Below are positions 1 through 64,000 of a stretch of 64,000 nt of DNA, one piece after another. The position numbers were made by a program, and so were the translations under genes. Source of the DNA: Pseudoxanthomonas sp. (GTDB taxonomy: Bacteria > Pseudomonadota > Gammaproteobacteria > Xanthomonadales > Xanthomonadaceae). The stretch lies in the NCBI RefSeq assembly GCF_035999195.1, contig NZ_DASYGY010000004.1, forward strand, positions 58,827 to 122,826, read 5' to 3'. Under the pieces are notes generated by a model. The model was not told the DNA's origin. It worked only from the letters and a program-made list of their open reading frames with translations, and ran no database searches. Numbering within the stretch: the first letter of the stretch is position 1; each line of letters starts with the position of its first letter.

Positions 1-1
1 T

Positions 2-505
2 CCGCTCGAACGGAATGCCGGCTTCGACGTCGTCAAGGACAGCATGCCGCCGCCGCGCTATCCCGTATCGCTCGCACGGGCCGGCGCCTCCGGCAGTGTC
101 TTCCTGCTGTTGCGGGTGGGTCGCGACGGCAAAGTGCAGGAGGCGTTCGCCGAGCAGGTCAACCTGCGTTCGCTGGCCACCGAGAACGTGATGCAGAAGG
201 TGCGCGACGGGTTCGCGCAGTCGGCGGTGAGCGCGGCACGGCGCTGGACGTTCACGCCGCCGACGCAGGGTCCGCTGGCCTCGGCCGACTACTGGACCGT
301 GCGCACGACCGTGGACTATCTGCTCGACCTGGACACCTTCCAGTACGGCAAGTGGGTGGCCTATGTGCCCGGCCCGCGGCAGACCGCCGACTGGGTCGAC
401 CAGGAGCTGGCGAAGCAATCGCCCGAGACGCTGGTGGGTGGCGAAACCTACGCGCTGACGGAAGGGGAGCTCCGCCTGCTGACGCCGCTCGGCAGCGGTT
501 CGTGA
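2..505 (+). CDS. TonB C-terminal domain protein (5' truncated by window edge)
   Basis: Frame open from nt 2; PPPRYP..G.SG.V.L...VGRDGKV pattern typical of TonB_C domains. Confidence 0.65.
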   Translation, partial: PLERNAGFDVVKDSMPPPRYPVSLARAGASGSVFLLLRVGRDGKVQEAFAEQVNLRSLATENVMQKVRDGFAQSAVSAARRWTFTPPTQGPLASADYWTVRTTVDYLLDLDTFQYGKWVAYVPGPRQTADWVDQELAKQSPETLVGGETYALTEGELRLLTPLGSGS

Positions 506-531
506 CCGCGCCCGGCATATCCCCGGAAAGC

Positions 532-560
532 AAAACGCCCCGCGATGCGGGGCGTTCTTT
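532..560. terminator. Bidirectional intrinsic terminator between convergent genes
   Basis: aaaacgccccgc-gat-gcggggcgttcttt hairpin with A/T tracts on both sides. Confidence 0.8.
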
Positions 561-577
561 ACTGTTCCGCTTGCGGA

Positions 578-2287
578 TCAGCGCTTCATCGAGCTGAAGA
601 ACTCGTCGTTGGACTTGGTGTTCTTCATCTTGTCCAGCAGGAACTCCATCGCCGCGATCTCGTCCATCGGATGCAGCAGCTTGCGCAGGATCCAGATCTT
701 CTGCAGCAGCTCCGGCTCGATCAGCAGGTCCTCGCGGCGCGTGCCCGAACGGTTGATGTCGATGGCCGGGTAGACGCGCTTCTCGGTGATGCGGCGGTTG
801 AGGTGCACTTCGCTGTTGCCGGTGCCCTTGAACTCTTCGTAGATCACCTCGTCCATCTTGCTGCCGGTCTCGACCAGCGCGGTGGCGATGATGGTCAGCG
901 AGCCGCCTTCCTCGACGTTGCGCGCGGCGCCGAAGAAGCGCTTCGGGCGGTGCAGGGCGTTGGCGTCCACGCCGCCGGTCAGCACCTTGCCGGAGCTGGG
1001 CACGACGTTGTTGTAGGCGCGGGCCAGGCGGGTGATCGAGTCCAGCATGATCACCACGTCCTTCTTGTGCTCGACCAGGCGCTTGGCGCGCTCGATCACC
1101 ATTTCGGCGACCTGCACGTGGCGCGCGGCGGGTTCGTCGAACGTCGAGCTGACCACTTCGCCGCGCACGGTGCGCTGCATTTCGGTCACTTCTTCCGGAC
1201 GCTCGTCCACCAGCAGCACGATCAGGTGCACGTCCGGGTGGTTGGTCGTGATGGCGGTGGCGATCTGCTGCATCATGATCGTCTTGCCCGCCTTGGGCGG
1301 CGACACGATCAGCGCGCGCTGGCCCTTGCCCTGCGGCGCCATCAGGTCGAGGATGCGGCCGGCGATGTCTTCCGACGACCCGTTGCCGCGCTCCAGGGTG
1401 AAACGACGGCGCGGGAACAGCGGCGTCAGGTTCTCGAACAGCACCTTGTTCTTCGACGCTTCCAGCGGCTCGCCGTTGATGGTGTCGATGGTCGACAGCG
1501 CGAAGTAGCGCTCGCCGTCCTTCGGCCAGCGGATGCGGCCGGCCAGGTGGTCGCCGGTGCGCAGGTTGAAGCGGCGGATCTGGCTGGGGCTGATGTAGAC
1601 ATCGTCCGGACCGGCCAGGTAGCTGGCCTCGGCCGCGCGCAGGAAGCCGAAGCCGTCCGGCAGGATTTCCAGCACGCCGTCGGCGGCGACGCCCTCACCG
1701 TGGCGGGTCAGCACCTTCAGCAGCGCGAAGATCACGTCCTGCTTGCGCGCGCGGGCCACGCCTTCCTGGATGTTCAGCTGCTCAGCGATGTCCAGCAGCC
1801 TGGGCGCGGGCATGCGCTTGAGGTCGCCCAGCGAATACTGGGGGAAGCCCTCCGGCACGTTCGGCATCGCGCGCGGCACGAACTGCTCCTGGCCGCCGCC
1901 GTTGCCGTCCTGCGGCATGCCGTCGTTGCCCTGGCGGTCGCGGTTGCGCTCGCGGCGGTTGCGGAAGCGGTCGCGGCGGTTGTTGTTGAAGCGGTTGCCG
2001 TCGCGCTGGTCGTTGCCGCGGTCGCCGCCGTCCTGTTGGCCGCCCTGTCCCTGCGGGGCCGGGGAGGATTCGCCACCGCCCTCGTGGGACGGCGCGGGGG
2101 GAGCGGAAGGCGCGGACTGGGCCGGGGCGCGTTCGGCCGAGACGGGCGGCAGCGGGAGCTGCGGCGCCATCTCGGGCGCACGCTCGGCCGGCGCTGCGGC
2201 GGTGTCGGCGGTGGGCGTCTTGGGGGCGCGGGGCTTGCGCACGCGCTTCTCGGCGGGAGCGCCGGTTTCGTTGCTGCTGTCGGACAA
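578..2287 (-). CDS. rho: Transcription termination factor Rho with long N-terminal extension
   Basis: [51 protein letters not shown] motifs; TTG start at 2287 preceded by GAGGA. Confidence 0.97.
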
Positions 2288-2496
2288 GTTGCGAATCCTC
2301 GCTAGGTGGCGAGCGCCGGCGTTGCGGCGGCGGGGTGAAGTGAAGAGTGGGTATTCAGATGGGTGCGGCGCATCCCCTGCGCCGGATTTCGGAGCCGACA
2401 CTATCACCGGCTCCGGGGTAGCGGCAAGCTGCCGGCCTGCCGCGGTTCAAGCGGATTCAGGCTGCGCGCCCGCCTCGGCGGCGCGCAGCGGGCGGA

Positions 2497-2838
2497 TCAG
2501 GCGGCCTGGGTCCCCAGGGCCTTGTCGATCATCTGGGTCAGCTGGCCCTTGCCGACGGCGCCGATCTGGGTGGCCTGGATCTGGCCGTCCTTGAACAGCA
2601 GCAGCATCGGGATGGAACGCACGTGGTACTTGATGGCGGTGGCGCGGTTCTCGTCCACGTTCACCTTGGCGACCTTCAGCTTGCCGCCGTAGGTCTCGGC
2701 CAGTTCGTCCAGGACCGGCGAAATCATCTTGCACGGGCCGCACCATTCGGCCCAGAAGTCCACCAGCACCGGCTCGCCGGACTGCAGTACGGCAGCGTCG
2801 AAATCGGCATCGCCGACGTGGGTCACTTTGTCGCTCAC
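2497..2838 (-). CDS. trxA: Thioredoxin
   Basis: WAEWCGPCK active site; GTG start after GGAG; conserved rhlB-trxA-rho synteny. Confidence 0.96.
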
Positions 2839-3064
2839 GGGGATCTCCTGCGGGGTCCGCGGACGGGCGCGGACGGGTTCGGGCCGGGACGGCCACCACG
2901 ATTGGGGTAAACTGGGGCGTTCCGCGACCTTTATCAAGGGTTTCCAGGTGGTCGCGCAACCCGGCACAGGGGGCGCAGTGTGCGACGCCGGTCAGGCCGT
3001 TGCAAGCACACCCACCGCATTCATACGAGACGCGCGCGGAACACAGCGACGCAAAGAAGAAGGC

Positions 3065-4759
3065 ATGAGCGACAAACCGTTAACCGATATCACGTTCTCC
3101 TCGTTCGACCTGCATCCGGCGCTGCTCGCCGGCCTGGAAGGCGCAGGTTTCTCCCGTTGCACGCCGATCCAGGCGATGACGCTGCCGGTGGCCCTGAAGG
3201 GCGGCGACGTCGCCGGCCAGGCGCAGACCGGCACCGGCAAGACGCTGGCCTTCCTGGTCGCGGTGATGAACCGCCTGTTGACCCGCCCGGCGCTGGCCGA
3301 CCGCAAGCCGGAGGATCCGCGCGCGCTGATCCTGGCGCCGACCCGCGAACTGGCCATCCAGATCCACAAGGACGCGGTGAAGTTCGGCGCCGACCTCGGC
3401 CTGCGCTTCGCGCTGGTGTACGGCGGCGTGGACTACGACAAGCAGCGTGAACTGCTGCAGCAGGGCGTGGACGTCATCATCGCCACGCCGGGCCGCCTGA
3501 TCGACTACGTCAAGCAGCACAAGGTGGTCAGCCTGCACGCCTGCGAGATGTGCGTGCTGGACGAAGCCGACCGCATGTTCGACCTCGGCTTCATCAAGGA
3601 CATCCGCTTCCTGCTGCGCCGCATGCCCGAGCGCACCACGCGGCAGACGCTGCTGTTCTCGGCCACGCTGTCGCACCGCGTGCTGGAACTGGCGTACGAA
3701 CACATGAACGAGCCGGAGAAGCTCGTCGTCGAGACCGAGTTCATCACCGCGGCCAAGGTGCGGCAGAAGCTGTACTACCCGGCCGACGAAGAGAAGATCC
3801 CGCTGCTGATCGGCCTGCTGTCGCGCAGCGAAGGCGCGCGCACGATGGTGTTCGTCAACACCAAGGCGTTCGTCGAGCGCGTGGCGCGCGCGCTGGAGCG
3901 GGCCGGCTACCGCGTGGGCGTGCTGTCCGGCGATGTGCCGCAGAAGAAGCGCGAGTCCTTGCTGAAGAAGTTCCAGGCCGGCCAGCTGGAACTGCTGGTG
4001 GCGACCGACGTGGCCGCGCGTGGCCTGCACATCGACGGCGTGTCGCACGTGTTCAACTTCGACCTGCCGTTCGATGCCGAGGACTACGTGCACCGCATCG
4101 GCCGTACCGCGCGCCTGGGCGCCGAGGGCGACGCGATCAGCTTCGCCTGCGAGCGCTATGCGATGTCGCTGCCGGACATCGAGGCCTACATCGAGCAGAA
4201 GATCCCGTCCGAGCCGGTCACTGCCGAACTGCTGACGGCGCTGCCGCGTCCTGAGCGTCCCAAGCCGGCCGCCGGCGAGGGCGACGGCGAAGAGGAGAGC
4301 GTCAGCCAGATCTTCCGCGAAGCGCGCGAGCAGAAGGCCGCCGACGAGGAGCGTCGTGGCGGTGGTCGCAAGCCGGGTGGCTCCGGCGGCGCGGGTCGCC
4401 GCGAGGGTGCTGGCCGCCGCGAGGGCGGTCGTCGCGAAGGCCCGCGTTCGGCCGACGGCAAGCCGCGTCCGCCGCGCGCGCCGCGTCCGGAAGGCGAAGC
4501 GGCCAGGCCGCAGGTAACGCGCCCGACGAACGAAGAAGTCCGTGCCGACGCGGTCGCGTTGCCGGAAGGCGAACGCAAGCCGCCGCGCAAGCGTCGTCGC
4601 CGTCGCCACGGCAAGCCGATCGAAGGCGCGGAGGCGGCGATCGCGAATGCGGCACCGGCCGCCGCCAAGCCGGCACCCGCGCCGACGCCGGCCGACGACA
4701 ATACGGGCTTCCTGACCCGACTGGGTCGCAAGATCCGCTCGCTGGTGTCGGGCGGCTGA
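3065..4759 (+). CDS. rhlB: DEAD-box RNA helicase RhlB
   Basis: [29 protein letters not shown] motifs; MSDKPLTD N-terminus; divergent from trxA. Confidence 0.95.
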
Positions 4760-4784
4760 TCCGGGCTGCCATGCCTCCGCGAAG

Positions 4785-4812
4785 AAGCCGGGCATGTCCC
4801 GGCTTTTTCTTT
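4785..4812 (+). terminator. Intrinsic terminator after rhlB
   Basis: aagccggg-catgt-cccggctt followed by tttcttt. Confidence 0.8.
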
Positions 4813-4859
4813 GCGGCGAGCATGACCGCGTCTCGCGCGCTCCGGCATAATCGACGCAC

Positions 4860-5546
4860 ATGAGCGTCCTCCGATTCGAAAACGTCAGCAAGCAGTACCC
4901 CGGCGGCCACGCGGCGCTGGAGGACGTCAGCTTCGAGGTGGCCGAGGGCGAGATGCTGTTCGTCACCGGGCATTCCGGTGCCGGCAAGAGCACGCTGCTG
5001 AAGCTGATCCACCTGAGCGAGCGGCCCAGCCGCGGCGCGGTGGTGTTCGGCGGCAGGAATCTGCTGAAGGTGCGCGGCGGTCGCATCCCGCTGCATCGTC
5101 GCGAGGTGGGCGCGGTCTATCAGGACCATCGCCTGCTGACCGACCGCACGGTGATGGAAAACGTCTCGCTGCCGCTGATCCTGCGCGGCGACCGTCGCAA
5201 CGACATCGGCAAGCGCGTGCGCGAAGTGCTGGCGCGCCTGGGGTTGGGCCATCGCGAGAAGGCGCTGCCCACGCAACTGTCCGCCGGTGAACAGCAGCGC
5301 GTCGGCATCGCGCGCGCCATCGTCGCCGAGCCGCGCCTGCTGGTGGCCGACGAGCCCACCGGCAACCTCGATCCCACGCTGGCGGCGGAGATAATGTCGC
5401 TGTTCGCGTCCATGCCCGAGCGCGGCACCAGCGTGCTGGTGGTCAGCCACGACCTGTCGCTGCTCAAGCGCATGAAGAAGCGCGTGCTGATCCTCGACCA
5501 CGGCAGGCTGGTCGACGACATCTCGCCGGCGGACCTGGCCGAATGA
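4860..5546 (+). CDS. ftsE: Cell division ATP-binding protein FtsE
   Basis: GHSGAGKST Walker A, LSAGEQQRV signature, DEPTGNLD; 4-nt overlap with ftsX. Confidence 0.93.
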   Translation: MSVLRFENVSKQYPGGHAALEDVSFEVAEGEMLFVTGHSGAGKSTLLKLIHLSERPSRGAVVFGGRNLLKVRGGRIPLHRREVGAVYQDHRLLTDRTVMENVSLPLILRGDRRNDIGKRVREVLARLGLGHREKALPTQLSAGEQQRVGIARAIVAEPRLLVADEPTGNLDPTLAAEIMSLFASMPERGTSVLVVSHDLSLLKRMKKRVLILDHGRLVDDISPADLAE

Positions 5547-6487
5547 GCGACGCGAAGAACAGCCGCGCGCAGGCGCGCTCCGGGTTCGGCATCTGGCTGG
5601 ACCAGCATCTCTACAGTTTCGTGTCCAGCCTGGGTCGCACCGTGCGCCGCCCCTGGGCCACGCTGCTGACGATCGGCGTGATGGCGGTCGCGTTCGTGCT
5701 GCCGCTGGGCCTGTGGCTGGCGCTGCAGAACGTCGGCCATTTCGCCGGCGATGTGCAGCAGTCGCGCGAGATCGACCTGTTCCTCACGCCGGACACCCCG
5801 GTAGCGCGTGCGCAGGCGCTGGCCGAGTCGCTGCGCGGCCGCGACGATGTCGCCCGCGTCGAACTGCGCACGCCCGAACAGGGCCTGGCGGAATTCCGCG
5901 AGCGCAGTGGCCTGGCCGGGTCGCTGGACCTGCTGGACGGCAATCCGCTGCCCGCATTGCTGGTGGTGGTCCCCGAAGGCGACGATGCACGCCTGGTGGC
6001 GGCGCTCGAGGCGCTGCCGGAGACCGACCTGCTGCAGCACGATGCAGCCTGGCGCGAGCGGCTCGCCGGCTGGATGGGCTTCGGCAAGCGCCTGGTCTGG
6101 GTGCTCGCCGCGCTGTTCGGACTCGGTGCGCTGCTGGTGGTCGGCAATACCGTGCGGCTGGACATCCAGTCGCGGCGCGAGGAAATCGGCGTGCTGCAGT
6201 TGCTCGGCGCCAGCGATGGCTTCATCCGCCGTCCGTTCGTCTATCTGGGTGCGTGGTACGGCCTGGCGGCGGGCGCGCTGGCGCTGGGGCTGCTGACGCT
6301 GGCGGCGCTGGCGCTGCAGGAGCCGCTGGCGGCGCTGGCGCGCAGCTATGGCAGTCCGTTCGTGCTGGCCGGGCTGGATCCGGCCGGTGCGACGGTCGTC
6401 GTCGTGGCGGCTACGGCGATCGGCTGGCTGGGCGCATGGCTGGTGACCGGCCACTTCTTGCGTCAGACTCGCCCGACCGCCACCTGA
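5543..6487 (+). CDS. ftsX: Cell division permease FtsX
   Basis: 4-TM topology; VGNTVRLDIQSRREEIGVLQLLGASDGFIRRPF motif. Confidence 0.92.
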   Translation: MSDAKNSRAQARSGFGIWLDQHLYSFVSSLGRTVRRPWATLLTIGVMAVAFVLPLGLWLALQNVGHFAGDVQQSREIDLFLTPDTPVARAQALAESLRGRDDVARVELRTPEQGLAEFRERSGLAGSLDLLDGNPLPALLVVVPEGDDARLVAALEALPETDLLQHDAAWRERLAGWMGFGKRLVWVLAALFGLGALLVVGNTVRLDIQSRREEIGVLQLLGASDGFIRRPFVYLGAWYGLAAGALALGLLTLAALALQEPLAALARSYGSPFVLAGLDPAGATVVVVAATAIGWLGAWLVTGHFLRQTRPTAT

Positions 6488-6503
6488 CCCCCTGCGCATC
6501 TTC

Positions 6504-7343
6504 ATGGCCCAAGAGCTCCGGCATCTGATCAGCGACGCGCCCCGCGTGATGGTGGTGGACGGGTCCAAGCTGGTGCGCAAGCTGATCGCCGATGTGCTGC
6601 AGCGCGATCTGCCCGGCGTGCAGGTGATCGGCTGCGCCAGCATCGCCGAAGCGCGCGAGGCGCTGGCGGCCGGCGAGGTGCATCTGGTCACCACCGCGCT
6701 GGCACTGCCCGACGGCGACGGCATGGAGATCGCGCGCAGCGTGCGCGAGGCGGCGGGCCAGGCCTACGTACCGGTCATCGTGGTGTCCGGCGACGCGCAA
6801 CAGCACCTGGAAGAGCGCCGCTTCACCGAATACGTCACCGACTATTTCGACAAGGCGCTGGGCCACGAGGCCCTGGCGACCTTCATCCGCGGCTACGTGC
6901 AGCCCGAGCCGGTGACCGGCGCCACCATCCTCTATATCGAGGACAGCCGCGTCGTGGCCGAAACCACCAAGCGCATGCTGGAGCGGCAGTCGCTCAACGT
7001 GGTGCACGTGCTGCGCGCGGAGGATGCGTTCGCGCTGCTCACCGCCGAATCGCTGGGCCTGTCCACGCACAAGTTCGACCTGGTGCTGACGGACGTGATC
7101 CTGAAGGGCGAACTGAGCGGGCGCGACATCGTGCAGCGCATCCGGGTGGATTTCGCCTACGGCAAGCGACGCCTGCCGATCCTGGTGATGACCGGCGACA
7201 GCAACCGCGACAACCAGGCCGAACTGCTGCAGGCCGGCGCCAACGACCTGGTGCTCAAGCCGATCGCCGAGCGGCTGCTGGTGACCAAGGTGCTGTTCCA
7301 GCTGCGCTTGGCGCGCATGGACGAATCGCGCAGCCTGGTCTGA
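6504..7343 (+). CDS. Tandem receiver (REC-REC) response regulator without output domain
   Basis: Two CheY-like units (VMVVDGS...; ILYIEDS...DLVLTDV...KP). Confidence 0.85.
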
Positions 7344-7359
7344 GCCGCACGCCGCACCC

Positions 7360-8067
7360 ATGACCGACGAGGACCGCATCAAGCTCGAGCCTTCGTGGAA
7401 GGCGCATGTCGGCGACTGGCTGCAGCGGCCGGACATGCGCGAGCTGTCGGCGTTCCTGCGCCAGCGCAAGGCGGCCGGTGCGCGCATCTACCCGCCGGGG
7501 CCGCAGATCTTCGCCGCGTTCGATGCCACCCCGTTCGACGAGGTGAAAGTCGTGATCCTGGGGCAGGATCCGTACCACGGCCCGGGCCAGGCGCACGGCC
7601 TGTGTTTCTCCGTGCTGCCCGGCGTGCCGGTGCCGCCGTCGCTGCTCAACATCTACAAGGAAATCAACGCCGACCTCGGCATCGCGCCGCCGGACCACGG
7701 CTGCCTGCTGCCGTGGGCGCGGCAGGGCGTGCTGCTGCTCAATGCCGTGCTGACGGTCGAGGAGGGCCGTGCGGGCGCGCACCAGGGCAAGGGCTGGGAA
7801 GGGTTCACCGACCATGCCATCGAAACGCTGGCGCGCGAACGCGAGGATCTGGTGTTCCTGTTGTGGGGCAGCTACGCACAGGCCAAGGGCAAGGTGATCG
7901 ACACGCGGCGCCACCGTGTGCTGCGTGCGCCGCATCCGTCGCCGCTGTCGGCGCATCGCGGCTTCCTGGGCTGCGGGCATTTCAGTGCGACCAACCAGTA
8001 CCTCGTCCAGCGCGGCAAGGCGCCCATCGACTGGCGGCTGCCGCCGAGGGAAAAGCTGGTCCTGTAG
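7360..8067 (+). CDS. ung: Uracil-DNA glycosylase
   Basis: GQDPYH and HPSPLS motifs. Confidence 0.96.
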
Positions 8068-8110
8068 CGTGCGCCATGCGCACGACCCGGGATCCATCCG
8101 TTTGGGGTGT

Positions 8111-8177
8111 TGTGGGAGCGACGTAAGTCGCGATGAAGCTTTACCGGTAGATCATCGCGACTTGCTTCGCTCCCACA
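8111..8177. repeat. REP doublet (family A), inverted pair
   Basis: tgtgggagcgacgtaagtcgcga ... tcgcgacttgcttcgctcccaca; related copies at 44414, 51442, 57782 and 58401. Confidence 0.88.
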
Positions 8178-8199
8178 GCCGAGGATCCCGGGTCCGGCG

Positions 8200-8760
8200 T
8201 CAGCGCGTACGGCGACGCTTCTGCGGCGGTGAGACGGGCGGGGGCGGGGTGACCGGGATGTTCCGGATCTCGGCCTGCAGCTCTTCCAGCATCGGCACCA
8301 TCTTCTGCTGCACGGCGCTCATGATGTTCTGCATCAGGGCCGGATTCTTGTCGAGCATGCGCTGGCCGGCGGCGCTTTCGTAGAACTTGCTGATCGCGCG
8401 CACGTCCTCGCGGCTGTAGGTCTTCTTGTAGACCTCCAGGTAGACCGGCCGCATCTGTTCCCACGACAACGCCTTGCGGATGATCTCCTGGGTCTTGGCC
8501 TGGATGCGGGCGACTTCGGCCTTCTGTTCCTCGGTCATTTCCTGGCCGGCGAAATGCTTGTCGAACTCCTGCTGCTGCACGGCCTCCATCTGCGGGATCA
8601 TGCCTGCCAGCAGGCTCTCGGCGCGCGACGCCTTCAGCAGGCGGTCGATGTCGGCATCGGACGGTTCGGCCGCGAAGGCGGTGCCGGCGCAGGCCAGCGC
8701 GACGATGACGAGGAGAAGGCGGGAAAGCCGGCGGGCTGCGGTCAGCGAAGAGGCAATCAT
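8200..8760 (-). CDS. Exported DUF2059-like protein
   Basis: Signal peptide (ACAGTAFA); VYKKTYSREDVRAISKFYESAAGQRM pattern. Confidence 0.75.
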   Translation of the reverse strand: MIASSLTAARRLSRLLLVIVALACAGTAFAAEPSDADIDRLLKASRAESLLAGMIPQMEAVQQQEFDKHFAGQEMTEEQKAEVARIQAKTQEIIRKALSWEQMRPVYLEVYKKTYSREDVRAISKFYESAAGQRMLDKNPALMQNIMSAVQQKMVPMLEELQAEIRNIPVTPPPPVSPPQKRRRTR

Positions 8761-8884
8761 GCAGTGCGGGTGGCGTGGAGCGGGGGCACAGGGTGCCTGC
8801 CGGGGAGTAAATCAGACGTTAACTGGCGCCCATCCTGCAGCGCTACGCTACGAACCGTCGCCCATCCTGACTACAATCCGCGGC

Positions 8885-9319
8885 ATGGGGAGCCCCGCAC
8901 TCGAGATCACGCCGACGCTGGCGATTCCGGACGACGAACTGGTCGAGCGCTTCGTGCGCGCGAGCGGCGCGGGCGGCCAGAACGTCAACAAGGTGGCCAC
9001 GGCGGTGGAGCTGCGCTTCGACGTGGCGGGTTCGCCGTCGCTGCCGGAGCCGCTGCGCGAGCGTCTGCTGACCAGGCGCGACCGCCGCCTGACCGACGAC
9101 GGCGTGCTGGTGATCGACGCGCAGCGCTTCCGTACCCAGGACCGCAACCGCCAGGACGCGCGCGAGCGCCTGGCCGCGCTGATCGCCGCGGCGCTGGTGG
9201 TGCCGAAGAAACGCATCGCCACCAAGCCATCGCGCGCGGCCAAGGCGCGCCGGCTGGACGCCAAGCGCGGACGCAGCGAGGTCAAGCGCGGGCGGTCGCA
9301 GAAGAACCAATGGGAGTAA
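8885..9319 (+). CDS. arfB: Alternative ribosome rescue factor ArfB (peptidyl-tRNA hydrolase)
   Basis: RASGAGGQNVNKV GGQ motif; basic C-terminal tail. Confidence 0.95.
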   Translation: MGSPALEITPTLAIPDDELVERFVRASGAGGQNVNKVATAVELRFDVAGSPSLPEPLRERLLTRRDRRLTDDGVLVIDAQRFRTQDRNRQDARERLAALIAAALVVPKKRIATKPSRAAKARRLDAKRGRSEVKRGRSQKNQWE

Positions 9320-9323
9320 CCGC

Positions 9324-9920
9324 TTGAGCCACGACATCGTCCCGCGCATCCCGCCGAACATGCCGCAGGTGCCGCCCAACCGCTTCACCCGCTGGATGGG
9401 CCGCACGTTCCTGCGCATGTTCGGCTGGAAGATCGTCGGCACGCTGCCGGACCTGCCCAAGCTGGTGATGATCGTGGCGCCGCATTCGTCCAACTGGGAC
9501 GGTATCTGGGGCATGGCGGCGAAGATCGCGATGGGCTTTCAGGTGCGCGTGCTGGGCAAGGCGCAGCTGTTCTGGTGGCCGCTGTCGCCGCTGCTGCGCA
9601 AGCTGGGCGTGGTGCCGGTGGACCGCAGTTCGCCGCAGGGCACGGTGGAGCAGGCCGTGCGCATGCTGCGGCAGTCCGAGAAGATGTGGTTCGCGCTGAC
9701 GCCGGAAGGCACGCGCAAGCGCGTGGACAGGTGGAAGGGCGGTTTCCTGAAGATCGCCCACCAGGCGCAGGTGCCCATCCTGATGGCGTACTTCCACTAT
9801 CCGGAGAAGATCATCGGCATCGGCGACGTGTACTACCCGACCGGCGACATGGACACCGACATGCGCGCGATCCGTGAGTGGTATCAGCCTTGGCAGGGGA
9901 AGAATCGCGGGACGGTGTGA
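9324..9920 (+). CDS. PlsC-like lysophospholipid acyltransferase
   Basis: PHSSNWD (HxxxxD) and PEGTR motifs; TTG start. Confidence 0.85.
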   Translation: MSHDIVPRIPPNMPQVPPNRFTRWMGRTFLRMFGWKIVGTLPDLPKLVMIVAPHSSNWDGIWGMAAKIAMGFQVRVLGKAQLFWWPLSPLLRKLGVVPVDRSSPQGTVEQAVRMLRQSEKMWFALTPEGTRKRVDRWKGGFLKIAHQAQVPILMAYFHYPEKIIGIGDVYYPTGDMDTDMRAIREWYQPWQGKNRGTV

Positions 9921-10216
9921 TGCGTATCGCCCGTTGGCGCATCCTGTGCCTGCTGCCATGTCTGGCGGCTTGCGGTGCGCATACGCCCGGTGCGGATAAG
10001 ATGGAGCGCGAAGCGCAGGCAAGGCATCCCGGTTGCGTGCTGGTCGATGCGGGGCCGGGTGAGGGCGACTCCGACGCTGTTTACATGATCTTGGACATGC
10101 GGTGCGCCGGCGACGCGATGCGGCGGTTCGAGGCGCTCTATAAGCGCAGCGGCGACCGATGGATCTACCGGTCTGAATCGGAGGTCGATCCCGCATTTCC
10201 CAACGATGCGCCGTAA
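9920..10216 (+). CDS. Small hypothetical lipoprotein
   Basis: TGATG coupling with upstream stop; lipobox LAAC; 98 aa. Confidence 0.6.
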   Translation: MRIARWRILCLLPCLAACGAHTPGADKMEREAQARHPGCVLVDAGPGEGDSDAVYMILDMRCAGDAMRRFEALYKRSGDRWIYRSESEVDPAFPNDAP

Positions 10217-10219
10217 ACG

Positions 10220-10247
10220 AGAAGGCCCGCCTTTCGGCGGGCCTTCT
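10220..10247. terminator. Bidirectional terminator
   Basis: agaaggcccgcc-tttc-ggcgggccttct between convergent genes. Confidence 0.8.
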
Positions 10248-10270
10248 TGCGATCAAGTGCGTTGCGGAAC

Positions 10271-13200
10271 TTACAGCTTCTCGCCCCCCAGCTTCCAGGT
10301 GACCTGCAGGTAGTAGCTGCGGCCCATGGAGTCGAACCAGGACGTGTCGTAGTACGGATAGTTGGACCACGTCGCGTCGCGCGGCGGCATCTTGTCCAGC
10401 AGATTGTTGACGGTCAGCGACAGTCGCAGGTGGTCGGTGACGTCGTAACGCGCGCCGGCATTGAAGCGCCAGGTGGCACCGGTCCATGCGTCGTTGGCGT
10501 AGTTGGCGACCTTGCCCAGGTAATTGCCGAACAGGCTGGCGCCCCAGGCATCGCGGTCCCAGCTCATGCCCAGGTTGCCCTTGTGCCGCGGCAGCGTGGT
10601 GGCGCTGAAGCTGACGTCCAGCATGTCCTCTTCCGGGTCGCCGGGATACTGCTGCCGCGTGTGCTCGTCGGCCCACGTGTAGCTGCCGGTGAAGCGGAAG
10701 TCGCCGGCACGCTCGGTCTGCAGCCGGTAATTGGCGGTCAGGTCGATGCCCGAGGTTTCCTCGTTGGCGATGTTGATCGGGCTGAAGCGCACGCTGGTGA
10801 TGAAGCCGTCGGCGTCGCGCACCACGCGCGCCAGCGCGTCCACGCAGGTCGGCGAGCCGATGTCGACGCTGGCGCCGCTGTCGGTGACGCCGAGGCGGCA
10901 GTCGGCTTCGGCGATGCGCAGCAGTTCGCGGTCCTGGGTCTGGACCTGGTTCATCACCCGGATCCGGTAGTAGTCCACGGCCAGGTCGAGGTGGGGGCTG
11001 GGCGACCACACGAAGCCCACGGAGGCCGACCGGCTGGTCTCCACGTCCAGGTCCATGTTGCCGTTGTAGACGTCGAACGTCGCACCGTCCCAGCTGCCGT
11101 CGTCGTAGCATTCGTCGTTGCTGAAACCGGGCTCTTCGGTACGGCACTGGTAGTAGTCGGTCGCGAAGCGCGTGCGGTAGTAGTCGTCGCCGGCGAACAG
11201 GTAGTGCATGTCCGGGGCGCGGAAGCCGGTGCCGTACGAGCCGCGCACCAGCAGCGTATCGACCGGACGCCATTCCAGGCCCGCGCTGTAGGTGAACTTG
11301 CCGGGGTTCTTGTCGCCGTAGCGGTAGCGGTCGTAGCGGCCGGCCAGGCTGGCTTCGAGCGTGGAGGCTACCGGCAGGCGCAGCTCGGCGGCAGCGCCCC
11401 AGCGGTTGCGGTCGCCGCTGCCGTTGCCGTAGCGCGGGCCGTAGTACGCGTCCTCGGTCAGCGCCAGCGGATCGGGATTGATGCGGTAGGACTGGCGGCC
11501 GTATTCGATCGCGGCGGCGAATCCCGCATCGCCGGCCGGCAGCGAGAACAGGCTGGCGTTGTCCAGGGTGACGCTGACGTTGTCGTTCTTCGCCTCGGGG
11601 TGCCAGGTGGACATCGCGCCGATCGAAGCGAACTCGGCGGTCGTCAGTGGACGGAACAGGCGCGCCGGGTCGGCGTCGTAGATGGCGTAGCCGTCGTCGT
11701 CGTAGCCGAGCAGCGGGCCGAGGAAAAGTTCGTTGGCCGCTGCCGCACGGATACGGGGCATCTCCACGTCGGCCTTGTACTGGGAATGGTTGTAGGCCGC
11801 TTCCCAGTTCCAGCCATCGCCGAAGCCGCCGGTGAAGCCGGTGGTCACCGCCAGCGTCTTCTGGGTGGTGGTGTTCATGCGGTTGCGCAGGCCGCCGGTC
11901 TCCTCCGGCGTGAACTGGCGCGACCAGATTTCGTAGCGCTCGGTGGCGGCGTTGTAGAAGACCTTGTTGCGGTAGTTGTTGGTCGACGCCGGGTCGTGGA
12001 ACTCCCAGCCCATGTGGTCGCTGGCGGCGAGATTGCCGTTGGTGCCGGTGAGCAGCTTGACGGTCTGGTGGCCCGCCTGCACGTCGGCGAACCACGACAG
12101 TGTGTCGTTGATGCGGAACTCGAAGGCGCCATACGCCGTGATGCCGCGTCGTTCGTTCTGGATGGTGCGGTAGGCGATGGCGCGATCGCTGCCGCAATAG
12201 GTGCCGTAATCGGGGTCCTCCGCCAGCACGGTGGTGCCCTCGTTCAGGCCGGCCATGCCGACGCAGTCGTCGGTCGGCGCGACGTTGAGGTCGTTGTCCC
12301 AGTCGTAGAGCTGGGCGGTCATGCGCGGCAGGCGGCGTTCGTCGGTGGGCGCGTCGAACGTGGAGTCCTGGTTGCGGCGCTCGAACCCCCACAGCGGGCG
12401 CTTGTCCAGCAGCTCCACGCCGACGATGCCGCTGAAGTCGCCGCGCTCGAAGCCGGTGGTCAGGGTCAGCTTGTGCGATTCGCCGCCGCCGCGCTCGGTG
12501 TCGCCGTAGCGGTAGTCGAGGATCGTGCCGTCGGTGGACTTCTTCAGGATGAAGTTGATCACGCCCGCCATCGCGTCCGATCCGTAGACCGCCGAGGCGC
12601 TGCCGGTCAGCACTTCGATGCGGTCGATCATGCCGAGCGGAATGTTGCCGATGTCGGTGAAGTTGCTGCGGCCGTTGAGCGGCAGCGGGAAGTCGGCGAT
12701 GCGGCGGCCGTTGATCAGCACCAGCGTGTGGTTCGGTCCCAGCCCGCGCAGGTCCACCGCCTGCGCACCCGGCGTGGACTGGGCGTTGGTGGTGTTCTGC
12801 TGGCCGTAGACGCTGCCGCTGTTCTGGCTCAGCGAGCGCAGCACGTCGGGAACCGAGGTCAGGCCGGCGGCCTGGATCTGCTCCGCCGTCACCACGGTGA
12901 TCGGTGCCGGGCCCTCGATCTCCGCGCGCTTGATGCGTGAACCGGTGACCTGCAGCGTCTCCATCTGCGTCACGGGCTCTTCGGCCTGCGCGGCACCGCC
13001 GCCGGGAGGCGCCTCCTGGGGCGCGGGACGCGGCGCCGGTGCGCGACGGGGAGCGGCGTCGGCCTGCACGATCAGTACGGCGCCGGACGCATCGCGCCGG
13101 GCCTGGAAGCCGCTGCCCTGCAGCAGGCGGTCCAGTGCCTGGTCGGTGGACGTTGCGCCCTGCACGCCGCTGGTGCGGCGGCCCTTCAACTGGTCGGCGC

Positions 13201-13360
13201 GGTAGACCAGCTGCGTGCCGGACTGCTTGGCCAGCGTGTTGAGCGCCGTGGTCAGTTCGCCCGCAGGCAGGTCGATGCGGCCCGGGGCCGCCTGGGCCTG
13301 CGCGGCCAGCGCCGCACTACAGGCCATGCTCAACAGCAGGACGCGCACTGGATACCGCAT
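10271..13360 (-). CDS. TonB-dependent receptor/transducer with N-terminal STN signalling domain
   Basis: Signal peptide, STN-like IDLPAGELTTALNTLAKQSG, TonB box ETLQVTGSR, plug motif LRGLGPNHTLVLINGRR, RIEVLTGSASAVYGSDAMAGVINFI. Confidence 0.93.
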   Translation of the reverse strand: MRYPVRVLLLSMACSAALAAQAQAAPGRIDLPAGELTTALNTLAKQSGTQLVYRADQLKGRRTSGVQGATSTDQALDRLLQGSGFQARRDASGAVLIVQADAAPRRAPAPRPAPQEAPPGGGAAQAEEPVTQMETLQVTGSRIKRAEIEGPAPITVVTAEQIQAAGLTSVPDVLRSLSQNSGSVYGQQNTTNAQSTPGAQAVDLRGLGPNHTLVLINGRRIADFPLPLNGRSNFTDIGNIPLGMIDRIEVLTGSASAVYGSDAMAGVINFILKKSTDGTILDYRYGDTERGGGESHKLTLTTGFERGDFSGIVGVELLDKRPLWGFERRNQDSTFDAPTDERRLPRMTAQLYDWDNDLNVAPTDDCVGMAGLNEGTTVLAEDPDYGTYCGSDRAIAYRTIQNERRGITAYGAFEFRINDTLSWFADVQAGHQTVKLLTGTNGNLAASDHMGWEFHDPASTNNYRNKVFYNAATERYEIWSRQFTPEETGGLRNRMNTTTQKTLAVTTGFTGGFGDGWNWEAAYNHSQYKADVEMPRIRAAAANELFLGPLLGYDDDGYAIYDADPARLFRPLTTAEFASIGAMSTWHPEAKNDNVSVTLDNASLFSLPAGDAGFAAAIEYGRQSYRINPDPLALTEDAYYGPRYGNGSGDRNRWGAAAELRLPVASTLEASLAGRYDRYRYGDKNPGKFTYSAGLEWRPVDTLLVRGSYGTGFRAPDMHYLFAGDDYYRTRFATDYYQCRTEEPGFSNDECYDDGSWDGATFDVYNGNMDLDVETSRSASVGFVWSPSPHLDLAVDYYRIRVMNQVQTQDRELLRIAEADCRLGVTDSGASVDIGSPTCVDALARVVRDADGFITSVRFSPINIANEETSGIDLTANYRLQTERAGDFRFTGSYTWADEHTRQQYPGDPEEDMLDVSFSATTLPRHKGNLGMSWDRDAWGASLFGNYLGKVANYANDAWTGATWRFNAGARYDVTDHLRLSLTVNNLLDKMPPRDATWSNYPYYDTSWFDSMGRSYYLQVTWKLGGEKL

Positions 13361-13458
13361 CGACTTCTCCCCGGGGGCGCTCGGAATGGCGCCTGTCGGC
13401 TATCAGGACGAACGAACCGCACAAATCCCCCCATGACCTTCGTCGTGGCGTGCGCGGC

Positions 13459-14517
13459 CTAGCGTGTATGCAGGACGATGCGGTCCGCGTGCCGCTCGGC
13501 GCGCACCGGGAATCCCTGTTCCAGCAGGTGGGCGAAGCCCTCGGCGTTGGACCAGCGGAAGTTGCCGCCTACCCGCAGGTCGGCGACGGCGTCGTCGCCC
13601 AGCTCCAGCTTGCGGGTGTTGAAGCGGTTGAACTCGGCGGCAGCCGCGGCCAGCGAGGTATCGTCGAAGGTGAGGAAGCCGTCGCGCCATTCCAGGTACC
13701 GTTCCGCTTCCGCCACCGGCAGCGAACGCACCAGCACGCCGTTGCGGCCGGCCGTCGCCACGCTGCCGGCGGGCAGCAGCGACACCGGCTGTGCGCGACC
13801 ATCGGTAGCCGTGCGGCTCTCCAGCCGCACCTTGCCCTCGGTGACCACCACGCGGATCGCGTCCGGATCGCGGCGCACGGAGAAGCGCGTGCCGACCGCC
13901 TGCACGCGACGGCCTTCGGTTTCCACCACGAACGGGCGACGCGGGTCGTGGGCGACATCGAAGAAGGCTTCGCCCCGCGTCAGCGCCACATGCCGCTCGC
14001 CACGACTGATGCGCACCTCCAGATGGCTGTCGCTGCTCAACGTGGCCGTGGAGCCGTCGGGCAGGGTCACCGTCTGGATCTGGCCGACCGTGCTGGCATA
14101 CACCGCCTGCTCGCGGCCGGTCAGTTGCCAGCCGCCCCATGCCAGCGAGCCGAGCGCCAGCAGCGCGAGCGTCGCCGCCAGGCCCTGCGGCCAGCGACGG
14201 CGGCGGTGGCTGCCGCGCTCGCGCGGCGCGAAGGTGATGCCGCGAAGGTCCGGTCGTACGTCGGCAGGCAGGTCCTCTGTCCCGGCCATCGGCATGCGGC
14301 GCGCCGGCAGCGCGCCGGTCGGCACGCCCGCGCCGAGCGCCTGCAACCGGCCGGCTTCCGCCCACGCGGACTGCAGGCGCAGGAAGGCGACCTTGTGCCG
14401 CGCGGATTCGGCCAGCCAGGCATCGAGTGCCTGCTGCTCCTGCGCGGTCCAGTCGTCCGCATCGCGGCGGGCCAGCCAGTCGGCGGCCCGTGCTTCAATC
14501 TGTCTGCTGTCGGCCAT
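13459..14517 (-). CDS. FecR-family anti-sigma/sensor
   Basis: AADWLAR N-terminus, one TM, TLPDGSTATL..GEAFFDVAHD..RPFVV, VGTRF motifs. Confidence 0.92.
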   Translation of the reverse strand: MADSRQIEARAADWLARRDADDWTAQEQQALDAWLAESARHKVAFLRLQSAWAEAGRLQALGAGVPTGALPARRMPMAGTEDLPADVRPDLRGITFAPRERGSHRRRRWPQGLAATLALLALGSLAWGGWQLTGREQAVYASTVGQIQTVTLPDGSTATLSSDSHLEVRISRGERHVALTRGEAFFDVAHDPRRPFVVETEGRRVQAVGTRFSVRRDPDAIRVVVTEGKVRLESRTATDGRAQPVSLLPAGSVATAGRNGVLVRSLPVAEAERYLEWRDGFLTFDDTSLAAAAAEFNRFNTRKLELGDDAVADLRVGGNFRWSNAEGFAHLLEQGFPVRAERHADRIVLHTR

Positions 14518-15088
14518 GCGCCTCGTCCTCGTCCATGACGGGCCGGGCACCTCGCCCGTCCAGCGCAGGCACGGCGTCGCCGCCGTACAGGTGGTCGGCG
14601 ATCAGGCGCATCCCTTTGGCCAAATGCTTTTCCACGGTCTTCTCGCTGATGCCCAGTCGGCAGGCGACGTCCTTCTGCGGCAGTTCCTCCACGCGCCGCA
14701 GCCACACCACCTCGCGGCAACGGTCGGGGAGCCGGTCCAGGGCCTCGACCACGCGCTTGAGCGCCTGGCGGGTCCCGGTCCACCGCTCGGGCGACACCTC
14801 GTCGATCAGGTAGACGTTCGAGGACTCGAAATCACCCACTGGTTCGATCGACACCACCCGGCTGCGGCGCAGGCGGTCGGTCATCAGGTGGCGCGCGGTG
14901 GCGAACAGGAACGCCTTGGGCGTGTCCGGGCGCGTGCGCGACGCCGCTTCGTATACGCGTGCGTAGACCTCCTGGCGCAGGTCGTGCCACTCGTCCCGGT
15001 GCGGCCACGCGCGCTGCAGGAACAGCGCCAGCGCGCGTTCGTGGACGAGGACTTCGCGGACGAACCAGTCGTCGAGTTCGGTGGGCAT
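14495..15088 (-). CDS. ECF sigma-70 factor (FecI-like)
   Basis: DLRQEVYARV region 2; LDRLPDRCREVVWLRRVEELPQKDVACRLGISEKTVEKHL region 4. Confidence 0.92.
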   Translation of the reverse strand: MPTELDDWFVREVLVHERALALFLQRAWPHRDEWHDLRQEVYARVYEAASRTRPDTPKAFLFATARHLMTDRLRRSRVVSIEPVGDFESSNVYLIDEVSPERWTGTRQALKRVVEALDRLPDRCREVVWLRRVEELPQKDVACRLGISEKTVEKHLAKGMRLIADHLYGGDAVPALDGRGARPVMDEDEAHGRQQTD

Positions 15089-15207
15089 GGCCGCACTCTA
15101 TCCCAAGCGACGCGCCGATCCGCATGGGGGAAGCGGGCCGCCCCTTCGTCTCCACCATGCATCGGTGCGTGGCATCCTGCCGCGACCCTCGACCCTGGGA
15201 GTACGGC

Positions 15208-17148
15208 ATGGTGTCTGTCTTCGGCCTGTTGCGGCGCGGCGCGGTCTGCGTGGTGGCGCTCGCGTTGTCATTGCCGGCGTTCGCCGCCAGACCCGCGCAC
15301 TACGTACTCGGCGACACGGCGGCGAAGACGCCCGGACCGGTGCAGCCCGGCCTGCTGCTGATGGGCGGGGGCGACCGCAACTTCGACGCGTTGCGCTGGT
15401 TCATGAAGAAGGCGGGCAACGGCCACATCGTGGTGCTGCGCGCGTCGCAGGCCGGCGAGATCGGCGAGGAATTCTTCAACGAGGTCGGCGGCATCGTGTC
15501 GGTCGAGACCTGGGTGTTCAGCGACCGCGAAAGTGCAAGCGATCCTGCGGTGCTGCGCAGCCTGAAGCGCGCCGACGGCATCTTCCTGGCCGGCGGCGAC
15601 CAGTCGCGCTACGTGCGCTACTGGCGCGGCACGCCGGTCGGCGCGGCGCTCGATGCGCATGTCGCGGCGGGCAAGCCGCTCGGCGGCACCAGCGCCGGCC
15701 TGGCGATGCAGGGCGAATACCTGTACGGCGCGATGGACGGCGGCAGCCAGATCAGCCCGCGCGCGCTGGCCGACCCGCTCGGTCCGGACAACACCATCGA
15801 AACGGATTTCCTCAGGCTGCCGCTGCTCAAGGGCGTGATCACCGATACGCACTTCAGCGAACGCAACCGGCTGGGTCGCCTGATCGCCTTCGTCGCCAAG
15901 GCGGAGTCGATGGCACGTCGTCCGCTGATCGGCCTGGGGGTGGATGAAGACGCCGCCGTCGCCGTGGAAGCCGATGGCCGCGCGCGTGTCTACGCGACCG
16001 CGCCTGGCGCCGGTGCGACGGTGGTGAAGGGCGGCTTCGTGCAGGCGCAGGTGGAAGACGAGCCGATGCACCTCGAGCGCGTGGATACCGTGATCGCCGG
16101 CGCCGAATCAGTGCTGCACCTGCCCAGCGGCCGGGTCGAGAAGCCCGCGGCCGAGCGCCGTTATGCGGTGCGAGACGGGGTGCTGGTGGCGCTGGATTCG
16201 CCGCTGCTGGTGATCCATGGCGGTGCGGGCGTCGAACGCGCCGACATGACGCCGGCCGAAGAAGACGCGGCGCGCAAGGCGCTGGAAGCCGCGCTGCGTG
16301 CCGGCCATGCGCAGCTCGCCGCCGGCAAGCCGGCGCTGGATGCCGTGACCGCCGCGATCACCGTGCTGGAAGACGCGCCGTCGTTCAACGCCGGTCGCGG
16401 TGCGGTATTCACCCACGACGGCAGGAACGAACTCGACGCTTCGATCATGGACGGCACGACCGGCAAGGCCGGCGCCGTGGCCGGCGTGCACCGGGTCAGG
16501 AACCCGATCACGCTGGCGCGCGCAGTGATGGAGAAGTCGCGCCACGTGATGATGGTCGGCGGCGGCGCGGAGGCGTTCGCGAAGGAACAGGGCGTTGCGC
16601 TCGTGGACCCGTCGTACTTCCGCACCGAGAAGCGCTGGCAGCAGCTGCAGAAGGCGCTGCAGGAAGAGAAGCGGGCGCAGGCGAACAACACGCCGCTGGA
16701 CCTGCCGGGCAAGGCGTACTTCGGCACGGTCGGCGCGCTGGCGCTCGATACGAAGGGGGCGCTGGCCGCGGGCACCTCGACCGGAGGCATGACCAACAAG
16801 CGCTACGGCCGCGTCGGCGACGCACCCATCATCGGCGCGGGCACCTGGGCCGACGACCGCTGCGCGGTGTCCGGCACCGGCTGGGGCGAGTACTACATCC
16901 GCGCCGCCGCCGCGCACGAGATCTGCGCGCGCGTGCGCCTGTCGGGGCAGGGCATCGCGCGCGCCGCCGACAGCGTGATCAACCGCGACATCCCCAGGGT
17001 CGGCGGCGACGGCGGTGCCATCGCCCTCGGCGCCGACGGCAGCATGGCGTTCCCGTTCAATACCGAAGGCATGTACCGCGGCTGGATCGGCGCCGACGGC
17101 GTGCCGCACGTGGCGATCTACAAGGACGATCCGCTGCCTGTGAGGTGA
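15208..17148 (+). CDS. Exported fusion: cyanophycinase-like S51 peptidase + isoaspartyl peptidase/L-asparaginase (Ntn hydrolase)
   Basis: Signal peptide; GGGD, GGDQ, GTSAG, DTHFSERNRLGRL, GVDED (S51 triad motifs); then IHGGAG, FNAGRG, GTVGA (Thr nucleophile), TSTGG, RVGDAP, SGTGWGE. Confidence 0.88.
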   Translation: MVSVFGLLRRGAVCVVALALSLPAFAARPAHYVLGDTAAKTPGPVQPGLLLMGGGDRNFDALRWFMKKAGNGHIVVLRASQAGEIGEEFFNEVGGIVSVETWVFSDRESASDPAVLRSLKRADGIFLAGGDQSRYVRYWRGTPVGAALDAHVAAGKPLGGTSAGLAMQGEYLYGAMDGGSQISPRALADPLGPDNTIETDFLRLPLLKGVITDTHFSERNRLGRLIAFVAKAESMARRPLIGLGVDEDAAVAVEADGRARVYATAPGAGATVVKGGFVQAQVEDEPMHLERVDTVIAGAESVLHLPSGRVEKPAAERRYAVRDGVLVALDSPLLVIHGGAGVERADMTPAEEDAARKALEAALRAGHAQLAAGKPALDAVTAAITVLEDAPSFNAGRGAVFTHDGRNELDASIMDGTTGKAGAVAGVHRVRNPITLARAVMEKSRHVMMVGGGAEAFAKEQGVALVDPSYFRTEKRWQQLQKALQEEKRAQANNTPLDLPGKAYFGTVGALALDTKGALAAGTSTGGMTNKRYGRVGDAPIIGAGTWADDRCAVSGTGWGEYYIRAAAAHEICARVRLSGQGIARAADSVINRDIPRVGGDGGAIALGADGSMAFPFNTEGMYRGWIGADGVPHVAIYKDDPLPVR

Positions 17149-17196
17149 GGAAGGATGGCGGTATGCTCCCCCGGTCGACAACGGGGAGCAGGCGGC

Positions 17197-17937
17197 ATGA
17201 AGCGACTTGTGGGGATGGGGTTGTTGTCCGTGGCGTTCGGCGCCGTGGCGGGGGACAAGGCGGACGAGCCGATCAGGTTTTACGCCAGTGCGCGGGTGGT
17301 GCTGGATGCGCAAGGCGTGCCGCAGCAGGTGCAGGCGAACGAGAGGCTCTCGCCTGCCGTGCGCGCGGCGGTCGAGCAGCGCGTGATGCAGTGGCGCTTC
17401 GAGCCGGCGACCGTCGGGGGTGTCGCCAAGCCGGGTGTGACGCACGTGTTCCTGGACGCCTGTGCCATGCCCGCACCCGACGGCGGCATGACGCTGGCGA
17501 TGGACTATCGCTCCAACGGGCCGGGCCTTGCCGGCGGCGCGACCCTGGTGGCGCCACCGCTATATCCCGTGGGTGCGGCGCGCAACGGACAGGAAGGCAG
17601 CTTCAATGTGTTCATGCGCATCGGTCCGGATGGTCGCGCCTCGATCGAGCGCATCGAGCCGACGTCCGGCAAGGTGAAGCCGTTTGAGAAGACGCTGCGC
17701 GAGTGGGTAGGCGCGATGCGTTATGTGCCCGAGGTGGTGGATGCCACGCCCATCGCGACGCAGATGTCGATGCTGGTGGACTTCGAGCTGGGTGGCGGCA
17801 ACCTGCGGCAGGCGGCAAAGGAGCGACTTGAAAAAGACCGGCAGTCGGCGCAGTGCCAGGCGGCGGCCGGCGAGGGTGCCGATCCGAACCGCCCCGTCGT
17901 ACTCGACTCCCCCTTCAAGCCGATCACGACCGGCTGA
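17197..17937 (+). CDS. Exported protein with TonB C-terminal-like domains (paralogue 1)
   Basis: Signal peptide; WRFEPA and PPLYP..A...GQEG...V.MRIGPDGRA patterns. Confidence 0.65.
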   Translation: MKRLVGMGLLSVAFGAVAGDKADEPIRFYASARVVLDAQGVPQQVQANERLSPAVRAAVEQRVMQWRFEPATVGGVAKPGVTHVFLDACAMPAPDGGMTLAMDYRSNGPGLAGGATLVAPPLYPVGAARNGQEGSFNVFMRIGPDGRASIERIEPTSGKVKPFEKTLREWVGAMRYVPEVVDATPIATQMSMLVDFELGGGNLRQAAKERLEKDRQSAQCQAAAGEGADPNRPVVLDSPFKPITTG

Positions 17938-17968
17938 GGACGTGCGCCGTGATGCCTGGAGATGCTCG

Positions 17969-18697
17969 ATGAAAGCTTGGACGCTGTGGATTCTGCTGCT
18001 GTGCACCGGACCGGTCTGTGCGGCAGACAAGAACGATCCCGTCCTGTTTCCCGCGACCGCGCGGGTCGAACTGGATGCCGAAGGGGTTCCGCGCGGCGTG
18101 CAGGCCAGCAGCCGGCTGCCCGTGCCGGTCCGCGAGGCGATCGAGCGGCGCGTGGCGCAATGGCGCTTCGAACCGGCGCGCGTCGACGGGGTGGCCAAGC
18201 CCGGCATCACCCACGTCCGGCTGCAGGCCTGCGCGATTCCCAGGCCCGATGGCAGCCTGCACATCGGTATGGACTACCAGGGCAACGGACCGGGCTATGC
18301 GAACGATGCCCTGCGATTGCCGCGGCTGCCTTACCCGCCGGCAGCGGCCCGCGCCGGATCGCAGGCCGATATCGACCTCCACCTGCTCATCGGGGAGGAT
18401 GGTCTGGTCACCCTGCAGTCGATGAAGGCCACGCGCGGCTCCGTGAAGGAGTTCAAGGCCATGCTGGAAGCGTGGGTGGCGGCGATGCGGTATGTGCCGG
18501 AAGAGGTCGATGGTCGCCCCATCGCCACCCAGCTGCGCATTCCGGTCGAGTTCTTCATGTCGGAGCGCTCCCGCCGGCGCGAGCACCAGGTTGCTGCGGC
18601 CAAGACCCCCGAATGCATCGCGGCCGCCGGTCAGTCGGATGCGCCGGTGGACCCGGTGGTGCTGGATTCCCCCTTCAAACCCCTCCAGACCGGCTGA
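17969..18697 (+). CDS. Exported protein with TonB C-terminal-like domains (paralogue 2)
   Basis: Colinear with upstream gene (WRFEPA, AKPG.THV, MDY..NGPG, MRYVPE, PVVLDSPFKP). Confidence 0.65.
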   Translation: MKAWTLWILLLCTGPVCAADKNDPVLFPATARVELDAEGVPRGVQASSRLPVPVREAIERRVAQWRFEPARVDGVAKPGITHVRLQACAIPRPDGSLHIGMDYQGNGPGYANDALRLPRLPYPPAAARAGSQADIDLHLLIGEDGLVTLQSMKATRGSVKEFKAMLEAWVAAMRYVPEEVDGRPIATQLRIPVEFFMSERSRRREHQVAAAKTPECIAAAGQSDAPVDPVVLDSPFKPLQTG

Positions 18698-18772
18698 TCG
18701 CCGGGGCGCGGCGGGCTGCCGCTGCGGTGATGCGGCCCGCCCCGTTGGGTCGGTCGGCAGTGTGACCCCTGG

Positions 18773-18816
18773 CGCAAATGTGACTTCTGTAAGTTAAGAT
18801 ACGGCTCACATTTGCG
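18773..18816. promoter_or_regulatory. 11-bp perfect inverted repeat with TGTGA/TCACA halves (candidate Clp/CRP-type sites)
   Basis: cgcaaatgtga-N22-tcacatttgcg in an AT-rich island upstream of the adhesin-like gene. Confidence 0.45.
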
Positions 18817-18945
18817 GTCGGCCCCTCCTTGCCTGGAAGGCGTCCTGGGTCGGCTTGCCAACAGGGGGCAAGCGGTATTGGTCCGTTGTCGGGATGGACC
18901 TGGGGAGCGCCTCTTCCACAGAAGCGTCAGGGGATCCGTTCGTCG

Positions 18946-20682
18946 ATGTCGTACCGCGCTATCGAGGCCTTGCGTGCGCAGGGCGCACGTTCCACACGTC
19001 TGTCGTTTTCCCCGGTTTCCCAGCCCGCCAGTGTCTTCCGTGGCCGGCAACGCCGTGCCGCGCAGGCCGGCCTGCTGCTTGTCGGCGTGCTGGCGGCAGG
19101 GTCGGCATGGGCACTGATCACCGGCACGTGGACCACCAGCGGGTCCACGTCGGCCACCACCACGGTCAACGGCATCACGGTCACCTGGACGGGCAACTCC
19201 GACCAGAACTACGCCAACGGCGCCTTCAATACGTCGACCACCGGTGGCTGGTGGACCGAGCCCTACGGCGGCACCGTTCCCGGTGGTGCGTCGCTGGTGA
19301 TGCTGCACGACAGCGGTACGCGCAACTACACCGTGACCTTCAGCAAGCCGGTCGACAACCCGGTGCTGCACATCGACCGCCTGGGTGGCGCCATCGGCAG
19401 CGATCCGAACAGTTCGCGCTGGACGTTGGGCGCGACCAGCGCGACCGGCGGCGCGGTCACGCTGACCGAGCTGAGCGGCAACCCGCAGTTCGTACTGAGC
19501 GGCAGCACCTTCTTCCGTCAGACCGGCGCCACCTTCTCCGGCGATGCGGATGGCGAGTGCCGGACCGGCACCACGGGTTCGGTCGCGCGCGGCACCGCCT
19601 GCGGCTCGGTGCGGTTCAACGGCACCGGCATCACCAGCCTGACCTTCAGCGTGGCCCAGTCCGGCCCCACGGGCGGCGACGAACTGGAGCTGCGCTGGAG
19701 CTTCCCGGGCTCCAACGTCATCGTGCGCAAGCAGTCCGCGGGCGGCACCGGCACGTTCGGCATCACCGCCGGCAACGCGCTGTCGCAGAGCTTCAACCTG
19801 ACCACCACGGCGCAGAACACGCCGGTGTCGTCCGCCACGTACCCGATCACCAATCACGCCGCCGCGATCACGCTGACCGAGACCACGGTGCCGGCGGGCT
19901 ATGTGCTGACGGCCGGCACCTGTACCGACCAGAGCAATGCCAGCGTGCCCGCGACGATCAGCACGGGCACGCGCCAGCTGACCATCGCCGCCGGCGCGTA
20001 CCGCGCCAACCAGACCATCACCTGCACCCTGACCAACAGCGCGACCGCGACGCTGGCGCTGGCCAAGCGGTGGGTGGATGCGGCGATCAACGACACCGCG
20101 ACGCTCTCGGGCACGGGCGGTGCCAACAACGCCTCGCTGTCGTCCACCGCCAACAGTGCGTCGGAAACCGATACCGGCACCGCCGTGCAGGTCGTGCCGG
20201 GCAACGTCATCACGCTGTCGGAGACGCTGGGTGCCGGCAATGCACGGAGCTACACCGCCGACGCATGGTCGTGCAGCGGCGGCAGCCTCAGCGGCAACAC
20301 GCTGACGCTGACCGCCGCCCATGCCGGGCAGGCCATCGTGTGCACGGTCACCAACCGGGCGCGCGTGGCCGACGTGTCGATGGTGAAGTCGACCACCGCG
20401 GGCGCTGCGCCCAGCGGACAGGTGCGGAACTTCACCGTGGTCGTCTCGAATGCGGGTCCTGCCGCCGCCGACGGCGCCGTGGTCAGCGACACGCCGGGCG
20501 CGGGCCTGACCTGCCCCGTGTCCGGCAGCCCGATCACCTGTGCCGCCAGTGGCGGCGCCACCTGTCCGGGCGCGGCGGCATTGCCGACCCTCGTCGGCGG
20601 CGGTGTCGCCGTTCCCACGCTGCCCGTGGGCGGCGCGGTGACGTTCACCGTGCCCTGCCGGGTGACCGCGAGCGGGTTCTGA
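18946..20682 (+). CDS. Secreted Thr/Gly/Ser-rich surface protein with Ig-like (prealbumin/SpaA-like) repeats and C-terminal DUF11-like domain
   Basis: Long signal peptide (AGSAWA); repeated ITL.ET......Y.....C modules; ADVSMVKS...FTVVVSNAGPAAADGAVVSD DUF11 pattern. Confidence 0.75.
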   Translation: MSYRAIEALRAQGARSTRLSFSPVSQPASVFRGRQRRAAQAGLLLVGVLAAGSAWALITGTWTTSGSTSATTTVNGITVTWTGNSDQNYANGAFNTSTTGGWWTEPYGGTVPGGASLVMLHDSGTRNYTVTFSKPVDNPVLHIDRLGGAIGSDPNSSRWTLGATSATGGAVTLTELSGNPQFVLSGSTFFRQTGATFSGDADGECRTGTTGSVARGTACGSVRFNGTGITSLTFSVAQSGPTGGDELELRWSFPGSNVIVRKQSAGGTGTFGITAGNALSQSFNLTTTAQNTPVSSATYPITNHAAAITLTETTVPAGYVLTAGTCTDQSNASVPATISTGTRQLTIAAGAYRANQTITCTLTNSATATLALAKRWVDAAINDTATLSGTGGANNASLSSTANSASETDTGTAVQVVPGNVITLSETLGAGNARSYTADAWSCSGGSLSGNTLTLTAAHAGQAIVCTVTNRARVADVSMVKSTTAGAAPSGQVRNFTVVVSNAGPAAADGAVVSDTPGAGLTCPVSGSPITCAASGGATCPGAAALPTLVGGGVAVPTLPVGGAVTFTVPCRVTASGF

Positions 20683-20756
20683 CCCGCCGGCGCGCTTCCC
20701 AAGCGCGTCGGGAGTCTCCATGATGCGGCTCCGTTCCACGCCGCCTGCCTGACGCA

Positions 20757-22856
20757 ATGAGTCGTACCGCCTGGCTGTGGGTGGTCGTGGTGCTGACCAC
20801 CATCGCCCTGGCCGCCACCTTCCTGGTCACGCCGCGCTTTCCCGTTCCCGTGCCCGAGGCCGGTCCGCCCGCCACGGCGTTCGGCTGGAGCGGGCAGCTG
20901 TCCCTGGTCGCCGGCGACGGCGTGCGCGGCACGCGGGACGGTGCCGGCCCGCAGGCCCGCTTCGACGATCCCTGGGGCATCGTCGTGATGGAAGACGGTA
21001 CGCGCTATGTCGCCGACGCCGGCGACAGCAACCGTATCCGCCGCATCACCCGCGATGGCGTGGTGTCGACCCTGGCCGGCGGCCGCGAAGGGTTCATCGA
21101 GGGTACGGGCGCGGCAGCGGCGTTCCACACGCCGTCGGCGCTGGCCCGCGACGCCGCGGGCAATCTCTACGTCGCCGACACCGGCAACCACGCGATCCGC
21201 AGGATCACCCCGGACGGCGTGGTGACCACGGTGGCCGGCACCGGCGCGCCGGGGTTCCGTGACGGTCCTGCGTTGCAGGCGCAGTTCAACGGCCCGATCG
21301 GCGTGGCGGTGGACGGCGGCGGGCGCCTCTACGTGGCCGACACCTACAACGACCGCATCCGCCTGATCGACCGCGATGGCAGCGTCACCACGCTGGCCGG
21401 CGGCGATACGCCGGGCTTCGTCGACGGTTCCGGTACCGAGGCCCGCTTCGACACGCCGACCGGCATCGCCGTCGATGCCACCGGCGTGGTCTGGATCGCC
21501 GACCTGCGCAACGATGCGATCCGCCGCATCGGCCGGCGGGGCGGGGTCAGCACGCTGCCGATGCAGCCCGACCTGCCGACGCAGGCCGGACCGCGGCGTC
21601 CGCTGTCGCTGGCGCTGACGCACGACGGCCATCTCTATGTCGGCGAGCTGTTCAGCGGTCGCGTGATGCAGGTGATGCGCGATGGTCGCTGGCATGCGCT
21701 GGCCGGCCACGTGCCGGGACAGCGCCTGTCGCGGACGGCGGGCCTGGCGGTCGATGCGGCCGGGCAGCTGCACGCCACCGACGCGGGCAGCCATCGCGTG
21801 CATCGCATCGCGCCGCTGGCCGCCGGCGCCCTGCCGGCACCGGCGATCATCGGTCCGTCGGCGGACGATCCGTTGCCGCAGACCGCAGGCCGGTGGCCGC
21901 TGGCACCGCAGGACGGCTGGCACGAAGTCGTCGGCACGCTCGGCGAAGTGCGCGGCGACTACCGCGGCGAGAGTCGGCACCATCTGCATGGCGGTCTGGA
22001 CATCCGCGGCGATGTCGGCGCCACCGTGCTCGCCATCGCCGACGGCAAGGTCAGCAGTCCGTCCGCCGCCTGGAACTTCGACGGCCTCAGCGAAGGCCTG
22101 GGACTGGGTGCGCTGGACTACATCCACATGCGCGTCGGCCGCACGCCGCGCGGCGAGCTGCTGGATCCCGTGCGCTTCCAGCTGCTGCATGATCTCAGCG
22201 GCGATCCCGGCCGCATCCGCGTGCGCCGCGGGACGCGCTTCGCCGCCGGCGATGCACTGGGGACGGTCAACCGCATGGCGCACGTACACCTGTCGATCGG
22301 ACCGGCAGGCTACGAACGCAACGCCATCGCGCTCGGTTTCACCGGCTTCACCGATGCGTATCCTCCGCGCATCGACGAGGTCGCCCTGTACGACACGCTG
22401 GACCAGCCCATCGACCAGCGGCAGGACGGCCGCGTGCTGGTACCGCGCGACCTGCAGGGCGTGCGCATCGTGGTGGATGCCTGGGACCAGGTGGACCGCA
22501 ACCTGCCGCGGCGCCGGCTCGGGCTGCATGCGCTGGGCTACCAGCTGTTGCACGACGACGGCACGCCGGTCGCCGGCTTCGAGACGCCGCGGATGACCCT
22601 CGATTTCCAGCGCTTGCCCGCCGACGAGGCCGTGCAGGTCGCCTACGCGCCCGGCAGCGGCATCACCGTGCATGGCAGCGCGGTGACGCGCTTCAAGTAC
22701 AGCGTGACCAACACGGTCCGCGATGGCCTGTGGGCCGAAGGCAGCTGGCAGGTCGGCGCGATGCCGCCCGGCGACTACACGCTGCGGATCACGGCGCGCG
22801 ACTACGCCGGCAACGAAGCCCAGGCGCGCCGCGACCTGAAACTGCGCTTGCAGTAG
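20757..22856 (+). CDS. NHL-repeat beta-propeller protein with M23-like metallopeptidase domain
   Basis: N-terminal TM; repeats of F..P.G.AVD..G..YVADT.N..IR; HLHGGLD and HVH motifs. Confidence 0.8.
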   Translation: MSRTAWLWVVVVLTTIALAATFLVTPRFPVPVPEAGPPATAFGWSGQLSLVAGDGVRGTRDGAGPQARFDDPWGIVVMEDGTRYVADAGDSNRIRRITRDGVVSTLAGGREGFIEGTGAAAAFHTPSALARDAAGNLYVADTGNHAIRRITPDGVVTTVAGTGAPGFRDGPALQAQFNGPIGVAVDGGGRLYVADTYNDRIRLIDRDGSVTTLAGGDTPGFVDGSGTEARFDTPTGIAVDATGVVWIADLRNDAIRRIGRRGGVSTLPMQPDLPTQAGPRRPLSLALTHDGHLYVGELFSGRVMQVMRDGRWHALAGHVPGQRLSRTAGLAVDAAGQLHATDAGSHRVHRIAPLAAGALPAPAIIGPSADDPLPQTAGRWPLAPQDGWHEVVGTLGEVRGDYRGESRHHLHGGLDIRGDVGATVLAIADGKVSSPSAAWNFDGLSEGLGLGALDYIHMRVGRTPRGELLDPVRFQLLHDLSGDPGRIRVRRGTRFAAGDALGTVNRMAHVHLSIGPAGYERNAIALGFTGFTDAYPPRIDEVALYDTLDQPIDQRQDGRVLVPRDLQGVRIVVDAWDQVDRNLPRRRLGLHALGYQLLHDDGTPVAGFETPRMTLDFQRLPADEAVQVAYAPGSGITVHGSAVTRFKYSVTNTVRDGLWAEGSWQVGAMPPGDYTLRITARDYAGNEAQARRDLKLRLQ

Positions 22857-22968
22857 GGCGGGCCACGGCCCGCCATTTCCCTGCGCCGATCCTGTCGATC
22901 CGCGACCTGTCCGTTCGTCGTCTTCCCGAAAGCGGCCGGAACGCCCGTCCGCATGACAGGAGACTGCA

Positions 22969-23394
22969 ATGCGCGTCATGGTCATCGTGAAAGCCAATAC
23001 CGATACGGAGGCGGGGCGGATGCCCAGCACCGAACAGCTGACGGCGATGGGCGAGTTCAACGAAGCGCTGGTGAAGGCCGGCATCCTGCTGGCCGGCGAA
23101 GGCCTGCATCCCACATCGCGCGGCGCACGCGTGCGTTTCGAAGGCAGGCAGCGCACCGTCATCGACGGACCCTTCGGCGAGACGAAGGAACTGGTGGCCG
23201 GGTTCTGGCTGTGGCAGGTGCGCAATCTCGACGAGGCCATCGAATGGATCAAACGCGCGCCGTTCGACGGAGGGGAAGAAGTCGAACTGCGCCCGGTCTT
23301 CGAGGCCGACGACTTCGGCGATGCGCTCACCCCGGAATTGCGCGAGCAGGAAGCGCGTCTGGCCGCACAGATCCCTGCCTCCAGCGAGCGTTGA
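22969..23394 (+). CDS. YciI/DGPF-family protein
   Basis: IDGPFGETKELVAGFW motif. Confidence 0.88.
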   Translation: MRVMVIVKANTDTEAGRMPSTEQLTAMGEFNEALVKAGILLAGEGLHPTSRGARVRFEGRQRTVIDGPFGETKELVAGFWLWQVRNLDEAIEWIKRAPFDGGEEVELRPVFEADDFGDALTPELREQEARLAAQIPASSER

Positions 23395-23404
23395 GGGTCA
23401 CGCC

Positions 23405-23812
23405 ATGAGTACGCAGATCTTCGTCAACCTGCCCGTGCGCGACCTGCCGGCCTCGCGCGCCTTCTTCGATGCGCTGGGCTACCGCGCCAACCTGAAGTTC
23501 ACCAACGACGATGCGGCCTGCATCGTCATCAGCGACAGCATCCACGTGATGCTGCTGGTGGAGCCGTTCTTCCAGGGATTCACGCGCAAGACCCTCTGCG
23601 ATGCGCGCACGCACACCGAGGTGATCCTCTGTCTGTCGGCCGACCGCCGCAGCGCCGTCGACTACATGGTGGACAAGGCGCTGGCCGCCGGCGGCAGCGA
23701 GCCGATGGAGGCCAAGGACTACGGTTTCATGTACCAGCGCAGCTTCCAGGACCTCGATGGGCATCTGTGGGAAGTGGTGTACATGGATGAGGGCGGGATG
23801 CCGGCGGAGTGA
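23405..23812 (+). CDS. VOC/glyoxalase family protein
   Basis: IFVNLPV.DL..S..FF; MYQRSFQDLDGHLWE. Confidence 0.88.
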   Translation: MSTQIFVNLPVRDLPASRAFFDALGYRANLKFTNDDAACIVISDSIHVMLLVEPFFQGFTRKTLCDARTHTEVILCLSADRRSAVDYMVDKALAAGGSEPMEAKDYGFMYQRSFQDLDGHLWEVVYMDEGGMPAE

Positions 23813-24034
23813 GTGGCCGCCGTGCCTCGCGCCGTGTTTTGCGGTCACCTGCGAGCGTTAGCTCCCGTCCGATCGCGGTCCCTCCTGCCGCGCGCCACCG
23901 GACGCCGGCCACCGGGGCCGGCGCGCTGATGCATCGGGAGATCCGCGATGCAGGTCGTGATCGCGTGCGCTTGTCCATCGCCATGCCGCTGCGTTCTAAT
24001 CCGGGCGGGGATACGCGATGCCAGGGAGGCATCC

Positions 24035-25972
24035 ATGGGGTGGCAAATACGGAGTGCGGGCATCCTGCTGGGATGCCTGCTGGCGCCGCTGGCGCATGCG
24101 CAGGTGGACCTGGAGCCGCTCCTCAAGAAGGACGTGCTGCAGACGCTGAAGATCTCGCCCACCGGCGAGTACTACGCGATGACGGTGCCGCTGGAGGACC
24201 AGACCATCCTGGCGGTGGTGCGGCGCGCCGACCAGCAGGTGACCTCGAAGATCACCGCCGGCAGCGACAGCGTCGTCAGCAATGTCTGGTGGGTCAGCGA
24301 CGACCGCGTGGTGGTGTCGGTGGCGAAGAAATTCGGCTCGCGCGACCAGCCCTATCCGACCGGAGAGCTGTACGCCACCAATGCCGACGGTACCCATCGG
24401 CGGCAGATCTTCGCGCGCTACGGGCTGGACGCCACGCAGGTGCAGCCGCGCGCGGCCTACCTGATCGACACGCTGCCCGACGACCCGCGCAAGGTGCTGG
24501 TGGGCATGTACGCACTGGACACGTCGACGCCCAGCACGCGGGTGGAGCGGCTGGATGTGTTCAACGGCAGCATGGACACGGTGGCCACGGCGCCGGTGCG
24601 CCGCGCCAGCTTCACGGTCGACGCCGCCCGCCGCGTGCGCCTCGCGATCGGCGCGGGCGACGACAACGTCCGCAAGCTCTACCACCGCGCCGACGACCGG
24701 TCGTCCTGGACGCTGGTCAACGACGAGGCGAAGACCGGCTTCGTGGAGTGGCCGCTGGGCCTGTCGGCCGATGGACGGATCGCCTACCTGCAGGCGGAGC
24801 AGGCGGACGGGCCGGACGCCATCGTCGCGCTGGATACCGTGACCGGCACGCGCACTCGGGTGCTGCGCGATCCGGTGGTCGATCCGTACGACATCATCTA
24901 CGCCGATGACGGACAGACGCCGGTGGGCAGCTTCTTCATGCACGACAAGCTGCGCACCGCATTCTTCGACGACACGTCGCCCACCGCACGCCTGTACCGC
25001 AAGCTGGAGCGGTCCTTCCCCGGTTCCTCCATCGCCATCACCTCGGGCACGCGCGACGGTCGGCTGAAAGTGGTGCAGGCCTGGAGCGACACCAGTCCGG
25101 GCGATTTCTTCCTGTTCGACACCACCACCAATACCGCCGACCTCATCTTCAGCCGGCGCAGCTGGCTGGATCCGAAGGTGCTGGCGCCGAGCGAGCCGGT
25201 CACCCTGCGCGCCCGCGATGGGCTGACGCTGCATGGCTACCTCACGCGGCCACGCGATGGACGCGATGCGCCGCTGCCGCTGGTGGTGATGCCGCACGGC
25301 GGGCCGTTCGGCGTGTTCGACCGCTGGGAGGTCGATGACGAGGCGGAGATGCTGGCACGCGCGGGCTATGCCGTGCTTCGCGTGAATTACCGGGGATCGG
25401 GCAACTACGGCCGCGCCTTCAAGCAGGCCGGGGCACGGCAGTGGGGCCGGACCATGCAGGACGATCTCACCGACGCCACGCGCTGGGCGATCGAACAGAA
25501 GATCGCCGATCCCGCGCGCATCTGCCTGTATGGCGCCAGCTACGGTGCCTATGCGTCGCTGATGGGCGTGGCCAGGGAGCCGGAGCTGTACCGCTGCGCC
25601 GCCGGCTACGTGGGCGTGTACGACCTGGCGCTGATGCACAAGCAGGATTCGCGCGAGAGCCGGTCCAGCCGCAACTGGATGGAGGACTGGATCAGCGACG
25701 ACCGCGCCAGCCTGGCGGACGTGTCGCCCACCGCGCTGGCGCAACGTATCCGTGCGCCCGTGTTCCTGGCCGCGGGCGGCAAGGACGAGATCGCCCCGCA
25801 GGCGCACAGCGAGCGCATGGAGAAGGCGTTGAAGGCGGCCGGCGTGCCGGTGGAGACGCTATACGTGCGCACCGAGGGCCACGGTTTCTACAGCGAAGCC
25901 AACCGGCGCACGTACTACACCCGCCTGCTGGATTTCCTGTCGCGTCACCTCGGCGGCGCGAAGGCGAAGTAG
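24035..25972 (+). CDS. Exported S9 (prolyl oligopeptidase-like) serine peptidase
   Basis: Signal peptide; PHGGP, GASYG nucleophile, GGKD, EGHGF. Confidence 0.9.
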   Translation: MGWQIRSAGILLGCLLAPLAHAQVDLEPLLKKDVLQTLKISPTGEYYAMTVPLEDQTILAVVRRADQQVTSKITAGSDSVVSNVWWVSDDRVVVSVAKKFGSRDQPYPTGELYATNADGTHRRQIFARYGLDATQVQPRAAYLIDTLPDDPRKVLVGMYALDTSTPSTRVERLDVFNGSMDTVATAPVRRASFTVDAARRVRLAIGAGDDNVRKLYHRADDRSSWTLVNDEAKTGFVEWPLGLSADGRIAYLQAEQADGPDAIVALDTVTGTRTRVLRDPVVDPYDIIYADDGQTPVGSFFMHDKLRTAFFDDTSPTARLYRKLERSFPGSSIAITSGTRDGRLKVVQAWSDTSPGDFFLFDTTTNTADLIFSRRSWLDPKVLAPSEPVTLRARDGLTLHGYLTRPRDGRDAPLPLVVMPHGGPFGVFDRWEVDDEAEMLARAGYAVLRVNYRGSGNYGRAFKQAGARQWGRTMQDDLTDATRWAIEQKIADPARICLYGASYGAYASLMGVAREPELYRCAAGYVGVYDLALMHKQDSRESRSSRNWMEDWISDDRASLADVSPTALAQRIRAPVFLAAGGKDEIAPQAHSERMEKALKAAGVPVETLYVRTEGHGFYSEANRRTYYTRLLDFLSRHLGGAKAK

Positions 25973-25973
25973 C

Positions 25974-26348
25974 TCAGGCGCCGACGCGCCGGCGTACTTC
26001 GTCGAAGTCACGCACCGGCCGCACTTCGATGCTGCCGGTGCCGACCCAGGGGAATCCCTGTGCGATCTTCACTGCCTCGTCCAGGCTGTCGGCCTCGATC
26101 AGGTTGTAACCGCCCAGGATTTCCTTGGTCTCGGCGAACGGGCCATCGACCACGCGGGTCTTGCCGTCGCGCACGCGCACGGTGCGTGCGGTGCTGCCGT
26201 GTTCCAGCTGCTGCGATTCGATCAGCGTGCCCTGCGCCTTCAGTTCGTCGGCATGGGTGATGCAGCCGTGCATCATCCGGTCGAACGCGCCCTCGGGCAG
26301 CGCTTCCAGCAACGCGTCATCCGTGTAGATCATCAACAGGAACTTCAT
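25974..26348 (-). CDS. YciI/DGPF-family protein
   Basis: VDGPFAETKEILGGY motif. Confidence 0.88.
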   Translation of the reverse strand: MKFLLMIYTDDALLEALPEGAFDRMMHGCITHADELKAQGTLIESQQLEHGSTARTVRVRDGKTRVVDGPFAETKEILGGYNLIEADSLDEAVKIAQGFPWVGTGSIEVRPVRDFDEVRRRVGA

Positions 26349-26427
26349 GCGCCCTCCCGGCGTGCGGTGCAGGCCGGGATTGTGCCACGCGATGATGTCC
26401 AGTCCCCGTGTCGGGGCTTGATCGCGC

Positions 26428-26676
26428 TCACTCGCCGGCGGGCGAGCGGTACCAGGCTTCGACGGTGCCCTTGATCTTCATCGTCATCGGATTGCCGCGA
26501 CGGTCCTTCGACTTGCCCACCGGCACGCGCACCCAGCCCTCGCTGATGCAGTACTCCTCCACGTTGTCACGCTCCACGCCGTTGAAGCGGATGCCCACGC
26601 CGCGGTCCATCACCTCGGCGTCATGGAACGGGCTGCGCGGATCGGAGGCCAGGCGGTCGGGAGGCGTGTCGGACAT
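26428..26676 (-). CDS. DUF3297-like small protein
   Basis: GIRFNGVERDNVEEYCISEGWVRV pattern. Confidence 0.75.
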   Translation of the reverse strand: MSDTPPDRLASDPRSPFHDAEVMDRGVGIRFNGVERDNVEEYCISEGWVRVPVGKSKDRRGNPMTMKIKGTVEAWYRSPAGE

Positions 26677-26728
26677 GGGAAGACGTCGTGCTGGGATCAG
26701 GAACGCAAGGATACCCGAAGCCCGCCGT

Positions 26729-27439
26729 TCACCAGGCCACGCGGTTGCGGCTGCAGGCGAGGGTGGCCTGCAGGGTCAGCCGGCCGCGTCGCGGATCGGC
26801 GCTCAGCGGTGTCGCCTCGGTGATGGCGGGTGCATGGAAGGCATCGCCCTCGTGGATCAGCAGGCGGTTCCATCGCGGCGGCACGGTCAGCACATGGGTG
26901 AAGCTGGCGCTGGAGGCCTGCGGATACCCGGCAGCGAGCGCGTAACGCAGGGCGAAGGCTTCGGACGACAGCGTCCCGGCATCGTGTTCCACCTGCTCGA
27001 CCTGCTGCGGCGAGACGCGCGGCAGGAAAAAATGCGTGCCGCCCAGCGTCGGATCGCGGAACAGGAACAGCTCCGCCACCGCCATGCACTGGCCGGGCGC
27101 CGGCGCGCGCAGGCGGCGCGGGAGCCAGTGCGTCGGCGCAAGCTGCGCAGCGGGCGACGTCGGCAACGACAGGCGGCTTGCGCTGCGCAGGACACGTCGC
27201 GTGCCCAGCGCGTGGCGTGCGTGATCGCGGATCACGTCGTGCAGCAGCTCGGTGAACTCCTCCGGCATGCGCAGCTGCACGCCGGGAAAGACACTGGGAG
27301 GCGCCGGCTGGAAGTCCTCGCGATAGGCGTCGGCGAAGGCCGGTAGCCGCTCCGGTGCCAGCAGCGCGTCGTCGATGACGATGCACGCACGGCCGTGGCC
27401 GATCGGCAGCGACTGGACCACGGGACGCGGATTGAACAT
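26729..27439 (-). CDS. DUF6445-like (2OG-Fe(II) oxygenase-like) protein
   Basis: IVIDDAL..PE, FPGV, GGTHFF, WNRLLI.EG..FH, GRLTL patterns. Confidence 0.6.
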   Translation of the reverse strand: MFNPRPVVQSLPIGHGRACIVIDDALLAPERLPAFADAYREDFQPAPPSVFPGVQLRMPEEFTELLHDVIRDHARHALGTRRVLRSASRLSLPTSPAAQLAPTHWLPRRLRAPAPGQCMAVAELFLFRDPTLGGTHFFLPRVSPQQVEQVEHDAGTLSSEAFALRYALAAGYPQASSASFTHVLTVPPRWNRLLIHEGDAFHAPAITEATPLSADPRRGRLTLQATLACSRNRVAW

Positions 27440-27509
27440 GGCGCGGCCTCCCCGGCAGGCCGGCTCGCGGGCCGGCGCCGCCACGATAGACCTTGCGTGC
27501 GATGGAGAC

Positions 27510-27551
27510 AAAAAAGAACGCCGGGACGGCCCACCACGACCGCCCCGGCGT
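27510..27551 (-). terminator. Intrinsic terminator after fasciclin gene
   Basis: acgccggg...cccggcgt stem followed on minus strand by tctttttt. Confidence 0.6.
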
Positions 27552-27568
27552 GTGCTGCCGTCGAGGAA

Positions 27569-28168
27569 TTACGGCATCAGCACCTTGTCGACCACGTGGA
27601 TCACGCCGTTGCTGCCCTTCAGGTCGGCCGTTGTGACCTTGGCCACGTTGCCCTTGGCGTCGGTCACGGTCACGCCGCCATCGACGACCTGCGCCTTCAG
27701 CTCGCCGCCCTGCACGGTCTTCAGCGTGGCGGTGCCGCCGCTGGCCTGGATCTGCTGGGTGAGCGTGGCGGCGTCGACGTTGCCCGGCACCACGTGGTAG
27801 GTGAGGACGGACGTCAGGTCCGCCTTGCTTTCCGGCTTCAGCAGCGTGTCCACGGTGCCGGCCGGCAGCGCGTCGAACGCCGCGTTGGTCGGTGCGAACA
27901 CGGTGAACGGACCGGCGCCCTTCAGCGTGTCCACCAGGCCGGCCGCCTGCACGGCAGCGACCAGCGTGCTGTGGTCGGGCGAACCGATCGCGATATCCAC
28001 CACATCGCTCTGTTCGGCGGCCGGCATGGCGGCGTCGGCCGGGGCGGGATCGCTGGCTTCGGCGACGGGCGCCGGTGCGGCGCCGGCATCGGCTTCGGCG
28101 GTCTTGGGCGAGCAGGCTGCGGCCGTGACGACGGCGAGCAGGGCGACGGAAAGGACGGTGCGGTTCAT
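27569..28168 (-). CDS. Fasciclin (FAS1) domain lipoprotein
   Basis: Lipobox AAAC; GPFTVFAPTNAAF, LTYHVV, SNGVIHVVDKVL. Confidence 0.92.
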   Translation of the reverse strand: MNRTVLSVALLAVVTAAACSPKTAEADAGAAPAPVAEASDPAPADAAMPAAEQSDVVDIAIGSPDHSTLVAAVQAAGLVDTLKGAGPFTVFAPTNAAFDALPAGTVDTLLKPESKADLTSVLTYHVVPGNVDAATLTQQIQASGGTATLKTVQGGELKAQVVDGGVTVTDAKGNVAKVTTADLKGSNGVIHVVDKVLMP

Positions 28169-28320
28169 GGATGTCTCCTGGGTGGGTAGGGATGTCGTTG
28201 TTGCGCTTGCGGAGACATCTACGCCCGCGCCCCACCCGCGGATGCATCACGTGGCCTTAATATTCAGCGAACCTTGACATCGGCAACCGCCCCTCCCGCC
28301 CCGCCACGCGACCACACCCC

Positions 28321-28875
28321 ATGACGCTGCCCGACCACGAATTCGATCCCGACGACAACTTCCGCCACGCCTTCGACGATGAAGACGACATGGACCTGGA
28401 CGACACCGAGGCACTGGTCTGGAACCTGCTGGTGCTGATCAATCCCGGCGACGAAGAGACCGCGCTGCGGCAGTTCGCCGCGTACCGCGACGCCGGCGGC
28501 GACGAAGGCATCGAGCCGGACCAGGTGCTGTGGACGCTGAAGGACGCCATCGACTGGACCTCCGGTTTCTACGTGGACTGGAAGGACACCGAATCCTTCA
28601 TCGACTGCATCAACCAGCTGGCCGCGCGCTACGCCATCGAGATCGACTGGGGCGGCGACACCAGCGACGAGGAGTTCCTCGACGGCACCGACGTACCCGC
28701 GTTGATGGCCATCGCCTACGACCGCCTGCGCGAGCACGGCTATACCCTGTGGAACTGGAACACCGACGGCGACGCATATGCCGGCTGGATGGCGCTGCGC
28801 CGCGATGACGAAGGCATGCAGCAACTGGCCGCCGTGATGGGCGTGGAGATCCGGCCGGGCAGCGACGCCTTCTGA
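28321..28875 (+). CDS. Acidic hypothetical protein (DUF6630-like)
   Basis: Strong coding bias; VDWKD and D.DAYAGW patterns. Confidence 0.6.
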   Translation: MTLPDHEFDPDDNFRHAFDDEDDMDLDDTEALVWNLLVLINPGDEETALRQFAAYRDAGGDEGIEPDQVLWTLKDAIDWTSGFYVDWKDTESFIDCINQLAARYAIEIDWGGDTSDEEFLDGTDVPALMAIAYDRLREHGYTLWNWNTDGDAYAGWMALRRDDEGMQQLAAVMGVEIRPGSDAF

Positions 28876-28937
28876 TCGCGCTCCTGCGACGGGGCGCGCT
28901 AGACTCGCCCGGTCCCCCGCTCGCGAGTCCGCCCGTC

Positions 28938-31415
28938 ATGCGTGTGCTGCTGGCCTGTCTTGCCTGCCTGATGCTGCTGGTCGGTGCCCGCGCCCATGCG
29001 CAGGATGTCGCCACGCTGCTGTCGCCCTCCAAGCCGAAGGCGCCGGAGGCCATCGCACTGGCCGACATCCCCGGACGCGCCGATGCCGACGAGCGCTATG
29101 CCGAGGAAGTGTCGCTGCGCGCCGCGCGTGCCGATCCGCTGGGCAGGCTGGTGCCACGGCTGGACGCCATCGAGAAGTCGGTGGCGGACAAGAACGGCCT
29201 GTTCGCCTACGGCGAGCTGCGCACGTTGCCGGTACTGCGGCTTGAAAGCATGGAGCGGCACTGGAAGTTCGACGCGCGCCAGTACGCGCGCTGGCGTGCC
29301 GACATGCAGGGCCTGGTCGCGCCCTATGCGCAGGATGCCGCCGAGCTGGCGCTGCGGCGCGCCGACTGGGAGCTGACGCGGCAGGGCATGTCGCCCGACA
29401 GTACGCCCGCCGCCCTGCGGTCGCGCGTGGACGGCGTCGCCGCGCGACTGCAGCAGGCCGAGCAGGCGCTGTCGTCGCCGCTGGCCGAACAGATCGGCCT
29501 GGGGCGCCGCGCCAACCTGCTGGCCGCGCGCATCCAGGCCGGCCAGCAGGCGGTAGGCGATGCCATCGCCTACACCGACCGGCGCCTGTTCCGGAGGGAT
29601 GCGCCGCCGCTGTGGAGCGTCGACGACGCCGGCGCGCTGCGCCAGGACGTGGCCGCCAGCCTGGGCCGCGAAGTGGAGTCGGAAAACCGCTTCGTGGCGC
29701 AGTACGCCGCTGCCGACTTGGGCAACCAGCGCCTGCTGTACGGACTGCAGTTGCTGCTGCTGCCCTGCCTGCTGTGGGTGGCATGGCGCCATCGGCGTCG
29801 CGGGCTGGACCCCACCTCGCCTTCGGCGACCGATGCCGAGCTGCGCGTCATCCGGCGCCCGTTCTCCACCTGGGTGCTGCTGTCGATGATCGGCGTGCTG
29901 GTGTTCGAACCCAACGCGCCGTTGTTCGTGCACCAGCTGGCGATGCTGGTCGCGCTTGTGCCGGTGCTGCGCCTGATGCCGCAGCAGGGACGCCGTCTGC
30001 TCGGTCCATGGCCGTATCTGGCCACCGCGTTCTACCTGCTGCAGCGCCTGGCCGTGCTGCTGATGGCCAGCGCCTACCTCTATCGCCTCTACTACCTGAC
30101 GCTCGCCATGCTAGCGCTGGCGGCGACGGGCTGGCTGCTGTGGCGTTCGCGCGGCGAGCGCTTCGCCGGTGTGGCGGGCCGGGCCGGACGGCTGGTGCAC
30201 GGGCTGGCCTGGGTCGCCGTGGCGATGCTGTTGGCGTCCATCGCGGCCAACGTGCTGGGCAACGTGTCGCTGGCGGAAATGCTGACGACCGGCATCATCG
30301 AGAGCGGCTACTTCGCCCTGGTGCTGTATGCCGCCGTCACCGTGCTGGACACCCTGCTGCGCCGGCTGGGTGCGCGCAGGGAGGTCAGGCGCCTGTGGCT
30401 GATGCGCCGCCACGGCGGCAACCTGCTGGACACGCTGTCGACGTGGGCGAGGGTGGCGGCCGTGGTGGGCTGGGTCGTCTACACGATGATCCGCTTCCGC
30501 CTTTTCCGTCCGGTCTACGACACCGGCAAGGCGATCGTCACGCACCGGTTCGAGTACGGCGAGCTGTCCATCAGCCTGGGCCACGTGCTGGTGTTCTGCA
30601 TCGGCGTGGTGGTGGCGGTCTGGATCGCGCGCACCTTGCGCGCACTGCTGCGCGAGGAAGTGTTGCCGCGCCTGTCGCTGCCGCGCGGCGTGGACAACAG
30701 CGTCGCCTCGCTCAGCTATTACGTGCTGCTGTTGCTGGGCCTGCTGGCGGCGTTGTCGGCGGCGGGCTTCAAGATCGGGCAGCTGGCCTTCATGTTCGGT
30801 GCGCTCGGCGTGGGCATCGGCCTGGGCCTGCAGGATGTGGTGAAGAATTTCGTCTCCGGCCTGATCCTGATGTTCGAGCGCCCGGTCAAGCCCGGCGACG
30901 CCGTCGACATCAGCGGCACCGCCGGACGGATACGCGCCATCGGCATGCGTGCGACCACGGTACGCACGTTCGAGGGCGCCGACGTGGTGGTCCCCAACGG
31001 CCTGCTGCTGTCGGACAAGGTGACCAACTGGACGCTGGTGGACCAGAACCGCCGCGTCGACGTGGATCTGGGCGTGGCCTACGGATCCGACGTCACCCGA
31101 GTGATGCAACTCTTGCAGGAAACCACGCGCAGCACGCCCGGCATCGCCGACGATCCGGCGCCTGCCGTGCTGTTCACCGGCTTCGGGGCCAGCTCGCTGG
31201 ATTTCGCCATCCGCGCCTGGACCCAGCGTTTCGACGAATGGTCGACGATCCGCAGCGACCTGATGCAGCGGCTGCATGCCGCGCTGGTCGGGTCCGGCAT
31301 CGAGATCCCGTTCCCGCAGCAGGACCTGCATGTGCGCTCGGTGTCCGAGGATCTGCTGCACTCCCTGCGCCGTCCGCCGGCGGCGGACAGGGAGGCCAGC
31401 GAAGATGGCCGCTGA
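28938..31415 (+). CDS. Large mechanosensitive channel, MscS family (MscK-like architecture)
   Basis: Signal peptide, helical periplasmic region, many TMs, [35 protein letters not shown]. Confidence 0.9.
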
Positions 31416-31869
31416 TGCCGGCAGCGTGCTGCGCACGCTGGGCACGTTCGACCTGGCGGCCATGCGCGGCCTGCTGCGCATGTTCGGGCGCGCGTTCGAC
31501 GACATGGCGACCTACACGCAGTCGCCGCCGGACGATGCCTACCTCGCCGGCCTGCTGGCCCGCGATACGTTCATCGCGGTGGCGGCGTTCGACGGCGACA
31601 CCGTGGTCGGCGGCCTGGCGGCGTACGTGCTGCCGAAGTTCGAGCAGGCGCGCAGCGAGGTGTACCTGTACGACCTGGCGGTAGCGGAAACGCACCGGCG
31701 TCGCGGCATCGCTACGGCGCTGATCGCCGAGCTCCGTCGGGTCGCGGCGACGCGCGGGGCGTGGGTCGTGTTCGTGCAGGCGGATTACGGCGACGACCCT
31801 GCGGTGGCGCTGTACACGCGCCTGGGCACGCGCGAGGACGTGATGCACTTCGATATCGAGGTGGAGTGA
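31405..31869 (+). CDS. AAC(3)-I family aminoglycoside N-acetyltransferase homologue (GNAT)
   Basis: [62 protein letters not shown] are hallmark AAC(3)-I segments. Confidence 0.85.
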
Positions 31870-31934
31870 GCCGCGGCGATGTCGAAACCGGGTTCCGCCG
31901 ATCGTCGAAGGCAGGAACGTCCCGGGAGTATGCA

Positions 31935-32357
31935 ATGAAACCGTTCTTCGATGTCCAGCGTATCGACCATGTCGTGCTGCGCGTGCGCGACCTGGATTGT
32001 AGCGTCCGCTTCTATGGCGACGTGCTCGGCTGTCCGGTGGAAAGACGCCGCGAGCATCTCGGACTGGTCCATCTGCGCGCAGGCACCTCGATGATCGACC
32101 TGGTCTGCATCGACGGGACGCTCGGCGAGCGCGGTGGCGCGGCGGCCGGGCGCGAAGGGCGCAACCTCGACCATCTCTGCCTGCGCATCGAGCCGTTCGA
32201 CGAAGCGGCGCTGGTCGCGCATCTGGCCCGCTTCGGCGTCTCGCCTGCCGGTCCTGCCGAGATCAACTTCGGTGCGGAAGGCGATGGCCTGTCGCTGTAC
32301 TTCAACGACCCCGACGGCAACACGATCGAGCTGAAGGGCGCGTCGCGCCCGGGGTGA
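31935..32357 (+). CDS. VOC/glyoxalase family protein
   Basis: IDHVVLRV.DL; NLDHLCL; LYFNDPDGNTIELK. Confidence 0.88.
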   Translation: MKPFFDVQRIDHVVLRVRDLDCSVRFYGDVLGCPVERRREHLGLVHLRAGTSMIDLVCIDGTLGERGGAAAGREGRNLDHLCLRIEPFDEAALVAHLARFGVSPAGPAEINFGAEGDGLSLYFNDPDGNTIELKGASRPG

Positions 32358-32378
32358 TTCGCGTGCTGCGACGTGGGG

Positions 32379-33377
32379 TCAGGGAGAGGCACTGGCCTGC
32401 GGTTCGGGCGGCGCGGGCGCCTGCGCAAGGGCGGCCGTGTCCACCGGCGCATCCGGCATCGCGATGTCGGCATCCGGCAGCGGCGCACCCGGCGCCAGCA
32501 GCTTGCCTTCTCCCTGCAGCGCCTCCTCGGCCGCCTTCGTCATCACCACGATGCTGATGCGGCGGTTGATCGGATTCTGCGGATTCTGCTTGTCGAACAG
32601 CACGGACGAGGACAGGCCGACCACGCGCGACACCTTGTCCTCGTGCATGCCGCCGGCCACCAGCGCGCGGCGCGCGGCATTGGCGCGCTCGGCGCTGAGT
32701 TCCCAGTTGGTGTAGCCGCGGTTGGATGCGTACTGGGTGGTGTCGGTGTGGCCGGTGATGCTGATGTGGTTGGGCACCTGGTTCACGAAACCGGCCAGCT
32801 CGGCCAGGATCGCCTGCGTGTACGGCTTCAGCACCGTGCCGCCCAGGTCGAACATCGGCCGGTTCTGCTGGTCGACGATCTGGATGCGCAGGCCTTCTGG
32901 CGTCAGGTCGAGCAGCAGCTGGTCCTTGAACGGCTCCAGTGCCTGGCTCTTGCCGATCGCTTCCTCCAGTGCCTGCATCAGCGATTCCAGACGCTGCTTC
33001 TCCTGCGCCTTCTGCTGCTCCTCCGACGCCTGCTGCGCGTCGCCGGGCGGCTTGGCGAAGGGGTTGTCGCTTTCGCCCTTGGGCATGTCCATGGTGCCGC
33101 CGAGCTTGATCATCGACGTGCTGGCGCCACCCGGGCCGGCCGGGCCGGGCGCGGGCGAGAAGCTCTTGCCGCTGAGCGGACTGGGATTGCGGAAGTATTC
33201 CGAGATCGCCGCGCGTTCCTTGTTGGTGGTGGCGCCCATCAGCCACATCACCAGGAAGAACGCCATCATCGCGGTGACGAAGTCGGCGTAGGCGACCTTC
33301 CACGAGCCGCCGTGATGGCCGCCGCCGGCGACCTTCTTGACCCGGCGGACGATGATGGTGGGGCGCTGCTCGCTCAT
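32379..33377 (-). CDS. motB: Flagellar stator protein MotB
   Basis: WKVAYADFVTAMMAFF TM with conserved Asp; OmpA-like GHTD and NWELSAERAN. Confidence 0.95.
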   Translation of the reverse strand: MSEQRPTIIVRRVKKVAGGGHHGGSWKVAYADFVTAMMAFFLVMWLMGATTNKERAAISEYFRNPSPLSGKSFSPAPGPAGPGGASTSMIKLGGTMDMPKGESDNPFAKPPGDAQQASEEQQKAQEKQRLESLMQALEEAIGKSQALEPFKDQLLLDLTPEGLRIQIVDQQNRPMFDLGGTVLKPYTQAILAELAGFVNQVPNHISITGHTDTTQYASNRGYTNWELSAERANAARRALVAGGMHEDKVSRVVGLSSSVLFDKQNPQNPINRRISIVVMTKAAEEALQGEGKLLAPGAPLPDADIAMPDAPVDTAALAQAPAPPEPQASASP

Positions 33378-33386
33378 CGCCGTGGC

Positions 33387-34241
33387 TTACTTGTTGGCCT
33401 TGAGGTGCGCTTCGAACTCGGCGAACGGCGGGCGCACATCGGAGGGCAGCGTCTTGCGGGCGAACTCCAGCGCCACGGCCGGGTTGTAGCCGCGCAGGCA
33501 GGCGAGCAGGGCGGTCTTCACCGACTCGTACATGCGGCTGTCCTGTTCCACCTGGGCCTCGATGGCGGCGGCCAGCGGCGAGACGAAGCCATAGGCCAGC
33601 AGGATGCCGAGGAACGTGCCGACCAGCGCGGCGGCGACGTGCGCGCCGACCGCGGCGATGTCGCCGCCGATCGAGCCCATCGTCACGATGATGCCGAGCA
33701 CCGCGGCGACGATGCCGAAGCCGGGCAGGCCGTCGGAGACTTTCTGCAACGCGTGCGCGGGCGCCATCGCTTCGTGGTGGTGCTTCTCCAGTTCGAGTTC
33801 GAGCAGCGGTTCCAGTTCGTGCGGCTCGATGTTGCTGCCCACCATCAGGCGCAGGCACTCGGTGAGGAAGTCGAGCAGGTGGTGGTCGGCCAGGATCTTG
33901 GGGTACTTCTGGAACAGCGGGCTGTTGGTCGGATTCTCGATGTGCTCTTCCAGCGACATGAAGCCGTCGCGGCGCGCCTTGTTGAGCATCTCGTGGATCA
34001 GCGTCAGCACGTCCAGGTAGTCGGACGACTTGTACTTGGCGCCCTTGAACACGGACAGCGTGGCGGCGATCGTGCTCTTCACCACCTTGGTCGGATTGCT
34101 GGCCATGAACGCGCCCAGCGCGGCGCCGCCGATGATGACCAGCTCGAACGGCTGCCACAGCGCGCCGAGCTTGCCGTGCGATCCGAGATAGCCGCCGATC
34201 ACGCTCAGGGTGACGATGATGAAGCCGACGATGATGAGCAT
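33387..34241 (-). CDS. motA: Flagellar stator protein MotA
   Basis: ARRDGFMSLE, PGFGIVAAVLG, ALVGTFLGILLAYG. Confidence 0.95.
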   Translation of the reverse strand: MLIIVGFIIVTLSVIGGYLGSHGKLGALWQPFELVIIGGAALGAFMASNPTKVVKSTIAATLSVFKGAKYKSSDYLDVLTLIHEMLNKARRDGFMSLEEHIENPTNSPLFQKYPKILADHHLLDFLTECLRLMVGSNIEPHELEPLLELELEKHHHEAMAPAHALQKVSDGLPGFGIVAAVLGIIVTMGSIGGDIAAVGAHVAAALVGTFLGILLAYGFVSPLAAAIEAQVEQDSRMYESVKTALLACLRGYNPAVALEFARKTLPSDVRPPFAEFEAHLKANK

Positions 34242-34347
34242 GGCGACGCGGCCGCAGGGTGGGGTCACCCAAGGATCGGCCCGCCTCCCGGTTTCTTGAG
34301 CCGCGACCGTTCGTCGGTGCCGGATCGGGAATGACCTTCGGCAGGGT

Positions 34348-34392
34348 TGACTACAGCTGTCGCCACGGGCATTTTGACGACAACTGTAGTCA
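34348..34392. promoter_or_regulatory. Two inverted BlaI/MecI/CopY-type operator boxes
   Basis: tgactacagctgtcgcca (34348-34365) and tgacgacaactgtagtca (34375-34392) match at 16/18 as inverted copies; each has a (T/G)ACA-NN-TGT(A/C) core. Confidence 0.7.
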
Positions 34393-34404
34393 TCAGGTGA
34401 CGCC

Positions 34405-34800
34405 ATGTCCGGCAAGGCCCGCAAGTCCATCGGCGACCAGGAACTGGCGCTGCTGCAGCATCTGTCCGCCCACGGCGAAGCCAGCGTCGGCGAGGTCGCC
34501 GCCGCGTTCGGAGAACCCCGCGGCCTGGCCCGTTCCACCGTGCTGACGATGATGGAGCGGCTGCGCACCAAGGCCTACCTGCGCCGCCGCCAGGTGGACG
34601 GCGTGTACCGCTACGCGCCGGTCGCGCAGTCGGACGACGTGATGCGCAGCGCGGTGGGCAGCTTCGTCGAAAAGACGCTGCAGGGCTCGCTGTCGCCGTT
34701 CGTGGCGTGGATGTCGCAGCGCACCGAGGTCAGCGACGACGAACTGGCCGAACTGGAGGCGCTGGTCGCCACCCTTCAGTCGAAGCGGAAGGAGGGCTGA
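34405..34800 (+). CDS. BlaI/MecI/CopY family transcriptional repressor
   Basis: LARSTVLTMMERLRTKAYL winged HTH; FVEKTLQGSLSPFVA. Confidence 0.92.
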   Translation: MSGKARKSIGDQELALLQHLSAHGEASVGEVAAAFGEPRGLARSTVLTMMERLRTKAYLRRRQVDGVYRYAPVAQSDDVMRSAVGSFVEKTLQGSLSPFVAWMSQRTEVSDDELAELEALVATLQSKRKEG

Positions 34801-34801
34801 G

Positions 34802-36631
34802 ATGGACCTCATCGCACTCGCCGATGCCGCGATCGCCCGACTGCTCGCGGTCGGCCTGCAGTCGCTGATTCTCGCCGCCCTTGTGTGGGCGCTGTGCCGT
34901 TACCTGCCGCGCCTGGATGCGCGCACCCGCGCCTGGCTGTGGTGGCTGGTGGCCACGCAGATGGTGGTCGGCCTGGTCTGGCATGCGCCGGTGGCATTGC
35001 CGCTGCTGCCGGCCGAACCGGTCGCCGCGCCGGTCGTGCTGGCAGTGGCCGCGGACGCGTCGGCTTCGTCCACGCCGGCGATGTCGGTGGTGCCGGCGGC
35101 GACGGCGCAGGCCGAGGGAATCGACACGCGGGTGCTGCTGCTCGCGGCCTGGCTCGCCGGCATCGCGGTGATGCTGGCGAACACGCTGCGCCATGCGTGG
35201 CGGCTGCGCGGGCAGATCGCACGCGCGCAGCCTTGTCGCGACCGCCGCGTCCTGGCTGTGTACGGCACCCTGGTACGCCGGCTCGGCATTGCGGCCGCTC
35301 CCGCCCTGCGCGTCAGCGACGAGATCGACTCGCCGATGCTGGCGCGGCCATGGCGGCCGGTCCTGCTGCTGCCTGCCGACCGTGTCGGCGCGATGAGCGA
35401 CGACGACCTGCAGATGGCGCTGCACCACGAACTCGCGCACCTGCAGCGCCGGGACCTGTGGTGGGCCTGGATGCCGGCGCTCGCGCAGCACCTGTTCTTC
35501 TTCCATCCGGTCGCGCACCTGGCGGCGCGCGAGTACGCCTTCGCCCGCGAGGTCGCCTGCGACGCTGCGGTACTGCAGGACGAGCAGCACGCCGCCCACG
35601 ACTACGGACGCCTGCTGGTGAAGCTGGGCGTTTCCACCGCGCCATCGCCTGCACTGGCGGGCGCCTCTCCCACGTTCCGCATCCTCAAGAGGAGACTGCT
35701 CATGCTGCAGCACACCGCTTCGCCCCTGCGCACCGGCGCGCTGGCCCTGACCCTCGGCATCGTGCTGCTGGGCGTGGTGCCGTACCGCGTGATCGCCAGC
35801 AGCACACCGAAGGCGGCGCCGGCGCCGATGGCCCCGATCGTGGCTGCGCCGGTCGCGGCATCCACCGTCGCGCCGCACGCCGAGCCTGTCGTCGCACCGT
35901 CGCCACGCGCCGCACCCCGCCCGATCGTGGTCGCTGATGCGCGCGACATGCCCGCGCCCCCTGCACCGCCGGCACCGCCTCCCGCGCCCACCATCGTCCC
36001 GCCGCCTGCACCCGCGCCCCCTGCCGCACCGTCCCCGATGCGCGGCACGTGGAGCATCGGCGGCGCGCACAATGGCGACGCCTATGTGCTGATCGACGAC
36101 GATCGGGTGACGATGGCGGGGCACAGCGACGACATCCGTATCGCCAGGGCGTTGCAGCAGGGCAAGACGCCGGTGCTCTGGCTGCGCCAGGACGGCAGGG
36201 AATACATCGTGCGCGACCCCGCCACCGTCAGGCAGGTGAAGGCGGCGCACGCGCCGGTGGAAGCGCTGGGTGCGGAGCAGGGCAAGCTCGGCGAACGGCA
36301 GGGCGCGCTCGGCGAACGCCAGGGCGCGCTGGGCGTGAAGCAGGGCGAGCTGGGCATGAAGATGGCCGCCATCGGCGTCGAACGGGCCAGCGCCTCGCTG
36401 CGGCGCGACGACGCCCGGGACGCAGCCAGGGAACGCCGCATGAACGCGCTGCAGGACGAACAGGAAGCCCTGGCCCGGCAGCAGGAAGTGCTCGCCCGCC
36501 AGCAGGAACCGCTCGCGCGTCAGCAGGAAGCGTTGGCGCGCAAGCAGGTGGCCGCGACCGACCAGCTGCAGCGCGATGTCGACCGCTTGCTGGACGAAGC
36601 GATCCGCAGCGGCAAGGCCCAGCGCCTCTGA
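34802..36631 (+). CDS. M56 (BlaR1/MecR1-like) membrane metallopeptidase with Pro-rich linker and coiled-coil C-terminus
   Basis: HELAH zinc motif, FFFHP, RE.ACD, LKRRL. Confidence 0.92.
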   Translation: MDLIALADAAIARLLAVGLQSLILAALVWALCRYLPRLDARTRAWLWWLVATQMVVGLVWHAPVALPLLPAEPVAAPVVLAVAADASASSTPAMSVVPAATAQAEGIDTRVLLLAAWLAGIAVMLANTLRHAWRLRGQIARAQPCRDRRVLAVYGTLVRRLGIAAAPALRVSDEIDSPMLARPWRPVLLLPADRVGAMSDDDLQMALHHELAHLQRRDLWWAWMPALAQHLFFFHPVAHLAAREYAFAREVACDAAVLQDEQHAAHDYGRLLVKLGVSTAPSPALAGASPTFRILKRRLLMLQHTASPLRTGALALTLGIVLLGVVPYRVIASSTPKAAPAPMAPIVAAPVAASTVAPHAEPVVAPSPRAAPRPIVVADARDMPAPPAPPAPPPAPTIVPPPAPAPPAAPSPMRGTWSIGGAHNGDAYVLIDDDRVTMAGHSDDIRIARALQQGKTPVLWLRQDGREYIVRDPATVRQVKAAHAPVEALGAEQGKLGERQGALGERQGALGVKQGELGMKMAAIGVERASASLRRDDARDAARERRMNALQDEQEALARQQEVLARQQEPLARQQEALARKQVAATDQLQRDVDRLLDEAIRSGKAQRL

Positions 36632-36639
36632 TCGGTGCC

Positions 36640-36721
36640 GTAGAGCGGAGCTTGCTCCGCTGCCTTCCGATCCGATCACCGGATCTTCAAAGGCCACGGA
36701 GCCGAGCAAGCTCGGCTCTAC
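36640..36721. repeat. REP doublet (family B)
   Basis: gtagagcggagcttgctccgct (36640-36661) and inverted agccgagcaagctcggctctac (36700-36721); GTAG end plus palindrome. Confidence 0.8.
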
Positions 36722-36725
36722 GCCA

Positions 36726-37016
36726 TCACGGCGCTGTCGTTGCACCGCTCCACTGCGAACGCGCGACGCGGATGATCGCGCGAACCTGTTCGCGGTCGCG
36801 ATGGCGTGAAATGGCGACGGCGCCCAGCCGCAACGCCTCATCGCGCAAGGCTTCGGTCACGTCGTAGTGCGCGCCGCTGCGCTTGTCCTGGAATGCGCGG
36901 CGCGGCATCCCGAGTCGCGCGGCCATCCCATGCAGTTCGTCGAGCGTGTCGGCCATCAGGTGCGCCCAGCGCTGACCGCGCCACAGCGTCACCGGATCGT
37001 CCACGTACACGCTCAT
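36726..37016 (-). CDS. DUF4031-like protein
   Basis: MSVYVD, W.HLMADTLDELH.MA.RLG, HYDV pattern; ATGA coupling to upstream gene. Confidence 0.8.
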   Translation of the reverse strand: MSVYVDDPVTLWRGQRWAHLMADTLDELHGMAARLGMPRRAFQDKRSGAHYDVTEALRDEALRLGAVAISRHRDREQVRAIIRVARSQWSGATTAP

Positions 37017-37420
37017 CGCGGCGTGGTGGGCTTCGGTGGCCGCACCATGCGGTCCATCAGGTGTTCCAGCGTGGCGGGCAGGTCGCCGCAGCGGCCCATG
37101 TGCACCGGCGAGGTCTGGATGATGGAACTGCGCTTGGCCGTCAGCCAGTGGAAGCGCGCACGCGGCGGCAGCAGGCCGATCGGCGCGGCGGCGTCGCCGC
37201 CGCGGCAGATCGCCGGGATGGTGTCCAGGTGGCGGCGCAGCGAGTCGAGGTCCAGTGTGGGATCGAGCGCGAGCAGGCGCGCCTCGTCCAGTTCGATGCG
37301 CGCTTCCAGGAAGCCGGCCCGTTCGCACGACAGGATGATGCCGACATTGACGAATTCCTCGCGCTCCACGCGCGGGACCACGCGGATCACTGCGTAGTCG
37401 TAGGTGTCATGCGCGCGCAC
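37013..37420 (-). CDS. DUF3037-like protein
   Basis: YDYAVIRVVPRVEREEFVNVGIIL, FHWLTA.RS.IIQTSPVH.G. Confidence 0.85.
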   Translation of the reverse strand: MRAHDTYDYAVIRVVPRVEREEFVNVGIILSCERAGFLEARIELDEARLLALDPTLDLDSLRRHLDTIPAICRGGDAAAPIGLLPPRARFHWLTAKRSSIIQTSPVHMGRCGDLPATLEHLMDRMVRPPKPTTPR

Positions 37421-38180
37421 GGATCGTCTCCTGCACGAACGCGCTGCGCTGCGCTACACGCTGCGTCAGGTAGCTCACGTACGCGGCGCGCTGTGTCCGC
37501 GGATCGCCGAAGGCATCGGGCCCCTCCAGCCACGCATCGGGCACCTCGTCGACGATGCCGGCGATCACATCGTCGGACAGGCGCGACGCCAGTTCCGCAT
37601 CGACGTCGGCAATCCCTGATGCCCAGCGCAGCAATACGTGGTCGCGGATCAGCGGGAACGGCTTGCCCGCACCGGAGGTGTCGCCATCCCAGCCGTGATG
37701 GAAGTACAGCGCCGCGCCGTGATCGATCAGGTGCAGGCGGCGGTGCCACATCAGCAGGTTGGTATTGCGCGCCGTGCGATCGACATTGCTGATGAAGGCG
37801 TCGAACCAGACGATGCGCGAGGCGAGATCGGCATCGGGCTGTTCGGCGACCGGGTCGAAATTGACCGCGCCCGGCAGGTAGTCCATCGCCAGGTTGAGAC
37901 CGGCGCTGGCCTTGATCAGGTCCTGGATCTCGGGGTCGCCCTCGGTGCGGGCGAGGTCGGCATCCAGCTCCATCAGCGCCAGGTCGGGCATCGGCAGGTC
38001 CAAGGCCCTGGCGAGTCCGCCGCAGATCAGTTCGGCGACCAGCGCCTTCGGTCCCTGGCCGGCGCCGCGGAACTTGAGGACATACAGGCCCTCGTCGTCG
38101 GCCTCGACCACAGCAGGCATCGAACCGCCTTCCCGCAGCGGGGTGACGTAACGGGTGGCGGTGCGGAGCGGGAGCGTCAT
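37407..38180 (-). CDS. HipA-like (HipA_2) Ser/Thr kinase
   Basis: YVTPLREGGSMP, YVLKFRG, FDAFISNVDRTARNTNLL catalytic loop, LIDHG. Confidence 0.85.
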   Translation of the reverse strand: MTLPLRTATRYVTPLREGGSMPAVVEADDEGLYVLKFRGAGQGPKALVAELICGGLARALDLPMPDLALMELDADLARTEGDPEIQDLIKASAGLNLAMDYLPGAVNFDPVAEQPDADLASRIVWFDAFISNVDRTARNTNLLMWHRRLHLIDHGAALYFHHGWDGDTSGAGKPFPLIRDHVLLRWASGIADVDAELASRLSDDVIAGIVDEVPDAWLEGPDAFGDPRTQRAAYVSYLTQRVAQRSAFVQETIRARA

Positions 38181-38214
38181 CAGGCCGTCAGGATACCGCG
38201 CCCGGGATGCCTGC

Positions 38215-39267
38215 TCAGGTGGAGCGCGACACGCCCATGCGCCGCAACGCCAGGTAGACCGCGACGCTCGACGCCATGCCCAGCAGCAGGGCGAAGGCCA
38301 GGCCATGCGGGCTGTGGGCGAACGGCAGTCCCGGCAGGTTCATGCCGAACACGCCGGCCACCAGACTGGGCGGCAGCAGCAGGGCGGTGACCATCGACAG
38401 CACGTAGAGGTGGCGGTTGGTGCGTTCGGCCAGCTTCGCCGCGACCTCGTCCTGCAGCAGGCGCGCGCGTTCCTGCAGCGTGGCGACATCGCCATCCAGA
38501 TCGTCGAAGCGCTGGGTCAGGCGCGAGACCGCGGGCAGCAGTTCGTGCCCGGTATCGGCCGGATGCCGCTGCTCGAACTGCTTCAGTACGCGCCGCATCG
38601 CGGTAAGCGGACGGTGCAGGCGTACGGTCTGGTGGCGCAACTGCGCGAGATCGCGCCGCTCCTCGCCGATGCTGTCGGCCAGCACGCGGTCCTCGATGCG
38701 GTCCAGCCGCACCGACAGGCCGTCGCTGCTGCGCTCGACCGTATCGGCGAAACGTCCGGCGATCAGTTCGAGCAGCCGTAGCGGCGAATCCGCGACTGCG
38801 TCCTTGCAGACCGAACGGCGCGCCGCTTCCACCGACCGCAATGCGTGACGCCGCGCGGTGACCAGCAGCGTCGGCGTCAGCGCGAAATGCAGCCAGCCGA
38901 TCCCGTCGTCGCCGCGCAGCTGGCCTTCCGCGGCGAGGTCGACGCCGCGCTGGTGGGTCCAGTCGACGAACACGCCGTGCACGGCTTCGTCTTCGAGCTG
39001 CAGATTGACGTGCGAATCCGGCGCCAGCAGCGTGGCGCATGCGTCCTCGGGCAAGGGGAGCTTCGCCGCTACCTGCGCGCTGCGGGCGTCGCTGAGGTCC
39101 AGATGCAACCAGTGCCAGCGATCTCCGGCGGCCTGCAGGGTGTCGAGGCCGCACTGTCCGGCCTCCAGTACGCGGGCGCGGCCATCCGCGTCGAACCGGT
39201 ACAGCCACAGCGCGCCGGGCAGCCCGGAGAACGGCGAGGAGCGCGCTTCGGAAGGGACGGGGGCCAT
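38215..39267 (-). CDS. CorA/ZntB-family divalent cation transporter
   Basis: HWLHL; C-terminal two TMs with GVFGMN. Confidence 0.88.
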   Translation of the reverse strand: MAPVPSEARSSPFSGLPGALWLYRFDADGRARVLEAGQCGLDTLQAAGDRWHWLHLDLSDARSAQVAAKLPLPEDACATLLAPDSHVNLQLEDEAVHGVFVDWTHQRGVDLAAEGQLRGDDGIGWLHFALTPTLLVTARRHALRSVEAARRSVCKDAVADSPLRLLELIAGRFADTVERSSDGLSVRLDRIEDRVLADSIGEERRDLAQLRHQTVRLHRPLTAMRRVLKQFEQRHPADTGHELLPAVSRLTQRFDDLDGDVATLQERARLLQDEVAAKLAERTNRHLYVLSMVTALLLPPSLVAGVFGMNLPGLPFAHSPHGLAFALLLGMASSVAVYLALRRMGVSRST

Positions 39268-39345
39268 GTTGCAGCCGTGCGACGGTGAAGTGACGGTCAG
39301 GCTACCGCCGTCATGTGCCCGTCCCGTGACAGGCGCCGCCGTCGG

Positions 39346-39813
39346 CTACCCGGCCGGTTGCGCTTCCGCACCGCCGCGCTGCAGCGGATCGGGCAGGGCC
39401 TCGCCATTGGGCGTGAACGCCAGCGACACCGAATTCAGGCAGTGGCGTTCGCCGGTCGGCGGCGGGCCGTCGGGGAACACATGGCCCAGGTGCGACTGGC
39501 AGCGCGCGCAGACGATCTCGGTGCGGACCATGCCGTAGCTGGTGTCGCGGATGCGGCCGACATGCGCTTCGTCCACCGGCTGGAAGAAGCTCGGCCAGCC
39601 GGTGCCCGAATCGAACTTGGCGCTGGAGCGGAACAGCGGCAGCCCGCACAGGCGGCAGGTGTAGACGCCGTCCTGCTTGTTGTCGAGGAAGACGCCACAG
39701 AACGGCGCTTCGGTGCCGTGCTGCAGCAGCACGCGGCGCTCTTCCTCGCTCAGTCCCGCGATCAGGGTCTCGCGCTGCGCGTCGGTCGGCGGGGTGAGGT
39801 CGAAGGCGGTCAT
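39346..39813 (-). CDS. msrB: Peptide-methionine (R)-S-oxide reductase
   Basis: [42 protein letters not shown]. Confidence 0.96.
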
Positions 39814-39909
39814 GGCAGGGCTCCGTGGGGGACGCACCGGATATGGTGCCGCGCAACCGGGCATGCAAGGCTGGACTATGATCCGCGCTCACGTCTGCCC
39901 GAGACACGG

Positions 39910-40722
39910 ATGCGCCCGATCCTGCCCTTCATCGCCCTGCTGCTGGTCGCGCCCGTGGCCTCGACGCAGTCGCTGCCCGCGCCCGCATCGGCGGCCTGCG
40001 TCGATGCGCGCCAGCTCGTCGAACTGAGGCAGGCCTCGTCCCGTCAGCTGGCGGGCCTGGACCGCAGCGGCCAGCGCGTCCGCATCGACCTGGGCGACGA
40101 CTGTCCGGGCAGCGCAGGCGCCAGCGCGCAGCTGCTCGCCCGCGGCGGGCGCGTCTGCGGTGCCGAGGGCGAGGCGGTGCGCATCGGCACGGCCACCTGC
40201 CCGATCGTCGCCGTGACGGCCGTCAGTGCGCGCGACTACGCCGGCCTTGCGCGCGCCGCCGCCGCGCTCGCCGACGACACCGCCACCACGCTGGAGACGG
40301 TCGAAGTGCGCGGGGAGCGCCGTCGCGGTTTCGGCGGCTCATCCAGCTACTGCTTCGACACGCGCTACCTCCGCTCATGGTCCGAGGACGGCAGGGGCAT
40401 GCTGGTGGAGGTTTCGCCTGCGCGGTCCGGCGGCCATCGCTACTACCGCGTCGAGTTGCCGCAGAGTTGTCCCGATCTCGATGCCGCGCCTGCCATCAGC
40501 TTCCGTTCCGGCGTGGGCATCAGCCTGATCTGCGGCAATCCGGGCGATCGGGTGGTCGCCGACGGCACCGGCGACAGCGTGTCGTTCGACGCGTCGTCGC
40601 CGTACCCGGTCAGCGACGACGTGCGCGCCTCGCGCTTCCGCGCCGGCATGCGCTTCCAGTGCACCGTGTCGGCGGTCTATCCGCACGAATCCGAAGACGG
40701 AAACGGACAGGCCCCGCGTTGA
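39910..40722 (+). CDS. Exported Cys-containing protein with two related domains (DUF6491-like)
   Basis: Signal peptide; two units C.D.R.L...R(V/I)(D/E)L...C. Confidence 0.55.
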   Translation: MRPILPFIALLLVAPVASTQSLPAPASAACVDARQLVELRQASSRQLAGLDRSGQRVRIDLGDDCPGSAGASAQLLARGGRVCGAEGEAVRIGTATCPIVAVTAVSARDYAGLARAAAALADDTATTLETVEVRGERRRGFGGSSSYCFDTRYLRSWSEDGRGMLVEVSPARSGGHRYYRVELPQSCPDLDAAPAISFRSGVGISLICGNPGDRVVADGTGDSVSFDASSPYPVSDDVRASRFRAGMRFQCTVSAVYPHESEDGNGQAPR

Positions 40723-40732
40723 GCGGGGCCTG
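40708..40732. terminator. GC hairpin between convergent genes
   Basis: caggccccgc-gttga-gcggggcctg; no clear U tract. Confidence 0.45.
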
Positions 40733-40755
40733 CCTGTCGCGATCCTGCGCGGACA

Positions 40756-41328
40756 TCAGCGCGTCGAGGTGAGCGCCGCGCCGCTGCGGAACTCCTTGCG
40801 CAGCCAGTCGTCGATCAGCCGCTTCTCGTAGCGCAGCGCATCGTTGTTGTTGATCTGCGTGCCCATCAGGAAGGCGTGGTCGACCAGTTTGCGCTCGCCT
40901 TCGGCCACCACCTGGCCGTCCGCGCCCTTCAGCGTGAAGCTGAGCGTCATGCGCGGCGGGTACAGATCCTTGACCACTCGGATGTCGTTCATGCCGATCC
41001 GCACCGTCGGCTCGTAACGGCCGGCACGGTCGATGTCGGTGATGGTCAAGTCCAGGGTCTGCCCTCGCGCGAGGCGCTGGCCGGCCTCGTCGCGCAGGTA
41101 GGTCGCCAGTTGGGTGACCCAGGTGCCGCGTTCGGCTTCCCAGCGGTTGCCGCTGTACTTGATCTCGCTGAACTGCGCGGGATCGGTCCAGCTGACGCTG
41201 ACCGCGCCGCCATCGGCGGGCACGCTGCGCGGCAGGTTCGGATCGGTGACGGTTTTGGGAGCTGCGGTGGCGCCGGCGGCGAACGCCAGCGCGACGACGG
41301 CGGAGAACAGCAGGGCAGGCGCCTTCAT
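40756..41328 (-). CDS. DUF3016-like exported protein
   Basis: Signal peptide; V.WTDP.QFSE, ITDIDRAG, IRVVKDLYPPR, LRYEKRLIDDW. Confidence 0.8.
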   Translation of the reverse strand: MKAPALLFSAVVALAFAAGATAAPKTVTDPNLPRSVPADGGAVSVSWTDPAQFSEIKYSGNRWEAERGTWVTQLATYLRDEAGQRLARGQTLDLTITDIDRAGRYEPTVRIGMNDIRVVKDLYPPRMTLSFTLKGADGQVVAEGERKLVDHAFLMGTQINNNDALRYEKRLIDDWLRKEFRSGAALTSTR

Positions 41329-41436
41329 GACGGAACCTCCGTGGGAGTCACACGAAGTGTGCGCCCGCCGGTGGGGTGAGACAACACGGCGGCGCGCCAC
41401 GCGCCGCATGGCGTTCAGTCGCGGTTTCCAGGCCAT

Positions 41437-42345
41437 TCAGAGGTTGCGCAGACGCTCCACGTCGCGCACCGGCGGCGCACCGAACATGCGGCTGTATTCG
41501 CGGCTGAACTGCGACGGGCTTTCATAGCCCACGCGGTGCCCGGCACTCGCCGCGTCCAGCACTTCGCTGAGCATCAGCCGGCGCGCTTCCTGCAGGCGCA
41601 GCTGCTTCTGGTACTGCAGCGGGCTCATCGCGGTGACCGCCTTGAAGTGGTGGTGCAGCGCCGACGTGCTCATGTGCACCTCGCGGGCGATATGGTCGAT
41701 GCGCAGCGGCTTGGCGTAATGCTGGCGCAGCCAGTGGATCGCCTTGGCCACGCGCTGGCCCTGGCTGTCGGCGATGCCGATGTGGCGCAGCATCGCGCCC
41801 TGCGGGCTGCACAGCACGCGGTAGAGGATCTCGCGTTCGATCAGCGGCGCGAGCAGGGGGATGTCGCGCGGTGTGTCGAGCAGTTTCACCAGCCGGATCG
41901 CGGCCTCCAGCAGTTCCACACTGCTGGGCGCCAGGCACAGGCCGCGCGAGGGTGGCGGCAGCGGGGCGTCCGCGGATTCGGCCTGGGTGACCAGTTCGGC
42001 GATGGTGGACGCCGAGAGTTTCAGGATCAGGCACAGGTACGGCGCATCCGCGGAGGCCTGGGTCACCTGTGCGGTGACCGGCAGGTCGACCGAGGCCACC
42101 ACGAAGCGGCTCGCGTCGTAGTCGTATACCTCGTCGGCGAGGATCGCGCGCTTGGCGCCCTGCACGATCAGGCACAGGGCCGCCTCCTGCACGCCGCGCA
42201 TCGGCAATGGCATCGGCGCGCTGAGGCGCGAGAACTGCAGCGACGGGATGGCGGTCGTGTGCAGGCCGTCGCTGCGGGCGGATCGTTCAATCAGGCCGGC
42301 CAGTTCGCGGAGGCAGCCGTCGTGGGCGGGCGTGGTGTCTGCCAT
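41437..42345 (-). CDS. AraC family transcriptional regulator
   Basis: AraC N-terminal domain; HHHFKAVTAMSPLQYQKQLRLQEAR, VGYESPSQFSREY. Confidence 0.93.
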   Translation of the reverse strand: MADTTPAHDGCLRELAGLIERSARSDGLHTTAIPSLQFSRLSAPMPLPMRGVQEAALCLIVQGAKRAILADEVYDYDASRFVVASVDLPVTAQVTQASADAPYLCLILKLSASTIAELVTQAESADAPLPPPSRGLCLAPSSVELLEAAIRLVKLLDTPRDIPLLAPLIEREILYRVLCSPQGAMLRHIGIADSQGQRVAKAIHWLRQHYAKPLRIDHIAREVHMSTSALHHHFKAVTAMSPLQYQKQLRLQEARRLMLSEVLDAASAGHRVGYESPSQFSREYSRMFGAPPVRDVERLRNL

Positions 42346-42542
42346 GGGGAAGCCTTGGGGGACAGGGGGTGGGGATGGGGCGAGTCTACGCACGGTGCCG
42401 GCGGATGGAACCGCTCGCCTCGAGCCTGCGCAGGATCAGGCAAGCATCGTGGAGAAACCGGATATCGACGCGGCGGTCGCGGCGCCCAGACTGCGCACCG
42501 TCCCGGCGCACCCGCGCCGTGCTTCCCCCAACGAGGTGTCCC

Positions 42543-43277
42543 ATGTCCGGAATCCAAGGAAAAGTCATCGCCATCACCGGTGCCAGCAGCGGCATCGGCG
42601 AAGCCACCGCCCGCGAACTCGCCCGCCGTGGCGCAACGGTCGTGCTGGGTGCGCGCCGTACCGACCGGCTGGAGAGGCTGGTCGCCGGGATCGAAGCCGC
42701 CGGCGGCACGGCCCGCCAGCGCGCGCTCGACGTCACCCGTGCCGACGACGTGCAGGCTTTCGTCGCGTTCGCGCAGGCCGAATTCGGCCGGCTCGACGTC
42801 ATCGTCAACAATGCCGGCGTGATGCCGCTGTCGCCGCTGGCCGCGCTGAAGATCGACGAATGGAACCAGATGATCGACGTCAACATCCGCGGCGTCCTGC
42901 ACGGCATCGCCGCTGCGCTGCCGGTGATGCAGGCGCAGGGCGGCGGCCAGATCATCAACGTCGCGTCCACCGCCGGCCATCGCGTGTGGCCCAGCGCGGC
43001 GGTGTACTGCGCCACCAAGCACGCGGTGCTGGCCATCTCCGAAGGCCTGCGCCAGGAGCATGACGATCTCCGCGTCACCGTGGTGTCGCCGGGCGTGACC
43101 ACCAGCGAACTGGCCGAGACCACCAGCGATGCCGGCATCAAGGCGTGGCTGGAGGATTTCCGCCAGGTCGCGATTCCCGCCGAGGCCATCGCGCGGGCCA
43201 TCGCCTATGCGGTGGAACAGCCCGACGACGTGGATGTCAGCGAAGTCATCGTGCGCCCGGCCGCAAGCGCGAACTGA
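42543..43277 (+). CDS. Short-chain dehydrogenase/reductase
   Basis: TGASSGIG, NNAG, YCATK. Confidence 0.93.
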   Translation: MSGIQGKVIAITGASSGIGEATARELARRGATVVLGARRTDRLERLVAGIEAAGGTARQRALDVTRADDVQAFVAFAQAEFGRLDVIVNNAGVMPLSPLAALKIDEWNQMIDVNIRGVLHGIAAALPVMQAQGGGQIINVASTAGHRVWPSAAVYCATKHAVLAISEGLRQEHDDLRVTVVSPGVTTSELAETTSDAGIKAWLEDFRQVAIPAEAIARAIAYAVEQPDDVDVSEVIVRPAASAN

Positions 43278-43356
43278 GCGTTCCATCGCAAGGGGTTGCC
43301 GTTGCGGCGACGGGGGAGTGCAATGGCGCACTCCCCCGTTCCAGCAGGCATTCCCC

Positions 43357-44391
<1,035 letters not shown>

Positions 44392-44413
44392 TCGCGCCGC
44401 GCAACGGAATCCC

Positions 44414-44547
44414 TGCAGGAGCGACGTAAGTCGCGACCGCGCCGGTACCCCGTGCAGAAACAAGAACGCAGCAGCGCGCCCGAACAGAAAACCATCGGCT
44501 TTCCGTGGGCGGCCAGGTGCGCGGTCGCGACTTACGTCGCTCCTACA
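44414..44547. repeat. REP doublet (family A) with long spacer
   Basis: tgcaggagcgacgtaagtcgcgacc (44414-44438) and inverted ggtcgcgacttacgtcgctcctaca (44523-44547). Confidence 0.88.
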
Positions 44548-44597
44548 GGGTGGGCTTGCTACATTCGCTCTCTCTTCATTCGACTTCCGGATCCCCC

Positions 44598-45878
44598 ATG
44601 CGCCTGTGCGTCCTCGCTGCCGTCCTGTCCGTCGCCTGCGCGCCTGCGTTCGCGGCCACCACCTACGTCAAGGCGGGGCGCCTGCTGGATGTCGAATCCG
44701 GTCGCCTGCTGACCGATCAGGCCATCGTCATCGAGGATGCGCGCATCACCGCCATCGGTCCGGCCGCGGACACGCCGGTGCCGGCGGGCGCGACGGTGCA
44801 CGATCTCTCGGGCAAGACCGTGCTGCCCGGCCTGATGGACGCGCACGTACATCTCCATGGCGATGCCGATCTGCAGGGCTATCGCCGCCTGGCGATCTCG
44901 CTGCCGGCCGCCGCCATCAAGGGCGCCAAGAACGCGCGCACCACGCTGCTGGCCGGCTTCACCACCGTGCGCGTGCCCGGCTCGCCCGGTTACGCCGACG
45001 TGGCGCTGCGCGATGCGATCGCGAACGGTGAGGTCGACGGCCCGCGCATCCTTGCCGGTGGCGTGTCCATCGGCATCACCGGCGGCCACTGCAGCGACAA
45101 CAACCTGCTGCCGGCCGAGTACAAGGCGGTCGGCGAGGGCGTCGCCGATGGCCCGTGGGCCGCGCGGCAGAAGGTGCGGCAGAACGTCAAGTTCGGCGCC
45201 GACTTCATCAAGACCTGTTCCACCGGCGGCGTGCTGTCCAAGGGCACCGAAGTCGGTGCGCCGCAGTACTCGCTGGAGGAACTGAAGGCGCTGGTCGACG
45301 AGGCGCACGCGCTGGGGCGCAAGGTCGCCTCGCACGCGCACGGCGCCACCGGCATCCGCAACGCGCTGCTGGCCGGCGTGGATTCCATCGAGCATGCCAG
45401 CTTCATCGACGATGAAGGCATCGCGCTGGCGAAGAAGCACGGCACGGTGCTGGTGATGGACATCTACAACACCGAGTACATCCTCGGCGAAGGCGAGAAG
45501 GCCGGCTTCCTGCCGGAATCGCTGGAGAAGGAGCGCCGCGTCGGCGCCACCCAACGCGAGAATTTCCGCAAGGCGCACCAGGCCGGCGTCGTCATGGGCT
45601 TCGGCACCGACGCTGGCGTGTATCCGCACGGGCTCAATGCGCGCCAGTTCTCGCGCATGGTCCAGTTCGGCATGACGCCGCTGCAGGCGATCCGCTCGGC
45701 CACCGTGGTCAATGCGCGGCTGTTCGGCATCGACAAGGAGGTGGGCGTGCTGAAGCCGGGCTACTCAGCCGACCTGATCGCCGTCGACGGCGATCCGCTG
45801 CAGGACGTGGCGGTGCTGGAAAACGTCGGCTTCGTGATGAAGCAGGGTCGCGTCTACAAGAACACCGGCAACGACTGA
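44598..45878 (+). CDS. Exported metal-dependent amidohydrolase (Xaa-Pro dipeptidase-like)
   Basis: Signal peptide; PGLMDAHVH, TGGH, HAHG, SIEH, FGTDAG. Confidence 0.9.
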   Translation: MRLCVLAAVLSVACAPAFAATTYVKAGRLLDVESGRLLTDQAIVIEDARITAIGPAADTPVPAGATVHDLSGKTVLPGLMDAHVHLHGDADLQGYRRLAISLPAAAIKGAKNARTTLLAGFTTVRVPGSPGYADVALRDAIANGEVDGPRILAGGVSIGITGGHCSDNNLLPAEYKAVGEGVADGPWAARQKVRQNVKFGADFIKTCSTGGVLSKGTEVGAPQYSLEELKALVDEAHALGRKVASHAHGATGIRNALLAGVDSIEHASFIDDEGIALAKKHGTVLVMDIYNTEYILGEGEKAGFLPESLEKERRVGATQRENFRKAHQAGVVMGFGTDAGVYPHGLNARQFSRMVQFGMTPLQAIRSATVVNARLFGIDKEVGVLKPGYSADLIAVDGDPLQDVAVLENVGFVMKQGRVYKNTGND

Positions 45879-45888
45879 GGCGCCGCGC

Positions 45889-46545
45889 ATGTCCAAGCCC
45901 GTGAAGATCGATTTCGTCTCCGACGTCGCCTGCCCTTGGTGTGCCATCGGACTGGCCGCGCTGGAGCGCGCGATGGCGGCTGTCGGTGATGACCTGCAGG
46001 TCGAACTGCATTTCCAGCCGTTCGAGCTGAATCCCGACATGGGGCCGGAGGGCGAGTCCATCGCCGACCACCTCGCGAAGAAGTACGGCCTGACCGCCGA
46101 TCAACTTGCGCAGAACGGCGAAGCGCTCCGCCAGCGCGGCGAAGCCCTCGGCGTGCGCATCGACCTGCAGAAGCGCGACCGCATCTACAACACCTTCGAT
46201 GCGCACCGCCTGCTGCACTGGGCAGGCGAGCTCGGCGCCGCGCAGCAGCTCGCGCTCAAGCGCGCCCTGCTGCAGGCCTACCACGGCGAAGGCCGCAACG
46301 TGTCCGATCGCGACACCCTGGTCGACGTCGCCGCGTCCACCGGCCTGGATGCCGCCGAAGCACGGCGCGTCCTGGAGGCGGACACCTACGCCGCGCAGGT
46401 CCGCGAGCGCGAGCATTTCTACCAGCAGCGTGGCATCCGCGCGGTGCCGTCGGTGATCCTCAACGACCGCCACCTGGTGCAGGGCGGGCAGCCGCCCGAG
46501 GTGTTCGAGCAGGCCCTGCGGCAGCTGGCCGGCATCAGCGGCTGA
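45889..46545 (+). CDS. DsbA-family (FrnE-like) oxidoreductase
   Basis: SDVACPWC, PFELNP, NTFDAHRL, AVP. Confidence 0.9.
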   Translation: MSKPVKIDFVSDVACPWCAIGLAALERAMAAVGDDLQVELHFQPFELNPDMGPEGESIADHLAKKYGLTADQLAQNGEALRQRGEALGVRIDLQKRDRIYNTFDAHRLLHWAGELGAAQQLALKRALLQAYHGEGRNVSDRDTLVDVAASTGLDAAEARRVLEADTYAAQVREREHFYQQRGIRAVPSVILNDRHLVQGGQPPEVFEQALRQLAGISG

Positions 46546-47038
46546 CGCGGGTGTAGTGCGTTTCCACCGCGCGCATTTCCTCGCCCTGCGGGGTGATGTT
46601 GAACATGGTGATGACCAGGGTGTCCGGATCGGGTTGTTCCAGCCTCGTCCGCCAACCCCAGCGCGGGCCGCCCTGTCCGTCGCCGTAGCTGCCGAGCATG
46701 TCGGGGTGGGGCGCGCCGCCTCCGCTGCCGGTCGAGAACATGATGCTGGTGCCGGTGCCGAAACTTTCCACCCACGCCGATTCCCAGTTCCCGTCGTCCA
46801 GGTGGTAGCCGTAGATCACGACGCCTTCGATGGGGTTGTCGTTGAAGCGGGTTTCGTATTCGTGGATCAGGAAGCGCCCGCCCAGCGCACTGCGGATGCG
46901 CCCGCGTTGGGGTGCCTCGCCGGCCAGTGCGTCCGGGGTGAACCACAACCGGAAGCTGCCTTCCCAGTCGCCGGCCATCTGTGCGAGCTGCCGGTGCCGG
47001 CCTTCCGCCAGCGATGCCTCGAATGCCTGCTTGCCCAT
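46535..47038 (-). CDS. DUF1579-like protein
   Basis: L..MAGDWEG..RLWF, LGGRFL..EY, W.SAWVESFGTGT. Confidence 0.7.
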   Translation of the reverse strand: MGKQAFEASLAEGRHRQLAQMAGDWEGSFRLWFTPDALAGEAPQRGRIRSALGGRFLIHEYETRFNDNPIEGVVIYGYHLDDGNWESAWVESFGTGTSIMFSTGSGGGAPHPDMLGSYGDGQGGPRWGWRTRLEQPDPDTLVITMFNITPQGEEMRAVETHYTRVSR

Positions 47039-47128
47039 GGCCAGCGCCTCCGCACGTGGAGTGCGCATCATGCCATCGGGGAGACGCGCGGACCGCTCGG
47101 CGGCGCCCGCGCGCCGTGCCGGCGCGGC

Positions 47129-47341
47129 TCAGCCGTGGCGGGCCAGCAGCACCGACTCGTTGCTGGGCATTTCCACGACCACGGCGGTCGGGATGCCATG
47201 GTGCTGGTGCAGGGTGGCGGCGAGCAGCTTGGCGCTTTCGCGCGCATCGCCGAGGTTGTCGAACCAGTTGCGGCCGTACTGGCCTTCGTAGAGCTGCCAG
47301 CCTTTGTCGTTGGCGGCGATGGTGAACAGCAGGCGGGGCAT
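47129..47341 (-). CDS. Small hypothetical protein (70 aa)
   Basis: GGAG RBS; typical codon bias; fills the gap between co-oriented genes. Confidence 0.65.
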   Translation of the reverse strand: MPRLLFTIAANDKGWQLYEGQYGRNWFDNLGDARESAKLLAATLHQHHGIPTAVVVEMPSNESVLLARHG

Positions 47342-47435
47342 GACGGACTCCAGTCAACACGCCGGGCAGGGAACCGGCGTGCGCACTGTGCGCGAATGTG
47401 CCAGCTATCACATTCGGCGGACACCCCGCGTCCGC

Positions 47436-47451
47436 GTAGGAAAAATCCTAC
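47436..47451. promoter_or_regulatory. Palindromic operator-like box
   Basis: GTAGGA-AAAA-TCCTAC about 95 nt upstream of the 70-aa ORF. Confidence 0.4.
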
Positions 47452-47474
47452 CGGGCGGCCGGCCGTTGCCGGCG

Positions 47475-48161
47475 TCAGCGCAGCAGGGGTTCCAGCGAGG
47501 TCCAGACATGGTCGCGCAGCTTCGGTTGCACGCCGGCGACGGGGTGCAGGTTGTCGGCCTGGTAGGCCGAGCGGTCCAGTGCGATCGGTTCCAGCAGGAA
47601 CGGCAGCAGGGCGGTCTTGTACTGGCTGGCCAGCGCGCGGTAGTTCTGCTCGAAGCCGCGCGTGTAGTCGGGTCCGTAGTTCGGCGGCATGCGCATGCCG
47701 ACCAGCAGCACCTTCGCCCTGGTCGCCTGGGCCGCCTTGATCATCTTCTCTAGGTTGGCACGGGTCTGCGCCAGCGGCAGGCCGCGCAGGCCATCGTTGG
47801 CGCCGAGCGCGATGACGACGACGGCGGGCCTGTGCCGTTGCAGCTCCGCCGCCATGCGTGCCGCGCCGCCTGCGGTGGTCTCGCCGCTGATGCTGGCGTT
47901 GACGATGCGCCAACCCGGCTTGGTCTTGCCGATGCGGTCCCCGGTCAGCGCCACCCAGCCCTGCGCCGGCGCCAGGCCGTAGGCGGCGGACAGCGAATCG
48001 CCCATCACCAGCACCGTGCGCGTGCCCGTTGCCGGTGCAGCCGAGGCCGTCTGCGCTGCGACGGGCCGTGCCGACCATGCGACGAGCAGCAGCACCGACA
48101 GGCCCAGAACCCATTGCATGCGGGCGCGCAGGGCCCCATACCTGTTCAAATTAAGAAACAT
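47475..48161 (-). CDS. tesA: Arylesterase/acyl-CoA thioesterase I (SGNH hydrolase); start may be 48119
   Basis: GDSLS, NASISGETT, LGANDGLRG, D.LHP; divergent from ybbA-like ABC. Confidence 0.92.
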   Translation of the reverse strand: MFLNLNRYGALRARMQWVLGLSVLLLVAWSARPVAAQTASAAPATGTRTVLVMGDSLSAAYGLAPAQGWVALTGDRIGKTKPGWRIVNASISGETTAGGAARMAAELQRHRPAVVVIALGANDGLRGLPLAQTRANLEKMIKAAQATRAKVLLVGMRMPPNYGPDYTRGFEQNYRALASQYKTALLPFLLEPIALDRSAYQADNLHPVAGVQPKLRDHVWTSLEPLLR

Positions 48162-48207
48162 TTAATCCGTGCTCCCGATGATTCACGAAACGACCGACGA
48201 GACGATC

Positions 48208-48930
48208 ATGGCCGACGCCAGCAGACTCCCCCCTGAAGCTCCCGCCCCCGTGCGCCATGCCGTGCTCGACGTGCAGGGCCTGGGCAAGCATGTCCCGCTG
48301 CCCGACGGCGACCTGACGATACTCGACGACATCGGCTTCCGCATCGAACACGGCGACACCGTGGCCATCGTCGGTGCGTCGGGCTCCGGCAAGAGCACGC
48401 TGCTGTCGTTGCTCGCCGGCCTGGACGTGCCCAGCACGGGCACGGTGACGCTGGACGGTGAGCGGCTCTCCGGGATGGACGAGGACGGCCGTGCGCGCGT
48501 GCGCGGCGAGAAGGTCGGCTTCGTGTTCCAGAGTTTCCAGCTGCTGCCGTCGCTGACGGCGCTGGAGAACGTCATGCTGCCGCTCGAACTGCGCGGCGAC
48601 GCCGATGCGGAAGGTCCGGCGCGGCAGATCCTGGAGAAGGTCGGGCTGGGCCAGCGCCTGGGCCACTATCCGCGGCAGCTGTCGGGCGGCGAGCAGCAAC
48701 GCGTGGCGCTGGCGCGCGCCTTCGTCACGCGGCCATCGCTGCTGTTCGCCGACGAGCCCACCGGCAATCTCGACACGCACACCGGCCAGGCGATCATCGA
48801 ACTGCTGTTCGCCTTGAATGCGGACGCGGGCACCACGCTGGTCCTGGTCACCCACGACGACCATCTCGCTGCGCGCTGCCGGCGCCTGATCCGGCTGGAC
48901 GCCGGCCGCCTGCAGGGCGCGACCGCATGA
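48208..48930 (+). CDS. ABC transporter ATP-binding protein (YbbA-like); start uncertain (48169-48208)
   Basis: GASGSGKST, LSGGEQQRVA, DEPTGNLD. Confidence 0.9.
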   Translation: MADASRLPPEAPAPVRHAVLDVQGLGKHVPLPDGDLTILDDIGFRIEHGDTVAIVGASGSGKSTLLSLLAGLDVPSTGTVTLDGERLSGMDEDGRARVRGEKVGFVFQSFQLLPSLTALENVMLPLELRGDADAEGPARQILEKVGLGQRLGHYPRQLSGGEQQRVALARAFVTRPSLLFADEPTGNLDTHTGQAIIELLFALNADAGTTLVLVTHDDHLAARCRRLIRLDAGRLQGATA

Positions 48931-51428
48931 AGACGCTGGCGCTGGCCTGGCGCCAACTGCGGCGCGACCTCGCCGCGGGCGATGTGCGCATCCTGTTCGC
49001 CGCGCTGGTGCTGGCGGTCGTCGCGGTCACGGCGGTCGGCTTCGTCACCGACCGCGCCGAACGCGCGCTGGCGATCGAAGCGAACCGTCTGCTCGGCGGC
49101 GACGTGGTCGTGCGCGGCGATGCGCCGCCGACCGACGCACTGCGCACGCTGGCGCAAGCCCCCGGCCTGCGCGTGACCGAAACGCAGGAACTGCAGAGCA
49201 TGATCCGCGCCGGCGACTCACTGTCGCTGGGCGATCTGCGTGCGCTGGGCGAAGGGTTTCCCCTGCGCGGCAGCTTCCGCGTGGTCGACCGGCCAGGCGG
49301 CGCCGAGCGCGATGCGGGCGGCATCCCCGCACCGGGCACGCTCTGGATCAGCCAGGCGGGCGCGGAGACGCTGGGCGCCAAGCCCGGCGACGAGATCGGC
49401 ATCGGCACGCGCACGCTGACACTGGCGGCGCTGGTGACGCAGGAACCGGATGCCGCGCTCGACTACTTCAACGTCGCACCGAAAGTCTTCCTCAACCTCG
49501 CCGACCTGCCTTCAACCGGACTGGTGCAGGAAGGCAGTCGCCTGCGCTACCGGCTGGTGGTCGCCGGCGACGCCGCTGCGGTCGAGACGTTCACCGCCGC
49601 AGTGAAGCCGCAGCTCGCGCGTGGCCAGCGCATGGAAACGATCCAGGATGCGCGCCCGGAAGTGCGCTCCGCACTGGATCGTGCCAGCCGCTTCCTCGGC
49701 CTGGCCGCGCTGGTCTCCGTCGTGCTGGCGGCGGTCGCGGTGGCGATGGCGGCGCGCCGGCACAGCGAACGGCATCTGTCCGGCACCGCGGTGATGCGCT
49801 GCCTCGGCGCGCAGCAGCGTACGCTGGTCGGCATCCATGTGGGCGAACTGGTGCTGCTGGGGCTGGCGGCCTGCACGGTCGGCGTGCTGATCGCCTTCGG
49901 CCTGCAGTGGGGCATCGGCAGCTGGCTGCAGCAGTCGCTGAAGATCGACATCCCGCCGGCGGGCCTGATGCCTGCATTGCAGGGGTACGGCGTGGGCATG
50001 ATCGTGCTGCTCGCCTTCGGTGCGCCGCCGGTGCTGGCGCTGCGTCGCGTGCCCGCGCTCCGCGTGCTGCGTCGCGACCTGGACCGCACCGAGCCGAGCG
50101 CCTGGCTGGTGGCGTTGACCGGCTTCGTCGGCCTCGGCGCGCTGCTGTGGTGGAAGGCGGGTTCGCCGACGCTGGGCACGGCGATGCTGGTCGGCATCGT
50201 CGGCACGCTCGCCGTGCTTGCGCTGCTGGCATGGCTGTTGATCGTGCTGGTGCGCCGTGTCCGCTCGCGCCTGCGCGGCAGCCTGCGTTACGGCCTGGCC
50301 AACGTCAGTCGCCGCGCGGGCACGTCGATCGCCCAGGTATCGGCGCTCGGCCTCGGCCTGATGGCGCTGCTGCTGCTGACCTTCGTGCGCACCGACCTGC
50401 TCGACCGCTGGCAGCTGGCGCTGTCGGCGAATGCGCCCAACCGCTTCATCATCAACGTGCAGCCGGACCAGGTGGAGCCGGTGAAGGGTTTCATGCAGGC
50501 ACGCGGCCTGTCGGCAGTCGACCTGTATCCGATGATCCGCGGCCGCCTGGTGGAGCACAACGGCAAGCCCACCAGCGGCGCCGACTACGCGGGTACCGAC
50601 GAGCGCGCGCAACGGCGTGCCGATCGCGAGTTCAACCTGTCGATGGCGGCGACGCTGCGCGACGACAACAAGGTGACGGCCGGCGCGTTCTGGACCGGGC
50701 GTACGCCGGCATCGCCGGAGCTGTCGGTGGAGGAGGAGTTCGCCGAAGACCTGGGCTGGAAGCTCGGCGACGAGGTCGCGTTCGACATCGCCGGCCAGCG
50801 CTTCGAGGGCCGCATCACCAGCCTGCGCAGCGTCGACTGGGAGAGTTTCCGGCCGAACTTCTTCGTGGTCGCATCGCCGGGTGCGCTCGATGGCTACTCG
50901 GCCAGCTACATCACCGCCGTCAGCGTGCCAGCGGGCGACAGCGCCTTCACCCGCGACCTGGTCAACCAGTATCCCAACCTGTCGGTGATCGATGTGGAAG
51001 CGGTGCTCAACCAGGTGCGCAGCACGGCGGAGCAGGTCTCCCAGGTGGTGCAGGTGGTGTTCTGGTTCTCGCTGGCGGCCGGCCTGCTGGTACTGATGGC
51101 CGCGGTGAGTGCGAGCCAGGACGAGCGCTTGCTGGAAGGCGGCGTGATGCGCGTGCTCGGCGGCAGCCGTCGCCAGCTGCGCTTGGCGCAGGCGTCCGAG
51201 TTCGCGGCCATCGGGCTGCTGTCGGGCCTGGTCGCGGCGATCGCCGCGTCGGTGCTCTCCGGCGTGGTCGCCACGCAGGTATTCGACCTGCCGTGGAAGG
51301 CCAACTGGCAGCTGGCGGCCATCGGCGGTGGCCTCGGCATGCTGGCCGCACTCGGTACCGGTCTGTTCGCCACCCGCAAGGTGCTGGACGCGCCGCCGTC
51401 GGTGACGCTGCGCGAGCTGCAGGGCTGA
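48927..51428 (+). CDS. ABC transporter permease, duplicated FtsX/MacB type (YbbP-like)
   Basis: Two FtsX-like halves; APNRFIINVQPDQ, R.VDWESFRPNFF. Confidence 0.9.
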   Translation: MKTLALAWRQLRRDLAAGDVRILFAALVLAVVAVTAVGFVTDRAERALAIEANRLLGGDVVVRGDAPPTDALRTLAQAPGLRVTETQELQSMIRAGDSLSLGDLRALGEGFPLRGSFRVVDRPGGAERDAGGIPAPGTLWISQAGAETLGAKPGDEIGIGTRTLTLAALVTQEPDAALDYFNVAPKVFLNLADLPSTGLVQEGSRLRYRLVVAGDAAAVETFTAAVKPQLARGQRMETIQDARPEVRSALDRASRFLGLAALVSVVLAAVAVAMAARRHSERHLSGTAVMRCLGAQQRTLVGIHVGELVLLGLAACTVGVLIAFGLQWGIGSWLQQSLKIDIPPAGLMPALQGYGVGMIVLLAFGAPPVLALRRVPALRVLRRDLDRTEPSAWLVALTGFVGLGALLWWKAGSPTLGTAMLVGIVGTLAVLALLAWLLIVLVRRVRSRLRGSLRYGLANVSRRAGTSIAQVSALGLGLMALLLLTFVRTDLLDRWQLALSANAPNRFIINVQPDQVEPVKGFMQARGLSAVDLYPMIRGRLVEHNGKPTSGADYAGTDERAQRRADREFNLSMAATLRDDNKVTAGAFWTGRTPASPELSVEEEFAEDLGWKLGDEVAFDIAGQRFEGRITSLRSVDWESFRPNFFVVASPGALDGYSASYITAVSVPAGDSAFTRDLVNQYPNLSVIDVEAVLNQVRSTAEQVSQVVQVVFWFSLAAGLLVLMAAVSASQDERLLEGGVMRVLGGSRRQLRLAQASEFAAIGLLSGLVAAIAASVLSGVVATQVFDLPWKANWQLAAIGGGLGMLAALGTGLFATRKVLDAPPSVTLRELQG

Positions 51429-51441
51429 TGCTTCTTGCTGA

Positions 51442-51508
51442 TGTGGGAGCGACGTAAGTCGCGATGAGGCTTTACCGGTACCCGTTCGCGACTTACGTCG
51501 CTCCCACA
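51442..51508. repeat. REP doublet (family A)
   Basis: tgtgggagcgacgtaagtcgcga ... tcgcgacttacgtcgctcccaca; spacer similar to the 8111 copy. Confidence 0.9.
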
Positions 51509-51525
51509 CAAGCAATGGCAGCTTT

Positions 51526-51557
51526 AAAAAAAAGGGGCGAGCCGAAGCTCACCCCTT
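51526..51557 (-). terminator. Intrinsic terminator of rtcB, overlapping its stop codon
   Basis: aaggggtgagc-ttcg-gctcgcccctt then a T tract on the minus strand. Confidence 0.8.
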
Positions 51558-52772
51558 GATGCACACCACCTGGCGCAGCGTGTGGACGATCTCCACCAGG
51601 TCGGACTGCGCGGCCATGACCGCGTCGATGTCCTTGTAGGCGGCCGGCGACTCGTCGATCACGCCGGCATCCTTGCGGCATTCGACGTGCGCCGTGGCCT
51701 CGCGGTGCTGCGACAGCGTGATCTGCTGGCGCGCGGCGGTACGGCTCATCACGCGGCCTGCCCCGTGGCTGCAGCTGTGGAAGCTGTCCGCGTTGCCCTT
51801 GCCGCGCACGATGAAGCTCTTCGCGCCCATGCTGCCGGGGATGATCCCCAGTTCGCCTGCGCGCGCGCTCACCGCGCCCTTGCGCGTCACCAGCAGGTCC
51901 ACGCCGCCGTGCGTTTCCTTCTGCACGTAGTTGTGGTGGCAGTTCACCGCCATCTTCTCCAGCTGGAACTTCGGCAGGCGGTGGCGCATCTCCGCCAGTA
52001 CGCGCGACATCATCGCTTCGCGGTTCTCGCGGGCGTAGTCCTGAGCCCACGACACCGCTTCCACGTAGTCGTCGAACAGGGGCTCGCCTTCCATGAAGAA
52101 GGCCAGGTCCTTGTCCGGCAGGTGGAAGCCCAGCACACGGTGCGCCAGTTGCTCGCGCGCCCGCTCGATGAAGTAGTTGCCGATCAGGTTGCCGGTGCCG
52201 CGCGACCCGCTGTGCAGCATCACCCACACGGCATCGCTTTCGTCGAGGCAGAGCTCGATGAAGTGGTTGCCGCCGCCCAGTGTGCCGATCTGGCGATCCA
52301 GCTTGTCGGTACGGATCCTGCGGTGCTTCTCCTTGATCACGTCGAGTCGCTCGGCCAGCCCCGACTGCGCGATGCGCGTGCCGATGCTGTCCGGCAGCTT
52401 CCAGTGCTCGCCGCCACGGCCGTTGCCGACCGGCACGCTGCGCTCGATGCCCGAGCGCAGTTGCGCCAGGCTGTCGGGCAGGTCCTTCGCGCGCAGCGTG
52501 GTGCGCACCGCGGCCATGCCGCAGCCGATGTCCACGCCGACCGCCGCCGGGATGATCGCGCCGCGGGTCGGGATGACCGAACCCACCGTCGCACCCTTGC
52601 CCAGGTGCACGTCGGGCATCACCGCGACCCACGGCCCGACGAACGGGATGGAGGCGATGTTTTGCAGCTGCTCGTGGGCCTGCTGTTCCAGCGGCACGCC
52701 GCGCACCCAGCCCTTGATCGGCGTGGTGCTGCCCTCGGCGTGCAGCAGTTCGAATCGGGATTGCATGTTCAT
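51549..52772 (-). CDS. rtcB: RNA 2',3'-cyclic/3'-phosphate-5'-OH ligase RtcB
   Basis: MPDVHLGKG, AVGVDIGCG, GTLGGGNHFIE, MLHSGSRG, HHNY, GSMG, CSHGAGR, DESPAAYK. Confidence 0.96.
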   Translation of the reverse strand: MNMQSRFELLHAEGSTTPIKGWVRGVPLEQQAHEQLQNIASIPFVGPWVAVMPDVHLGKGATVGSVIPTRGAIIPAAVGVDIGCGMAAVRTTLRAKDLPDSLAQLRSGIERSVPVGNGRGGEHWKLPDSIGTRIAQSGLAERLDVIKEKHRRIRTDKLDRQIGTLGGGNHFIELCLDESDAVWVMLHSGSRGTGNLIGNYFIERAREQLAHRVLGFHLPDKDLAFFMEGEPLFDDYVEAVSWAQDYARENREAMMSRVLAEMRHRLPKFQLEKMAVNCHHNYVQKETHGGVDLLVTRKGAVSARAGELGIIPGSMGAKSFIVRGKGNADSFHSCSHGAGRVMSRTAARQQITLSQHREATAHVECRKDAGVIDESPAAYKDIDAVMAAQSDLVEIVHTLRQVVCIKG

Positions 52773-52800
52773 GTGTTCACTCCATTGAAAGGATGAAGCC

Positions 52801-52962
52801 CCTTCCCCCGCAAGCGGGGAAGGTCGGGATGGGGGCGAACGGCACCGCAGCGCCGTATCGCGCCAGAGGTTGGGCCGCGTTCCCGCGCTCTCCATGCGCT
52901 GACGCGTGCCATGCTCCGGCGTGCCCCCACCCCAGCCCTCCCCCGTGAACGGGGGAGGGGGC
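52801..52962. repeat. Inverted pair of family C REP-like hairpin elements between slipin and rtcB
   Basis: ccttcccccgcaagcggggaaggtcgggatgggggc (52801-52836) vs gcccccaccccagccctcccccgtgaacgggggagggggc (52923-52962). Confidence 0.6.
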
Positions 52963-52971
52963 AGGTTCCTG

Positions 52972-54090
52972 CTACTTCAACGTCACCAGCTGCTTCAGCA
53001 CGCCATCCAGGCCGCCGAACACGGTGAGCTTGTCGATCTTCTCGGTGACCTTCTCCAGGGCCTCGAGCTCCTTCAGGCGCATCAGCACCGGCGACTCGTC
53101 GATCAGCTTCGCGGTGTTGAGCAGGGAACGCGTGGCGTTCGCCTCCTCGCGGCGGCGGATCACGTTGGCTTGCGCCGTCTTCTCCGCCTGCACCACCCCG
53201 TTGAGGATCTCCTTCATCTCGCCCGGCAGGATCACGTCCTTCACGCCCACGCCCAGCACCTCGACGCCGAAGCCGGTCAACTGGCCGCGCACGTAGGCGA
53301 AGATGTCGGCGTCCAGCGAGGCCTTGTCGCCCAGCAGTTCGTCCAGCGTCCTGGCCGCGACCGCCTTGCGCAGGCCGTACTGCAGCTCGCGGTAGACGAA
53401 GTCGCCGACCTTCGCGACCTTGGTGCGCGCGGCCACCACGTCGGTGACGCGTGTGCTGGCGGCCAGGTTCACGCGCAGGCTGACCTTGTCGCGGGTCAGC
53501 AGCTCCTGGCCCGACACTTCGATCGTCTGCACGCGCAGGTCGACGATGTCCACGACCACGTTCTTCTGGAAATTCCAGAAGGCGTAGGAACCCGCGGACA
53601 ACGTGCGCTCGAGCTTGCCGTCGATGAACACCAGGCCGGCGAACTCCGCCGGCACATCGGCCACCACGGCCAGCTTCGACAACGTGCCCAACTGGCGCAG
53701 GCGACGCGCGACGGCACCCTCGACGTCCAGCGAGGCCAGCGTCACCGCCTGCACCTCGACCTTCACCAGGCCGATCCAGTACAGGCGCCGCGTGCCGGGC
53801 GGCAGCACGTCTTCCAGCTTGCCGTTCTTCAGCACCAGGCCGACCTTGTCCACGCCGATGTCGGCATGCACGAAGACCTCGCCCAGGCGTTCGCCCAGGC
53901 CCGCGATCAGCGCGTCGACGTCATGGCCGGAATACTCCGGCGATGCGATGTTGAAGGTGCGCACCTCGGTCCGACCCATCGGGTCGAACCAGCGGTACAC
54001 GCCGGGTGCGAGCACGCGCTCGAACCGAAGGTTGCGATACACCAGGCCGCGCTCGCCGTCACCGATCACGACCCTCTTGGTCCAGAACAT
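52972..54090 (-). CDS. SPFH/band-7 domain protein (slipin family), no TM segment
   Basis: ERGLV repeats; VDLRVQTIEVSGQELLTRDKVSLRVNL, VKDVILPGEMK, AQANVIRRREE, LKELEALE; AAGGAG RBS. Confidence 0.88.
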   Translation of the reverse strand: MFWTKRVVIGDGERGLVYRNLRFERVLAPGVYRWFDPMGRTEVRTFNIASPEYSGHDVDALIAGLGERLGEVFVHADIGVDKVGLVLKNGKLEDVLPPGTRRLYWIGLVKVEVQAVTLASLDVEGAVARRLRQLGTLSKLAVVADVPAEFAGLVFIDGKLERTLSAGSYAFWNFQKNVVVDIVDLRVQTIEVSGQELLTRDKVSLRVNLAASTRVTDVVAARTKVAKVGDFVYRELQYGLRKAVAARTLDELLGDKASLDADIFAYVRGQLTGFGVEVLGVGVKDVILPGEMKEILNGVVQAEKTAQANVIRRREEANATRSLLNTAKLIDESPVLMRLKELEALEKVTEKIDKLTVFGGLDGVLKQLVTLK

Positions 54091-54457
54091 GGCGTTGTTC
54101 TCCTTGTTGGCTCTGGTGGTTCGATCCGGATCCAACGGATCGCCGCGGTGGATCGAGTCCCGCGACGAACGGTGCCCATCGCGATGCGCGATCGGCGGAA
54201 GAAGGTGGAAACGCCCCTGGACGAGGGCGGTGCGGGCGACCGGCGCTGTCGGCGGACGCATCGCAGCGAGGGCGCAGTCCATGGACTGCGTCGAACGCTG
54301 CGCGCGTCCGCGTCGAGGGCGCGGTGCCGGCACCATCCCCGCTGCGATGCATCGTCTTCCTGCATTCCTTCGCGGAAAGGCGTTGCGCCGCACGGGGCGT
54401 TTCCTGGGGGGACTTTCGTCCCGGTGTCATGACGTGACAGGTCATGTGCCCTTGCAG

Positions 54458-54531
54458 GCGTTGGAGCGGGAATCGAACCCGCGACAGTCGGATTAACCGT
54501 CCGATGCTCTAACCATCTGAGCTATCCAGTG
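54458..54531 (-). tRNA. Aberrant tRNA-like element, Asn-type GTT anticodon (G33, broken acceptor stem, no encoded CCA)
   Basis: TA-GCTC-AGATGGTTA-GAGC-A-TCGGA-CGGTTAA-TCCGA-CTGTC-GCGGG-TTCGATT-CCCGC; acceptor pairs 5 of 7. Confidence 0.7.
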
Positions 54532-54601
54532 GTGGACGAACCGGATTCGAACCGGTGGCCAACGGCATGCGCCGCTGCTCTCCCACGCTGAGCTATCGTC
54601 C
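54530..54601 (-). tRNA. Aberrant tRNA-like element with 4-nt anticodon loop (GCAT), 6-bp acceptor stem and encoded CCA
   Basis: GGACGA-TA-GCTC-AGCGTGGGA-GAGC-A-GCGGC-GCAT-GCCGT-TGGCC-ACCGG-TTCGAAT-CCGGT-TCGTCC-ACCA. Confidence 0.7.
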
Positions 54602-54944
54602 GCTCGAGGAACACCGTCTCCCACGCTTCGGCATACGCCACGGCAGCGCCGCGCGCACCGGACGGGATACAAACCCGTGCCGCTGTCGCGTGTTCGATCG
54701 ATGCTCCGCATTGCCGGCGGTCGCCCACCGGCAATCCGTTCGGGCGCCATGCGCCCTTGTCGGCGTTCTCTCCACGTGCAGCCCGCATCGGGGCATCACG
54801 ACGCAGCGCACATGCGCCAGTCGCAGCCGCGCCCCTGCATCGGGGCGCGCACGCGCGCTACCCGGATGCCCCAGGGCGGAAAAGGATTTCCGTGGTGGAA
54901 AGAGACGAACCTGTTCGATGCATGCGCATCCTCCGCGAACGCTG

Positions 54945-55018
54945 AAAACAAAACGCCCCCGGGACTTGCGACCCGAGGGCGTTCGCGTTCCTCGGGAGAT
55001 CGGGGTGGCCGATCTCCC
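54945..55018 (-). terminator. Attenuator: protector hairpin / antiterminator / intrinsic terminator
   Basis: GGGAGATCGG-ccacc-CCGATCTCCC (55018-54994); CCCGAGG..CCTCGGG (54996-54972); AACGCCCTCGGG-tcgcaagt-CCCGGGGGCGTT-ttgtttt (54983-54945). Confidence 0.75.
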
Positions 55019-55035
55019 AGGGAGTCAGCCGGATG

Positions 55036-55158
55036 TCAGAAGTCCAGGTGCCGTGCGCGTTCGGTACCGCGCAGGTCGCTGCCGTTCGCACGCAGCGCCA
55101 GGCCGCAGCGTGATGGCTGCAGGGCGGGCTTGCTGTCGAAGGAATAGGCGGGCTTCAT
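55036..55158 (-). CDS. Putative 40-aa leader peptide MKPAYSFDSKPALQPSRCGLALRANGSDLRGTERARHLDF
   Basis: ATG about 43 nt after the predicted TSS; stop 17 nt before the attenuator; no Shine-Dalgarno. Confidence 0.5.
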   Translation of the reverse strand: MKPAYSFDSKPALQPSRCGLALRANGSDLRGTERARHLDF

Positions 55159-55200
55159 GGGAAGAATTCGATTGCTGAAAAAACGGCCATGTGGCCGACG

Positions 55201-55258
55201 GGCGCGGACGATACGCCGCTTGTTTGCGGAGCGCAACACTTTTTTGATCTTATTTTCG
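55201..55258 (-). promoter_or_regulatory. Sigma70 promoter with UP element and GC-rich discriminator
   Basis: TTGCGC (55236-55231)-N17-TATCGT (55213-55208); upstream aaaataagatcaaaaaa; downstream ccgcgcc. Confidence 0.65.
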
Positions 55259-55337
55259 ATGGCCGACCGATGGCGTCGGAAAGAAGCACCAGCGGCTGCC
55301 GCTAGAATGACGCACCCCGTCCTTCGCGCCTCGCACC

Positions 55338-56390
55338 GTGGCCTCCATATTCTCCGATCCCGCGCTCGACGCGCTGATGCTGCCCTTTGCGCAGGGCCAA
55401 CTCGCCTGGCCCGAAGGTCGGGTCCTGTTCCTGCGCGCGCGCGATGGCGCCGCGTTGCGCCAGTTCCCGCTGCCGCAGCTGGTATGCGAACAGAGTTTCC
55501 GCCCCGATGCCGAACTGCTGGAACGCGCGGGACTGCGCGTGGTGGCCGACGCGGCCGATGACGGTGCGCGCTATCCGCTGGTGCTGGTGTTGCCGCCGCG
55601 CCAGCGCGAAGAAGCGCGCGCGTTGCTCGCGCGCGCCGTGCAACTGGCGGCGCCCGACGGCGTCGTCGTCGCCGCGATGACCAACAACGAGGGCGCCAAA
55701 TCGGGCGAAGCCGACCTGAAGCAACTCGCGGGCCTGGCCGGCACGCTGACCAAGTTCCATTGCCGCACGTTCTGGACGCGCAGGCGCGCGGACAGCATCG
55801 ACGACGCGTTGCTCGCGCAATGGTCGGCGCTGGACGCGCCACGCCGGATCGAGAGTGGCCGCTACCTCAGCCGTCCGGGCGTGTTCGCCTGGAACCGGAT
55901 CGATCCGGCTTCCGCGCTGCTGGTCGAATGCCTGCCGACGGATATCGCCGGACACGGCGCCGACCTGGGCGCGGGATGGGGATTCCTGTCGCTGTCGCTG
56001 CTGGCGCGCAATCCCGCCATCGCCGCGCTCGATCTCTACGAAGCCGAGGCACGCGCGTTGTCGCTGGCCAAGGCGAACCTCGCGGATGCCGGTGCGAGCG
56101 CAACGCTCGATTTCCACTGGCACGACGTCACCGCGGGATTGCCCCAGCGCTACGACTTCATCGTCAGCAACCCCCCTTTCCACACGCAGAGCCGTGCGGA
56201 CCGTCCGGACATCGGCCAGCGCTTCATCACGGCCGCAGCCGCCGCGCTCAAGCCGGGCGGGCGCCTGTGGCTGGTGGCCAACCGCCACCTGCCGTACGAG
56301 CAGACCTTGAACGACCGCTTCGGCGAGGTGCGCGTGGCCGGCGAACGCGACGGTTTCAAGGTCATCGCGGCAACCAGGGCGAGGCGGTGA
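55338..56390 (+). CDS. Class I SAM-dependent methyltransferase, RsmC/RlmG (MTS) family
   Basis: SRPGVFAW.RID.AS.LL, DLGAGWG, NPPFH, LWLVANRHLPYE. Confidence 0.88.
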   Translation: MASIFSDPALDALMLPFAQGQLAWPEGRVLFLRARDGAALRQFPLPQLVCEQSFRPDAELLERAGLRVVADAADDGARYPLVLVLPPRQREEARALLARAVQLAAPDGVVVAAMTNNEGAKSGEADLKQLAGLAGTLTKFHCRTFWTRRRADSIDDALLAQWSALDAPRRIESGRYLSRPGVFAWNRIDPASALLVECLPTDIAGHGADLGAGWGFLSLSLLARNPAIAALDLYEAEARALSLAKANLADAGASATLDFHWHDVTAGLPQRYDFIVSNPPFHTQSRADRPDIGQRFITAAAAALKPGGRLWLVANRHLPYEQTLNDRFGEVRVAGERDGFKVIAATRARR

Positions 56391-56394
56391 GCGC

Positions 56395-57102
56395 ATGAAG
56401 ATCGTCAAGCACATCGCCAACCTGGGCTATGGCAGCCGCAAGCAGGTGCAGTGGATGTTCCGCGAAGGACGCATCACCGACGCTGCGGGCGAGGTGCTGT
56501 ATGCCGACGACCCGGTCGATCACGACAACATCCGGGTCGACGGCGAACCGCTCGATCCCGCACCGGGCCTGGCGATCATGCTGCACAAGCCGGTCGGCTA
56601 TACGTGTTCGACCAAGGACACCGGCCGCATCGTCTACGACCTGTTCCCGCCGCGGTTCCGCGAGCGCTCACCGGTGCTGTCCACGGTCGGACGACTCGAC
56701 CGCGAGACCAGCGGCCTGCTGCTGCTCACCGACGACGGCGGCCTGCTGCACCGGATCATCTCGCCCAAGGCCAACCTGCCCAAGGTCTACGACGCCACGC
56801 TGGCCGAAAACCTGCGCGGCGACGAAGGCGCGCTCTTCGCCAGCGGCACGCTGATGCTGGAATCGGAACAGACGCCGCTGGCACCGGCGCAGCTGCACGT
56901 GATCGATCCGCGGCATGCGCAGCTGACGCTCACCGAGGGCCGGTACCACCAGGTACGCCGCATGTTCGCCGCCGTCGGCAATCACGTGCAGGCATTGCAC
57001 CGCAGCGGCGTAGGCGGGCTGACGCTGGACGGGTTGCCGGAAGGCCAGTGGCGCATCCTCAATGCGGATGACCTGCGCCGGCTGTTCGAGTTCGCCGCAT
57101 GA
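56395..57102 (+). CDS. RsuA-family pseudouridine synthase
   Basis: S4-like N-terminus; HKPVGY, GRLDRETSGLLLLTDDG, EGRYHQVRRMFAAVGN. Confidence 0.92.
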   Translation: MKIVKHIANLGYGSRKQVQWMFREGRITDAAGEVLYADDPVDHDNIRVDGEPLDPAPGLAIMLHKPVGYTCSTKDTGRIVYDLFPPRFRERSPVLSTVGRLDRETSGLLLLTDDGGLLHRIISPKANLPKVYDATLAENLRGDEGALFASGTLMLESEQTPLAPAQLHVIDPRHAQLTLTEGRYHQVRRMFAAVGNHVQALHRSGVGGLTLDGLPEGQWRILNADDLRRLFEFAA

Positions 57103-57785
57103 GTGCAGGGGGCCTGCCGTTCACCCCTGCGGCGGTGATCTTCGACATGGACGGGCTGATGCTCGACAGCGAGCGCGCCATCATCGCGTGCCTGGCCGAT
57201 GCGGCGCGCGAGTGCGGCCACGACCTGCCCGAGCTGCTGTGGCTGTCGATGGTCGGCCACAGCGAAGCCGTCTGCCGTCACCTGCTGGACGAGGCCGTGG
57301 GCGAAGCCGAGCGGGAACGGATACTGCAACGCTCGCACGCCCTCTACGACGCGGTGGTCGAGGCGGGTATGCCGCACCGGCCGGGCATCGTCGAGATGCT
57401 GGATTTTCTGCAGGCGAAGCGCATTCCGCGCGCGGTGGCCACATCGACGCGCCGTCCGCTCGCAATGAGGAAGCTGGAGGCCGCCGGCCTGCTACCCCGC
57501 TTCGATGCGGTCTGCACCAGCAGCGACGTCGAGCATCCCAAGCCCGCGCCGGACATCTACCTGCTGGCCGCAGCGTCGCTGGGCGTCGACCCGGCGCAGT
57601 GCCTGGTACTGGAGGATTCGCCGACCGGCGTGCGTGCCGCGCTGGCGGCCGGCATGCATCCCATCCAGATCCCGGACCTGCTGGAGCCCGATGACGGCGT
57701 CCGCGCGCTCGGCCACATGATCCTGCCGTCGCTGGATGATGCGCGCAGGTTGCTGGAGCGGCGCTTGGCGGGGGAGCTGCTGTAG
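57099..57785 (+). CDS. HAD-family phosphatase
   Basis: DMDGLMLD, ATS, KPAPDIY, LEDSPTG. Confidence 0.92.
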   Translation: MSAGGLPFTPAAVIFDMDGLMLDSERAIIACLADAARECGHDLPELLWLSMVGHSEAVCRHLLDEAVGEAERERILQRSHALYDAVVEAGMPHRPGIVEMLDFLQAKRIPRAVATSTRRPLAMRKLEAAGLLPRFDAVCTSSDVEHPKPAPDIYLLAAASLGVDPAQCLVLEDSPTGVRAALAAGMHPIQIPDLLEPDDGVRALGHMILPSLDDARRLLERRLAGELL

Positions 57786-57805
57786 GAGCGACGTCAGTCG
57801 CGACC
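57782..57805 (+). repeat. REP (family A), left of RAYT
   Basis: gtaggagcgacgtcagtcgcgacc. Confidence 0.88.
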
Positions 57806-57857
57806 GCACGGCAAAATCCGACCCGTTTTCCTGCCATCTCCCGATATCGCTCCGGAG

Positions 57858-58367
57858 ATGGAGGACACCATGCTCGCAGGCATGGATCAATTCGCACCTC
57901 ACCGTCCTGCGCAGGGTCATGCCGGTCTCCGCCGTGGACGCAGGTCGATTGCCGGGCATGTCTACCTGGTGACCTTCGTCACCCGTAATCGACGGCCGTT
58001 GTTCTCCGATCCGGTTATGGCTCACGACATGGCGCGCGCGATCACGGACAAGCGGCTTTGGTATCGCTCGCGCCTGATGGCCTGGGTGCTGATGCCGGAC
58101 CATTGGCATGGACTGATCGAACTGGGAGCGATGGAGACCCTTCCCGTCTGTATCCAGCGGTTGAAAGCCAATACCTCCCGATCTTTCCGGGTCGGTCGCC
58201 AGCATGACGGTGTCTGGGCTCCCGGCTTCCATGATCGGGCGATGCGGTGCAGCGACGATCTCAGGGTCGCAGCGCGCTATGTGATTGCCAATCCTCTGCG
58301 TGCAGGATTGGTCGATGCGATAGGAAAGTATCCGTACTGGGATGCCGTCTGGCTCGGGAACGAGTGA
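57858..58367 (+). mobile_element. REP-associated tyrosine transposase (RAYT, HUH/Y1)
   Basis: YLVTFVT, WVLMPDHWHGL (HUH), GFHDRAMR, RYVIANPLRAGLV (catalytic Tyr), YPYWDAVW; flanked by inverted REPs; more AT-rich codons than neighbours. Confidence 0.92.
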
Positions 58368-58400
58368 CTTGCGGACCGATCCTGCGCGCTGATGGGGTTC

Positions 58401-58424
58401 GGTCGCGACTTACGTCGCTCCTAC
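58401..58424 (-). repeat. REP (family A), right of RAYT, inverted
   Basis: ggtcgcgacttacgtcgctcctac. Confidence 0.88.
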
Positions 58425-58442
58425 CGAAAGCACAGAGCCTCG

Positions 58443-59006
58443 TCACTCCGCGAACAGCTTCGCCCAGCCCGCATGCCCCAGTGCATCCAGCGTCTTCACG
58501 TTGCGCTCGACGATGATGTCGGGGTCCGGGAAGGCTTCCACCGCACGGTCGATGCTGGCTTCGCGCAGCAGGTGCAGGGTGGGGTAGGGCGAGCGGTTGG
58601 TGTAGTTGCCGATGTCGTCCGGCATGGTGCCGGCGAACTGATAGTCCGGATGGAAGCTGGCGACCTGGATGACGCCCTGCAGGTCGAGCGCCTCGACCGC
58701 CGCATCGGCGTTGTCCAGGAAGTCGTTGTAGTCCAGGAAATCCGTCAGCACGTCCGGATGCACGATCAGCGTGGTGTCGACCTGCTCGGGGTCGGTATCG
58801 CGCAGCAGCACCAGTTCTTCCGCCAGTTCCTCGAGCAGGGCTTCCGGCGTGCTGGCATCGCTCAGCACGAAACGCACCTGCTGCTTCACGTACACCGCCT
58901 TGGCGAACGGGCACAGGTTCAGCCCGATCACCGCGCGTTCCACCCAACGTCGGGTGGCGTCGAGGGGATCGGGTGCGTCGCCGGTCGTGGCGGGCGACTC
59001 AGTCAC
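58443..59006 (-). CDS. DUF1415-like protein
   Basis: VIGLNLCPFAK, QVASFHPDYQFAG, NYTNRSPYPTLHLLRE. Confidence 0.88.
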   Translation of the reverse strand: MTESPATTGDAPDPLDATRRWVERAVIGLNLCPFAKAVYVKQQVRFVLSDASTPEALLEELAEELVLLRDTDPEQVDTTLIVHPDVLTDFLDYNDFLDNADAAVEALDLQGVIQVASFHPDYQFAGTMPDDIGNYTNRSPYPTLHLLREASIDRAVEAFPDPDIIVERNVKTLDALGHAGWAKLFAE

Positions 59007-59481
59007 GGAAGTTGTCGAACTGCAGCGGCAGCTCGAAGTCCGTCTTCTTCAGCAGCGCGATGACGTCCTGCAGATCGTCGCGTTTCTTGCCGGTGACGCG
59101 CAGCTTGTCGCCGTTGATCTGCGCTTCGACCTTCAGCTTGGCGTCCTTGATGGTGCTGACGATCTTCTTCGCCAGCTTCTGCTCGATGCCCTGCTTGACG
59201 GTGATCTTCTGGCGCGCGCCGGCCAGGTTGGTTTCCACGTCGCCGAATTCCAGGCAGCGGGCGTCGATCTGACGAGCGATCAGGCGCCCGCGCAGGATGT
59301 CGGTCATCTGCTTGAGCTGAAAATCGCTGGGCGCGGACTGGGTGATCATTTTCTCTTCCAACACGAATTTGGCGTCCACGCCCTTGAAGTCAAAACGGGT
59401 GGAGAGTTCGCGGTTGGCCTGGTCCACGGCGTTGGTGAGCTCGTGGACGTTGACTTCGGAGACGACGTCGAAGGAGGGCAT
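58999..59481 (-). CDS. yajQ: YajQ family nucleotide/c-di-GMP-binding protein
   Basis: MPSFDVVSEV, RFDFKG, QINGDKLRVTGKKRDDLQ, LQFDNFRD. Confidence 0.95.
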   Translation of the reverse strand: MPSFDVVSEVNVHELTNAVDQANRELSTRFDFKGVDAKFVLEEKMITQSAPSDFQLKQMTDILRGRLIARQIDARCLEFGDVETNLAGARQKITVKQGIEQKLAKKIVSTIKDAKLKVEAQINGDKLRVTGKKRDDLQDVIALLKKTDFELPLQFDNFRD

Positions 59482-59510
59482 GGGGGATTCCTGTAGCGGG
59501 ACGCGGAATT

Positions 59511-60209
59511 CTAGCGTGCGTCGGCAAACGGTACCGTCCTGGCCGATGAGGTCGCACGCGAATCGCGCCGCCGCCCGGCGAGTCGGCGTACGCCCTCGCA
59601 GACCAGCAGCGGGACGATCCAGCTGCACCAGAGCAGTGTCGCGATCAAGGTCGGCGACGGCATCAGCCCGCTCGCGATGGTGGCGGGCAGCGACAGGCGG
59701 AAGATGACCGGGGCCAGCGTCACCGCGTAGTTCCGCGTCATCCATCGCTGGTGCCGGTCGACCGCGCCGCGGCGGATCGCGAGCAGGCCGGTCAATGCGG
59801 TGCAGAGCCAGGCCAGCGCGGTGGCGGCGAACGCCAGGCGGATCGCGAACGGCGCCGGCGAGGTGGCGATCAGTCCCGTCGCGCCCGTCGCCGCCACCAG
59901 CATGCCGACCAGGTAGACGCGGCCAGACAGGCGATGCAGCCGCGGATTGCGCCGGCGCCACCGGGTCAGGAACTGCACGGCCCCGAGCAGGACGGTGGTG
60001 AGGCCGCCGGCGAGATGCAGCCACAGCCAGCCGCGCCGGGTCATGAACATGCCATAGGCCGGTGAGTCGAGATGGCGGTACTTGTCGTACGCGGCGAGCA
60101 GGAACTCGAGGCTGACGAATCCGAGCAGCAGCCACAGGCCGGCCCAGGCCAGGCGCAGGACGAGACGGGAGCGCGGCGAGGCGTCGGTACGCGGAGCGAT
60201 CCCTGTCAT
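59511..60209 (-). CDS. DUF2306-like membrane protein
   Basis: LHLAGG, LHRLSGRVY, HQRWMTRNYA. Confidence 0.8.
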   Translation of the reverse strand: MTGIAPRTDASPRSRLVLRLAWAGLWLLLGFVSLEFLLAAYDKYRHLDSPAYGMFMTRRGWLWLHLAGGLTTVLLGAVQFLTRWRRRNPRLHRLSGRVYLVGMLVAATGATGLIATSPAPFAIRLAFAATALAWLCTALTGLLAIRRGAVDRHQRWMTRNYAVTLAPVIFRLSLPATIASGLMPSPTLIATLLWCSWIVPLLVCEGVRRLAGRRRDSRATSSARTVPFADAR

Positions 60210-60286
60210 CGGCCTGCCTGCGAGGGTGGGTGCGTGCAGGGTAGCGCAGGCGCGCGCAACGCGGTCGGCCAAGGCGATAATGGTGC

Positions 60287-61171
60287 ATGTCCGCTTCCCG
60301 CCCCTCGCTCGCCTCGGCCGTCCTGTTGATGCTGGCGGCCGTGCTGATGTTCGCCCTGATGGATGCGGGACTGAAGCTGCTGTCGTCGCACTACCCGCCG
60401 CTGCAGGTGGCGGCGTTGCGTGGGCTCTCCTCGCTGCCGCTGGTGACGCTGTGGGTGCTGGCGACGGTGCCGGCGCGGTCGCTGCTGCGCGTCTACTGGC
60501 CGCTGCATCTGCTGCGCGGCGCGTTGGGCATCGCGATGATGGCGGGGTTCGTCTACGGCCTGCGGACCATGCCGCTGTCGACGGCGTATGCGATCACCTT
60601 CGTCGCACCGCTTCTGGTCACGGCGATGGCGGGTCCGCTACTCAAGGAGCGCGTGGGGCCGGCGCGCTGGGTGGCGATCTTCATCGGCCTGGCCGGTGTG
60701 CTGGTGATCCTCCGCCCGACCGGCGAGGGCATGTTGACCGGCGGTGGACTGGCGATCCTGATCGCGGCGATCTGCTACGCGATGGGCGCGGTCACCGTGC
60801 GCATGCTGGCGCAGCGCGACAGCACGCAGGCGATGGTGTTCTGGTTCGTGGTGCTGCTTTCGCTGGGGGCGTGGCTGCTGGCATTACCGGCGTGGAAACC
60901 GCTGCAACCGGCGCATGGGTGGATCATCGCCGGCGTCGGCGTGTCCGGTTCGCTGGCGCAGGTGGCGTTGACCGAAGCCTTCCGTCGCGGCGAGGCGTCG
61001 CTGATCGCCCCGCTGGAATACACCGCGCTGGTCTGGGGCGTGCTGCTGGACGTGGCGTTGTGGTCGGTGCTGCCCGATGGCGTCACCTGGATCGGGGCCG
61101 GCATCATCGTGGCGAGCGGGTTGTATCTGCTGCGCCGCGAGAAGGTGCATGTGGAAGCCGAGCACCCCTGA
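60287..61171 (+). CDS. DMT/EamA family transporter
   Basis: About 10 TMs in two repeats; LKERVG, APLEYT. Confidence 0.9.
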   Translation: MSASRPSLASAVLLMLAAVLMFALMDAGLKLLSSHYPPLQVAALRGLSSLPLVTLWVLATVPARSLLRVYWPLHLLRGALGIAMMAGFVYGLRTMPLSTAYAITFVAPLLVTAMAGPLLKERVGPARWVAIFIGLAGVLVILRPTGEGMLTGGGLAILIAAICYAMGAVTVRMLAQRDSTQAMVFWFVVLLSLGAWLLALPAWKPLQPAHGWIIAGVGVSGSLAQVALTEAFRRGEASLIAPLEYTALVWGVLLDVALWSVLPDGVTWIGAGIIVASGLYLLRREKVHVEAEHP

Positions 61172-61195
61172 CACGCGTTGCGGCATGATGCACGC

Positions 61196-61747
61196 ATGCC
61201 CATCGTCCTCGTGCTGCTGTTCGTCTTCCTCTTGCTCGCCCTGTGGGTCGTGCTGCTGCCGCTGTCGCTGTGGCAGCGTTACCGCTACGGACGCTCGCGG
61301 CGCATGGCGCGCGGCTGGCTGCTGGCCTTCAATGCATGGAGCCTGTTGGTCTCGGTCGCGCTGTTCGGCGTGGTCAGTGCGTTCGGCCTGATCTGGTGGC
61401 CGGACAGTCTGGTGGGGGCGGGAGTCGGCCTGCTCGCGGGTGGCGTCCTCGGCCTGATTGGGGTATGGCTGACGCGTTGGGAAGTCGCGCCGCAGGGCGT
61501 GTTCTACCAGCCCAATGCGTGGCTGGCGCTGCTGCTGGTGGCCATCGTCGCCGGCCGCATCGTGCTGGGCGGCGTGCAGATGGTGCAGTACTGGCGCACG
61601 GACAGCGTGCCGGCGACGCATGCCTTGCTGAGTGGCCACGGCAGCCTGCTGGCGGTGGCGGGGCTGTTGCTGGGCTACTACCTGGTCTACGCGTGGTGCG
61701 TGAAGTGGCGCGTGGCGCGGCTGGAGCGGCTGCGCGGCGTGCGTTGA
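61196..61747 (+). CDS. Membrane protein (DUF1453-like)
   Basis: LSLWQRYR, Y.PN.WLAL, LLGYY; 5 TMs. Confidence 0.6.
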   Translation: MPIVLVLLFVFLLLALWVVLLPLSLWQRYRYGRSRRMARGWLLAFNAWSLLVSVALFGVVSAFGLIWWPDSLVGAGVGLLAGGVLGLIGVWLTRWEVAPQGVFYQPNAWLALLLVAIVAGRIVLGGVQMVQYWRTDSVPATHALLSGHGSLLAVAGLLLGYYLVYAWCVKWRVARLERLRGVR

Positions 61748-61803
61748 CGCCAGGATTGCCGAGGCCGGGTCACGCAGAGGAGCACGCTCCGCTCTGCCAA
61801 GAG

Positions 61804-61832
61804 AAAGGCGGCGGGCCCGGAGGCCCGCCGCC
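61804..61832 (-). terminator. Terminator after ompW-family gene
   Basis: ggcggcgggcc-cgga-ggcccgccgcc with tttctc on the minus strand. Confidence 0.65.
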
Positions 61833-61856
61833 GTATCGACGCGTCGGAGCGATGGA

Positions 61857-62492
61857 TCAGAAGCGCGCGCCGATACCCACACCCACGACCCACGGGTCGA
61901 TCGTCAGTTCTTCACCGGTGCCCTGGCCGGCCACGCGCACGCCGGCGTCGCCCTTCATGTAGCGCACGTCGGTGCGTGCGAACCAGGTTTCGTTGATGTT
62001 GAAGTCCACGCCGGCGGTGGCGATGGCGCCCTTGGCGGTCTCCAGTCCCACGTGCGCACCGTCGCCGCCGATGCTCTCGTTGCTGAAGTTGGACTCGTAG
62101 TAGCCCAGGCCCAGGAACGGACGCATCACCTGGTCGGGCGTACCGAAGTGGTACTGGCCGCTCAGCGCGATCGGCTGCTGGTCGACCGTGCCGATCTTGC
62201 CGGCGCCATCGGCCTTGACTCGATGGTTGAACTTGTCGGCCGCGCCCCACAGCTCGACCGCGATGTTGGGGGTGGCGTACCAGCTGGCGCTGATCACGGG
62301 CGCGACATCACCATCGATTTTCAGGCCGGGCGCCGGATCGCGGTCGGGCTTGAGGATGGCGGCGCCACCGACGACGGCGAAGCGCTTGTCGTACGTCGAG
62401 GACGCGCTGTCGGTGGTGGCATCCTGTGCGAACGCCGCCGGGGCAGCGATGAGGGAAGCAAGGGCAATCGTGAGGGTACGAAGCGACTTCAT
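61857..62492 (-). CDS. ompW: OmpW-family outer membrane protein
   Basis: Signal peptide; YATPNIAVEL, LSGQYHF, RPFLGLGY, DPWVVGVGIGARF with terminal Phe. Confidence 0.85.
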   Translation of the reverse strand: MKSLRTLTIALASLIAAPAAFAQDATTDSASSTYDKRFAVVGGAAILKPDRDPAPGLKIDGDVAPVISASWYATPNIAVELWGAADKFNHRVKADGAGKIGTVDQQPIALSGQYHFGTPDQVMRPFLGLGYYESNFSNESIGGDGAHVGLETAKGAIATAGVDFNINETWFARTDVRYMKGDAGVRVAGQGTGEELTIDPWVVGVGIGARF

Positions 62493-62810
62493 GGGGGTGT
62501 CTCCTGTTTTGTTTTCTTATGTCCCCGAAGACGACGCGATGCGTCGTGGCCTTCAGGGCGAGCGCACCGTAACCATCCGTGCATGAACGCCTGCCACGTC
62601 GCGACGTGAACCGATCACAAACCGCGCGGAATATCGCGGGTGATGTCCGCGCATTTCACTGCACGTGCATGTCGCTGACTGGACTGGATGCGTGATGCGC
62701 GCGATGGCAGGCCAGGCAGCGCCCTGCAGGCGCACGTCGCCCTGGGTGCGAGGGTCCACGACATCGGCCGCGTGGTTGCGCTAATCTCGGCGCGACGAGG
62801 AGCGATGCCC

Positions 62811-63260
62811 ATGGCCAGCAGCAAGGCGAAGACGGTCGACGATTACCTGGCGGAGCTGCCCGAAGAACGGCGCGTGGTGATGTCGGCGGTACGCGATCTG
62901 GTCAACCGGCACCTGCCTGCCGGCTACGCCGAGACGATGAACTGGGGGATGGTCTGCTGGGAGATCCCGTTGTCCCGGTATCCCACCACCTACAACAAGC
63001 AGCCACTGTCCTATGTGGCGCTGGCGGCGCAGAAGCAGTACTACGCGCTGTACCTGACCACGTGCCATGAGAACTCCGCGCAGGACGTGGTGCTGCGCAA
63101 CGCCTACGCGGACGCCGGCAAGCGGCTGGACATGGGCAAGAGCTGCCTGCGGTTCAAGGCGCTGGACGACCTGCTGCCGGAGGTCATCGGTGGCGTCATC
63201 GCATCCACACCGGTGGACGCGTACATCGCACACTACGAAGCCAGCCGCGCAAGGAAATGA
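62811..63260 (+). CDS. DUF1801-like protein
   Basis: TVDDYL, LAAQKQYYALY, LDMGKSCLRFK. Confidence 0.85.
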   Translation: MASSKAKTVDDYLAELPEERRVVMSAVRDLVNRHLPAGYAETMNWGMVCWEIPLSRYPTTYNKQPLSYVALAAQKQYYALYLTTCHENSAQDVVLRNAYADAGKRLDMGKSCLRFKALDDLLPEVIGGVIASTPVDAYIAHYEASRARK

Positions 63261-64000
63261 GCCGCATGCCCCCTGCCAAGCGCAAGCCGCGGGCGCGCGC
63301 CGACCTGCCGACGCCCGGCGGACACCTGACCATGGCGGACCTGGCGAAGGTGGCCGGCGTCTCGGCGATCACCGTGTCGCGCGCGCTGCGCGACAGCCCG
63401 CTGGTCAATGCGGAGACGCGCGAACGCGTCCGCCAGGTCGCGCAGCAGTACGGGTATTCGTTCAATGTCAGCGCGCGCAACCTCAAGCTCCGTCGCAGCA
63501 TGACGGTGGCGGTGGTGGTGGAGATGAAGCCCACGGTGGAACGGCAGATGTCCGGGCCGTACCCGCTCGACCTGCTCGGCGGCATCACCCAGGAACTGAC
63601 ATCCACCGGCTACAGCGTGCTGCTCACGTCGCTGCAGGGCGGTTCGCTGCCCAACGTGCAGGCGGCCGACGGCGTGATCCTGCTCGGCCAGGGCGCGCAC
63701 GAGGACGCCATGCACGAAGTGCAGCGCTGGGGACGGCCGATGGTCGTCTGGGGTGCGGTGAGCCGTCACGAGTCGCAGGTGGTCGTCGGCAGCGACAATC
63801 GGCGTGGCGGCGCGCTGGCGGCGGAGCGCTTCATCGCGCTCGGTCGGCGGCGGCCGGCCTTCCTCGGCGATCCGGCGCATGGCGAGTTCGCGGAGCGGCT
63901 GGAAGGCTTCGGCGACGCGCTCGCCCGCCATGGCATCACGCCGTTGACGCCGACCGTCGCGAGTTTCACCGTCGGTGCCGGTGCGGACGCGGTGCATGCG
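63257..64000 (+). CDS. LacI family transcriptional regulator (3' truncated by window edge)
   Basis: Read from sequence: TMADLAKVAGVSAITVSRAL..TRERV..Y..N.SARNL; VGSDNRRGG. Confidence 0.92.
   Translation, partial: MSRMPPAKRKPRARADLPTPGGHLTMADLAKVAGVSAITVSRALRDSPLVNAETRERVRQVAQQYGYSFNVSARNLKLRRSMTVAVVVEMKPTVERQMSGPYPLDLLGGITQELTSTGYSVLLTSLQGGSLPNVQAADGVILLGQGAHEDAMHEVQRWGRPMVVWGAVSRHESQVVVGSDNRRGGALAAERFIALGRRRPAFLGDPAHGEFAERLEGFGDALARHGITPLTPTVASFTVGAGADAVHA

What the first reader, a model, noticed from the sequence alone, without database searches (positions are those of the whole stretch)
31405..31869. Chromosomal, non-cassette AAC(3)-I homologue: possible reservoir of integron gentamicin resistance
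Seen: long stretches match AAC(3)-I hallmarks ([29 protein letters not shown]). The gene has host-like GC and overlaps the upstream MscS-family gene by 11 nt. No attC-like GTTRRRY/RYYYAAC flanks or IS are visible. Established: aac(3)-I genes circulate as integron cassettes in pathogens. Inference: a native ancestor-type gene in an environmental Xanthomonadaceae chromosome.
Basis: partly seen in the sequence, partly recalled or inferred. Interest (0 to 1): 0.62.

Follow-up and report, generated by a model that had tools for sequence, protein, structure and literature searches.

The report
Chromosomal gentamicin-acetyltransferase homologue in Pseudoxanthomonas
A soil and plant bacterium (Pseudoxanthomonas) carries an intact relative of the AAC(3)-I gentamicin-resistance enzyme as an old chromosomal accessory gene, but it belongs to a very large environmental family that is already annotated and is not the source of the versions carried by hospital integrons.

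Summary
Window 31405..31869 (+) encodes a 154-aa GNAT protein that passes NCBI's AAC(3)-I equivalog model (232 bits, cut-off 200). It is 62-65% identical to AAC(3)-Ia/Ib/Ic/If. It overlaps the upstream MscK-like gene by 11 nt, has host-like GC3 (0.92), and has no attC, integrase or IS nearby.

The "ancestor/reservoir" interpretation is not supported.
- The gene sits in a Pseudoxanthomonas-only clade (100/96 support) that contains no cassette allele.
- Cassette alleles are polyphyletic and lie in other lineages.
- Cassette alleles have about 52-54% GC, against 71% for this gene.

Within Pseudoxanthomonas the gene is accessory. Six of 15 syntenic loci have it, always in the same MscK-VOC slot. 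The other loci have an empty slot or a 2-4 kb unrelated insert. The gene co-diverges with its flanks (dS tracks MscK) under purifying selection (dN/dS 0.17-0.29).

Chromosomal AAC(3)-I homologues are commonplace: over 7,000 protein clusters, named as such by NCBI in Pseudoxanthomonas, Lysobacter, Luteimonas and others.

Verdict: an ordinary new member of a known family. It probably confers low-level or latent gentamicin/sisomicin acetylation. Activity is untested.

The parts
31405..31869 (+). aac(3)-I-family gene, 154 aa (GNAT aminoglycoside 3-N-acetyltransferase homologue)
   Evidence: NF033083 at 232 bits, above the 200 cut-off. PF00583. PDB AAC(3)-Ia/Ib at E 1e-52 to 7e-60. 67 of 74 positions invariant among five cassette alleles are kept, and the other 7 changes are conservative.
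31389..31395 (+). Shine-Dalgarno-like AGGGAGG, 9 nt upstream of the aac start and inside the MscK coding tail
   Evidence: Read directly from the sequence. Purine-rich equivalents (GCGAGGG, GCAGGA, AGGGAG) stand at the same place in the five other aac-bearing loci.
31405..31415 (+). 11-nt overlap of the aac start with the MscK stop (ATGGCCGCTGA), suggesting translational coupling
   Evidence: The overlap is 11 nt in L090 and L001 and 14 nt in L003, L004 and L091.
28938..31415 (+). 825-aa MscK/MscS-family mechanosensitive channel gene, the conserved left flank of the variable slot
   Evidence: PF00924 and PF21082; NF008438 partial match. Orthologues at 74-93% in 13 Pseudoxanthomonas genomes.
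31870..31934 (+). 65-nt spacer before the VOC gene; not an attC. It is homologous to the spacer that follows MscK directly in species lacking aac.
   Evidence: The shared GTCGAAACCGG...GATCGTCG motif is present at empty sites L006, L007 and L009. No attC core sites. No promoter- or terminator-like site.
31935..32357 (+). 140-aa VOC/glyoxalase-family gene, the right flank of the slot. It is present with or without aac in sister species.
   Evidence: PF00903 at E 4.7e-12. Only weak sub-threshold Fos-family similarity (32.9 bits against a 180 cut-off).

Best explanation
The gene encodes a genuine AAC(3)-I-type GNAT enzyme. By homology it is a C-terminally swapped dimer that transfers acetyl from acetyl-CoA to the 3-amino group of 4,6-disubstituted aminoglycosides (gentamicin, sisomicin) and fortimicin-type drugs.

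It is an old, vertically co-diverging but dispensable accessory gene of one Pseudoxanthomonas sub-clade. It always sits in one chromosomal slot between an MscK-like channel gene and a VOC gene. It is most likely transcribed with, and translationally coupled to, the channel gene.

The slot exists in alternative forms in the genus: aac, empty, or a 2-4 kb insert with a TonB-dependent receptor. These forms are exchanged by homologous recombination through the flanks.

The gene is one lineage of a huge environmental family. It is a sister lineage of the integron-borne aac(3)-I cassettes, not their ancestor.

Shown: family membership, anatomy, distribution, phylogenetic placement, selection and composition. 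Inferred: enzymatic activity, substrate range, co-transcription, recombinational exchange, and any resistance phenotype.
For: Family and residues:
-. The acetyl-CoA motif R-R-R-G-I-A (residues 98-103), the acidic QADYGDDPA loop and the REDVMHFDI tail are conserved. A tail Glu contacts the drug in AAC(3)-Ia (PMC12378234).

Distribution:
- Of 15 syntenic Pseudoxanthomonas loci, aac is present in 6, the slot is empty in 3, 5 carry a roughly 4-kb insert (a ~855-aa ORF whose signal-peptide-like start suggests a TonB-dependent receptor, not Pfam-checked, plus a ~390-aa ORF), and 1 carries another insert of about 2 kb.
- The aac-bearing loci fall in one 8-row clade of the flank tree (93/93), and at least 3 changes of state are needed.
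- P. sp. F11 (aac) and P. mexicana (insert) are 96% identical in their flanks. Homology breaks about 55 nt before the MscK stop and resumes 6 nt into the VOC gene.

Co-divergence and selection:
- dS of aac against dS of MscK in the same pairs: 0.13/0.12, 0.33/0.26, 0.48/0.49, 0.70/0.51.
- dN/dS is 0.17-0.29. GC3 is 0.92, like the host genes.

Context and phylogeny:
- Every Pseudoxanthomonas-clade protein whose context was fetched sits in the same slot, including wastewater and root metagenome contigs.
- Pseudoxanthomonas sequences form a clade with 100/96 support and no cassette allele inside it (FastTree 96).
- The overlap and SD-like motif are conserved. No promoter or terminator signal lies between the genes.
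Against: - No biochemical or phenotypic data exist for this lineage.
- AAC(3)-Ia itself is a catalytically slow enzyme (kcat/KM about 0.05 per uM per s; PMC12378234), so the native role may not be resistance.
- Promoter and terminator scans use an E. coli-type consensus and are uninformative in a 69% GC genome.
- The only RNA evidence is a 721-nt contig from a library labelled RNA. It spans 31193-31910 at about 92% identity, so it comes from a relative and could be DNA carry-over.
- In one subclade the gene callers place the aac start after the MscK stop, so coupling by overlap is not universal.
- The rest of the host genome could not be searched because the genome tools were shut, so a second copy or an integron elsewhere is not excluded.
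Confidence: 0.8

Rival explanations
1. One reading: this is the native ancestor-type gene from which integron aac(3)-I cassettes were recruited, making Pseudoxanthomonas/Xanthomonadaceae the reservoir.
For: The gene is non-cassette, has host-like composition and has been resident for a long time. attC modelling in the literature assigns some aac(3) cassettes (aacC5, aacC6) Xanthomonadales-type attCs and finds such attCs in Pseudoxanthomonas genomes (PMC8352920). Luteimonas chromosomal homologues branch near some cassette lineages.
Against: Amino-acid identity to Ia/Ib/Ic/If is 62-65%. The Pseudoxanthomonas clade excludes all cassette alleles at 100/96 support. GC differs by 17-19 points. Closer relatives of Ia (80%) exist elsewhere and are already in a cassette-like array. 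No member of the clade was seen outside the MscK slot.
Confidence: 0.04
2. Recent horizontal acquisition: the gene was captured recently from a mobile element and only looks chromosomal.
For: Its distribution within the genus is patchy (6 of 15 loci), and very close relatives differ in slot content (F11 against mexicana).
Against: GC3 is identical to the neighbours. dS tracks the flanks across four divergence levels. The same insertion point, with a conserved overlap and SD-like motif, is seen in all carriers. There is no attC, IS or integrase. The Pseudoxanthomonas alleles are monophyletic.
Confidence: 0.03
3. The protein is an AAC(3)-I-like GNAT whose physiological substrate is not an aminoglycoside (for example a polyamine or cell-envelope amine). 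Any drug acetylation would be incidental and too weak to give resistance.
For: The family is present in thousands of non-producer soil bacteria in unrelated contexts: 59-61 different neighbouring Pfam families in 62 contexts. AAC(3)-Ia is catalytically inefficient (PMC12378234). The link to an MscK-type channel is conserved within this lineage.
Against: 67 of 74 residues invariant in clinically active alleles are retained, including the acidic drug-binding loop and the tail. The equivalog-level HMM score is passed. An environmental AAC(3)-I from a soil metagenome has been solved and deposited under that name (5hmn). The MscK link is absent outside Pseudoxanthomonas.
Confidence: 0.13

Closest known systems
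AAC(3)-Ia / AAC(3)-Ib (aacC1 and relatives; PDB 1BO4, 6BVC, 9MGS/9MGU, 4YFJ), class 1 integron cassettes
   Same: Same length (154 aa) and single GNAT domain. 62-65% identity over the full length. Identical [15 protein letters not shown] and [14 protein letters not shown] blocks, the RRxGIA acetyl-CoA motif and the REDVMHFDI swapped tail.
   Different: Not a cassette: no attC and no integron. GC is 0.71 against 0.53-0.54. It lies in a separate clade. It is embedded in a chromosomal operon-like arrangement with an MscK-like gene. It has not been characterised experimentally.
NCBI-annotated 'AAC(3)-I family aminoglycoside N-acetyltransferase' of Pseudoxanthomonas sp. (P0010, GCA_002863005.1) and of Lysobacter, Luteimonas, Sphingomonas and Ramlibacter
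   Same: Same family. P0010 is 81% identical and lies in the identical MscK slot. The others are 70-73% identical chromosomal stand-alone genes.
   Different: The non-Pseudoxanthomonas homologues lie in unrelated contexts (after hslVU, after an ABC transporter, after a MAPEG gene), so there is no shared operon.
aac(3)-Ih (named allele, found 100% identical on the 1.73-Mb replicon of Paracoccus denitrificans HAMBI_2443)
   Same: A named AAC(3)-I allele that also lies on a large chromosomal-size replicon, showing that non-integron AAC(3)-I genes are already catalogued. 68% identical to the window protein.
   Different: Its host is an alphaproteobacterium, and it forms a long separate branch in the tree.
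Environmental AAC(3)-I from a soil metagenome (PDB 5HMN, molecule name 'AAC3-I')
   Same: An environmental, non-clinical member of the same family with a solved structure (E 1.4e-48).
   Different: It is a more distant sequence whose host and genomic context are unknown here.

Membership tests
AAC(3)-I aminoglycoside N-acetyltransferase family (NCBIfam NF033083) | Full-length match to the equivalog HMM above the curated cut-off | tested here: met
   232.3 bits against a cut-off of 200; residues 10-153 align to model positions 2-145 of 145
AAC(3)-I aminoglycoside N-acetyltransferase family (NCBIfam NF033083) | Single GNAT domain of about 150 aa with the acetyl-CoA pyrophosphate-binding motif R/Q-x-x-G-x-G/A | tested here: met
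   PF00583 at E 5e-16; R98-R-R-G-I-A103 seen in the alignments
AAC(3)-I aminoglycoside N-acetyltransferase family (NCBIfam NF033083) | Conservation of residues invariant among clinically active alleles, including the acidic loop and the C-terminal swapped tail that contacts the drug | tested here: met
   67 of 74 invariant positions are kept and the other 7 changes are conservative. The role of the tail comes from PMC12378234. The individual contact residues are not named in that text, so the mapping is by block only.
AAC(3)-I aminoglycoside N-acetyltransferase family (NCBIfam NF033083) | Acetyl-CoA-dependent acetylation at N-3 of gentamicin, sisomicin or fortimicin, and a resistance phenotype | not testable with these tools
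   Needs an enzyme assay and MIC measurements
Integron gene cassette | attC recombination site directly downstream of the ORF | tested here: not met
   No core-site pairs in 28-36 kb or in the whole window, while the Ia and Ib attC sites were recovered as controls. The 65-nt downstream spacer is homologous to the empty-site spacer of sister species.
Integron gene cassette | Association with an integron integrase or a cassette array | tested here: not met
   No IntI homologue in the 64 kb. The neighbours are MscK, VOC, MotB and MotA. The rest of the genome was not searchable.
'Recent origin' of a mobile resistance gene (criteria of Ebmeyer et al. 2021, PMC7782503) | Near-identity (about 95% nucleotide or more) between the mobile gene and the chromosomal gene | tested here: not met
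   62-65% amino-acid identity to Ia, Ib, Ic and If; separate clade
'Recent origin' of a mobile resistance gene (criteria of Ebmeyer et al. 2021, PMC7782503) | Gene widespread in the taxon in conserved synteny, without mobile elements | tested here: inconclusive
   The slot is the same and free of mobile elements in all carriers, but only 6 of 15 syntenic loci carry the gene

The most novel reading that the evidence does not exclude
The MscK-VOC junction of Pseudoxanthomonas is a long-lived polymorphic slot. Its alternative contents (aac(3)-I, a TonB-receptor islet, or nothing) are swapped between species by homologous recombination. The aac allele carries its own version of the channel's C-terminal tail, so that the acetyltransferase is translationally coupled to a mechanosensitive channel. 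On this reading, selection by aminoglycoside producers in the rhizosphere maintains the polymorphism, and enzyme expression is tied to envelope stress or the drug-entry route.
Probability: 0.15. Interest if true: 0.4.

Novelty: new member of a known kind. Interest (0 to 1): 0.2.

Why it matters
The origin of integron-borne resistance cassettes is an open question; no cassette gene has a confirmed chromosomal origin (PMC7782503). A non-cassette progenitor would therefore be valuable, but this gene is not one. Its worth is as a well-documented negative. It shows what a long-resident, non-mobilised AAC(3)-I lineage looks like: host GC, co-divergence with its flanks, a fixed slot. It also shows that known cassette alleles are polyphyletic, of moderate GC, and closer to other lineages. 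It adds one uncharacterised lineage to the latent aminoglycoside resistome of plant- and soil-associated Lysobacteraceae, which large screens have already shown to be vast (PMC10400643).

Tried and rejected
(1) AAC-VOC as a conserved two-gene module.
- A VOC/glyoxalase gene follows aac here, in Luteimonas sp. R10 and in the 4-Mb chromosome array.
- These VOC proteins are not orthologous.
- In 62 non-redundant metagenome contexts, PF00903 was the commonest neighbour but was present in only 4 of 62 downstream and 3 of 57 upstream positions.
- I read this as mild co-occurrence of small accessory genes, not a module.

(2) A functional MscK-AAC link beyond this genus. No MS-channel family appeared among the listed upstream neighbours in the metagenome contexts.

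(3) RNA evidence for co-transcription. Only low-identity contigs from libraries of uncertain type were found, so this is not decisive.

(4) Whole-genome searches (a second copy, an integron elsewhere, the genus-wide distribution) were impossible because the genome search and the fetch from genomes were shut (notice). Distribution therefore rests on 15 syntenic loci found through the MscK gene and on exact-protein look-ups.

(5) Literature search for a described Pseudoxanthomonas AAC(3)-I or a gentamicin phenotype found nothing specific.

(6) The first FastTree topology put all non-outgroup cassette alleles in one 107-row clade. The more careful IQ-TREE run did not keep that clade and showed the cassette alleles to be polyphyletic. 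I rely on the latter. Both agree that the window's clade excludes them.

(7) Structure prediction was not run. With 62-65% identity to four solved AAC(3)-I structures it would add nothing.
Full report
**Observation**

Window 31405..31869 (+) is an open frame of 154 codons. The protein matches NCBI's AAC(3)-I equivalog model NF033083 end to end at 232.3 bits (cut-off 200, E 2e-69). No other family passes its threshold. Pfam sees a single GNAT domain.

The five best solved structures are all AAC(3)-I enzymes: 4YFJ (E 7e-60), 6BVC, 9MGS, 1BO4 and the soil-metagenome 5HMN.

The ATG at 31405 lies 11 nt inside the 3' end of an 825-aa MscK/MscS-family gene (28938..31415). An AGGGAGG motif stands 9 nt upstream of it.
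- A strict core-site scan found no RYYYAAC...GTTRRRY pair in 28-36 kb, and a relaxed scan found none in the whole window.
- The strict scan recovered the 109- and 108-nt attC sites of the aac(3)-Ia and -Ib cassettes as controls.
- No IntI homologue and no second aac copy lie in the 64 kb.

**Host and local synteny**

The MscK-like protein finds orthologues at 74-93% identity only in Pseudoxanthomonas (Lysobacteraceae). The best is P. sp. LH2527.

Fifteen Pseudoxanthomonas loci share the order DUF6630 - MscK - [slot] - VOC - MotB - MotA. The slot contents are:
- the aac gene in six loci (window; a 99%-similar root/soil metagenome contig; LH2527; F11; LjRoot168; GCA_002863005);
- nothing in three loci, where MscK is followed after about 65-80 nt by VOC;
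- a roughly 4-kb insert in five loci, including P. japonensis and P. mexicana, carrying a ~855-aa ORF with a signal-peptide-like start (probably a TonB-dependent receptor; not confirmed by a family search) and a ~390-aa ORF;
- a different insert of about 2 kb in one locus.

The 65-nt spacer after aac in the window is homologous to the spacer that directly follows MscK at empty sites (shared GTCGAAACCGG...GATCGTCG). The spacer therefore belongs to the VOC gene and is not a recombination site.

**Age and mode of inheritance**

A maximum-likelihood tree of the four concatenated flanking proteins places all six aac carriers in one 8-row clade (93/93). That clade also holds P. japonensis and P. mexicana, which carry the 4-kb insert, so at least three changes of state are needed.

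P. sp. F11 (aac) and P. mexicana (insert) are 96% identical at the nucleotide level through 8.4 kb of left flank and 95% in the right flank. Homology breaks about 55 nt before the MscK stop and resumes 6 nt into the VOC gene. That pattern is what allelic replacement by homologous recombination through the flanks would leave. The aac allele brings its own MscK C-terminal tail, which contains the aac ribosome-binding site and start.

Several measures point to long residence:
- Synonymous divergence of aac tracks that of MscK in the same genome pairs (0.13/0.12, 0.33/0.26, 0.48/0.49, 0.70/0.51).
- dN/dS is 0.17-0.29.
- GC3 (0.92) equals that of MscK (0.905) and MotB (0.91).
- The overlap with MscK (11 or 14 nt) and the SD-like motif are kept in all six carriers.

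Every Pseudoxanthomonas-clade protein whose context I could fetch is in this same slot, including several from wastewater metagenomes. I conclude that the gene is an old, selectively maintained but dispensable resident of one sub-clade of the genus. It is not a recent import, and it shows no sign of mobilisation.

**Relation to the integron cassettes**

Against plasmid records, the window protein is 63.9% identical to AAC(3)-Ia, 65.2% to Ib, 62.9% to Ic and 64.5% to If.

A search of the 5.8-billion-protein collection returned 7,088 clusters at E<=1e-3. More than a hundred are at 68-75% identity, and NCBI already names the genomic ones 'AAC(3)-I family aminoglycoside N-acetyltransferase' in Pseudoxanthomonas, Lysobacter, Luteimonas, Sphingomonas and Ramlibacter.

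A second search with a profile of five cassette alleles found their own nearest relatives. These include proteins 74-81% identical to AAC(3)-Ia, three Luteimonas species and Stutzerimonas.

In a careful tree (IQ-TREE, 104 rows):
- the Pseudoxanthomonas sequences form a clade with 100/96 support that contains no cassette allele;
- Ia/Ib/If group with metagenomic sequences and with P0143 in a 21-row clade (98/88);
- Ic, the OXA-198-integron allele (with Stutzerimonas/Pseudomonadaceae) and the P. aeruginosa HdC allele branch elsewhere.

Cassette alleles are therefore polyphyletic, and the window's lineage is no closer to any of them than dozens of other environmental lineages.

Composition agrees. 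Cassette alleles have GC 0.52-0.54 (GC3 0.55-0.63), against 0.71 (0.92) here. Published criteria for a 'recent origin' ask for near-identity plus conserved, MGE-free synteny, and no cassette gene has yet met them (PMC7782503).

Attribution by attC does link some aac(3) cassettes (aacC5, aacC6) to Xanthomonadales-type attC sites, and such sites occur in Pseudoxanthomonas genomes (PMC8352920). A role for the order as a cassette source therefore remains plausible in general, but this particular gene is not that source.

**How it most likely works**

By homology, the protein is a C-terminally swapped GNAT dimer. It binds acetyl-CoA through the RRRGIA loop and an aminoglycoside in an acidic pocket (QADYGDDPA), with a contact from the partner's tail (REDVMHFDI). 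It would acetylate N-3 of gentamicin- and sisomicin-type drugs (structure and kinetics of AAC(3)-Ia in PMC12378234).

Of the 74 positions invariant among five clinically active alleles, 67 are identical here and the other seven changes are conservative (A/G, Q/P, I/V, I/L, Y/W, I/V, K/R).

Expression is probably from the MscK transcript with translational coupling: the genes overlap, an SD-like motif lies inside the MscK tail, and no promoter- or terminator-like signal was detected. The consensus scan is weak evidence in a 69% GC genome. The only RNA trace is a 721-nt contig spanning the junction at about 92% identity in a library of uncertain nature. Activity and phenotype remain inferred.

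**Wider context**

Other chromosomal family members sit in unrelated neighbourhoods:
- after hslVU in Luteimonas sp. R10;
- after an ABC transporter and before another GNAT in Lysobacter sp. LF1;
- after a MAPEG gene in another Luteimonas species.

In 62 non-redundant metagenome contexts, 59-61 different Pfam families were found on each side. The MscK link is thus specific to Pseudoxanthomonas. This fits large screens that describe thousands of uncharacterised aminoglycoside-modifying enzyme families in environmental bacteria (PMC10400643).

**Verdict**

The feature is real and correctly recognised, but it is ordinary: a new, uncharacterised lineage of a known and already annotated family. The reservoir/ancestor reading is not supported. 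Interest is low (0.2). The only mildly unusual aspect is the polymorphic MscK-VOC slot, with an aac allele that includes the channel's own C-terminal tail.

Noticed in passing
L088:4868-7000 (NCBI GCA_964253225.1, OZ176244.1, 4.06-Mb contig): An AAC(3)-I 80% identical to AAC(3)-Ia (P0143; gene GC 0.53 in a 0.61-GC region) lies in a run of small same-strand genes: L-PSP, AAC, glyoxalase, hypothetical/PemK. The genes are separated by four repeats of about 55-90 nt sharing CAATTCATTCAAGYCGAA...CGGCTWA..TCAGGC. This closely resembles both ends of the aac(3)-Ia/Ib attC, although the AAC/GTT core triplets are partly degenerate. No IntI lies within the 12 kb. It looks like a chromosomal cassette array holding a near relative of the clinical allele.
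   Followed up: partly
L002:8412-12664, L005:8373-12645, L010, L016, L061 (Pseudoxanthomonas japonensis, P. mexicana and others): In these species the slot that holds aac in the window carries a roughly 4-kb insert on the opposite strand: a ~855-aa ORF with a signal-peptide-like start (probably a TonB-dependent receptor; no family search was run) and a ~390-aa ORF. F11 and mexicana are 96% identical in the flanks yet differ in slot content.
   Followed up: partly
window 31935-32357; L095:5718-6110; L088:6533-6919; metagenome loci L098-L177: A VOC/glyoxalase-family gene is the commonest neighbour of AAC(3)-I genes (4 of 62 downstream and 3 of 57 upstream in non-redundant metagenome contexts, plus three genome contexts). 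The VOC proteins are not orthologous to each other. This is probably clustering of small accessory genes rather than a module.
   Followed up: yes
L083:2989-3444 (NZ_CP141053.1, Paracoccus denitrificans HAMBI_2443, 1.73-Mb replicon listed as a plasmid in PLSDB): The named allele aac(3)-Ih is present at 100% identity on a chromosome-sized replicon with almost no annotation in the collection. A non-integron AAC(3)-I allele is therefore already catalogued.
   Followed up: no
trees: Integron-borne AAC(3)-I alleles are polyphyletic. At least four separate lineages have been recruited into cassettes: Ia/Ib/If; Ic; the OXA-198-integron type with Stutzerimonas/Pseudomonadaceae relatives; and the P. 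aeruginosa HdC type with an IS-flanked Moraxella relative.
   Followed up: partly
window 31193-31910: A 721-nt contig in a library labelled 'METAGENOMIC RNA-Seq' (run X22) spans the MscK 3' end, the whole aac gene and 41 nt beyond it at about 92% identity. This is compatible with co-transcription in a related strain but is not distinguishable from DNA.
   Followed up: partly
window 31935-32357: The VOC protein has weak, sub-threshold similarity to fosfomycin-resistance thiol transferases (NF000496, 32.9 bits against a cut-off of 180). That is not enough to call it a Fos enzyme.
   Followed up: no

Follow-up and report, generated by a model that had tools for sequence, protein, structure and literature searches.

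How is an operon controlled that places tRNA-like RNA elements before the genes for a slipin/SPFH protein and the RNA ligase RtcB, when no rtcR gene is found beside it, and what might its long structured RNA do? On balance, we consider it fairly probable that the locus is the Lysobacteraceae form of the SPFH/Band-7, b7a-tRNA and RtcB repair operon, switched by an attenuator and not dependent on an adjacent RtcR. A sequence-only reading of the window – the whole 64-kb stretch of DNA analysed here – had proposed that promoter, leader ORF, attenuator, tRNA-mimic RNA, slipin gene, rtcB and terminator follow one another on one strand; all were found, on the minus strand from 55236 to 51532, the promoter being the weakest of the elements listed below.

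55208..55236, minus strand: putative sigma-70-type promoter, TTGCGC (55236-55231), N17, TATCGT (55213-55208)
55178..55197, minus strand: 5' stem-loop, a few nt past the presumed start site: GGCC-ACAT-GGCC, then U6
55036..55158, minus strand: leader ORF of 40 codons, MKPAYSFDSKPALQPSRCGLALRANGSDLRGTERARHLDF, stop TGA 55038-55036, without Shine-Dalgarno sequence
54943..55030, minus strand: attenuator of five regions and a U-tract, defined by an nhmmer block, alternative folds and covariation
Attenuator regions, minus strand: 1, 55030-55020; 2, 55018-55007; 3, 55003-54990; 4, 54983-54972; 5, 54963-54952; U-tract to 54943
Attenuator helices: 1:2; 2:3, hairpin 1; 3:4, antiterminator CCCGAGG/CCUCGGG; 4:5, terminator
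54984-54951, minus strand: leader terminator-like hairpin (terminator scan)
54935..54942, minus strand: GCGUUCGC; in read-through transcripts only, pairs with GCGAACGC (54986-54979)
54603..54934, minus strand: structured leader 5' of the tRNA mimics, with hairpins 54735-54710 and 54678-54662; block D2 in 80 of 80 loci
54661-54630, minus strand: near-invariant motif CCGGUGCGCGCGGCGCUGCCGUGGCGUAUGCC within the structured leader
54532..54602, minus strand: T1, tRNA-like cloverleaf (ARAGORN; Rfam tRNA 45.3 bits)
54458..54531, minus strand: T2, the b7a-tRNA (ARAGORN; Rfam tRNA 49.4 bits)
54428..54446, minus strand: H3, copy of an anticodon stem-loop of the tRNA-Asp type, hairpin CAUGAC-CUGUCAC-GUCAUG
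54409..54422, minus strand: conserved GNRA-tetraloop hairpin GGGAC-GAAA-GUCCC (variants GGAAC/GUUCC, GGGC/GCCC)
54091..54408, minus strand: remaining 5' UTR; long imperfect hairpin at 54311-54252, AAGGAG at 54105-54100
52972..54090, minus strand: slipin/SPFH gene, 372 aa
51549..52772, minus strand: rtcB, RtcB RNA ligase, 407 aa, GGAG 7 nt 5' of the ATG
51532..51557, minus strand: intrinsic terminator of the operon, after rtcB (terminator scan)

The putative promoter matches the consensus at just 8 of 12 positions, which is why a consensus scan missed it, yet in 16 related genomes 11 of the 12 hexamer positions never vary and the remaining one hardly does. A motif scan found no sigma-54 -24/-12 motif anywhere in the leader. 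The 5' stem-loop, kept in the alignment with stem changes on both sides (judged by eye), may stabilise the 5' end or offer ribosomes a U-rich landing site.

The leader ORF is marked by its position. An ATG ORF whose stop codon lies 12-22 nt 5' of hairpin 1 is present in 79/79 loci, where dinucleotide shuffles would lead one to expect 12.3; its length ranges from 25 to 70 codons with a mode of 40, and the alignment holds a single in-frame 3-nt indel. The peptide itself is poorly conserved, with mostly non-synonymous divergence and a weak motif (M-K-x-x-F-H-I-A ... R-D-A-G); no third-position bias was seen in the ORF, and a Shine-Dalgarno-like motif precedes it at only 3 of the 79 loci. The ORF is presumably translated.

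The attenuator block was detected by nhmmer in 79 of 80 Lysobacteraceae loci, and its region 1 abuts or overlaps the stop codon of the leader ORF. Leader ORF and attenuator together fold with z = -3.8; terminator 4:5, with the U-tract 3' of it, reaches -22.8 kcal/mol, and in the window's clade hairpin 1 (-19 kcal/mol) is stronger than helix 1:2, which has a 3-nt loop in a folded upstream segment of about -16 kcal/mol. Covariation is seen in each of the four helices: at columns 16/46 for 1:2 (AU in 38 sequences, GC in 19, at loop positions of hairpin 1), 41/55 for 2:3, 58/84 for 3:4 (CG in 48, UA in 4, a change that leaves hairpin 1 with G-U where it had a G-C pair) and 84/96 for 4:5. It is limited to a few columns because the block is near-invariant, in stems and loops alike, across genomes that share only 75% identity in their slipins – more invariance than base-pairing needs, so that a trans-acting factor may be involved. 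The pairing of GCGUUCGC with GCGAACGC is likewise maintained, with 96.9% of cells paired and compensatory changes in two pairs.

We infer an attenuation mechanism from these elements, including the direction of its switch, and the geometry of the helices suggests induction by translation stress. Transcription would start at the weak but conserved sigma-70-type promoter, and ribosomes would read the leader ORF of about 40 codons. A ribosome at the stop codon would cover region 1, letting hairpin 1 (2:3) and the 4:5 terminator form, and the transcript would end at about 260 nt. Were ribosomes absent, late or stalled – through damaged tRNAs or inhibited translation, for example – region 1 would pair with region 2, leaving region 3 free for the 3:4 antiterminator, and the polymerase would continue through the 860-nt RNA, slipin and rtcB. 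In Acinetobacter baumannii and Anabaena, translation inhibitors or translation stress induce rtcB through unrelated regulators, and control by a leader-peptide attenuator sensing stalled ribosomes has been proposed for the RtcB-like armZ of Pseudomonas aeruginosa.

In this structured RNA a conserved 5' domain precedes the two tandem mimics, after which come an anticodon-stem-loop mimic and a GNRA hairpin. For its 860 nt, from the leader terminator to the slipin ATG, folding gives z = -11.2 relative to dinucleotide shuffles, and a check of its conservation across Lysobacteraceae, proposed with the sequence-only reading, finds it conserved in blocks across 80 genomes, with a tandem that covaries. 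Both hairpins of the 5' domain show stem changes on both sides (alignment, by eye), and the motif GGUGCGC..GCRYAURCC is also found 5' of the mimics in Burkholderia, Photobacterium and Subdoligranulum. The two cloverleaves had been called defective, and so they are. T1 has an acceptor stem of 6-7 bp and both D and T arms, with a defective 'anticodon' arm whose 4-nt loop reads GCAU in the window and GNRA in many relatives. T2, which follows head-to-tail with zero spacer, has invariant D and T arms, but its acceptor stem is only 4 bp (UGGA/UCCA), which buries the CCA so that none is free, and its 7-nt anticodon loop, CGGUUAA ('Asn GUU'), carries G33. The 72 seven-nt T2 loops carry 27 different 'anticodons', a variability similar to that of the least constrained leader windows; the most conserved parts of the mimics are the D and T loops, that is, the cloverleaf elbows.

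A covariance model finds one full-length T1-T2 tandem per source in 81/81 sequences (the window and 80 Lysobacteraceae loci), on the same strand as the slipin gene and always upstream of it; 98.4% of cells are paired and 22 of 37 pairs show compensatory changes, equalled by none of 500 shuffles. A hairpin with a 7-nt loop lies 3' of T2 in about 70 of the 81 (UGU in 53), its stem present in several complementary versions and its 'anticodons' being GUC (32), GUA (13), UUC (11), GUU (7) and GUG (3). Farther 3', 5' UTR blocks E, F and G_rbs include a conserved ribosome-binding region around AAGGAG.

The evidence at the RNA level consists of assembled metatranscriptome contigs; these give neither strand nor ends and possibly include DNA. 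The leader terminator is bridged by contigs in X26 (54789-55074), X28 (54727-55061) and X31 (54517-55039), which speaks for co-transcription. The tRNA-mimic segment is 7-17 times deeper than its flanks: in X28, 54226-54686 has a depth of 70.7 with flanks at 7-10; in X33, 54465-54646 stands at 77.8x versus 4.6; and in X32, exact-match contigs 54457-54542 and 54513-54646 reach 57-68x, the rest of that strain being unassembled. We propose that this segment accumulates as a stable RNA; isolate RNA-seq was sought and none found.

The protein-coding part likewise agrees with the earlier description of a TM-less SPFH gene followed by rtcB. The slipin matches Band_7 at 104 bits, its nearest solved structure is PH stomatin (E 1e-22), and it lacks a transmembrane segment, with a Kyte-Doolittle(19) maximum of 1.52; three repeats of about 68 aa of the first SPFH beta segment form its N-terminus, the core is stomatin-like and the C-terminal region helical (an AlphaFold model, pLDDT 45, is too low for use). 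After a variable spacer, 199 nt here, comes rtcB, whose product matches Pfam RtcB at 418 bits and is 57.6% identical to E. coli RtcB. The gene lies downstream of slipin in 76 of the 80 loci; at the other 4, which have the RNA and the slipin gene, it was not found within 8 kb. The tRNA-mimic RNA probably partners RtcB and a slipin oligomer in the cytoplasm, offering them a scaffold or a tRNA-shaped handle; that the mimics act as decoy, scaffold or substrate of an SPFH-RtcB complex is conjecture.

The tRNA-mimic model R1 also matches operons in Burkholderia and Photobacterium (63-112 bits), which contain rtcB and slipins 40-48% identical to the window's over their full length. In these orthologous operons rtcR is divergent and the promoter is of the sigma-54 type, TGGCAC-N5-T(T/C)GC; rtcR and a sigma-54 promoter are likewise present in Citrobacter, and the attenuator block is absent from the RtcR-type loci of all three. 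In Lysobacteraceae, by contrast, tblastn with E. coli queries gave no match to RtcR or RtcA anywhere in the window's 64 kb, nor up to 8 kb from slipin at any of the 80 loci, as the claim of an operon without rtcR and rtcA had it, and no sigma-54 motif occurs in the window or the 80 loci. Across the loci compared, rtcR/sigma-54 and the attenuator are mutually exclusive, strong comparative support for the proposal of attenuation rather than RtcR. The accompanying claim that Ro60 is missing holds for the window's scanned ORFs: no TROVE domain was reported in 16 long high-GC3 ORFs, and four more long ORFs were identified as rtcB, slipin, MTS and FtsX, a 627-aa ORF (13478-15361) being left out.

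Two other accounts of the leader deserve weighing. A trans-acting factor, not the ribosome, might control the terminator through the invariant hairpin 1 and antiterminator, in a T-box-like or protein-dependent manner, and so sense RNA damage; candidates are a protein (RtcB, slipin) or an RNA (a damaged tRNA fragment). RtcR systems take as their signal a tRNA fragment, which the CARF domain binds (PMC7790460), so a direct RNA-damage sensor would be a functional equivalent; the near-invariance of loops as well as stems and the lack of a Shine-Dalgarno sequence also speak for this account. We nevertheless think it rather unlikely, as it leaves unexplained both the constant ORF length and stop position in 79/79 loci and the contact of region 1 with the stop codon, and the sequence offers no identifiable ligand or partner, with no Rfam riboswitch or T-box match. 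Alternatively, small ORF, hairpins and terminator could be an independent small gene, for a protein or an sRNA, with the downstream operon having its own promoter. The strong terminator with its U-tract, the weak peptide motif – which could mark a functional micro-protein – and the greater depth of the mimics relative to the ORF region would suit such a gene. However, no promoter-like site was found by scanning 54943-54603, contigs from three metatranscriptomes span the terminator, and the fixed stop position, the exclusive covarying helices 1:2 and 3:4 (superfluous for a plain terminator), the mostly non-synonymous peptide divergence and the confinement of the block to loci without rtcR and sigma-54 make the idea unlikely.

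As for the mimics, they might be mere RNase P/RNase Z processing signals, cut so as to remove the long leader and to define where the slipin-rtcB mRNA begins and how stable it is, the released pieces being functionless. Conservation is indeed highest in the cloverleaf elbows, the T2 anticodon loop varies about as much as the least constrained leader windows, and tRNA-like punctuation is a known route for processing polycistronic RNAs. Yet with its CCA buried and an acceptor stem of just 4 bp, T2 should be a poor RNase P/Z substrate, the mimic segment is 7-17 times commoner than the mRNA in three metatranscriptomes, H3 is restricted to specific anticodon-loop sequences, and tandem, 5' motif and slipin gene co-occur from Lysobacteraceae to Vibrionaceae; we regard this account as quite improbable. 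T1 and T2 both exceed the Rfam tRNA gathering threshold, but that they should be remnants of an integration site or tRNA genes in decay is scarcely credible: their spacing is zero, their place upstream of slipin is fixed whatever the flanking genes, and, provided the elements are transcribed, the idea is rejected by identical defects in 81/81 sequences accompanied by compensatory changes.

The repair operon has relatives well beyond its family. The 5' motif and slipin gene also occur together in a Firmicute, and this wide co-occurrence, with the tandem as far as Vibrionaceae, speaks for a dedicated partnership. In Burkholderia, T2 carries a tetraloop in place of the anticodon loop, so a role dependent on that loop cannot be general. 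In 2012 a 'mutant tRNA-Asn' lying 5' of a stomatin-like gene and rtcB was reported from Pelobacter carbinolicus (PMC3543383); T2 resembles this element, Pcar_R0061, in its buried CCA, non-U33 and non-cognate anticodon. The name b7a-tRNA dates from 2016, as quoted in bioRxiv 10.1101/312249. Of the sequence-only interpretation, the anatomy stands and the preference for attenuation over RtcR has strong comparative support, while the association of tRNA mimic, SPFH protein and RtcB, already described, is not a discovery. What looks new is the Lysobacteraceae leader-ORF attenuator, in place of the RtcR/sigma-54 switch and before a much larger RNA.

[quoted passage not shown] As far as the searchable literature shows, what is undescribed is the control region, in which a leader ORF and an attenuator appear to have replaced RtcR.

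Elements of the operon, in window coordinates, from 5′ to 3′
55236 (start), minus strand: sigma-70-like promoter, conserved but weak (TTGCGC-N17-TATCGT)
55178-55197, minus strand: 5′ stem-loop with U6 behind it, some 4 nt past the presumed transcription start
55158-55036, minus strand: leader ORF of 40 codons
55030-54943, minus strand: block of overlapping helices closing with an intrinsic terminator
between the attenuator block and slipin, minus strand: structured RNA, 860 nt
54602-54532, minus strand: T1, the first tRNA-like cloverleaf (Rfam tRNA model, 45.3 bits)
54531-54458, minus strand: T2, the second tRNA-like cloverleaf (Rfam tRNA model, 49.4 bits)
54428-54446, minus strand: H3, a hairpin after T2
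54090-52972, minus strand: slipin/SPFH gene
52772-51549, minus strand: rtcB
51557-51532, minus strand: second terminator

The flanking genes are housekeeping genes – encoding an FtsX-type permease, an RsmC-like methyltransferase and a pseudouridine synthase – and the closest relatives are Pseudoxanthomonas genomes. The ligase is a standard bacterial RtcB (Pfam RtcB, 418 bits; 57.6% identity to E. coli RtcB), and its gene also lies 3′ of slipin in 76 of the 80 Lysobacteraceae loci collected. Four loci (L066, L070, L073 and L078) have the full leader RNA and slipin with no rtcB within 8 kb downstream; the RNA–slipin pair can therefore occur without an adjacent ligase gene. The gene adjoining rtcB on the same strand (Band_7, 104 bits; stomatin matches in the PDB), whose relatives are named ‘slipin family protein’ by NCBI, encodes a protein that, in contrast to typical stomatins, has no transmembrane helix. 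Three tandem repeats of about 68 residues (first SPFH β segment) mark its N-terminus (53680-54090, with a DNA repeat spacing of 204-207 nt), and an AlphaFold2 model, built from a 14-sequence alignment and reaching a pLDDT of only 45, places long helices at its C-terminus with low confidence. Because the solved stomatins in the PDB table are many-chain entries, it is reasonable to imagine that slipin may form a cytoplasmic oligomeric assembly, though this is only a guess. Relatives of slipin were not found in viral contigs, and the PADLOC defence-system models matched neither slipin nor RtcB, nor an additional ORF present in some loci.

Eleven of the 80 Lysobacteraceae loci carry this additional ORF, of about 250-300 codons, in the gap from slipin to rtcB (L006:9126-9935, and the equivalent place in L007, L009, L011, L053, L056, L058, L067, L072, L074 and L076); its copies are 47-94% identical to one another and match no Pfam, NCBIfam or PADLOC model. 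The slipin–rtcB spacer of the window (52773-52971, 199 nt) contains two GC-rich hairpins; in other strains a 35-nt hairpin takes the place of this spacer (contig joints from 52790 to 52970). Across loci, the distance from the end of the slipin match to the start of the rtcB match varies between roughly 40 and 210 nt. The interval that separates the end of the FtsX-type gene from the rtcB terminator holds an inverted repeat (51435-51515), whose 30-nt arms are 93% complementary and have 21 nt between them. Elsewhere in the window, 578-4759 encodes two proteins of RNA metabolism, Rho (609 aa, its N-terminus carrying a long extension) and a DEAD-box helicase of the RhlB type, whose link to the operon, about 47 kb distant, is probably coincidental.

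The central portion of the leader consists of T1 and T2, which ARAGORN and the Rfam tRNA model resolve as two abutting cloverleaves with no spacer. A covariance model built from 38 such tandems (R1) gives one full-length match in the window and one in each of the 80 Lysobacteraceae loci (102-166 bits), always 5′ of slipin and on its strand. In the alignment fitted to the covariance model itself, 98.4% of cells are paired and 22 of 37 pairs change on both sides, figures to which shuffled or slid structures come nowhere close; an independent MAFFT/RNAalifold run returned the identical two cloverleaves, with 14 compensatory pairs. Neither element has the 7-bp acceptor stem, the 7-nt anticodon loop with U33 and the free 3′ CCA of a genuine tRNA. 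The anticodon arm of T1 is capped by four nucleotides – a loop length shared by 52 of 81 sequences; T1 loops are mainly GNRA-type tetraloops (GCAA in 13, GAAA in 9) or GCAU (8). T2 of the window has G33 and an acceptor stem of just four pairs (UGGA/UCCA), so its CCA is buried within the stem. The T2 loop has seven nucleotides in 72 of 81 sequences, with pyrimidine 32 and A37 kept; U33 is present in only 48 of these 72, which display 27 different ‘anticodons’, the commonest being GUU.

Among 13 to 14 close relatives, with slipins at least 92% identical to that of the window, the T2 anticodon window ranks third for variability among some 1,200 leader windows, and T2 is otherwise almost invariant. 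In a faster-than-neutral test, the loop lies above the 95th percentile of four-fold sites, but its variability only equals that of the leader's most variable spacer windows (rank 3); what we claim for the T2 anticodon is an absence of constraint, not positive selection. Within the loop (54494-54500), positions 33-36 and 38 are as variable as the least constrained leader windows. Six distant loci share the loop UUCAGAU (‘CAG’), and P. carbinolicus too has been reported to have the anticodon CAG.

Directly 3′ of T2, about 70 of 81 sequences have H3, a hairpin whose 7-nt loop mimics those of real anticodons: CUGUCAC (Asp-like) in 28, CUUUCAC (Glu-like) in 11 and CUGUAAA (Tyr-like) in 11, with UGU in 53 of 81. 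The stems come in several complementary versions, and stem and loop together define ‘alleles’ – an Asp/Glu type (CAUGAC-CUNUCAC-GUCAUG), a Tyr type (CCAGA-CUGUAAA-UCUGG) and others – that are patchy over the phylogeny, even among strains with slipins at least 92% identical to that of the window. As the alleles are few and discrete and their distribution is patchy, their replacement by recombination is suggested. H3 is followed by a GNRA-capped hairpin. On the other side of the tandem, 5′ of T1, are two hairpins whose stems change on both sides (in an alignment read by eye) and a 32-nt motif that is near-invariant in all 80 loci; Burkholderia, Photobacterium and the Firmicute Subdoligranulum have a shorter form of this motif (GGUGCGC..GCRYAURCC), likewise 5′ of the mimics. 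The fold of the 860-nt leader is better than those of its shuffles by 11 standard deviations, and in an Rfam scan of the leader only tRNA reaches threshold. A long-range helix between GGUGUU, 5′ of T1, and AACACC, after T2, was considered and rejected, with a mean of 4.77 bp versus 4.57 bp when the arms were shuffled between loci.

Upstream of this structured RNA, an ORF that opens with ATG, spans 25-70 codons (mode 40) and stops 12-22 nt 5′ of the first attenuator hairpin is present in 79 of 79 loci, where dinucleotide shuffles would lead one to expect 12.3. It has no Shine–Dalgarno sequence. Since the peptide is weakly conserved, with largely non-synonymous differences and third positions that are no more variable than the others, the comparison suggests that the act of translation, and not its product, is what matters. 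The small GC hairpin with U6 at 55178-55197, conserved and with stem changes on both sides, looks like a terminator yet sits at the 5′ end of the leader.

The block that follows the ORF contains five regions capable of four pairings: 1:2; 2:3 (hairpin 1, -19 kcal/mol); 3:4 (the antiterminator, CCCGAGG/CCUCGGG); and 4:5 (the terminator, -23 kcal/mol). In many loci, the stop codon of the leader ORF falls within region 1 (CGAC-UGA-UCUCC); in the window, it lies 5 nt before it. The near-invariance of the block leaves room for little covariation, yet what there is proves specific to each helix. Alignment columns 16/46, A-U in 38 sequences and G-C in 19, support helix 1:2 alone, as column 46 lies in the loop of hairpin 1. 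The change of column 58 from C to U together with column 84 from G to A, found in four sequences, weakens hairpin 1 to a G-U pair and hence supports helix 3:4; helices 2:3 and 4:5 are supported by columns 41/55 and 84/96, respectively. A further pairing (96.9% paired) joins GCGAACGC, within the terminator's 5′ arm, to GCGUUCGC, directly after the U-tract. The locus shows the features by which a leader-peptide attenuator is recognised: a conserved short ORF 5′ of an intrinsic terminator, which itself lies ahead of the structural genes, and mutually exclusive helices with covariation, the ORF ending at region 1.

From the geometry of the helices, both the polarity of the switch and its dependence on ribosomes can be inferred. 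A ribosome at the leader stop codon would cover region 1, and with region 1 covered, hairpin 1 and the terminator are proposed to form; without a timely ribosome, helices 1:2 and 3:4 would form instead and the polymerase would read on.

The sequence-only reading had described the operon as lacking rtcR, rtcA and Ro60, and targeted searches of the window are in line with this. Queries with E. coli RtcR and RtcA (tblastn, E <= 1e-3, loci taken with 8-kb flanks) yield no hit either in the 64-kb window or in any of the 80 Lysobacteraceae loci, and the same queries recover rtcR in loci of Burkholderia, Photobacterium and Citrobacter. A sigma-54 -24/-12 element (TGGCAC-N5-TTGC, up to 2 mismatches) has no match in 52427-55578, and the motif is found in the RtcR-type loci. 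No TROVE domain is reported in 16 newly scanned long ORFs of the window (of the other five, four had been identified beforehand by domain), and the model of the Y RNA YrlA reaches 29 bits, its gathering score being 69, and its match just spans the T1/T2 junction.

The RtcR-linked versions in other phyla are orthologous to the operon described here, as indicated by full-length slipins, R1 matches and the shared 5′ motif. Searching plasmid and secondary-chromosome records by tblastn, we found full-length slipin orthologues at 35-48% identity, with matches in Burkholderia, Photobacterium and Subdoligranulum (40-48% for the Burkholderia and Photobacterium proteins); in RtcR-linked or other-phylum loci, R1 scores 112, 77 and 63 bits.

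Loci with RtcR-type control
Burkholderia: divergent rtcR, sigma-54 promoter CTGGCACGCTCCTCGC, 5′ motif, degenerate T1, T2 (GAAA tetraloop), slipin, rtcB, nucleotidyltransferase gene
Photobacterium: rtcR, sigma-54 promoter, 5′ motif, full T1–T2 tandem (112 bits), slipin, rtcB
Citrobacter: rtcR, sigma-54 promoter, slipin, nucleotidyltransferase gene

The attenuator block is absent from the Burkholderia, Photobacterium and Citrobacter loci, so that, judged by sequence, attenuator and rtcR/sigma-54 control region are mutually exclusive across lineages. The earlier proposal that attenuation operates in place of RtcR is thereby well supported by comparison across loci. A gene with a nucleotidyltransferase domain follows rtcB in Burkholderia and Subdoligranulum and takes the place of rtcB after slipin in Citrobacter and E. 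coli STEC639 (L082:8514-9284, L087:8509-9198, L084:8759-9508, L083:7128-7913 and L085:7128-7919); it occurs in no Lysobacteraceae locus.

We found no isolate RNA-seq containing the locus. The leader is present in many metatranscriptomes, and in three of them contigs cross the terminator, providing the sole data on read-through of the attenuator. In three independent samples, the segment bearing the mimics is far deeper than its flanks: it reaches a depth of 70.7 in X28 (flanks 7-10) and 77.8 versus 4.6 in X33, and in X32 it is identical to the window, at a depth of 57-68, with nothing else assembled. As contigs carry neither strand nor true ends, and some libraries may include DNA, these data are supportive of transcription rather than proof of it. 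Runs labelled ‘?’ behave like metagenomic DNA. The ‘joints’ by which numerous contigs skip T1 (e.g. 54528 to 54629) were rejected as evidence of splicing: they are seen in DNA-like runs too, and sit where T1 diverges between strains and where the invariant motif branches assembly graphs. The contig ends at 54629 and 54646 were likewise rejected as RNA ends.

As to the role of the RNA, we would argue for recognition of its tRNA shape, since the elbow and T arm are conserved and the anticodon loop is lost in Burkholderia; the anticodon-loop mimics, which are peculiar to Lysobacteraceae, are a hint of a further role in that lineage. A bolder reading, which we consider very improbable, would make the leader a cis-acting sensor of RNA damage and a substrate of RtcB. 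The T2 anticodon loop and H3 carry GUN-type loops, as in tRNA-Asp, tRNA-Tyr, tRNA-His and tRNA-Asn, which are recognised by tRNA-guanine transglycosylase and cut by nucleases of the colicin E5 type. Invading anticodon nucleases would cut the T2 and H3 loops, the cut would change the fate of the downstream slipin–rtcB mRNA, and RtcB would either reseal the leader or splice out the piece of about 65 nt between the two loops; if true, this would constitute a self-limiting circuit analogous to the unconventional splicing of HAC1/XBP1 by RtcB in eukaryotes.

RtcB is among the most widespread bacterial RNA ligases, yet it is unclear which substrates it has in nature and what its partner proteins and RNAs are for; we know of no bench test of the Band-7/b7a-tRNA branch. 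The Lysobacteraceae form offers a defined RNA of several hundred nucleotides – with a 5′ domain kept across phyla, a pair of tRNA mimics and a mimic of an anticodon loop – that has no Rfam family and is detectable in environmental transcriptomes, and a soluble SPFH protein that may reveal a role of SPFH assemblies away from membranes. The attenuator would be a simple cis-encoded switch, whose predicted polarity could be checked by a few point mutations. If the model holds, lost translation capacity would itself signal RNA repair, by a route unrelated to RtcR, and an RNA-repair operon would join the genes controlled through the monitoring by bacteria of their own ribosomes.

[quoted passage not shown] Burroughs & Aravind (2016), as quoted in a preprint (bioRxiv 10.1101/312249), generalised it as the band 7-associated tRNA, which the preprint describes as lacking experimental validation; an SPFH gene of P. 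aeruginosa, PaFlo8, also lies within an rtc locus (PMC13086221). The present operon shares with this class the one-strand order of tRNA-like RNA, SPFH gene and rtcB, and with Pcar_R0061 a T2 with buried CCA, non-U33 and non-cognate anticodon; its tRNA-like RNA, which keeps the cloverleaf, has features incompatible with decoding and lies directly 5′ of the Band-7 gene, fits the description of Pcar_R0061. With Burkholderia and Photobacterium, it shares a full-length slipin orthologue and the tandem or part of it. Unlike the known loci, it has no rtcR, sigma-54 promoter, rtcA or nucleotidyltransferase, and instead carries a leader ORF with an attenuator, an extra 5′ domain of about 330 nt and H3. 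Salmonella rsr-yrlBA-rtcBA encodes Ro60 and the tRNA-like Y RNA YrlA, together with RtcR, which regulates by sensing tRNA fragments (PMC7790460, PMC4201824). Here, too, an RtcB operon comes with its own tRNA-mimicking RNA and a putative scaffold protein, but no TROVE/Ro60 was found among the scanned ORFs of the window and YrlA stays below its gathering score.

Classical trp-type attenuators are leader-peptide attenuators that sense stalled or missing ribosomes. In P. aeruginosa, the PA5471.1 leader peptide, 5′ of the RtcB-like armZ, has been proposed to sense stalled ribosomes (PMC12057347). Our attenuator resembles this type in its short upstream ORF, intrinsic terminator, mutually exclusive helices and predicted read-through when leader translation is disturbed. 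It differs from leader-peptide attenuators in having five regions rather than four, and neither runs of regulatory codons nor a Shine–Dalgarno sequence; it has no sequence similarity to PA5471.1, and its predicted polarity – read-through without translation – is the opposite of trp superattenuation. In Anabaena, TrcR derepresses rtcB under translation stress together with a slipin-family gene (PMC10272220), and in A. baumannii tigecycline induces rtcB 252-fold (PMC7652931). As in these two bacteria, rtcB is here inferred to be switched on without RtcR when translation is impaired, albeit through a cis-acting attenuator, whereas protein repressors or unknown mechanisms act there and no tRNA mimic has been reported. 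The predicted attenuator would thus fit what is known of rtcB/armZ regulation in A. baumannii, Anabaena and P. aeruginosa.

Follow-up and report, generated by a model that had tools for sequence, protein, structure and literature searches.

A conserved tRNA-like RNA with a closed anticodon loop heads a tandem of tRNA mimics in the leader of a slipin-RtcB operon

Few natural substrates and partners are known for the RtcB RNA ligases of bacteria. Among the RNAs which adopt a tRNA shape for purposes other than decoding, the mascRNA/MALAT1-type RNAs and the viral tRNA-like structures possess a shrunken or non-canonical anticodon arm and are recognised by RNase P and CCA-related enzymes, not by the ribosome. 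An association of a structured RNA with an SPFH-type protein occurs in the vault particle, which consists of the major vault protein, with its SPFH-like shoulder domain, and of a vault RNA that is not tRNA-shaped. [quoted passage not shown] According to the same summary, the b7a-tRNA/Band-7 pair is interchangeable with the YrlA/Rsr pair next to RtcB, YrlA being a tRNA-mimicking RNA (T-arm/D-arm elbow) encoded beside RtcB and proposed as an RNA-repair cofactor, and b7a-tRNA was without experimental validation as of 2018. A literature search for later experiments on b7a-tRNA found nothing after 2018. In addition, the CARF protein RtcR senses damaged tRNA fragments and induces rtcBA (Hughes et al. 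2020, PMC7790460).

The locus described here occurs in a window of 64,000 nucleotides, i.e., the whole stretch of DNA that was analysed, which has the character of an ordinary 69% GC chromosome, near Pseudoxanthomonas. It displays the exact gene order of the b7a-tRNA prediction on a single strand: in the direction of the minus strand, two tRNA-like modules (54601-54462), here named module 1 and module 2, are followed by a 367-nt non-coding leader, a slipin gene (54090-52972), an RtcB gene (52895-51549) and an intrinsic terminator (51557-51532) located by a terminator search. The slipin, a Band-7 (SPFH) protein of 372 aa (Pfam Band_7, 3.7e-29), has relatives named 'slipin family protein' in the databases and finds its closest structures in the stomatin, HflK/C and prohibitin cages, as judged from a structure model of moderate quality (pLDDT 68) whose N-terminal 145 residues gave no informative match; no transmembrane segment was seen by inspection of the sequence. 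A GTG at 54393 was discarded as start codon of this protein, and the ATG at 54090 (MFWTKRVV...), conserved in all loci, was retained. The second protein, of 448 aa, belongs to the RtcB family of RNA ligases (Pfam RtcB, 8.5e-125; NCBIfam RtcB family), and the link to RtcB contemplated in the original prediction is borne out by its position as second gene of the operon lying 3' of module 1. Instead of a cluster of tRNAs, the 'polycistron' of that prediction consists of two tRNA mimics inside a structured leader of ~930 nt that belongs to a protein-coding operon. The slipin gene, module 2 and the published name b7a-tRNA had escaped notice in that prediction. Among the 18 neighbouring ORFs that were scanned (about 43-63 kb), no RtcR, RtcA or Rsr gene, no TROVE domain and no mobile-element gene was found. 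A phage or plasmid origin was also considered and rejected, blastn against phages and plasmids having matched only generic tRNA parts, and a search of viral contigs yielded no relatives of the slipin.

Module 1 (54530..54601, minus strand), the tRNA-like cloverleaf under study, was delineated by ARAGORN, Rfam and covariation. Read from 54602 to 54530, it consists of C GGACGA UA GCUC AGCGUGGGA GAGC A GCGGC GCAU GCCGU UGGCC ACCGG UUCGAAU CCGGU UCGUCC A CCA, and all the elements from which it had been predicted, namely the D arm, the TTCGAAT T loop, the 6-bp acceptor stem, the ACCA end and the GCAT loop, were recovered at 54601-54530. The acceptor stem (54601-54596 with 54539-54534) comprises 6 bp, with a C.A at position 1:72, and the D stem comprises 4 bp, with a GG in the D loop. 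The anticodon stem of 5 bp (54575-54571 with 54566-54562) is capped by the 4-nt GCAU (54570-54567), and is followed by a variable loop of 5 nt, by the T loop UUCGAAU (54551-54545), and by the discriminator A and encoded CCA (ACCA, 54533-54530). The sequence has the universal tertiary nucleotides U8, A14, G18G19, G53-C61, T54-A58 and G15-C48.

Submitted to ARAGORN, module 1 returned a tRNA-??? with a 2-nt 'anticodon' (54531-54602), as expected from an undetermined tRNA. The Rfam tRNA model (RF00005) gave 45.3 bits, its gathering score being 29, with E-values of 9e-8 for the 3 kb searched and 2e-6 for the whole window, with an alignment in which 4 nt occupy the place of the 7-nt loop of the model. 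The only other tRNA-like match in the 64 kb is an abutting 'tRNA-Asn(GUU)' at 54531-54457, which corresponds to module 2. Compared to a canonical decoding tRNA, module 1 has the D arm, the T arm (GTTCRANYC), the elbow and a score above the RF00005 gathering score, but has 4 nt where a 7-nt anticodon loop would carry U33 and a 3-nt anticodon, and 6 covarying pairs plus the C.A instead of a 7-bp acceptor stem. The predicted non-decoding tRNA shape, with its 4-nt loop on a 5-bp stem, is thus present: module 1 is a genome-encoded, conserved, tRNA-shaped RNA, and it is unfit for decoding because a stable tetraloop replaces the anticodon loop.

The comparison set comprised 80 homologous loci in Lysobacterales, the module 1 loops being counted in 77 of them. 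A tandem of two tRNA-like modules located 5' of a slipin (Band-7/SPFH) gene, itself followed by RtcB, occurs in 77 of the 80 loci, distributed over many genera, and a covariance model of module 1 scores 55-94 bits in every locus having upstream DNA. Stem cells of module 1 are paired at 93.1% versus 27-50% in slid controls, a figure equalled by none of 500 shuffles, and 16 of the 20 cloverleaf pairs exhibit a compensatory change. Owing to its occurrence at the same place in 77/80 loci and to these compensatory base changes, the presence of module 1 is far beyond chance. Outside of this set, Photobacterium has the tandem in front of its slipin gene, and in Burkholderia this gene is preceded by tRNA-like modules. 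As a separate observation, plant pathogens of the genus Xanthomonas carry the slipin-RtcB locus with tRNA mimics.

The loop of module 1 measures 4 nt in 52/77 loci and 3-5 nt in 68/77, and reaches the normal 7 nt in only 6/77, a rarity which removes recent decay and sequencing error from the origins that had been envisaged for it. A GNRA sequence is found in 29 of the 52 tetraloops, versus 1/32 expected for random tetraloops, the GCAU loop itself recurs in 8 loci, and at least 5 module 1 sequence types that are unrelated to each other have a closed loop. The NCCA is encoded at the junction of the two modules in 59/77 loci. The idea that selection retains the elbow, the acceptor and the CCA with the loop closed is upheld by the loop lengths and by the pairing of the stems. 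Conversely, the suggestion that the short loop resembles a cleaved, trimmed and religated product finds no support, the loop being genome-encoded, conserved across genera and mostly GNRA; as judged from the aligned sequences, the tetraloop is a designed hairpin cap rather than a scar. The closed loop could also result from a mere lack of constraint on a part touched by no partner, and not from selection for nuclease resistance. Of the two modules, module 1 is less conserved than module 2, with at least 16 sequence types that are swapped between close relatives, so that the notion of a 'constant handle' fits its shape alone.

Module 2 (54462..54528, minus strand), called 'tRNA-Asn GUU' by ARAGORN and scored at 49.4 bits by Rfam, has an acceptor stem of only 4 bp (UGGA/UCCA) devoid of CCA, the first two acceptor pairs being mismatched in the Rfam alignment. 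Its body is almost invariant, as seen in an entropy profile, and remains so across orders. Its 7-nt anticodon-like loop, CGGUUAA (54499-54493), is hypervariable, with about 25 'anticodons' across the loci and 49 distinct loops in 72 sequences, inside a frame which is kept (Y32 in 63/64, U33 in 47/64 and A37 in 59/64) and on an anticodon stem which covaries in 5/5 pairs. At low divergence, this loop diverges ~4x faster than the 4-fold sites of the adjacent gene, a comparison that overstates its acceleration because 4-fold sites are not neutral in a 69% GC genome.

Downstream of module 2, covariation revealed a free-standing hairpin resembling an anticodon stem-loop (CAUGAC/CUGUCAC/GUCAUG, 54428..54446, minus strand), which consists of a 6-bp stem and a 7-nt loop of the form C-U-NNN-A-C. 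Compensatory changes affect 6/6 pairs of its helix, which is 93.3% paired overall, and the most frequent loops are CUGUCAC (24), CUUUCAC (10), CUGUAAA (7) and CUGUUAC (6), the first of which corresponds to the anticodon loop of tRNA-Asp. A small ORF in the 367-nt spacer was sought and rejected, GC3 being flat in all frames and no ORF being conserved, and the 'CATGACC' motif that had been regarded as a possible start codon corresponds instead to this covarying hairpin.

Both modules are part of a conserved non-coding region of ~930 nt (about 55018-54091), structured and covarying, and RNAalifold predicts over the surrounding leader more than 100 pairs, 57 of which have compensatory changes. The start of the region (54934..55018, minus strand), noticed as a terminator-like match and found in 71-77 of the 80 loci, is made of a hairpin (55018-54994) and, after it, of a long stem resembling a terminator and having a U-rich tract (54984-54945), which GCGUUCGCG (54942-54934) is able to extend or to compete with. 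This element is almost invariant, with little covariation, and may represent a putative attenuator. Directly 5' of module 1, a structured domain (54608..54735, minus strand) delineated by alignment and RNAalifold comprises a hairpin AUUGCCGG...CCGGCAAU (54735-54710), a second hairpin (54678-54662), an invariant hairpin block (54661-54630) and a closing helix ending at GGUGUUCC (54615-54608), with 42 pairs predicted by RNAalifold, 16 of them with compensatory change. The structured 3' part of the leader (54091..54427, minus strand), established from conserved blocks, helix counts and RNAalifold, contains a GNRA hairpin (54422-54409), an 11-bp long-range helix (54404-54394 with 54217-54207) enclosing a multi-helix domain, and a further hairpin (54164-54144), before a near-invariant single-stranded GGAUCGAACCACCAGAGCCAACAAGGAG (54127-54100) with the ribosome-binding site at its end; 64 pairs are predicted in this part, including 41 with compensatory change.

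In a Xanthomonas-like relative, the contigs of three RNA-seq runs from two organisms start at positions 2828-2832 of its locus (L073), where the acceptor strand of module 1 spans 2825-2831, and from there run uninterrupted across the two modules and on into the leader, nothing being present upstream. In this relative, module 1 thus appears to be transcribed jointly with module 2 and the leader; this evidence consists of assembled contigs with a depth of 3-12, at which a discrete 72-nt species is not resolvable. Since the 130-170 nt located upstream of module 1 show RNA-level covariation, the start of the contigs at the 5' end of module 1 points to 5' processing and not to a promoter at this place. 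Of the candidate roles in the original prediction (decoy, RtcB ligand, RNase P/Z signal), only that of RNase P receives support from this boundary, and indirectly. No sigma-70 promoter was found near module 1, and inspection of the window by eye gave no convincing sigma-54 motif, in contrast to the E. coli relative. The public runs matching the organism of the window are of the DNA-type metagenome only; in one public DNA run, 100% of the words sampled from 52900-54700, a stretch which includes module 1, were recovered, and one long contig covers the whole region in runs X25 and X26, which are uninformative on RNA ends.

On balance, module 1 is probably the first part of a two-module tRNA-mimic RNA belonging to a slipin(Band-7)-RtcB RNA-repair operon, in which it would play the part of a handle. 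A long structured leader would be transcribed from upstream, and RNase P would recognise the tRNA shape of module 1 and cut at its 5' end. Module 1 would then offer a constant, anticodon-nuclease-proof tRNA-shaped handle whose elbow, acceptor and CCA would be recognised by partners that bind tRNA (for example RtcB, the slipin oligomer or processing enzymes), by analogy with the tRNA-like domain of YrlA in the Rsr-RtcB operons. Module 2 and the anticodon-stem-loop hairpin would expose fast-changing anticodon-like loops, as possible nuclease targets which RtcB reseals or senses.

A different and rather unlikely role is that of a cis-acting damage sensor, in which the mimics and the hairpin would serve as baits in the operon's own leader, so that a cut by an anticodon nuclease in module 2 or the hairpin would sever or refold the leader and switch on slipin and RtcB. 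The closed-loop module 1 would then be an uncuttable structural anchor or an RNase P entry site, and the RNA would regulate in cis instead of acting as a trans cofactor. Such a sensor is suggested by the module 2 loop, hypervariable yet conserved in its frame, many examples of which copy real anticodon loops (CUGUUAA, CUGUAAA, CUCAUAA, CUUUUAA and CUGAUAA), and by the loop of the 54428..54446 hairpin, mostly CUGUCAC, CUGUAAA or CUGUUAC, which represent the G-U-N anticodons attacked by nucleases of the colicin E5 type. The module 2 loop outpaces synonymous sites, and close relatives differ by swaps of module 1; fast loop change and module swapping are typical of conflict systems; this variability of the loop may nevertheless be a near-neutral drift inside the 7-nt frame. 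In the RNA-seq contigs of the relative, the modules and the mRNA leader form one continuous stretch, the leader is structured as far as the ribosome-binding site and a terminator-like element stands at its start, while the 18 ORFs scanned offer no RtcR, RtcA or Rsr gene for the regulation. On the other side, no PADLOC defence model matches either the slipin or the RtcB protein, and the near-invariant body of module 2 suggests a protein-binding surface, equally apt for a cofactor.

Extended to the whole of the ~930-nt region (about 55018-54091), the idea becomes more doubtful: this region might form an undescribed large structured RNA functioning as a bait array for anticodon nucleases, the cleavage of its loops being sensed in cis or repaired by slipin-RtcB, with the tetraloop module as an uncuttable anchor. 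The parts of such an RNA would be, on an equally tentative basis, a 5' hairpin/attenuator, a junction domain, the closed-loop mimic, the fast-loop mimic, the tRNA-Asp-like hairpin and a ~200-nt domain with a long-range closing helix.

It is improbable that the tRNA shapes are processing punctuation only, recruiting RNase P and 3' processing enzymes to trim the leader and thereby to release or stabilise the slipin-rtcB mRNA, as such punctuation does in other systems, the excised pieces being functionless. The 5' boundary of the RNA-seq contigs at the start of module 1 in the relative, the intact elbow, acceptor stem and NCCA, and the maintenance of the shape of module 1 while its sequence varies would all agree with this role, but it leaves unexplained the upkeep of two modules, the near-invariant body of module 2 across orders, and the kept 7-nt loop frame together with the enrichment in GNRA caps; moreover, contigs unbroken across both modules into the leader imply that processing between the modules is at best partial. 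A decayed tRNA pseudogene, an assembly or sequencing error or an integration-site leftover, to which the imperfect acceptor stems and the lack of an anticodon assigned by ARAGORN could be ascribed, can practically be discarded in view of the conservation in 77/80 loci of many genera with compensatory changes, the GCAU loop of 8 loci and the short loops of 68/77, the lack of mobile-element genes among the 18 neighbouring ORFs scanned, and the complete recovery of the sampled words in the public DNA run.

The locus provides a concrete and testable anatomy for the b7a-tRNA prediction. If the RNA is a cofactor or a sensor of a slipin cage and its ligase, it would connect SPFH cages with the repair of RNA, in an arrangement recalling Ro/Y RNA or the vault, and, if true, this would show how bacteria detect or absorb an attack by anticodon nucleases.

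With respect to the known systems, RtcR similarly links tRNA damage to the expression of RtcB, but relies on a protein sensor and a sigma-54 promoter, whereas the present locus is without a nearby RtcR and has its tRNA-like parts in the operon's own RNA. The vault particle may be compared by analogy only, as an association of a cage-forming SPFH-type protein with a small structured non-coding RNA, and no MVP repeat domain occurred among the 50 structure matches listed for the slipin. The mascRNA/MALAT1-type and viral structures offer an analogy consisting of a tRNA shape embedded in a longer transcript with the acceptor/T-arm and elbow kept; they are eukaryotic or viral, of unrelated sequence and without a link to an RNA ligase operon, and the CCA is genome-encoded at the locus. 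YrlA (RF02553), which occurs in rsr-yrlBA-rtcBA operons, resembles the modules as a tRNA-mimicking RNA encoded beside RtcB with an elbow mimicry. In YrlA, however, the tRNA-like domain is permuted and its 'anticodon stem' leads into the Ro-binding helix, whereas both modules are unpermuted cloverleaves; a further difference is the Rsr gene, which is lacking among the 18 ORFs scanned. Membership in the YrlA family was rejected, the RF02553 match reaching only 29 bits where the gathering score is 69; the vicinity of the module 1 T arm and the module 2 D arm accounts for this weak match. An alternative hairpin, UCCA-CCAC-UGGA, also appears when the tandem is folded by MFE, and was discarded as a YrlA-like bridging element: it is not conserved across the module 1 types, the UCCA/UGGA pairing not being kept in those ending in ...ACGUCA or ...ACGCCA.

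The closest resemblance is to b7a-tRNA, which is without an Rfam family: besides the shared gene order, both modules display the cloverleaf resemblance to an authentic tRNA that characterises it. The summary in bioRxiv 10.1101/312249, through which b7a-tRNA is known here, describes a single tRNA-like RNA, whereas the locus has two abutting modules. Relative to this same summary, the locus is further distinguished by a module 1 with a closed, mostly GNRA tetraloop, by a module 2 whose acceptor stem is limited to 4 bp and whose loop is hypervariable, and by the inclusion of both modules in a covarying leader of ~930 nt. Set against the prediction as it is summarised there, what may be new with respect to b7a-tRNA is the closed tetraloop, together with the tandem layout and the large leader.

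The element at 54530-54601 on the minus strand (module 1) is a tRNA-shaped RNA whose anticodon arm, a 5-bp stem, is capped by only four nucleotides, GCAU (54570-54567). Read on the minus strand from 54602 to 54530, the cloverleaf is C GGACGA UA GCUC AGCGUGGGA GAGC A GCGGC GCAU GCCGU UGGCC ACCGG UUCGAAU CCGGU UCGUCC A CCA. The acceptor stem comprises 6 bp, with an unpaired C.A at position 1:72, and the tRNA-like features consist of the D stem, G18G19, the G15-C48 pair, G53-C61 and the T loop. The tRNA mimic with a 4-nt loop announced by the original prediction is borne out as described, except that it lies on the minus strand: ARAGORN calls a tRNA-??? with a 2-nt anticodon, and the Rfam tRNA model scores 45.3 bits, versus a gathering score of 29, with four nucleotides aligned to the 7-nt loop of the model. 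Only one other tRNA-like match occurs in the entire 64-kb window, the abutting module 2.

A scan with one genome per species identified a slipin relative at 80 loci, in genera including Pseudoxanthomonas, Luteimonas, Lysobacter, Xanthomonas, Rhodanobacter and Dyella. Paired T-loop motifs 72-75 nt apart occur upstream of the slipin gene in 77 of these 80 loci, with upstream DNA incomplete in at least two of the three exceptions; wherever upstream DNA was present, a module-1 covariance model recovered both modules, module 1 at 55-94 bits and module 2 at 29-50 bits. In a MAFFT alignment, the cloverleaf pairing of module 1 is retained in 93.1% of the cells, versus 27-50% with a slid partner, and compensatory changes affect 16 of its 20 pairs (0 of 500 shuffles equally good), with covariation in all 6 acceptor and all 5 anticodon-stem pairs. 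Counted with a 5-bp anticodon-stem parse, the loop measures 4 nt in 52 of 77 loci and 3-5 nt in 68. GNRA sequences account for 29 of the 52 tetraloops (GAAA 12, GCAA 12, GCGA 3, GGGA 1, GUAA 1), the chance expectation being 1 in 32, and the GCAU of the window for 8. The sequences of module 1 fall into at least 16 types (80% single linkage), the closed loop recurs in unrelated types, and NCCA plus one C is encoded at the module 1/module 2 junction in 59 of the 77 loci. Between close relatives, module 1 is often swapped entire (window versus the homologous locus L001: 31 positions at 10.7% four-fold divergence). Module 1 is a tRNA mimic that cannot decode, conserved and under structural constraint; its loop is as a rule closed and mostly GNRA, and this short loop is, on comparative grounds, apparently a selected feature. 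The core idea that a tRNA shape has been retained without decoding was right, given the predominance of the 4-nt loop and the covariation of the cloverleaf. Since the homologues are mostly short-looped, with a normal 7-nt loop in just 6 of 77, recent decay or a sequencing error does not explain the loop, and a pseudogene or error origin is excluded by the comparative data. The accompanying suggestion that the loop results from cleavage, trimming and religation finds no support, because the short loop is encoded in the DNA and conserved across genera.

Module 2, called as tRNA-Asn(GUU) at 54531-54457 and delimited at 54462-54528 (minus strand), abuts module 1 and is also a mimic, with only four good pairs in its acceptor stem (UGGA/UCCA) and no CCA. 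It mirrors module 1, with a near-invariant body and a hypervariable loop. The D arm, the T arm and the UGGA/UCCA stem hardly vary between genera, Photobacterium included, and the 7-nt loop forms the sole hypervariable island, with 49 distinct loops among 72 sequences and about 25 'anticodons', to which ARAGORN assigns Asn, Leu, Tyr, Met, Lys, Ile, Gln, Glu, Cys, Pro, Gly, His and 'stop' identities. The frame of the loop is retained (pyrimidine 32 in 63/64, U33 in 47/64, A37 in 59/64), and many loops equal real anticodon loops, e.g., CUGUUAA, CUGUAAA, CUCAUAA, CUUUUAA and CUGAUAA. Over locus pairs with slipin genes 5-10% apart at four-fold sites, the loop diverges by 33% and the body by 5%; a loop changing about four times faster than the slipin four-fold sites at low divergence is suggestive only, because such sites are not neutral in a GC-rich genome. 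In three metagenome-assembled loci (L059, L068 and L070), module 2 possesses a 7-bp acceptor stem without mismatches (UUUUGGA/UCCAAAA), and the loop of module 1 measures 7 nt; the tandem in these loci looks closer to a true pair of tRNA genes, perhaps the ancestral state. Directly 3' of module 2, a hairpin (54446-54428, minus strand) with covariation in all 6 pairs exhibits a 7-nt loop of the form C-U-NNN-A-C/A, mostly CUGUCAC, as in the window, which is the anticodon loop of tRNA-Asp. Other loops in relatives are CUUUCAC, CUGUAAA, CUGUUAC and CUGUGAA, and the 'anticodons' are mostly G-U-N, the set on which colicin E5-type nucleases and Tgt act. By analogy with YrlA/Rsr, a Y RNA with a tRNA-like domain and its Ro60-type partner, module 1 may be the nuclease-proof, tRNA-shaped handle of an RNA working with slipin and RtcB; that RNA would meet anticodon nucleases with the loops of module 2 and of the hairpin, which are exposed and change fast.

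The tandem opened by module 1 precedes a slipin-RtcB operon located in chromosomal DNA of 69% GC and surrounded by ordinary housekeeping genes; Pseudoxanthomonas is the closest source of the window genes, a neighbouring protein showing 92% amino-acid identity. Downstream of the modules, also on the minus strand, follow an SPFH/Band-7 protein (54090-52972; Pfam 3.7e-29), named 'slipin family protein' in public sources, and the RtcB RNA ligase (52895-51549; Pfam 8.5e-125), with an intrinsic terminator after it. The slipin starts at ATG 54090 (MFWTKRVV...), kept in every relative; GTG 54393, the start of the longest slipin ORF, was rejected in favour of this conserved start. At its 5' end the long ORF takes in 101 codons of non-coding leader, so that automatic annotation could conceal the leader RNA. 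No coding signal occurs in the 367 nt between module 2 and slipin, and Rsr, RtcR and RtcA genes are absent from the 18 ORFs scanned (about 43-63 kb). No transmembrane segment was found in slipin by inspection, and the matches to its SPFH and coiled-coil part, stomatin, HflK/C, prohibitin, erlin and flotillin, all form ring or cage oligomers; the slipin model is moderate (pLDDT 68), with uninformative N-terminal 145 residues. PADLOC returned no matching model. The divergent neighbours (55338-57102, plus strand) encode two RNA-modification enzymes, an RsmC/RlmG-like rRNA methyltransferase and an RsuA-like pseudouridine synthase, and the slipin relative of E. coli adjoins rluF; the location of RNA-modification genes beside an RNA-repair operon may be a coincidence.

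Non-coding conservation begins near 55020 and reaches the slipin start codon, and a search of the window against Rfam 15 gave no family covering any part of this leader. The slipin 5' UTR (54091-54427, minus strand) is structured, with 64 pairs predicted by RNAalifold, 41 of them with compensatory changes; a GNRA hairpin lies in it, and a multi-helix domain is enclosed by a long-range helix of 11 bp (54404-54394 with 54217-54207). A near-invariant single-stranded stretch, GGAUCGAACCACCAGAGCCAACAAGGAG (54100-54127, minus strand), runs into the ribosome-binding site. The ACCACCA within this stretch repeats the letters of the module 1/module 2 junction (54529-54535, minus strand; ..UCC ACCA C UGGA), possibly as, e.g., a common binding site or a mimic of the tRNA 3' end. 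Directly 5' of module 1, a junction domain (about 54735-54608, minus strand; 42 predicted pairs, 16 compensatory) consists of two hairpins (54735-54710 and 54678-54662) and an invariant block (54661-54630), part of which, GCGGCGCUGCCGUGGC, resembles the anticodon arm and variable loop of module 1. Some 330-420 nt upstream of the tRNA mimics, a near-invariant hairpin and a long stem resembling a terminator, with a U tract (together 55018-54934, minus strand), occur in 71-77 of the 80 loci with little covariation; the stem is followed by GCGUUCGCG, complementary to CGCGAACGC at its foot, and the element may act as an attenuator, form a small RNA of its own or serve as a structural stem whose internal loop is U-rich. 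The main rival to an RNA handle working with slipin and RtcB takes this entire leader as a cis-acting damage sensor.

Assembled contigs from three RNA-seq runs of two coded organisms provide RNA evidence for a Xanthomonas-type relative (locus L073). The contigs begin at 2828-2832, within or next to the 5' acceptor strand of module 1 (2825-2831), cross both modules and the hairpin, and end within the leader at 3028-3098; module 1 is thus co-transcribed with module 2 and the leader in this relative. No contig lies over the 500 nt upstream of module 1, a boundary which is real at a depth of 3-12, and the upstream domain is transcribed at some point, because it covaries at the RNA level. RNase P cuts 5' of tRNA shapes. 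Processing at the 5' end of module 1 would be the simplest reading of the boundary, in libraries blind to small processed species. The minimal rival stops there and regards the modules as processing punctuation only; in the preferred reading of module 1 as a handle, RNase P would enter at its 5' end.

Slipin relatives with 35-48% identity were also retrieved by tblastn on plasmid-labelled replicons. Photobacterium (L084, 3677-3818) possesses the tandem, with a 6-nt loop in module 1 and a 'Met CAU' module 2 bearing the T arm seen in the window. In Burkholderia cenocepacia (L082, 3620-3745) the first module retains only an acceptor stem and a T arm, and the second has a GAAA-capped anticodon stem. 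Which module is closed varies by lineage; it is therefore a recurrent feature, rather than a local accident, that one module has a closed anticodon loop. In the E. coli STEC639 replicon (L081, 3680-3830), slipin is followed in the annotated table by a nucleotidyltransferase, not RtcB. A sigma-54-like motif, TGGCACGCTTCTCGCA, stands before slipin, as does an RNA in which a T-arm-like hairpin, UGGGUUCGAUUCCCA, is the sole tRNA-like part; no tRNA was detected in this interval by ARAGORN, by Rfam (E <= 0.1) or by the module-1 covariance model.

[quoted passage not shown] The E. coli arrangement agrees with the swapping of b7a-tRNA, the band-7-associated tRNA predicted in 2016 (Burroughs and Aravind), and YrlA-type RNA reported in that summary. 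The gene order of the window is exactly that of the Band-7/RtcB class as summarized there, and module 1 is therefore a rediscovery of the b7a-tRNA class. Literature searches found no later paper on b7a-tRNA, and a 2026 paper mentions an SPFH gene within the rtc locus of Pseudomonas aeruginosa, nothing further. Module 1 thus belongs, as far as the published summary describes the class, to a predicted RNA for which validation was not found in the literature, and is not categorically new. Beyond that summary, the present analysis adds the closed-loop module and the hypervariable partner with which it stands in tandem, the tRNA-Asp-like hairpin, the covarying leader of about 930 nt and the RNA-seq boundary, which make the slipin-RtcB RNA system directly testable.
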